Shown: positions 1 to 20,812, counted from the first letter of the stretch. The stretch: DNA of 20,812 bases from Candidatus Hermodarchaeota archaeon (GCA_016840065.1 JAEOTB010000009.1:1-20812), one strand, 5' to 3'. Numbers and translations are program-made. The notes: generated by a model from the sequence alone, not told the origin.

Positions 1-780
1 CAGGGAGGAATTAACATTCACGGCCTCTGCGTTGATGGAAACGGCCTTCCAGGGGTGTCATTGAACCCTTACCCTGAAAGAGACCGCTTTTACGGACCAC
101 TTATGGCTGCGGTGCTCTGGGAATGCTCTACCGTCGACGAGGTCATTACCTGGTTCCAGACCCATTATCTAGGCTCTTACTGGTCTGGACAACTTCCCTT
201 CGCTGATGCCTCAGGTGACGCAGTTGTAGTGAGTGTTGATACAGATGGGGAATTTGCTTTTACACGGATTGGAAGTGCCAACTATCTGGTGTCTACAAAC
301 TTCAACCTTGTCAACCATGATAATGGATGGTATCCCTGTTGGCGCTATGAAACCGCGACACTGATGCTTGGTGGCCTCACACAGGAGGATGATTTGACCA
401 TGGAAGCGTGTCGAGACGTCCTCGACGCTGTGCATCAGGAGGGCACCTACGCCACAAAATATAGCAATGTCTTCGATCTTATCACACGAACCATCTATCT
501 ATGGGAGCCTGAACGGAGGGGGTTCGACGAAATGGTGACCCTTGACCTCTATACGGAGTTGGCACAGGTGGTTCCCGGAGCGCCAGGGGTTTCTATTGAA
601 CCAGGGCTTTATGGGCTCCTTGTCAAGACCACGAGGATAACAGATCTCTTTGATTTATCGACAACGACAACCCCGCCTCCTTCTGGGGTTGAAATAGTGG
701 GTCTCACCCTTGCAACAGTACTAGTTTGTGGTCCTGTTGCAGCCACTAGTATCGCTCTGATTAGAAAGAGAAGAAGTTAA
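1..780 (+). CDS. Membrane-anchored Ntn-hydrolase (choloylglycine hydrolase / C45 acyltransferase-like), 5'-truncated by the window edge
   Basis: Frame 1 is open from base 1 (QGGINIHGLCVDGN, resembling the family GxNExGL motif). Also present: FADASGDAVVV, STNF, CWRY and GTYATKYSNVFDL. It ends in a TTTTPPP linker, a hydrophobic helix and a basic tail (RKRRS). The catalytic N-terminal residue would lie outside the window. Confidence 0.75.
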   Translation, partial: QGGINIHGLCVDGNGLPGVSLNPYPERDRFYGPLMAAVLWECSTVDEVITWFQTHYLGSYWSGQLPFADASGDAVVVSVDTDGEFAFTRIGSANYLVSTNFNLVNHDNGWYPCWRYETATLMLGGLTQEDDLTMEACRDVLDAVHQEGTYATKYSNVFDLITRTIYLWEPERRGFDEMVTLDLYTELAQVVPGAPGVSIEPGLYGLLVKTTRITDLFDLSTTTTPPPSGVEIVGLTLATVLVCGPVAATSIALIRKRRS

Positions 781-818
781 TGAGGAGTTTGAAACACACA
801 TAGCCTTTAACACAACAA

Positions 819-1796
819 CTAGGCTAGCATTGAACCATACAGTCGTTGCGCGTTACCCCAGTAGAGGTCTTTTAGAACAGGAATGGGAAGGTCTAGCCCA
901 TTGATGAATGTTCCACCAGTAGCCTCCGTATCTGCGTCAGGAAAGGGAAGGGGAACATCACGTTTGTCTGTCTCCCATAGTATTCTCTGTGCAAGGACCC
1001 TGACGAAGTAGGGTGATTCTCCAGTAGGTTTAGACGATTCTCTGAAAATTCCATCGGTTCCGAAGAGTATCCGCTTTGAGTATTTCATCAAGAAGTCTCG
1101 GGCTCGCTTGGGGTCTTTGCTTAACTCGCGAGCCATCCATCGTGATGAGGCTGTATCGACTACAAAGTTTGGGTATTTGTCAAACCACGAAGCAAGGCGG
1201 GGGAGTCGTTGTATCTCGGGTTGTGCCCCGAAATGGGCGAGTTGGAACTTTAACCCTGGATACTTCCGAATGAGGTATTCCAACTGGTCTAGGTGATCTT
1301 CTTTTGTTCCGTAGATTGAGGAATCACTGTATGTTGTGGCGAAGAAGGTATCTGGATCCCCAACGTGAATCAATAGTGGATGACCTTCTTCCTCAAGTTT
1401 TTCAAAGATTGGCTCAAGCCGTGGGTTTCTGAGATTCATAGGTTCTGCCTTGCTGCCTACAAAATCGCGGCTGCGGGGTGCAAACCACACCTTCGCTAGC
1501 GAGAACCCATCTGCCTCCATCTCTCCGATTTCTTGGACTACCTCCTTAATCCTGTAAGCGAACAGGCTTCGCATTGACAAGTACTTAGCAAAGACGAATC
1601 GACCCGGGAACCTTTCTGTAACAACATCACGAATATCTTTCTGGTGAATGATAATTAGCTGTCCACTCACACTCAGTGCCTCTTCAACCGCTACCATCTC
1701 CTCCATGTAGCCATCCCATGAATGTGTGTGAGCATCGAAGATTGGACCCTTGAATTTCCAGTCATATTCCATAGGGCGGAACAGAGAGATTGCCAT
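819..1796 (-). CDS. Amidohydrolase_2-family metal-dependent TIM-barrel hydrolase
   Basis: Metal-ligand motifs DAHTH, LLIHVGDP, LAHFG and ILFGTD. The start is uncertain (ATG at 1796 or 1772; the track's 1868 extends into the divergent promoter region). Confidence 0.85.
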   Translation of the reverse strand: MAISLFRPMEYDWKFKGPIFDAHTHSWDGYMEEMVAVEEALSVSGQLIIIHQKDIRDVVTERFPGRFVFAKYLSMRSLFAYRIKEVVQEIGEMEADGFSLAKVWFAPRSRDFVGSKAEPMNLRNPRLEPIFEKLEEEGHPLLIHVGDPDTFFATTYSDSSIYGTKEDHLDQLEYLIRKYPGLKFQLAHFGAQPEIQRLPRLASWFDKYPNFVVDTASSRWMARELSKDPKRARDFLMKYSKRILFGTDGIFRESSKPTGESPYFVRVLAQRILWETDKRDVPLPFPDADTEATGGTFINGLDLPIPVLKDLYWGNAQRLYGSMLA

Positions 1797-1927
1797 TGAA
1801 AAAGATTCGTGTATAACTATCAAGTAACCCAGTAAACCGATTGGGTTTACAACTCTTGCCTCTTTCATTGAATTTTTAACAGATGTTCATGGGTGCTAGA
1901 TGACTGCTGTAGTGTGGGGAATACAAG

Positions 1928-3934
1928 ATGAAGTACCAGATTACATACTATATTGATTCTACTAGCTCACCTGAGAGTGAGCGGATACTCCAGATTTTCG
2001 AGGAAAATAGAGAGGCACCAGCAAAGTTTCTTGATGATGTAGCAGAGTTCATCCGAACTGGTGACCTAGAAGATGAAACAGCGTTCTGTACAGCTATGAC
2101 AATATTGTGGCTGGGCAAGCGATTCAATCTCCTCTACGAATTGGGCGACCAGTACCAAAACCAGTTTCCATCTGCTGTGATATTTACGGATGATTATTTC
2201 AACGGAAAGGTGGGTCCTGACCGGTACATCAGGAAAGTAAACGACATCAAAGCCCACGCAATGGAGATTGGTAGCCCTTACATCTACACCTATGTGACGT
2301 TCCTGCAGATGAACAGATATCGATACTTTGGTCGATTCCAGGAGATTTTCGAGTTATACGATAACCTCGTAGAATATGCCCAGAAGAATGGTGGCGACAC
2401 ACTGGTTAATGTAGCAACGCGTGGTCTTTTCCTCGTATGTTGGGCTTGCAGGAGTGTAGGGCAATTCGGGAGGGGAATTCGCGAGGGAAAGCGATTAGTG
2501 AAGCTAGCTCGTGAGCAACAGGATATTCTAGCTGAAGCCGTTGCGCTTAACGCCTTGGGAGTCTCCTACAGCCCACTAGGTCGATGGGAGGAAAGTATAG
2601 AGTGTTTCAAGCTCATGCTTCCAATTCTGGAGGAGATACACGATTTCATTGGCAAGTCCGCGTCTCTCAACAACACGGGCTATGTACTCATGTTCACAGG
2701 TAGATATGAAGAAGCAGAGAAGTATCTTCTAGAAGCTTTGGAGGTCAGGGAGAAGACCGGTGCAGTGATTCATGAGATATTACACTCTCTTGGCGAACTA
2801 TATCTATACATGGGCAAGCTGGATAAGGCGTTGAAAAATGCTGAGCGGGCCTATGAGCTTCTACCCAAAGAGGACACAATTGCTGCGTTCTATCCTGCGC
2901 TTCTTGCTCATGTCCTTACCGACCTTGGACAATTGGAAAAGGCTGATCGGTATGTTGAAGAGATACGCATTGGTGCCAAGTCTAGAAGTTCTGATTTTGA
3001 GATGATACAGTTCTACCATTGCAAAGGTTTGTTGGAGGAGAAGCGGGGTAATCTTGGTGATGCGGAGAAGGCTTTCATTGATGCTCTTTACCTTGCAGAC
3101 AGTTTAGGCTTGACACGGGACTGTGTTCGGAGCCGAGTAAGCCTTGCTAAGATACTCGCGGACCGATACAGACTTACTGGAAAGACTGAACATTTAGACC
3201 ATGCTCTAGAGGAGATGCAGCTCGCAGAGACGCTCTGCAACGAAGCTAACCTCGATGCAATGGCAACGGAAATCAAACTAATACGAGGTATAATAGACAT
3301 CCTAAAAGAGAGATTCGACGAGGCGAAGGAGATACTTGAGGAGGGGCTAGAACGTAGCCGACAGGGTGACCTCCCTCTCGTAAAGGATTTCGAGTTCTAC
3401 CTCAAAGAAGTTAATCGTCGAGCACCATCTGAGAAGGTAAGAGAGGGGATATTCAAGAGGATTCTAGGTGGAATTAGGAGGATTTTCCACGCTCAAGCAC
3501 CTAGCAAGGCTCGAAGAGAGAAACCAGTGCAGATACTTGGATGCCTAGTGATTTCCCGGCGCCATTCCACCCCAGTCTTCTCGCATCTGGAAAAGGATCG
3601 GTTCAAGTTTGACTCAGTACTCATGGGTGGACTCATAACTGCGGTGGAGATGTTCACAAGTCAATTGTCAAAAGGAGCTGAGGGCAGACTCCAATCAATC
3701 GTCCATGAACAAGTAGTCATCTTGCTAGAACATGATGAGAGCTTCGTATACGCCATTCTCGCCGACCAGAACGCGTACATTGTTCGTGCCTTAGCAAAGC
3801 GCCTGGCTTCGATGTTCAGTGATAAATTCGATCATGTTGTGAGTGATCCTAGCTGGAACCGAGACCTGAAGGAATTCGATGGTGCAGAAGGACTCTACTC
3901 TGAAGCACTCACATCCATGTCTTTAGCACCATGA
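1928..3934 (+). CDS. TPR-repeat protein with a C-terminal longin-like domain (paralog A)
   Basis: TPR-like repeats (ALNALGVSYSPLGRWEESIECF, SLNNTGYVLMFTGRYEEAEKYLLEAL, ILHSLGELYLYMGKLDKAL, KGLLEEKRGNLGDAEKAF). The C-terminal ~135 aa (3524-3931) has a beta-beta-alpha-beta-beta-beta-alpha pattern with DSVLMGGLITAVEMFTSQL...LQSIVHEQVVILLE, typical of Asgard longin-like domains. Confidence 0.85.
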   Translation: MKYQITYYIDSTSSPESERILQIFEENREAPAKFLDDVAEFIRTGDLEDETAFCTAMTILWLGKRFNLLYELGDQYQNQFPSAVIFTDDYFNGKVGPDRYIRKVNDIKAHAMEIGSPYIYTYVTFLQMNRYRYFGRFQEIFELYDNLVEYAQKNGGDTLVNVATRGLFLVCWACRSVGQFGRGIREGKRLVKLAREQQDILAEAVALNALGVSYSPLGRWEESIECFKLMLPILEEIHDFIGKSASLNNTGYVLMFTGRYEEAEKYLLEALEVREKTGAVIHEILHSLGELYLYMGKLDKALKNAERAYELLPKEDTIAAFYPALLAHVLTDLGQLEKADRYVEEIRIGAKSRSSDFEMIQFYHCKGLLEEKRGNLGDAEKAFIDALYLADSLGLTRDCVRSRVSLAKILADRYRLTGKTEHLDHALEEMQLAETLCNEANLDAMATEIKLIRGIIDILKERFDEAKEILEEGLERSRQGDLPLVKDFEFYLKEVNRRAPSEKVREGIFKRILGGIRRIFHAQAPSKARREKPVQILGCLVISRRHSTPVFSHLEKDRFKFDSVLMGGLITAVEMFTSQLSKGAEGRLQSIVHEQVVILLEHDESFVYAILADQNAYIVRALAKRLASMFSDKFDHVVSDPSWNRDLKEFDGAEGLYSEALTSMSLAP

Positions 3935-3994
3935 TTCAGCTCTTCGTGCGGTTCTGAATGGGAGAGCAGATACGAGCAGTCTTTAGCCGCTTTA

Positions 3995-4009
3995 GAAAGG
4001 GTTTAGAAG
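3995..4009 (+). promoter_or_regulatory. Putative BRE + degenerate TATA promoter of paralog B
   Basis: GAAAGGGTTTAGAAG ends about 33 nt upstream of ATG 4042. A 14/15 identical copy (GAAAGGCTTTAGAAG) lies at 17599-17613 in another intergenic region. Confidence 0.45.
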
Positions 4010-4041
4010 AACTGAAAGAGAGTTGTCGTGCGGGAATAGAA

Positions 4042-6051
4042 ATGGAGTTTCAAATTTCTTCTTATCTTGGTCCGAACCAGTCACCAGATGCTCAGGAAAT
4101 CCGCCGTATTTATGAGGAGAACAAGGATAGCCCGGTACGATTTCTAGAAGAGCTAGTGGATTTCTTCAAAGGCGGTAACGTCCAAGATGAGGCTATGTTC
4201 TTCGCTGGGTTAACACTTGTTTTTCTCCCTCAATGGAATGACATCGGATTTCAGCTTGCTCAGCAGTATAGTGAACGGTTTCCCTCCATGATGATAAATA
4301 CTCAAGAATATTTCCAGGGAAATGATATTAACTTTGATCAATACATTGAGGCAGTGAAGCAAGCTAAGTCACATGCTTTAGAGATTGGCAGCCCACGACT
4401 CTTTGTTTTCATCACACTAAACTCAATGGTGCGGCTACTCCGGTTTGGTAAGTTTGAAGAAATTGTGATGACATTCGAAAGCCTCCAAGATTTTGCTCAG
4501 AAACACAAAGAACAGGATATCACACTAGTAAGTCTTGCAAAAAGGTGCCTTTGGAGCGCTGGTTGGGCGTCTTATTTTATGGGTGATTATGAAAGGGCGT
4601 TGGAACGGTCAGAGGAATTAATTTCGCTAGCAAGGGAAGAGCAAGATCCCTTCTTTGAAGGGCATGCCCTTGTCGCTAAAGGAGCAGCAAGTTCTCCATT
4701 ATGCAGGTGGCAAGATTCGCTAGAGAGTAACGAACGAGCAATCCCGTTAAAGGAAGCAGTAGGAGACACGGCTGGACTGGCAGCGACCCTTAATAACACA
4801 GCTGGCTCCTTGATGATTCTCGGTAGATATACCGAAGCGGAAAAGTACCTCCTTGAAGCGCTGGAAATCAGAGAGAAAACGGGATTGAACGCATGGCAGA
4901 TTCTCCACAATCTAGGAGAACTTTGTTTATTCTTAGGCAAACTGAATGAAGCAAGGAGCTTTGCTGAGAAGGCATACGCTCTCCTCCCAAGAAGAGGTAT
5001 ACCATCCCCTAGTGTTTCTGATCTTCTTGCCCGTATTCTAATTGAGGAGGAGAACTTGGACCATGTAGGAAAGTACCTAGAAGAGCTGCGCACTTGGTCT
5101 GAGGCGCGAGGTTCAAAGAGCGAAACGGCCCAGTATCATCTTTGTAGGGGCTTATTTGAGGAGAAACGCGGGAATCTAAGTGAAGCCGAGGAAGCTTTCT
5201 CCACTGCGCTCTACATCGCTGATTCCCTTGGAGTCATCGATATCATCGTGCGATGCCGTGTAAGCTTAGCAGAGGTTCTTGTTGCGAGGTTTAGAATAAC
5301 TCAGAAAAAGGAATACCTGCATCAATCTCTTGAGGAGCTGCAGCTAGCTGAGGTTCTCTGCAACGAAGCTAACCTCGAAGCTCTATCAACCGAGATAAAA
5401 CTCCTTCAAGGCATAATTGCTATCCTGGATGAACGGTACGAAGAAGCGAAAGAGGTTCTCGAGAGGGGGCTGCAGGAAAGCCGAAGGAGCGGCTACCCAC
5501 TGACAAAGGATTTTGAAAACTACCTCCAAGAGGCTAGACACCGTTCTCCAACTGAGAAGGTGAAGGAGAGCATCTTCAGGCGAATCATTCGCGGCATACG
5601 AAGAGTTCTCAACTGGCAAGCTCCAAGCACGCCCAGTAGGGTTCCTGTGAAAATCCTTGGGTGTATTATCATATCGCGGCGCCATGCTACCCCGGTCTTT
5701 TCACACCTTGAGGAGGGGCGTTTCAGGTTTGACTCGGTCCTGATGGGAGGGTTGATTACGGCGGTCGAGATGTTCACTAGCTCGCTTGCTAAGGAGGAAA
5801 GAGGCCGGTTACAATCAATAATACACGAGCAAATAGTCATCCTCCTAGAGCATGATGAGAGCTTCGTTTACGCAATACTTTCCGACAAGAGTGCCTATGT
5901 AGCCAGAGCACTAGCAAAGCGCCTCGCTTCAATGTTCAGCGAAAAATACGACCACATAGTACGTAATCCTACCTGGAATCATGATGTGAGCCAGTTCGAA
6001 GGAGCAGATGAACTCTTTACAGAAGCCCTGACATCGATGCAACTAGCCTAA
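4042..6051 (+). CDS. TPR-repeat protein with a C-terminal longin-like domain (paralog B)
   Basis: Collinear with paralog A over its full length. MEFQISSY at 4042 aligns with MKYQITYY, so 4042 is preferred over the track's 3958. The longin-like domain spans 5644-6048. Confidence 0.85.
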   Translation: MEFQISSYLGPNQSPDAQEIRRIYEENKDSPVRFLEELVDFFKGGNVQDEAMFFAGLTLVFLPQWNDIGFQLAQQYSERFPSMMINTQEYFQGNDINFDQYIEAVKQAKSHALEIGSPRLFVFITLNSMVRLLRFGKFEEIVMTFESLQDFAQKHKEQDITLVSLAKRCLWSAGWASYFMGDYERALERSEELISLAREEQDPFFEGHALVAKGAASSPLCRWQDSLESNERAIPLKEAVGDTAGLAATLNNTAGSLMILGRYTEAEKYLLEALEIREKTGLNAWQILHNLGELCLFLGKLNEARSFAEKAYALLPRRGIPSPSVSDLLARILIEEENLDHVGKYLEELRTWSEARGSKSETAQYHLCRGLFEEKRGNLSEAEEAFSTALYIADSLGVIDIIVRCRVSLAEVLVARFRITQKKEYLHQSLEELQLAEVLCNEANLEALSTEIKLLQGIIAILDERYEEAKEVLERGLQESRRSGYPLTKDFENYLQEARHRSPTEKVKESIFRRIIRGIRRVLNWQAPSTPSRVPVKILGCIIISRRHATPVFSHLEEGRFRFDSVLMGGLITAVEMFTSSLAKEERGRLQSIIHEQIVILLEHDESFVYAILSDKSAYVARALAKRLASMFSEKYDHIVRNPTWNHDVSQFEGADELFTEALTSMQLA

Positions 6052-7472
6052 GCCGTTTCATCATGCCTTGCTCTTTCAGCTATTGCAGCCCTCTTTTCCT
6101 CATGCAGCTTCTTTAGTTGCTCCTGCATCTTCTTGAGCCGTTCACCGTGTAGTGGATAGTAGTATATGAAAATCAAGCTTATTGCAACAACCACAGCAGG
6201 AACCAGGATGAACAGGAGTTTTATCCCAAAGAACGCTGAGTCTGGTTGGACTGAGATAGCTCCATCTTGGACGTAACCAAATGTTGTTAGAATCACTGTG
6301 GCAATAATCGGGCCAATACTTGCCGCGGGCTTCGTCACAAGCGACATGGATCCTACGAACATTCCTTCTCTCCGAGAACCATGGAGGACCTCGTCCTCAT
6401 CAACGGCGAGAAACTGCATTGGAATCTGAAAGACACCATATCCTCCAAGGATATAGTAAAGAATCAACCGAACCCAGATTAGTGACTCTAGAGGCCCAGG
6501 AGGAAGGATTGGGAACAATAAGACAACCGAAGCTATGACTCGCATGATTCCGAATCTTAGGATAGTTTTGCGCATACCCCACCTTCTCTCAAGCCTGATA
6601 GCGATGAGATACGAGCCTAAAGTCCCAAAGAAATAGATGATGAAGAAGTAAAGCAAGACACTAAGTCCAGGAGTGATTTTCTCTAGTAAAAGAATGTAAA
6701 TGAAGAAGTAGCTAAGACCAATATTGGTGAGAAGAACCTGACAGAAATAGAAGCCCGAGTATATTAGGAATGTTCGCGACTTGAACGTCGTCTTGAGAGA
6801 CTCCCTCAGGGTGAAAACTTCATCTTGACTGAACTCGGGTCTCTCCTTGCTAAGGAAGGCTGTTAGCAAGAGGAAGATAGTAGAGATTATAGCAGGAATG
6901 AACATGAACCATCTGAAAACATCAGAGTTGGGTGGTATGTCTCCTAGAATAATTAAGGGAGGGAGGATAGTGAGCAATCCTATCAAACTAGAGAGGAACT
7001 GGGCTTTATTCCGTGTGTCAATAGACTGGGTCATCTCGGGGAGAATGGCCAGCCAAGCGACTAGAACGAGAGTGAGCATGGTATCAAACAAGCAGATTGT
7101 CAGAACATAATGGAGGAAAATGATAATCTGGTAATTAAGGCTCAAAGGCTGAATAACGGGGGTCCAGGGGAACCATACGAGCAGGAAGGTCAGAGCCCAA
7201 ACGGGTCCCCCATACTTGATGTATACAATCCGTCTGCTGCCCCACCTCTCCCTGTTTGTACGATCAGAAAGCTGTCCCGACAATGGGTCATTCAGGGCAT
7301 TAACAGTCATGTAGATTACTTGACCAACAATGAAGAGAAACGGCCATAATTGCAAGTCATCGTAGAAGAACTCGACGTATTTTAGCGAGAATATGAAGGC
7401 TAGTAGCCCAGTGGGGACTGCGCCAAGGGCCCAGCCGAAGATGTTTCGGGTACGAATCTTTTCAGAGGTCAT
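6048..7472 (-). CDS. MFS transporter, glycoside-pentoside-hexuronide (MFS_2 / MelB-like) family
   Basis: NALNDPLSGQLSDRT..RWGSRR, PEMTQSIDTR, VDEDEVLHGSRREG and YYYPL motifs, with about 12 hydrophobic segments. ATG 7472 (MTSEK) is preferred over the track's TTG 7553. Confidence 0.9.
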   Translation of the reverse strand: MTSEKIRTRNIFGWALGAVPTGLLAFIFSLKYVEFFYDDLQLWPFLFIVGQVIYMTVNALNDPLSGQLSDRTNRERWGSRRIVYIKYGGPVWALTFLLVWFPWTPVIQPLSLNYQIIIFLHYVLTICLFDTMLTLVLVAWLAILPEMTQSIDTRNKAQFLSSLIGLLTILPPLIILGDIPPNSDVFRWFMFIPAIISTIFLLLTAFLSKERPEFSQDEVFTLRESLKTTFKSRTFLIYSGFYFCQVLLTNIGLSYFFIYILLLEKITPGLSVLLYFFIIYFFGTLGSYLIAIRLERRWGMRKTILRFGIMRVIASVVLLFPILPPGPLESLIWVRLILYYILGGYGVFQIPMQFLAVDEDEVLHGSRREGMFVGSMSLVTKPAASIGPIIATVILTTFGYVQDGAISVQPDSAFFGIKLLFILVPAVVVAISLIFIYYYPLHGERLKKMQEQLKKLHEEKRAAIAERARHDETA

Positions 7473-7543
7473 AGCTTTCTCTCTAATAACCAAAATATCT
7501 TGTTTATTTTGATTCAGCTTGAACAAGGTTTTCCAGAAAGGAA

Positions 7544-7604
7544 TAGATACCAATCAGTTAGTCGACTAATAGAGTTCGAGTTTAGATACCAATCAGTTTG
7601 TCGA
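7544..7604. repeat. 22-bp direct repeat with one mismatch and a 39-bp period, duplicating the 3' end of cobB
   Basis: TAGATACCAATCAGTTAGTCGA (7544-7565) versus TAGATACCAATCAGTTTGTCGA (7583-7604). Confidence 0.85.
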
Positions 7605-8316
7605 GTTTTAGAAGGAGTTCCCCTGCTTTTCCTCTCAGATGTGCATCCACAGTACGGGTTAACGGTGTTTGTTCTATGTTTACCTCAAGAAGTTTTCCAC
7701 CCCGTTGTTTCACAATCAAGGGAAAGGTAGCTGCAGGCTGGACCAGAGCCGATGTGCCTATGACGATGATTGTGTCAGCGCGTTCAAGTTCTTCGCGGAC
7801 GTTCTGCATTACTACAGGGTTGAGGCGTTCACCGAACCAGACAACATCCGGACGTAGATTAGCTCCGCATGAGGGACACTCGGGGATTCCTTGAGCTGGG
7901 TCAGATAACCGCCCAAGATGAGTACAGGATGTGCATTTAACCGCCCAGAGATTGCCATGGACCTCAAGCACGTTTCCAGAACCTGCTCTCCGATGCAAGC
8001 CATCTACATTCTGCGATATCAGTGATTTCAAAATGCCTTTCTTCTCCCACTTCACGAGTGTATGATGAGCTGGGTTTGGTGTGCATTTTGCGATTAGGTC
8101 TTGCCGCCACGAATACCACTCCCACACTAGCTGGGGATTCCTAGCAAATGCAGAAGGAGTTGCTAGATCCATTACGTTGTGTTTACGCCATAACCCGTCC
8201 TTGCCCCTAAAGGTTGGCACGTTGGATTCTTTGGAGATACCGGCACCAGTCAGGGCTATGAGGTGTCGTGCCTCCGAAATGATAGATGCTGCAAAGGCTA
8301 AGTCATCACGACTCAT
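7582..8316 (-). CDS. cobB: NAD-dependent protein deacylase, class III sirtuin
   Basis: TGAGISKES..PTFRG, WEWYSWR (the YxxR acyl-pocket motif of class III), QNVDGLH, EVHG, CTSC/CPSC zinc site, RPDVVWFGE, IGTS and EVN. Confidence 0.95.
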   Translation of the reverse strand: MSRDDLAFAASIISEARHLIALTGAGISKESNVPTFRGKDGLWRKHNVMDLATPSAFARNPQLVWEWYSWRQDLIAKCTPNPAHHTLVKWEKKGILKSLISQNVDGLHRRAGSGNVLEVHGNLWAVKCTSCTHLGRLSDPAQGIPECPSCGANLRPDVVWFGERLNPVVMQNVREELERADTIIVIGTSALVQPAATFPLIVKQRGGKLLEVNIEQTPLTRTVDAHLRGKAGELLLKLDKLIGI

Positions 8317-8338
8317 AGAATAACCAGCTTAGAAATCA

Positions 8339-8391
8339 GATATAAGTCGTATCCAAACAAGCCTTGTTGCCCTTTACATCGGATTTTTATC
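8339..8391. promoter_or_regulatory. Putative divergent TATA-like boxes for cobB (-) and the VOC gene (+)
   Basis: CTTATATC on the minus strand (8339-8346) lies about 23-30 nt upstream of ATG 8316. TTTTTATC (8384-8391) lies about 24-31 nt upstream of ATG 8415. The spacing fits leaderless archaeal transcripts. Confidence 0.4.
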
Positions 8392-8414
8392 TGAAACATT
8401 ATTTGAATCACATC

Positions 8415-8783
8415 ATGCCTCGAATCATTCATTTTGAAATTGCCGTTGATGACCCCGAAAGAGCTGTGAAATTCTACCGAACTGCGCTTGAGTGGAAAAT
8501 CCAGAAGTGGGGAGGCCCGATAGAGTATTGGACAATAGAAACTGGCGCGCAAGACGAGCCGGGTATTGATGGTGGAATCCAGCGTCGAGCGGATTCACCG
8601 GCACCTACAGTCAATTATGTCAGTGTGACTTCTATTGATGAGTCTATGGAAAAAGTCACCAAGGCAGGTGGGAAAGTCACATCACCTAAAACGCCAATCC
8701 CTGGAGTTGGCTATGTCTGCTATTGCGAAGACACAGAGGGCAATGTCTTCGGTCTGATGCAAGGAGATTCCTCCGTTAAGTGA
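8415..8783 (+). CDS. VOC / glyoxalase-like family protein
   Basis: MPRIIHFEIAVDDPERAVKFY..ALEW, PGIDGGI, VNYVSVTSID, KAGGKV..PKTPIPGVG and EDTEGNVFGL. ATG 8415 matches the family N-terminus. Confidence 0.92.
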   Translation: MPRIIHFEIAVDDPERAVKFYRTALEWKIQKWGGPIEYWTIETGAQDEPGIDGGIQRRADSPAPTVNYVSVTSIDESMEKVTKAGGKVTSPKTPIPGVGYVCYCEDTEGNVFGLMQGDSSVK

Positions 8784-8854
8784 AATTAGCCCTTTATTTA
8801 GTTGCTTGTAAAGAGAAAGGCATGTGTAGGATGACTACTTTGTGAGGAGAGAAC

Positions 8855-10279
8855 ATGGCTAACGGTGAAGCAAAACAAGAATCAGTAGAGACGCCGAAAT
8901 CACAGAAAGATAGCACGGGCACTGAGCAGCCGTCTTTCTGGAGTCAGTTCAGGTCAGTGATGTCATCTCGCACCTATGCTGTGTTCCTTATCACGAACTG
9001 GCTTTTCGGTATTGGTTCACCTGTTGGTAGGTATGTATCCCTGTTCCTTAGAGACATGCTAGCTTACAACTATGTCCTCATCGGATTCCTTAGTGTGTAC
9101 TTCACAAGCCTTGGGATTGTAGCACAGCTAATCGGAGGGTACATAGGTGATAATTTTGACCGAAAGAAACTCGCTGTTCTGACAATGTTGATGAATGGGA
9201 TTGGATTTCTTGTTGTTGGCTCTAGCATTCTAGCCAACGGCGGTGCTGGGTTCACTGTTTTCGGGTTCAACTTCAGCCTAGTTCTAATCATAATTTTCAC
9301 AGGTTTTAGCATACTTTCCATCAGCAACATCGTAGGGAGCGGCTCAACAAGCTACATCTACGACCACATACCAAGAGAATATGCTGGAGTCGCTATCGGG
9401 ATTTTCCAGACCACAGCCGGCTTTGGCCTCCTTGGCTTAGGCATCATAACGTGGTGGCTATGGATTGGAATACCGTTTATCCAGACTGTTCAATTCGGCT
9501 TCCTTCTCGGTGCCACATTATTCATCATCGCAGCAATTATTCGAGTCATCTATCTTGCACCGGCAAAACCTATTCCCCGGGATAAGCGGTCAGCAAGCAA
9601 CCTAAGAGATTTCCTCTCCCAGAACAACCACGCCAGAAAAATGATTTTGGCTATTCTACCAGTTTTTCTTGGTGTCCTCATCCTCGACGCGATAAGCGAT
9701 GGCCTGTATAACTTCGTGAACATGTACTTCCTCAACGAGGCACTGGATTTTTCGGTTGGTGAAATTTCGTTGATGCTAGTCGTTGTACTAGCCCTTTCTA
9801 TCCCACTTTCGATAAGGGTGGGAGGTTTCTTCGATCAGCGTGGAAGTCGGCGCGCGATTTTCATCGTCTACTCGGTGATGCCAATCTGTATCGCTCTGCT
9901 GCTAATCGCCCCTGTCTTCCCCTATTGGCTTCCCATGTTCATAATCGCACCATACATCTCCATCCCATTTCTAAACCCTCTCCTAAGCACAGCCTTCATA
10001 GCGATTACCCTGAAAAACATCAACGATATTCTCTGGGGTACCCTTATCCTAGTTTATCTTCGCCAAGCCATCCCCCGAGGTGACACCGCAAAGATGCTTA
10101 GCATCACATTCACTATCGTCGCCATCACCGGGCTTTTCACTCCAGTGCCTGCCGCCTTAGCATATACCTTCTTTGATGCGCCTCCAGTGTTGATGGTATC
10201 CTTAATTCTGAACTTCGTGATTCTTGCGGTTCTCATATTTGGCAATATTGAACCAAAAACAATCATGAAAGAGGAGTAA
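8855..10279 (+). CDS. MFS transporter (MFS_1-like), substrate unknown
   Basis: Motif A in both halves (GGYIGDNFDRKK; GGFFDQRGSRR), about 12 TM segments, and a GAGGAG RBS upstream. Confidence 0.88.
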   Translation: MANGEAKQESVETPKSQKDSTGTEQPSFWSQFRSVMSSRTYAVFLITNWLFGIGSPVGRYVSLFLRDMLAYNYVLIGFLSVYFTSLGIVAQLIGGYIGDNFDRKKLAVLTMLMNGIGFLVVGSSILANGGAGFTVFGFNFSLVLIIIFTGFSILSISNIVGSGSTSYIYDHIPREYAGVAIGIFQTTAGFGLLGLGIITWWLWIGIPFIQTVQFGFLLGATLFIIAAIIRVIYLAPAKPIPRDKRSASNLRDFLSQNNHARKMILAILPVFLGVLILDAISDGLYNFVNMYFLNEALDFSVGEISLMLVVVLALSIPLSIRVGGFFDQRGSRRAIFIVYSVMPICIALLLIAPVFPYWLPMFIIAPYISIPFLNPLLSTAFIAITLKNINDILWGTLILVYLRQAIPRGDTAKMLSITFTIVAITGLFTPVPAALAYTFFDAPPVLMVSLILNFVILAVLIFGNIEPKTIMKEE

Positions 10280-10296
10280 CAGACCTACAACCTGAG

Positions 10297-10335
10297 GAGC
10301 AGCTGTTTTTACACTGCTCAAATAACCTTTTTAGG
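10297..10335 (+). promoter_or_regulatory. Small hairpin followed by a BRE/TATA-like element upstream of the 10386 gene
   Basis: GAGCAG-c-TGT-tttt-ACA-CTGCTC (10297-10319), followed by AATAACCTTTTTAGG (10321-10335). Confidence 0.4.
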
Positions 10336-10385
10336 ATAATGAGGAGATAATAGCCCCATTAACAGCTGACGAGGTTGAAGATTAT

Positions 10386-11963
10386 ATGCCAAGCTTGGAT
10401 GATATGCCAAAAATAGACTTGTACCTAGACACCCGGGAAAACAAACTACACCTCCCAGGAACAAGACGGGTCTGCGGCAGAGTACCGGAAGAACACCGCA
10501 AAGTCTTCACAGGATTCTACGAACCTTTCTTCGAAGAAAAAGGAGTCTCCTACTGCGACGGATGCCTTGACGACAGCTTGGTGCTTTATCTTGCCATGCT
10601 GGAAAAGGATGTCCGTTATTTCCTCACAGAAGGCAAGATGAGAAAACCTTGGTTGCCTATGGGACGTTTCGTCGGGAACGAACGCACGAAAGAAACGCAT
10701 ATGCCGGATTGCAGTTATATTCGCAGGATTAAGGAGTCGAACAAGCTCTTTTACAGGTCCCTCACTGACGCTAAGTTGAACGGTCATGATTGGTGCGGGC
10801 ATTGTATGCCAGAGCATTTCTGGAAGTACATCCTTGAACTTGAATCTATTCTGATGAGAGGGTTCCCAGAGTACTTCAGGTCTAAGATCTATGAGGACTG
10901 GAAAGGTATTGGGATGCCTTGTCACTCTTTTCTGAGTTACGTAGAGGGTTATGGCAAGGAGGAGGCCTTGGAGTTTCTGAAACAGGACCAGTGCAAGTAC
11001 ATCTTTATGATATTCGGCGGTCAGCAAGGACCTACTAATGACACTGGAGACGAGGCGGACAAGATTCTCTACCAGGATTTGACTGGATCAGAGCGTACTC
11101 CTGAAGGGACTGGTTGGGCTGGACAATACAGGATTCGGTCAGTGACCAAGACGCCCACCATCGCGTCTATCCTGCACTTCATGTACAGCGACATGGGCCT
11201 GATCATAGACTTCCTGAATTGCAAGTATGACTTTGAAATGGAGGAGTATGAGCAGCAGAAGTCGCTGGACAAGATGGAGGAGTTCTTTTTCTACAAGTTC
11301 TTCAGTGAGGACGTTGATTTGTCTGATAAGAAGTTCTTCATAATCGGTTCAGGGCGAGGCGGGGTGTATGCGCTAAAGTTTGTTGAGATTATGGCTAGAC
11401 GTGACCTAAAGGAGAACATCAGCGCAGTTGTCACAATTGATCCCAAGATTAACCCGCTGAAACATCCGGAGGACCGGCTAATCGATTATTTCGCCGTTCA
11501 AAAAGAAGGTGGAGGTCCCGATGAGTGGGAAACAATCGAAAAAGACGATTCAGTTGGACCCTTCGTTCCAGATGAGCGTGGTGTGATTAGCATCGAGCAC
11601 GGCGGTGATTCGCCCGGACACACAGCTGCTCCACTGACTCCCACACGGTTCTTCGAAGTGCTGCACAGTGTTGAAGGAATTCCGTACTTCAATGTGTTCC
11701 AGCGAAAGGACTTGGTGAATATTTTCGGTGGAAGCGCACTCATTCATCCTGTAGGCTCAGCCATTAAACGAGCGACATCGCCGCTAGCCAGTGAGTGGCC
11801 GGGGGCAAAAGAGGAGCAATATCTGAGACCGGGTACAGCACCCTACAGCCAGATGGACATTGTGGCTGATAAGCATACACCTGGTATGCTAGAGAAGTAC
11901 GCAGATTGGGTCATATACCTGGCGAGAAGGAGGCTTCCCTTCGTCGAGGCTCCCAGCGAGTAG
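10386..11963 (+). CDS. Hypothetical protein: two Ada-like Zn-binding repeats fused to an alpha/beta-hydrolase-fold domain
   Basis: Repeat 1 is YLDTRENKLH..C...SYCDGC and repeat 2 is FVGNERTKETHMPDC...GHDWCGHCMP. The C-terminal part has YIFMIFGG, FFIIGSGRGGVYAL and ISAVVTIDP. A GAGGT RBS lies upstream. Confidence 0.7.
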   Translation: MPSLDDMPKIDLYLDTRENKLHLPGTRRVCGRVPEEHRKVFTGFYEPFFEEKGVSYCDGCLDDSLVLYLAMLEKDVRYFLTEGKMRKPWLPMGRFVGNERTKETHMPDCSYIRRIKESNKLFYRSLTDAKLNGHDWCGHCMPEHFWKYILELESILMRGFPEYFRSKIYEDWKGIGMPCHSFLSYVEGYGKEEALEFLKQDQCKYIFMIFGGQQGPTNDTGDEADKILYQDLTGSERTPEGTGWAGQYRIRSVTKTPTIASILHFMYSDMGLIIDFLNCKYDFEMEEYEQQKSLDKMEEFFFYKFFSEDVDLSDKKFFIIGSGRGGVYALKFVEIMARRDLKENISAVVTIDPKINPLKHPEDRLIDYFAVQKEGGGPDEWETIEKDDSVGPFVPDERGVISIEHGGDSPGHTAAPLTPTRFFEVLHSVEGIPYFNVFQRKDLVNIFGGSALIHPVGSAIKRATSPLASEWPGAKEEQYLRPGTAPYSQMDIVADKHTPGMLEKYADWVIYLARRRLPFVEAPSE

Positions 11964-11971
11964 TCTGATGT

Positions 11972-12691
11972 TTAGGTCCCAGCAAGGTTGCGTCGCCAGT
12001 CCTGTACGATACGACGTTCCCGCTTGAAATGACCTAGTTCACCTGCCCATTTGCCGCCGATGATGGCGCCGAAGGCTTCTGCGATGGCGAGAACTAGTGC
12101 CATTGCTAGTCCAATCCATTCACCACCCAAGATGTAGCCAAGGCTGCCAACCCAAGTGGCAGTTATCACTGTCCATATTCCTGCGAAGAAGAAGAACCAC
12201 TGCCTGTGCGGTGGATGTGCCTTCAGATAAGTTACATAGTTGATCTTGAGGGTGGGGAGGAAGTAAATGTCACGTGTGATGCCATCTAGACCGATTTTTG
12301 TGTATTTGCTGGCGATAAGTCGTCCGAAGGGGTAGAATGAGAAGATTGCCCCTCCTACTGTTCCTCCTCTTATGCTCATGACTATCACAAAATCGTTAAA
12401 GAAATCGCCATTATAGGGCGGACCAAGAGTGACCGCCCAGAGATGCGCGCCCACACATAACACACCCAAAAGGAACCATATGGTCAGCCAGCTTATAGGC
12501 TTTGGACTCCCAAGGCGGCGCTCGTAGAAGATATCTCGTATTTCAGCGGCTTTTCTGATGGCTTCTTCACTCGGTGATGGCATACGCTTGATTTTACCGA
12601 CTATTCCCCAGAATTTTCGTCGCGTCTTAGAGTCAACACCCTCAGGATGAGCTTTGACTTGCTCATATAATTCAGTGAGCTCCTTTAGCAC
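11972..12691 (-). CDS. Uncharacterised integral membrane protein (about 4 TM), distantly M50-peptidase-like in layout
   Basis: GTG start preceded by a GGTGA RBS. A helical soluble N-terminus (KFWGIVGKIKR) is followed by hydrophobic segments and LKINYVTYLKAHPPHRQW..AG. Confidence 0.75.
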   Translation of the reverse strand: MLKELTELYEQVKAHPEGVDSKTRRKFWGIVGKIKRMPSPSEEAIRKAAEIRDIFYERRLGSPKPISWLTIWFLLGVLCVGAHLWAVTLGPPYNGDFFNDFVIVMSIRGGTVGGAIFSFYPFGRLIASKYTKIGLDGITRDIYFLPTLKINYVTYLKAHPPHRQWFFFFAGIWTVITATWVGSLGYILGGEWIGLAMALVLAIAEAFGAIIGGKWAGELGHFKRERRIVQDWRRNLAGT

Positions 12692-12754
12692 CTTATTTCA
12701 CCATTTTTGCAGCACTCTACCCTCAGCTTCGTTTCGAGTCGGTCTAGAGGTGCT

Positions 12755-14362
12755 TCATCTTAAGCGACGGTAGATGAATAGTGTTATCATAATAGCGATA
12801 ATTAGGCCTGTACTAGCTAGAAGTATCAAGGGGGCTAACCAAGGGTTGATTGGTGGAAAAACGAGAAAGGTGACGGTAATGTTTTGGATGTTGCTCCATG
12901 GACCGAAAAGTCCAGCGCTGTTGTAGGCGCGAACACGGAAATAATATGTCCCTTCAGAGTCTAAGGTCGCTGTGTAGTTGGGCTGTGATGTTGTCCAAGG
13001 AGCATCAGGCCAAAAGAAAAGAGGGGAGTTATCCATTTGTAATTCATAACCAGAAACGGAAACACCTTGATTGAAAGGTTGTGTCCAAGACAATGGAATT
13101 TTACCGTCGTTGCTGACATTCCCAGGGTTGTAGAGACTTATTGGTCCAGGAGGTCCTGCCCCATCAAAATCATATTTCACTAGGAAACCATCATTGCCTC
13201 CTACTAACCATCCGTCGGTTTCTCCAGAGACATAGAGACCATCGACAGCATCAGCGATATTTTGTGTTATGCAGTGTCCATCTCCACCCCAGCTGGTATT
13301 CCATAAAAGAGCTCCATCAGTGTCAAGGCTAAAGAGGGTTACAATTGTTGGTTGAGAAGACCAAGAGGATCTGCCCGCGATATAGACTTCATCAACCGTT
13401 GCTCTGAGGGAATAGCCAGCATCTTGGGATTCGGTATTATAGTTGTACGTCCAGTTCCATTGCTGAAAACCTGTCGAATTATACTTCAGGAGAATGAGAT
13501 CGCTACTGCTGGATGTTTGGCTGGACGTGGGGCCTGTGACATACACACTTTCATTAGCCACAGCATTATCTACTGCTACTCCAAATCCCTCGTCGAAATA
13601 TGTTCCTCCCCAAGTTGTGTTCCAAGCCTGTACACCCGAAGTGGAAAACCTAGCAAGGAAACCGTTGCTGGGTCCTCCACAGTAGCAAGACTCTCTTCCA
13701 GTAAAGTAAACACTATCCGATGTCACGGCAACTGAGGCGCCGTATTCATCTCCACTTAGTCCCCAAGTTTCTGTCCAGAGGACTTTCCCATCAAAATCGT
13801 ACTTCACAATGACAGCGTCAGAACCACCAGCGCCAAAAGACCCTGTGCTGCCTGCCACATAGATTCCGTCAGAGCCAAGTGCGATATCTAGGAATTCGTC
13901 GTTTGCACCACCACCCCAGGTTACGTTCCATACTTCAACACCTGCTTGGTTTAGTTTTACAAGGAGCCCATCCAAGCCTGCACTTCCTGTAACAGTTCTT
14001 CCAGCTAAGTAGACATCGCTTGTGGTTACTGCTATATCAGAAGCTTCTTCAGCGAGAGGGGTCCCCCAAGACGTATTCCACATCTGAAGACCTTCGGTTG
14101 AGTACCTAACAAGGAGAATATCACTTGCCCCAGCGCCAAAACTGTTTGTAATACCTGCCGCATATACAGCGCCAACTGATGCGCTTGCACCTCGGAAACT
14201 ATCTTGCAGTTTGCCCATCCACAATTCTCCCCATGGATCACCAAATCCTCTAAATTCACTGCGGACTGCAAGATTACTGCCTTCATTGATTGGCATAAGG
14301 GCTGCTGAAGAATTGATACCTAGAACAATGAAGAGTATTACGAGGAAAGCTGTAAAACGCAT
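12755..14362 (-). CDS. Secreted, C-terminally anchored surface protein: 7-bladed beta-propeller + fibronectin type III domain
   Basis: Signal peptide (MRFTAFLVILFIVLGINSSAA). Seven ~50-aa repeats of W-N-x-T-W-G-G...Y-x-x-G...D-x-x-L-V-K-Y. FN3 motifs (LSWT, GYELQ, GTYYFRVRAYNSAG..GPWS). TM helix plus YRRLR tail, and many N-x-S/T sequons. Confidence 0.85.
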   Translation of the reverse strand: MRFTAFLVILFIVLGINSSAALMPINEGSNLAVRSEFRGFGDPWGELWMGKLQDSFRGASASVGAVYAAGITNSFGAGASDILLVRYSTEGLQMWNTSWGTPLAEEASDIAVTTSDVYLAGRTVTGSAGLDGLLVKLNQAGVEVWNVTWGGGANDEFLDIALGSDGIYVAGSTGSFGAGGSDAVIVKYDFDGKVLWTETWGLSGDEYGASVAVTSDSVYFTGRESCYCGGPSNGFLARFSTSGVQAWNTTWGGTYFDEGFGVAVDNAVANESVYVTGPTSSQTSSSSDLILLKYNSTGFQQWNWTYNYNTESQDAGYSLRATVDEVYIAGRSSWSSQPTIVTLFSLDTDGALLWNTSWGGDGHCITQNIADAVDGLYVSGETDGWLVGGNDGFLVKYDFDGAGPPGPISLYNPGNVSNDGKIPLSWTQPFNQGVSVSGYELQMDNSPLFFWPDAPWTTSQPNYTATLDSEGTYYFRVRAYNSAGLFGPWSNIQNITVTFLVFPPINPWLAPLILLASTGLIIAIMITLFIYRRLR

Positions 14363-14410
14363 TCTAGTTAGCACGCAGAGACACCGCACAATACCAAACA
14401 AGCTTCATAC

Positions 14411-14430
14411 TATATTTTAAGGCTTATTTT
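14411..14430 (-). promoter_or_regulatory. Putative BRE-TATA promoter of the beta-propeller gene
   Basis: The minus strand reads AAAATAAGCCTTAAAATATA about 50-70 nt upstream of ATG 14362. Confidence 0.4.
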
Positions 14431-14450
14431 AGCGGTATTAGATGATTGTC

Positions 14451-14894
14451 TTAACTTGATTTAAGGGCTTGCGTAATACTATCCGCCTGTTTTTCCAGTT
14501 CATCACGAGGGGGCATCTTCCCGTAATCTGGTCCAGCCCTGATACGAAGGCCATCTCCAGAGAAACGAGGAATAATGTGAAGATGAACATGAAAAACATC
14601 CTGCCCTGCTACTTTACCATCAGCCAACCACAGATTCACGCCTTCGCAACGAAGCCCTGAACGTCTAAGCGCTGACGCAATTTTCATCCCAACCTTGAAT
14701 ATTTCGCCACCGATCCCTGGGTCTAACTTGGCTAGATTTGGGGCATGTTGTTTCGGTATCACAAGAGTGTGTCCTGGGGTTATCGGTCTGATATCCAGAA
14801 ATGCTAAGACTTGATTGTCTTCAAATACCCTGGAGGAGGGTAGTTCTCCAGCTACAATCTTACAAAAAATGCAATCTTGCTCTTCCTGTTTCAT
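14451..14894 (-). CDS. hit: HIT-family (HINT-like) nucleotide hydrolase
   Basis: DCIFCKIVAGE, AFLDIRP..PGHTLVIPK and AGQDVFHVHLHIIPR (histidine triad). A GGAGG RBS lies upstream. Confidence 0.95.
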   Translation of the reverse strand: MKQEEQDCIFCKIVAGELPSSRVFEDNQVLAFLDIRPITPGHTLVIPKQHAPNLAKLDPGIGGEIFKVGMKIASALRRSGLRCEGVNLWLADGKVAGQDVFHVHLHIIPRFSGDGLRIRAGPDYGKMPPRDELEKQADSITQALKSS

Positions 14895-14927
14895 ATTCGT
14901 GATTTGCCTCCTGGAACTGAACCGATT

Positions 14928-17528
14928 CTAGGATTTGGGACGCCGACGCCGTAGGATAGGAAATATCTGGTCAGAGTTGATGATACGGTCGCCGTCAACT
15001 TTTACGGCAACAGGATATAACAGGAAGGGCTCGGTTTGAGGACCACCAAGACCACCATGGTTTCCTATGAGCTCCTCGTAAGCTGCGACTGTGCCGTCTT
15101 CGTAGACCGGCGAGATTATGACGAGATCACCGCTGTTCTTGTATTCGGCGAGTCGGCGTAACTGTTGTACCCGGATTTTCTCACGTCCGTATTGTGTCAA
15201 TGGGTTTTTACCTTTGACGCGTCCAGTTCGAAGTCTGATGGAACCTCCTTTGCCAAGGAGTATTGGACCTTCGTTTCTTCCGCCATCAACAATAACGATT
15301 CCGACACCTTCATGGGCTACTAGCTGGTCGATTAACCCCGGATACTTTGCTTCCAAGTTATCTCTAGTCACCCGACTTACCCTGTGTGTGAAATAAACCT
15401 GTGCTAGATTCCCTGAGGCACAAACAACCACGTCCGCATCTTCAATATCCACTGCAGTGCTAGCTTCGATTTCCTTAGTTCGTCTATGGATGAACCCAGT
15501 GGATTGAAGAACATCGCCTTCACCGGCTTCTTTTCCTACCGCTTGCCTCTGCCCCTCGGCCAAATCCTCCGAGAGACCTGCGACATAGCCTGCATGGGCG
15601 TCTTGTGCTTTAACTTCTCCCACTTTAGCCCGTCCAGCTAGCAGTTCAGCAATGTATTCCTTTAGGGATAGTTTGTATCGCTGTTTGAAAGTCCAGCCCC
15701 AAGACTGGCCATGGTCCGCGAGGAGAAACAACTCGTAGGGACGAGGTGCATGGCGTTCGATTACACGGATAAGCCTGCGGAGCTGTTTATCAATTCCCTT
15801 TAGAGACTTGAGTGCGTCAGTCGAAATTGGTCCCGAATGATGCGCTATCTCGTCGTAACCAAGATATGTTGCATAAATCGCTGGAGATCCCCTTAGAAGG
15901 TCTTGACTCACCATCGCTGTGACGATGTCTCTCATGAAAACGTTCGTCGCAGCCCGTACAAACGGGTAGCCGTGAGCGAAGCGGTTCATCCGAGGCTTCC
16001 TTCGGGTAATCGTTTGTTTGATAATCTGCCCAATCTCGACGATAACGTCCCAAATAGTGTGGATGAGGGACCGGTTGAGGGCATAGGGATCAAGCAGATA
16101 GTAATACAAGTCCTCGCTACGTCGTCGACCTGCTTTACTGTCTTCTTTGGTGAGGGTACTCATTGTGAAGAAACTGAAGGAGGCGTCGCCGCTGAGTAGA
16201 TTGCCCACACTTGAACCGCCATTTGTAAGGAGGCCCTTTCCTGATGAGGCACGGTCATCAATAAATTTAGCATCACTAGGGCTGTTTGAGACTACCATGC
16301 GTTTCTCTCGTTTGAGGAACCACCGGAAGGCAGGAATGTCGTCGTTGTTACCGTGAAGAATGCCTGCCTGGCAAGAGGAAGTCATGGAAGGGATACCACA
16401 GTCCCATTGAACAGCTTTGTGGCTACCTGAATCCAGTATCTTCTGAAAAGTGGGCATGTATCCTCGCTCGAGGGCCTTCTGCAAAGCCTGATATCCAAGA
16501 CCATCAATCTCGATAGCGACAAGCCCTGGTGTCTCGGGAACACCCTTCATCCCCGCCTTCGCCCGGAGACGCCAACGAACAATACCTTGGAAGAAGGAGG
16601 AATCCTCATCAATGCCAACCGCGGAAAGGAAAATCGTGTTGACTGCTGAGAGGAGAAGGCTGCCAACGAACGCGTCTAATAGAAACAGGACAGTGAAGTC
16701 GGGAAGGATTAGCTGAAGATAATAGAGAATGAAGGTATTCACGATAATAATGAGGACAAAAGAGATTGCAAAGCCTAACCACCAACGAGCAGCCTGGGTA
16801 ACCAGCTTGGTAACAAGAGGCCGAATCAAGAGATTAATGACAGCCAAAAGCGCCACAGTAAGATAAGCAATACCCAACCTAGTGAGAATATCACCACCAG
16901 TGATGCCGATTTGAATCCCAGGTAAGAATAAAGCAGTCCAGATAAGACAGACCACGTTAAAATTCCACATCAAGACCAAGCGGCCCATGCTGAGGCTTTT
17001 ACCTTCTAAATCACCGAGTTGCCAGACTAGCATTGCTCCGACAAAGAAGACGTTTATCGCTAATAGCATGAAGAAGACATTAAACGCTTGGAACATTAGT
17101 TGCCAGAGCCCAGTTGTGGTCATTCCCGGGTAGAGGACTTCGAGTATGTAACTTGAGACGCTGGCGACTATGCAGAGTGCAGACACCCACAGGCCGAGGG
17201 GGATAGCCCACCATTTCTTGTAGGCGGTTCCTAGTGCTACAATCATCCCTATGATTCCTGCAATCGCAAGAATCCATCCAAAGATGAAGAGCCAGTTGAA
17301 GATCATAGGCAGCGTGAGTCCTGCTTCTCCCATCGCTGCTATTAATGCATCATATACCGCTGGTTCAAGGCTTGATAGGTAACTGGCTACTTGTCCTGGT
17401 GATGAGAGGAGGCCTCCGCCAAAAAGTGCAACGACAAACATAACCAGGTAGTCGATTCCTGCTATGACTCTGACAGCTCGTGGAGCAACCTCTAATTTTA
17501 TTGGACCTTTAGGCTTTTCATCGGTCAA
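14928..17528 (-). CDS. Membrane protein: extra N-terminal TM domain + 4-TM 'phage holin family'-like domain + alkaline-phosphatase-superfamily (NPP-like) phosphodiesterase
   Basis: Holin-IV-like segment ALLAVINLLIRPLV..FVLIIIVNTFIL..AFVGSLLLSAVN. AP/NPP ligands IEIDGL, SMTSSCQ (Thr nucleophile), GYDEIAHH, LADHGQ and NHGG. TTG start with a GAGG RBS. Confidence 0.85.
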   Translation of the reverse strand: MTDEKPKGPIKLEVAPRAVRVIAGIDYLVMFVVALFGGGLLSSPGQVASYLSSLEPAVYDALIAAMGEAGLTLPMIFNWLFIFGWILAIAGIIGMIVALGTAYKKWWAIPLGLWVSALCIVASVSSYILEVLYPGMTTTGLWQLMFQAFNVFFMLLAINVFFVGAMLVWQLGDLEGKSLSMGRLVLMWNFNVVCLIWTALFLPGIQIGITGGDILTRLGIAYLTVALLAVINLLIRPLVTKLVTQAARWWLGFAISFVLIIIVNTFILYYLQLILPDFTVLFLLDAFVGSLLLSAVNTIFLSAVGIDEDSSFFQGIVRWRLRAKAGMKGVPETPGLVAIEIDGLGYQALQKALERGYMPTFQKILDSGSHKAVQWDCGIPSMTSSCQAGILHGNNDDIPAFRWFLKREKRMVVSNSPSDAKFIDDRASSGKGLLTNGGSSVGNLLSGDASFSFFTMSTLTKEDSKAGRRRSEDLYYYLLDPYALNRSLIHTIWDVIVEIGQIIKQTITRRKPRMNRFAHGYPFVRAATNVFMRDIVTAMVSQDLLRGSPAIYATYLGYDEIAHHSGPISTDALKSLKGIDKQLRRLIRVIERHAPRPYELFLLADHGQSWGWTFKQRYKLSLKEYIAELLAGRAKVGEVKAQDAHAGYVAGLSEDLAEGQRQAVGKEAGEGDVLQSTGFIHRRTKEIEASTAVDIEDADVVVCASGNLAQVYFTHRVSRVTRDNLEAKYPGLIDQLVAHEGVGIVIVDGGRNEGPILLGKGGSIRLRTGRVKGKNPLTQYGREKIRVQQLRRLAEYKNSGDLVIISPVYEDGTVAAYEELIGNHGGLGGPQTEPFLLYPVAVKVDGDRIINSDQIFPILRRRRPKS

Positions 17529-17649
17529 ATAGACACTTCCTCAAGAGATTATTCGTGGACCCGATACGTCCTCTTCGATAAGGGGAGCCTTCTATGGTGA
17601 AAGGCTTTAGAAGCTAAAAAGCTTAACCTCGCCTGGTTGTTGTTCGATG

Positions 17650-17670
17650 CGAAAGGCTTTTTTTATAAAA
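17650..17670 (+). promoter_or_regulatory. BRE-TATA promoter of for
   Basis: CGAAAGGCTTTTTTTATAAAA lies about 43-63 nt upstream of ATG 17713. A GGTGA RBS lies at 17701-17705. Confidence 0.6.
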
Positions 17671-17712
17671 GGAACGCGTCTCAAGTAATCCTCTGAGATA
17701 GGTGAAGCGTTG

Positions 17713-19548
17713 ATGAAAGGATGGACAGGTAAGTTAATCCGAGCAAATTTGACCACCCTAAAAGCGAAAATTGAGAAGTACCCCAAGGATCTAGCCCTCG
17801 AGTTTGTTGGAGGGCGTGGCTTTGCGATTAAGACCCTATGGGACGAGGTGCCAGCAGGCACTGATCCTCTCTCCCCTGAGAACAAGTTCATTGCTGCTCT
17901 TGGACCGCTTGCAGGGTTGAATATGCCCAATGTGGGTAAAACCTTAGTGGCAGGTAAGAGTCCACTCACAGGCGGTTATGGTGACGGCAATCTAGGCACT
18001 AACTTTAGCGTTCATCTACGCCGGTCAGGTTATGACTTTCTAATAGTTGAGGGAAAGGCCAAAACTCCTCAGTATCTTCTAATTGAAGATCAGGACATCA
18101 GCTTCCGGGACGCAGACCATCTCTGGGGGAAAGGTACCTTTGAAGCGGAAGCTAAGCTCGTGAAGGACCATGGAAGGGGAGTTGGAACCCTCCTTATCGG
18201 TCAAGGCGGCGAAAAACTTGTGAAATACGCCGTAGTCCGGTCCCTCCTAGGCCGAGCGGGGGGCCGCCCCGGTATGGGCACGATCATGGGCTCAAAACAC
18301 CTCAAAGCAATCGTCGCCAAAGGAACCGGCATGCCAGAACTCCATGACCCAGACACCTTCGAAAAACTAAGCAAAGAAGGATACAAAGACATCAAAGACA
18401 AGCCAGCCACCCCATCCTGGAAAGAACAGGGAACGATGCAGGTCTGGGATTGGGTGCAGAACGTTGGCTATGTGTTACCGACGTATAATTTCCAGGAGGG
18501 TGTGTACGAGCACGCGGATAAACTTAGCTGTGAAGTTATGCAGGAACTACGAGTGAAGACCCTAGGTTGTCCTCGGTGCACGATTAGATGCGGTCACTGT
18601 ATTGAGGATACGGATGGTCAAATAGTCGAGTTGGACTATGAGAACGTCGCCTTACTAGGATCAAATACAGGTATGCGGGACCTCCGTGAGGTGGGAACCC
18701 TGAACCGATTGGCCGACGATTATGGTGTTGACACAATCTCCCTTGGCGCCTCTATCGCATTTGCAATGGAGGCTTCAGAGAAAGGATTGATTGATGAGAA
18801 AATCGAGTGGGGCGACTTCCAGAAGGCTCGGCAACTAACTGAAGATATCTGTCATCGTCGAGGCAAACTCGGTCAACTCCTCGCTGATGGTACTCGTATA
18901 GCTGCAGAAAAAATCGGTAAAGGCTCCATGGACTTTGCAATGCAAATCAAGGGTTTAGAGATTTCAGGCTATGACTGTCACGCTGCACCTGGTATGGCAC
19001 TGTCCTTCGGAGTATCCCAAATTGGTGCACATCACAAGGAAGCCTGGATTATCACCTGGGAAATTGAGCATGGTAGGGAAGGCTATCTTGAGGGTAAGGT
19101 TGACGAAGTTATTCGGTTACAGAGACTTCGTGGTGGAATGTTCGAGAATCTGGTTAGTTGTCGGTTCCCGTGGATCGAGGTTGGTTTTGAACTGGACTGG
19201 TATCCAAGGTATTTTGCGGCGGCTACTGGTTTGAAGTGGTCACTGGAGGACTTGTATAGGGTGTCTGACCGATGTTACTCTCTGATTAGGTCTTACTGGG
19301 TGCGGGAGGCAGGCGGTGACTGGAGTCCTCAGATGGATATGCCTCCAGCCCGTTGGTTTAACGAGCCTTTGACGAAAGGTCCGCTAGCTGGATCTACTCT
19401 TGACCGTGATGGATTTGACAAGCTGCTCTCATGGTATTACGAGAAGCGTGGATGGGATGACCGGGGCATTCCCACGAAAGCGACGCTCAAATCCTTGGGT
19501 CTTGAATGGGCAATCCCAGATTTAGAAAAGGTTGTCAAACTGAACTAG
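17713..19548 (+). CDS. for: Tungsten-dependent aldehyde:ferredoxin oxidoreductase, formaldehyde (FOR) subfamily
   Basis: KSPLTGGYGDGNLGT, GRPGMG..MGSK, CPRCTIRCG (Fe-S), ELDYENVALLGSN, DTIS, GAHHKEAW, LQRLRGG and CRFPWIEVG. These match the Pyrococcus FOR sequence as I recall it. TTG 17710 is an alternative start. Confidence 0.93.
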   Translation: MKGWTGKLIRANLTTLKAKIEKYPKDLALEFVGGRGFAIKTLWDEVPAGTDPLSPENKFIAALGPLAGLNMPNVGKTLVAGKSPLTGGYGDGNLGTNFSVHLRRSGYDFLIVEGKAKTPQYLLIEDQDISFRDADHLWGKGTFEAEAKLVKDHGRGVGTLLIGQGGEKLVKYAVVRSLLGRAGGRPGMGTIMGSKHLKAIVAKGTGMPELHDPDTFEKLSKEGYKDIKDKPATPSWKEQGTMQVWDWVQNVGYVLPTYNFQEGVYEHADKLSCEVMQELRVKTLGCPRCTIRCGHCIEDTDGQIVELDYENVALLGSNTGMRDLREVGTLNRLADDYGVDTISLGASIAFAMEASEKGLIDEKIEWGDFQKARQLTEDICHRRGKLGQLLADGTRIAAEKIGKGSMDFAMQIKGLEISGYDCHAAPGMALSFGVSQIGAHHKEAWIITWEIEHGREGYLEGKVDEVIRLQRLRGGMFENLVSCRFPWIEVGFELDWYPRYFAAATGLKWSLEDLYRVSDRCYSLIRSYWVREAGGDWSPQMDMPPARWFNEPLTKGPLAGSTLDRDGFDKLLSWYYEKRGWDDRGIPTKATLKSLGLEWAIPDLEKVVKLN

Positions 19549-19604
19549 CCACACCTCTTCTACCTAACGAGGGGGAATTCCTTCCTACTGAGGTTCTAGT
19601 CCAT

Positions 19605-20798
19605 CTACCAGGCGCCCCGATGGGCAATGGACATTATTGCAGGGATGACCTCAGCTGGCTCGTTTAGTTCTTCACTGATGTATGCACGACCACCTGTAAG
19701 ATGTGCCATGTAAAAGGCTAGGAAGGGAATTAGGCGGTTTTCTTTTATACCGACTTCGATTAAACTGCTTAGACCTTGTTCTTGAGCGCTCTTTCGTAGT
19801 GAGCCCTCGATGATATCGTGGTGTCTTTTGTCCTTAATCTTGAAGAACTCTTTGTGTAGGTTAACCGTTATAATTGGGATTCGTGCATTGCCTAAAAGAT
19901 GGCACTGGTAGAGCACGTCAGCGATGGCTTCTGGTAGACCAATGTCCACGCTTTCACTTCTACCGAGTCGGATATTTGGAAGAAAATCACTGAACACAAC
20001 GACCAAGGGCACCCCGCCAGGGTTTCGTCTTTTTTCTCTTTTGAGCGTTTCCAAAGCCTTCTGTAACCCTGCAGCAAGGGGAGTGTAGCCTGATAGACGG
20101 AGCGCCATTAATTTAGCTAGTAGGCGAGTCCAGTTAGCTGTTGGCGCTTGGACTTCTGCTGCACCCCAGTCTTTTAGCGCGATTAAACCAACTCGGTCCC
20201 TTGTTCCCTCCAAGCATGCCTTGAAGGAGAGAAGCGAGCGTTGCAGTTTATCAAGACTCTTCAACATGGATACACTTAGGTCAAGTACAAAGACGATTGT
20301 TAGAGGTGTTTTCGCTCTGTAACGTTTCTCTCTGACATCCTGTGGGCGAATCTGTACCTTGAGTGGTTTTTGTCTAGTGCGGGCGCTATGAGGGGCTGCT
20401 GCAGTAATTGAGGCAGGTATGTGAATGCTTCTAGGAGAGCCGTGGGGAATCCCAGCACTCTGGAGTGCACCACCTTCTGCTTGGTGAGAACGAGCGGATC
20501 CTGTGCGTCGCCAAACCTGACGGGCAGCCCATTTTGGTGCTCGGTGACGAACGAAGAAAGGTGATCCTAAGAGGTCTTCTGGCTGGAAGAGTGGCTTCCC
20601 TTCGTCAAGACGAATCAAAGTGGGGAGCTTTGTTCGTGTAGCCCCTGAATCACTAGTGATAGTGAAGGAGGGTTTGCTTCTAGAGGATGGTGGGGCAGCC
20701 GCTGTTGTTGGCGATGACTGGGAGGATCCCTTGTGAGTTGCACGCTTAAACTTCCCTCTCCCGCCTGGTGGACTTCCTCCACTAGTGGTGGTTGGCAT
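19605..20798 (-). CDS. VWA-domain protein, Mg-chelatase subunit D (ChlD/BchD) C-terminal-like; possibly 5'-truncated
   Basis: IPASITAAAPH..IRPQDVREKRY..IVFVLDLSVSM (MIDAS DxSxS), RDRVGLIA, GYTPLAAGL and VVFSDFLPN. The N-terminal region is Pro/Ser/Thr-rich. The frame stays open upstream of 20798 to the window edge. Confidence 0.8.
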   Translation of the reverse strand: MPTTTSGGSPPGGRGKFKRATHKGSSQSSPTTAAAPPSSRSKPSFTITSDSGATRTKLPTLIRLDEGKPLFQPEDLLGSPFFVRHRAPKWAARQVWRRTGSARSHQAEGGALQSAGIPHGSPRSIHIPASITAAAPHSARTRQKPLKVQIRPQDVREKRYRAKTPLTIVFVLDLSVSMLKSLDKLQRSLLSFKACLEGTRDRVGLIALKDWGAAEVQAPTANWTRLLAKLMALRLSGYTPLAAGLQKALETLKREKRRNPGGVPLVVVFSDFLPNIRLGRSESVDIGLPEAIADVLYQCHLLGNARIPIITVNLHKEFFKIKDKRHHDIIEGSLRKSAQEQGLSSLIEVGIKENRLIPFLAFYMAHLTGGRAYISEELNEPAEVIPAIMSIAHRGAW

Positions 20799-20812
20799 GA
20801 TGAACCCAGGGC

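Follow-up and report, generated by a model that had tools for sequence, protein, structure and literature searches.

The locus studied here raises the question of what an Asgard archaeon does with two adjacent genes that each join a TPR solenoid to a predicted longin domain, and in particular whether the two form a dedicated signalling pair that works on a small GTPase. We addressed this in a 20,812-nt contig from a marine-sediment Asgard archaeon (hereafter the window, meaning the whole stretch of DNA analysed), and confirm the observation in an earlier note of tandem TPR-longin genes, here called A and B. The two adjacent paralogs of ~670 aa described there are indeed present as two + strand ORFs of 668 and 697 (or 669) aa, which align end to end with 52% identity (E = 0). 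Their features are as follows.

1928..3934, + strand: gene A (P0001), TPR-longin protein, ORF of 668 aa
1970..3484, + strand: continuous alpha-solenoid of A, residues ~15-519, about 29 helices (DSSP of the AF2 model)
3485..3532, + strand: flexible basic linker of A, residues ~520-535, pLDDT <50 at 527-530, without secondary structure
3533..3916, + strand: predicted C-terminal longin domain of A, residues ~536-663 (AF2 fold, Foldseek, VIA)
3692..3754, + strand: end of helix a1, loop and strand b3 of A, holding the most conserved family motif, G-x-LQSI-x-H, within the predicted interface
3958..6051, + strand: gene B (P0002), paralogous TPR-longin protein, ORF of 697 aa
5644..6048, + strand: predicted C-terminal longin domain of B, residues ~563-697, 71% identity to the A domain

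The genes are co-oriented and lie 23-107 nt apart. Gene B has an alternative start, the ATG at 4042, which gives 669 aa, and since Met1 of A pairs with Met29 of B in the alignment, translation of B may begin there; the bases just upstream of 4042, GGGAATAGAAATG, are similar to those upstream of the A start, GGGGAATACAAGATG. A Logan contig from run X1, the probable source sample, covers A, B and both flanks. The A-B junction is bridged only in this run, with runs X2 and X3 containing unbridged pieces of both genes, and in a second sample a Logan contig joins only B and the MFS gene.

The product of gene A consists of a TPR-type alpha-solenoid of ~520 residues, followed by a short linker and a ~130-residue C-terminal domain, and that of gene B has the same layout. 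Pfam, NCBIfam and PADLOC return TPR families only, over residues ~175-350, and several curated TPR models match A above threshold (TPR_12 at 80.2 bits against a cut-off of 30.1, TPR_2 at 59.9, and TPR_MalT at 49.6 against a cut-off of 45), with similar matches in B. Together with the superhelical solenoid of the full-length AF2 model of A (pLDDT 85, pTM 0.80), these matches place the protein among TPR-repeat proteins and bear out the long TPR-like solenoid proposed earlier. A separate helical N-terminal region had also been proposed; the region is helical, but is where the single continuous solenoid of residues 15-519 begins. Three canonical TPRs with the groove Asn occur at ~200-315 of A, the family consensus reads ALNxLG / LNNxG / LxNL, and Foldseek matches the solenoid to the TPR regions of LGN/Pins, APC5, APPBP2 and OGT. 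Consistent with the earlier reading, neither A nor B contains a nuclease, protease, NTPase or HTH domain detectable by Pfam, NCBIfam or PADLOC, and hydropathy reveals no convincing TM segment, the top 19-residue values of 1.28 (A) and 1.74 (B) both falling in solenoid helices. A role in anti-phage defence was considered and rejected, PADLOC returning generic TPR models only.

The longin hallmark is a five-stranded antiparallel sheet between helices, and the fold is one that eukaryotes use to dock small GTPases. The AF2 model of the C-terminal domain (pLDDT 87.7) has the order bb-a-bbb-a-a, which is retained in the full-length model, and its elements (E17-24, E29-35, H44-62, E71-74, E77-83, E87-93, H98-120 and H134-144) run in the longin order b1-b2-a1-b3-b4-b5-a2-a3. 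VIA aligns the A domain to Sec22 (Z 13.2), Fuzzy (12.7), SYBL1 (12.4), synbindin (12.3) and AP-3 sigma (12.0), with alignments that reach residue ~148 and so include the C-terminal helix; Mon1/Ccz1 also falls among the best structural matches, which span Z 10-13, and the best 30 Foldseek matches are longins, with Fuzzy at the top and AP sigma, Mon1/Ccz1 and Sec22b also represented. A Roadblock/LC7 identity of the MglB type was also tried. Roadblock domains follow the order a-b-b-a-b-b-b, in which an N-terminal helix packs against the sheet and a third helix at the C-terminus is lacking, whereas this domain has two strands as its first elements, downstream of a disordered linker, and closes with the extra helix 134-144; moreover, matches to roadblock proteins (MglB, MglC, LAMTOR and 9jue) are weaker (VIA Z <=9.3) and partial, stopping at residue ~113-121, and this identity was rejected. 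At the level of sequence profiles the domains of A and B themselves fall below every Pfam longin threshold, their sole match being MAPKK1_Int (E 0.03). Among 45 family members, PF19036 (the first longin of FUZ/MON1/HPS1) is matched in 18, with a best E of 1.1e-5, PF19031 and PF13774 in 3 each, and Robl_LC7 in 4; a profile search of PDB sequences finds an MK-D1 roadblock (E 0.0018). Based on the predicted structures, the C-terminal domain of A and B is a true longin fold, as the earlier note had claimed: the Foldseek check that it suggested returns longins for the A domain, and the ranges it assigned (3524-3931, A 533-668; 5644-6048, B 563-697) fit both the predicted globular domain at 536-663 and a pair of DNA direct repeats.

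These repeats, D1 and D2, correspond to the longin regions and are 73-74% identical at a spacing of 2120 nt. Between A and B the longin domains retain 68-80% amino-acid identity while third-codon identity is only 0.36-0.50, and such protein conservation with third positions near saturation indicates that both copies are under constraint.

A model of the A/B longin complex passed its controls with an ipSAE of 0.83 against 0.04 for the best control, a mark attained by 58/80 solved complexes and 2/110 mismatched pairs, and at least 82% of contacts are shared between its runs, with a partner pLDDT of at least 83. The predicted interface is the canonical b3/a1 longin dimer and comprises domain residues 40-42, 50, 54, 57-63, 65-77, 79 and 92, with 72 pairing with 72. 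It coincides with the strongest conservation in the family, where among 45 sequences I72 is invariant and G67, L69 and H74 nearly so. From these models, dimerisation through the longin domain seems probable, although the model may owe some of its success against the controls to resemblance with longin and roadblock dimers of known structure. Of the A/B heterodimer put forward in the earlier note, the longin-longin contact thus gains support from the model but a preference over homodimers does not, because the two domains are 71% identical and a symmetric interface predicts homodimers equally.

The family also bears on how the pair should be read. A phmmer search with the C-terminal domain gave 53 representatives, most of them ~650 aa long and carrying the domain C-terminally; in this analysis members came exclusively from Asgard MAGs (Promethearchaeota, Thorarchaeota and Hermodarchaeota), with a patchy distribution (10/201 sampled genomes), and are labelled in databases only as "TPR repeat protein". 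Orthologs of A in same-genus genomes share 81-85% identity, and in these close relatives a single gene lies between the same flanking genes. Distant loci likewise carry one gene each in 12 of 12 cases, a homodimer being necessary in such single-copy relatives, and no ortholog of B was found in 5.8 billion proteins. The gene pair is therefore peculiar to this organism, contrary to the idea of a conserved two-gene system. Its own genome has about 21 matches to the longin profile and four TPR-longin genes. A further candidate, a third paralog on contig C40, was rejected: this fragment matches P0005, the A-type ortholog from a different species of the same genus, at 100% identity, and given this and an MFS neighbour 76% DNA-identical to that of the window, C40 is probably a mis-binned contig. 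In P0005 itself, 6 of the last 10 informative sites agree with B, compared with 9 of the first 187, and a recombinant C-terminus was considered; other orthologs show a milder form of this pattern, and the DNA of the P0005 C-terminus is 76% identical to the 3' end of B, barely above its 73% to that of A. Look-alikes from the ESM Atlas, candidate leads by shape, come from Thermoplasmatota, Methanobacteriota and bacteria. As the earlier note had supposed, the literature searched holds no functional description of such a pair, nor any account of a stand-alone TPR-longin family of ~650 aa.

Whether a GTPase is involved was approached through gene context. No Ras-superfamily ORF is found on the 20.8-kb contig or in the related loci, either by HMM or by a G1-G3-G4 motif pattern, which in the organism's own genome recover 32 and 28 ORFs, respectively, as a positive control. 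In the 12 distant loci and the shorter same-genus loci (~185 kb in total) there is no GTPase gene within 10 kb, and none of the four own-genome TPR-longin genes lies within 6 kb of one. Beyond close relatives no neighbour is conserved, and the adjoining genes are of unrelated housekeeping types (amidohydrolases, an MFS transporter, MutL, an ABC ATPase, DNA-alkylation repair and a CesT/YbjN-like protein). The own genome does hold 31 Ras-like and 14 roadblock matches, and for 4 of its 21 same-profile longins a Ras-like GTPase is encoded no more than 3 kb away, where 1.4 would be expected (P about 0.05).

Taken together, we consider the best explanation, at about even chances as a whole, to be that A and B arose by an old duplication within an Asgard family of stand-alone TPR-longin scaffolds of ~650 aa, which dimerise through their longins and perhaps dock a small GTPase on the longin pair. 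Each protein would form a superhelix of about 14 TPR-like hairpins with an inner groove that is lined by Asn and most likely accommodates client-protein peptides in extended form, the flexible basic linker tethering this solenoid to the single C-terminal longin. The longins would pair via their b3 edge strands and a1 helices in the manner of canonical longin/roadblock dimers to give a two-armed assembly, a homodimer in one-copy species and, in this organism, possibly A/A, B/B or A/B. Such a dimer might connect one of the ~30 Ras-superfamily GTPases to TPR-held proteins, acting as regulator or effector/adaptor, and this would be its most likely job given the resemblance of the dimer surface to the GTPase-docking platforms of Mon1-Ccz1, Fuzzy-Inturned, TRAPP and MglB. 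On their own, a small-GTPase partner for the TPR-longin protein falls somewhat short of an even chance, and GEF activity is quite doubtful.

Some longin domains, such as those of SNAREs, serve functions that do not involve GTPases, and the alternative that best withstands the evidence is a GTPase-independent scaffold or co-chaperone in which the longin only dimerises and the TPR arms assemble or hold clients. The placement of the strongest conservation at the predicted dimer interface, the likeness of the TPR region to the peptide-binding scaffolds LGN, APC5 and APPBP2, and the lack of a conserved GTPase or other neighbour all agree with it. However, longin/roadblock dimers serve as GTPase platforms in Mon1-Ccz1, TRAPP, Ragulator and MglB, and same-profile longins are weakly enriched near GTPases in the own genome, so that we hold this alternative to be possible at a clear minority level. 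Moreover, the missing GTPase neighbour counts for little here, as Asgard GTPase genes are reported to stand, in general, outside operons with their presumed regulators (PMC10933270).

A reading in line with the earlier note is a dedicated A/B heterodimeric GTPase regulator, similar to the Mon1-Ccz1 or Fuzzy-Inturned GEFs and with TPR sensor arms. The adjacent and co-oriented paralogs, a longin closest to the first longin of Fuzzy and Mon1, the A/B model that outscored its controls, and an old duplication with both copies constrained would all suit such a regulator, but the three longins of tri-longin GEFs contrast with a single one in each of A and B, the gene context holds no GTPase, and the symmetric interface is equally suited to homodimers. 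Furthermore, with relatives single-copy and B without an ortholog, the heterodimer cannot be the working unit of the family, and we regard this reading as improbable.

GAF and PAS are sensing domains among the profilin-like folds. In the own genome one longin-profile match lies in a protein that also has MarR/TrmB-type HTH matches, and ESM Atlas clusters contain shape-similar domains joined to Response_reg, HTH_47 and V4R; these fusions to receiver, HTH and V4R domains would suit a general module for input or dimerisation no less than a GTPase platform. That the longin-like domain is itself a ligand- or signal-sensing input with the TPR arm as output is nonetheless very improbable, for although these fusions and published Asgard longins joined to two-component domains (10.1101/2020.10.19.343400) speak for it, neither a ligand pocket nor a cluster of conserved polar residues was identified, the conserved positions lie at the dimer interface rather than in a cavity, and the structural neighbours are all protein-binding longins.

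Eukaryotic regulators of Rab, Rag and Arf are built around longin/roadblock dimers, and what Asgard archaea use their many longins for is an open question of eukaryogenesis. The TPR-longin family offers a compact, soluble and expressible target with one longin on a TPR scaffold, which sequence-family surveys would likely overlook since databases label it TPR only, and the A/B pair provides a natural test of homodimer versus heterodimer after duplication. For the present its value has limits, as Asgard genomes are already known to abound in longin fusions specific to one lineage and any partner is still hypothetical. It is a bold and unlikely proposal that the TPR-longin dimer is an unrecognised archaeal class of small-GTPase regulator or effector, a homodimeric or A/B platform whose TPR arms select cargo or signals. 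If the GTPase platform were true, it would be a minimal solenoid-plus-longin module working on principles like those of the adaptor and tri-longin GEF complexes of eukaryotes, and the duplication into A and B would capture homodimeric platforms on their way to becoming heterodimeric.

Among known systems, the tri-longin Rab GEFs (Fuzzy-Inturned/CPLANE, Mon1-Ccz1 and HPS1-HPS4; PF19036, PF19031) have a first longin with the same fold and element order. They differ in carrying three consecutive longins per subunit, where A has only that at 536-663, and in being obligate heterodimers of clade-conserved diverged paralogs, where the TPR-longin norm is a single gene; unlike their first longins, the one described here sits C-terminal, preceded by a TPR solenoid of 520 residues. 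On the scale of the whole protein, the best structural matches are the TPR proteins LGN/Pins, APC5, APPBP2 and OGT (E 3e-7, 16-20% identity), and LGN/Pins-type scaffolds share the conserved groove Asn, but LGN has GoLoco motifs instead of a longin and the likeness is that of TPRs in general, implying no homology beyond the repeat. In the MglA-MglB system a dimeric platform of roadblock/longin type and TPR proteins act on one small GTPase, the TPR effectors of MglA being SgmX and a Bdellovibrio TPR protein (PMC3983030). MglB and MglC are structural neighbours of the A longin (VIA Z 9.0-9.3), but the element order of MglB is that of roadblocks, starting from an N-terminal helix, and its gene usually lies beside mglA, whereas TPR-longins have the longin order, a fused TPR and no adjacent GTPase. 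Within Asgard archaea, the solved Lokiarchaeota longin dimer 8yqg is also a structural neighbour (VIA Z 9.9). Longin fusions to many domains are a published Asgard feature (10.1101/2020.10.19.343400; PMC10936438), and the studies of longins and roadblocks by Liu et al. (10.1101/2020.10.19.343400), Tran et al. 2024 (PMC10933270) and Makarova et al. 2024 (PMC10936438) describe GTPase, roadblock, TRAPPC3, two-component, Vps28-C and adaptin-appendage partners, with TPR only as an extra domain of the Vps28-C proteins. Similar to these published expansions, the TPR-longins are, in the genomes seen here, Asgard-only and patchy, belong to a large paralogous set, and fuse the longin to a promiscuous repeat.

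The two genes lie in the same orientation at one end of the window and encode proteins that are 52% identical over a full-length alignment, and these ORFs, together with our full-length model of A, confirm the earlier note's description of two adjacent paralogs with a TPR solenoid and a C-terminal domain.

1928..3934, + strand: gene A, ORF of 668 aa
3958..6051, + strand: gene B, ORF of 697 aa; alternative start at 4042

Because Met29 of B aligns with Met1 of A, and the sequence ahead of the Met29 codon is similar to that ahead of A's start, the true start of B may be at 4042, giving an A-B spacer of 107 nt as opposed to 23 nt. TPR families were the sole matches for both proteins in Pfam, NCBIfam and PADLOC, and we found no convincing TM segment in either. 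In the AlphaFold2 model of A (family alignment of 29 sequences; pLDDT 85, pTM 0.80) residues 15-519 form a single unbroken alpha-solenoid, followed by a disordered basic linker (residues 520-535) and a compact alpha/beta domain (residues 536-663). The solved structures nearest the solenoid are APC5, APPBP2 and the TPR domains of LGN/Pins and OGT, a likeness that is generic TPR similarity, and the family consensus retains Asn residues in the groove, as is typical of TPRs that bind peptides. The window is the 20.8-kb contig C47 of a 2.59-Mb MAG (84% complete, 5% contamination); DNA near-identical to it is found in marine-sediment metagenomes from one study, and the closest named homolog is from a Promethearchaeota (Asgard) MAG. 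The window also contains:

10386-11963, + strand: 525-aa ORF, no Pfam/NCBIfam match
11972-12691, - strand: 239-aa ORF, no Pfam/NCBIfam match
14928-17528, - strand: 866-aa protein with a holin-like four-TM region (Phage_holin_4_2, weak) and a type I phosphodiesterase/nucleotide pyrophosphatase domain

Modelled separately with 45 homologs (pLDDT 87.7), the C-terminal domain of A has the element order b-b-a-b-b-b-a-a, and its best Foldseek matches are Fuzzy, AP sigma subunits, COPI zeta, Mon1/Ccz1 and Sec22b. An exhaustive VIA-align search similarly returned Sec22 (Z 13.2), Fuzzy (12.7), SYBL1 (12.4), synbindin (12.3) and AP-3 sigma (12.0), whereas roadblock proteins reached Z <=9.3 and aligned only to about residue 120, since they do not have the last helix. 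By sequence, no curated longin model matched the A or B domain; among the 45 family members 18 matched PF19036 (best E 1.1e-5), which represents the first longin of FUZ/MON1/HPS1, and a few matched PF19031, PF13774 or Robl_LC7. The modelled domain is a longin at the level of fold, as the earlier note had proposed.

That note had further suggested that A and B dimerize through these domains. We found that the A-longin + B-longin complex, modelled with alignments built for this analysis, scored 0.83 as compared with 0.04 for the best of three controls, a mark attained by 58/80 solved complexes and 2/110 mismatched pairs, with contact agreement between runs of >=82% and partner pLDDT of >=83. The predicted interface is symmetric, with b3-b3 pairing (72 with 72) and a1 packed against a1 as in the canonical longin/roadblock dimer, and it overlaps the most conserved motif of the family, G-x-LQSI-x-H. 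Considering that solved longin and roadblock dimers exist, the high score may in part reflect their recall. The model supports a longin dimer, and is uninformative as to hetero- versus homodimer because the domains are 71% identical and the interface is symmetric.

A phmmer search of 1.84 billion representatives with the C-terminal domain gave 53 proteins, mostly of ~650 aa with the domain C-terminal. The named members, from Promethearchaeota, Thorarchaeota and Hermodarchaeota MAGs, carry the annotation 'TPR repeat protein' or 'hypothetical'. At E <= 1e-25 the subfamily was present in 10/201 genomes of an even phylum sample, spread over three GTDB families, and in 0/15 genomes of the sister genus. 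The source genome has two further, more distant TPR-longin genes, on contigs C56 (689 aa) and C32 (727 aa), and the longin profile matched ~21 of its ORFs in all, of varied architecture. One of these (C80:1188-2453, 421 aa) joins an N-terminal longin-profile match to C-terminal MarR/TrmB-type winged-helix hits, a layout that looks like a one-component regulator with the longin as input. On C56, four consecutive Ras-like GTPase genes (10570-14975) are adjoined by a weak longin match (63-nt gap), and this row lies 6.8 kb from the TPR-longin gene at 20908-22977.

A conserved two-gene A/B system was not borne out. Three complete same-genus loci carry one A-type gene, 81-85% identical to A and flanked by the same Amidohydro_2 and MFS_2 genes, twelve more distant loci have one gene each, and no B ortholog was found among 5.8 billion proteins. 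Three same-genus genomes (G001-G003) each gave one match, A-type by synteny, on a contig that terminates inside the gene, near the longin-coding start or within the longin-coding part; a repeated longin segment could have broken the assembly at these points, so that single copy is not established there. A maximum-likelihood tree places B as sister to the entire genus A clade (SH-aLRT 99), and third codon positions of A and B are near saturation (identity 0.30-0.50) while their longin domains retain 68-80% protein identity, which together indicate from sequence an old duplication with purifying selection on both copies. B would then have been either lost from other species or left unsampled. 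A 4.8-kb contig of the MAG, C40, begins within a TPR-longin gene (1-1887) followed by an MFS_2 gene whose DNA is 76% identical to window 6048-7553. We rejected this fragment as a third paralog: it encodes the same sequence (100% identity) as P0005, the A-type ortholog in another species of the genus, and C40 is probably mis-binned, consistent with the 5% contamination estimate. In the last ~100 residues of P0005 (~547-667, compared with window 5644-6048), two 50-column windows give 90% and 81% for B against 78% and 67% for A, and 6/10 final informative sites are B-like. Gene conversion in the past may account for this, or a chimera of A and B formed by deletion; the pattern recurs in weaker form in other orthologs, with DNA identities indecisive.

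We counted 31 Ras-like and 14 roadblock matches in the source genome, none of them on the 20.8-kb window contig, and a GTPase HMM with 32 ORF hits in this genome found zero in ~185 kb of related loci. Longins of the same profile show a weak enrichment within 3 kb of a GTPase (4/21 vs 1.4 expected, P ~0.05), with none of the four TPR-longins among them. We found no conserved neighbour genes beyond close relatives. In three Thorarchaeota-type loci a 134-136-aa, weakly CesT/YbjN chaperone-like protein is encoded downstream of the TPR-longin gene, followed by a convergent giant gene (1700-1960 aa, no Pfam match):

L043:1967-2377: CesT/YbjN-like protein, adjoins TPR-longin gene
L044:8359-8769: CesT/YbjN-like protein, adjoins TPR-longin gene
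L042:14707-15111: CesT/YbjN-like protein, 4 kb from TPR-longin gene

A receptor-to-small-GTPase system, as envisaged in the earlier note, and an obligate A/B pair find no support in distribution or context and are kept here as hypotheses. Since GTPase genes of MK-D1 are reported to lie generally outside operons with roadblock or longin genes (Tran et al., PMC10933270), absent synteny is weak counter-evidence to a GTPase link.

Our literature search did not find a stand-alone TPR-longin family of ~650 aa described. Previous work has noted that roadblock/longin proteins are greatly but patchily expanded in Asgard genomes and take part in lineage-specific fusions (10.1101/2020.10.19.343400), and TPR repeats are recorded as additional domains of Vps28-C/longin proteins (PMC10936438). 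The TPR-longin family is a tractable target, and is one of the Asgard longin fusions, which as a group are already known.
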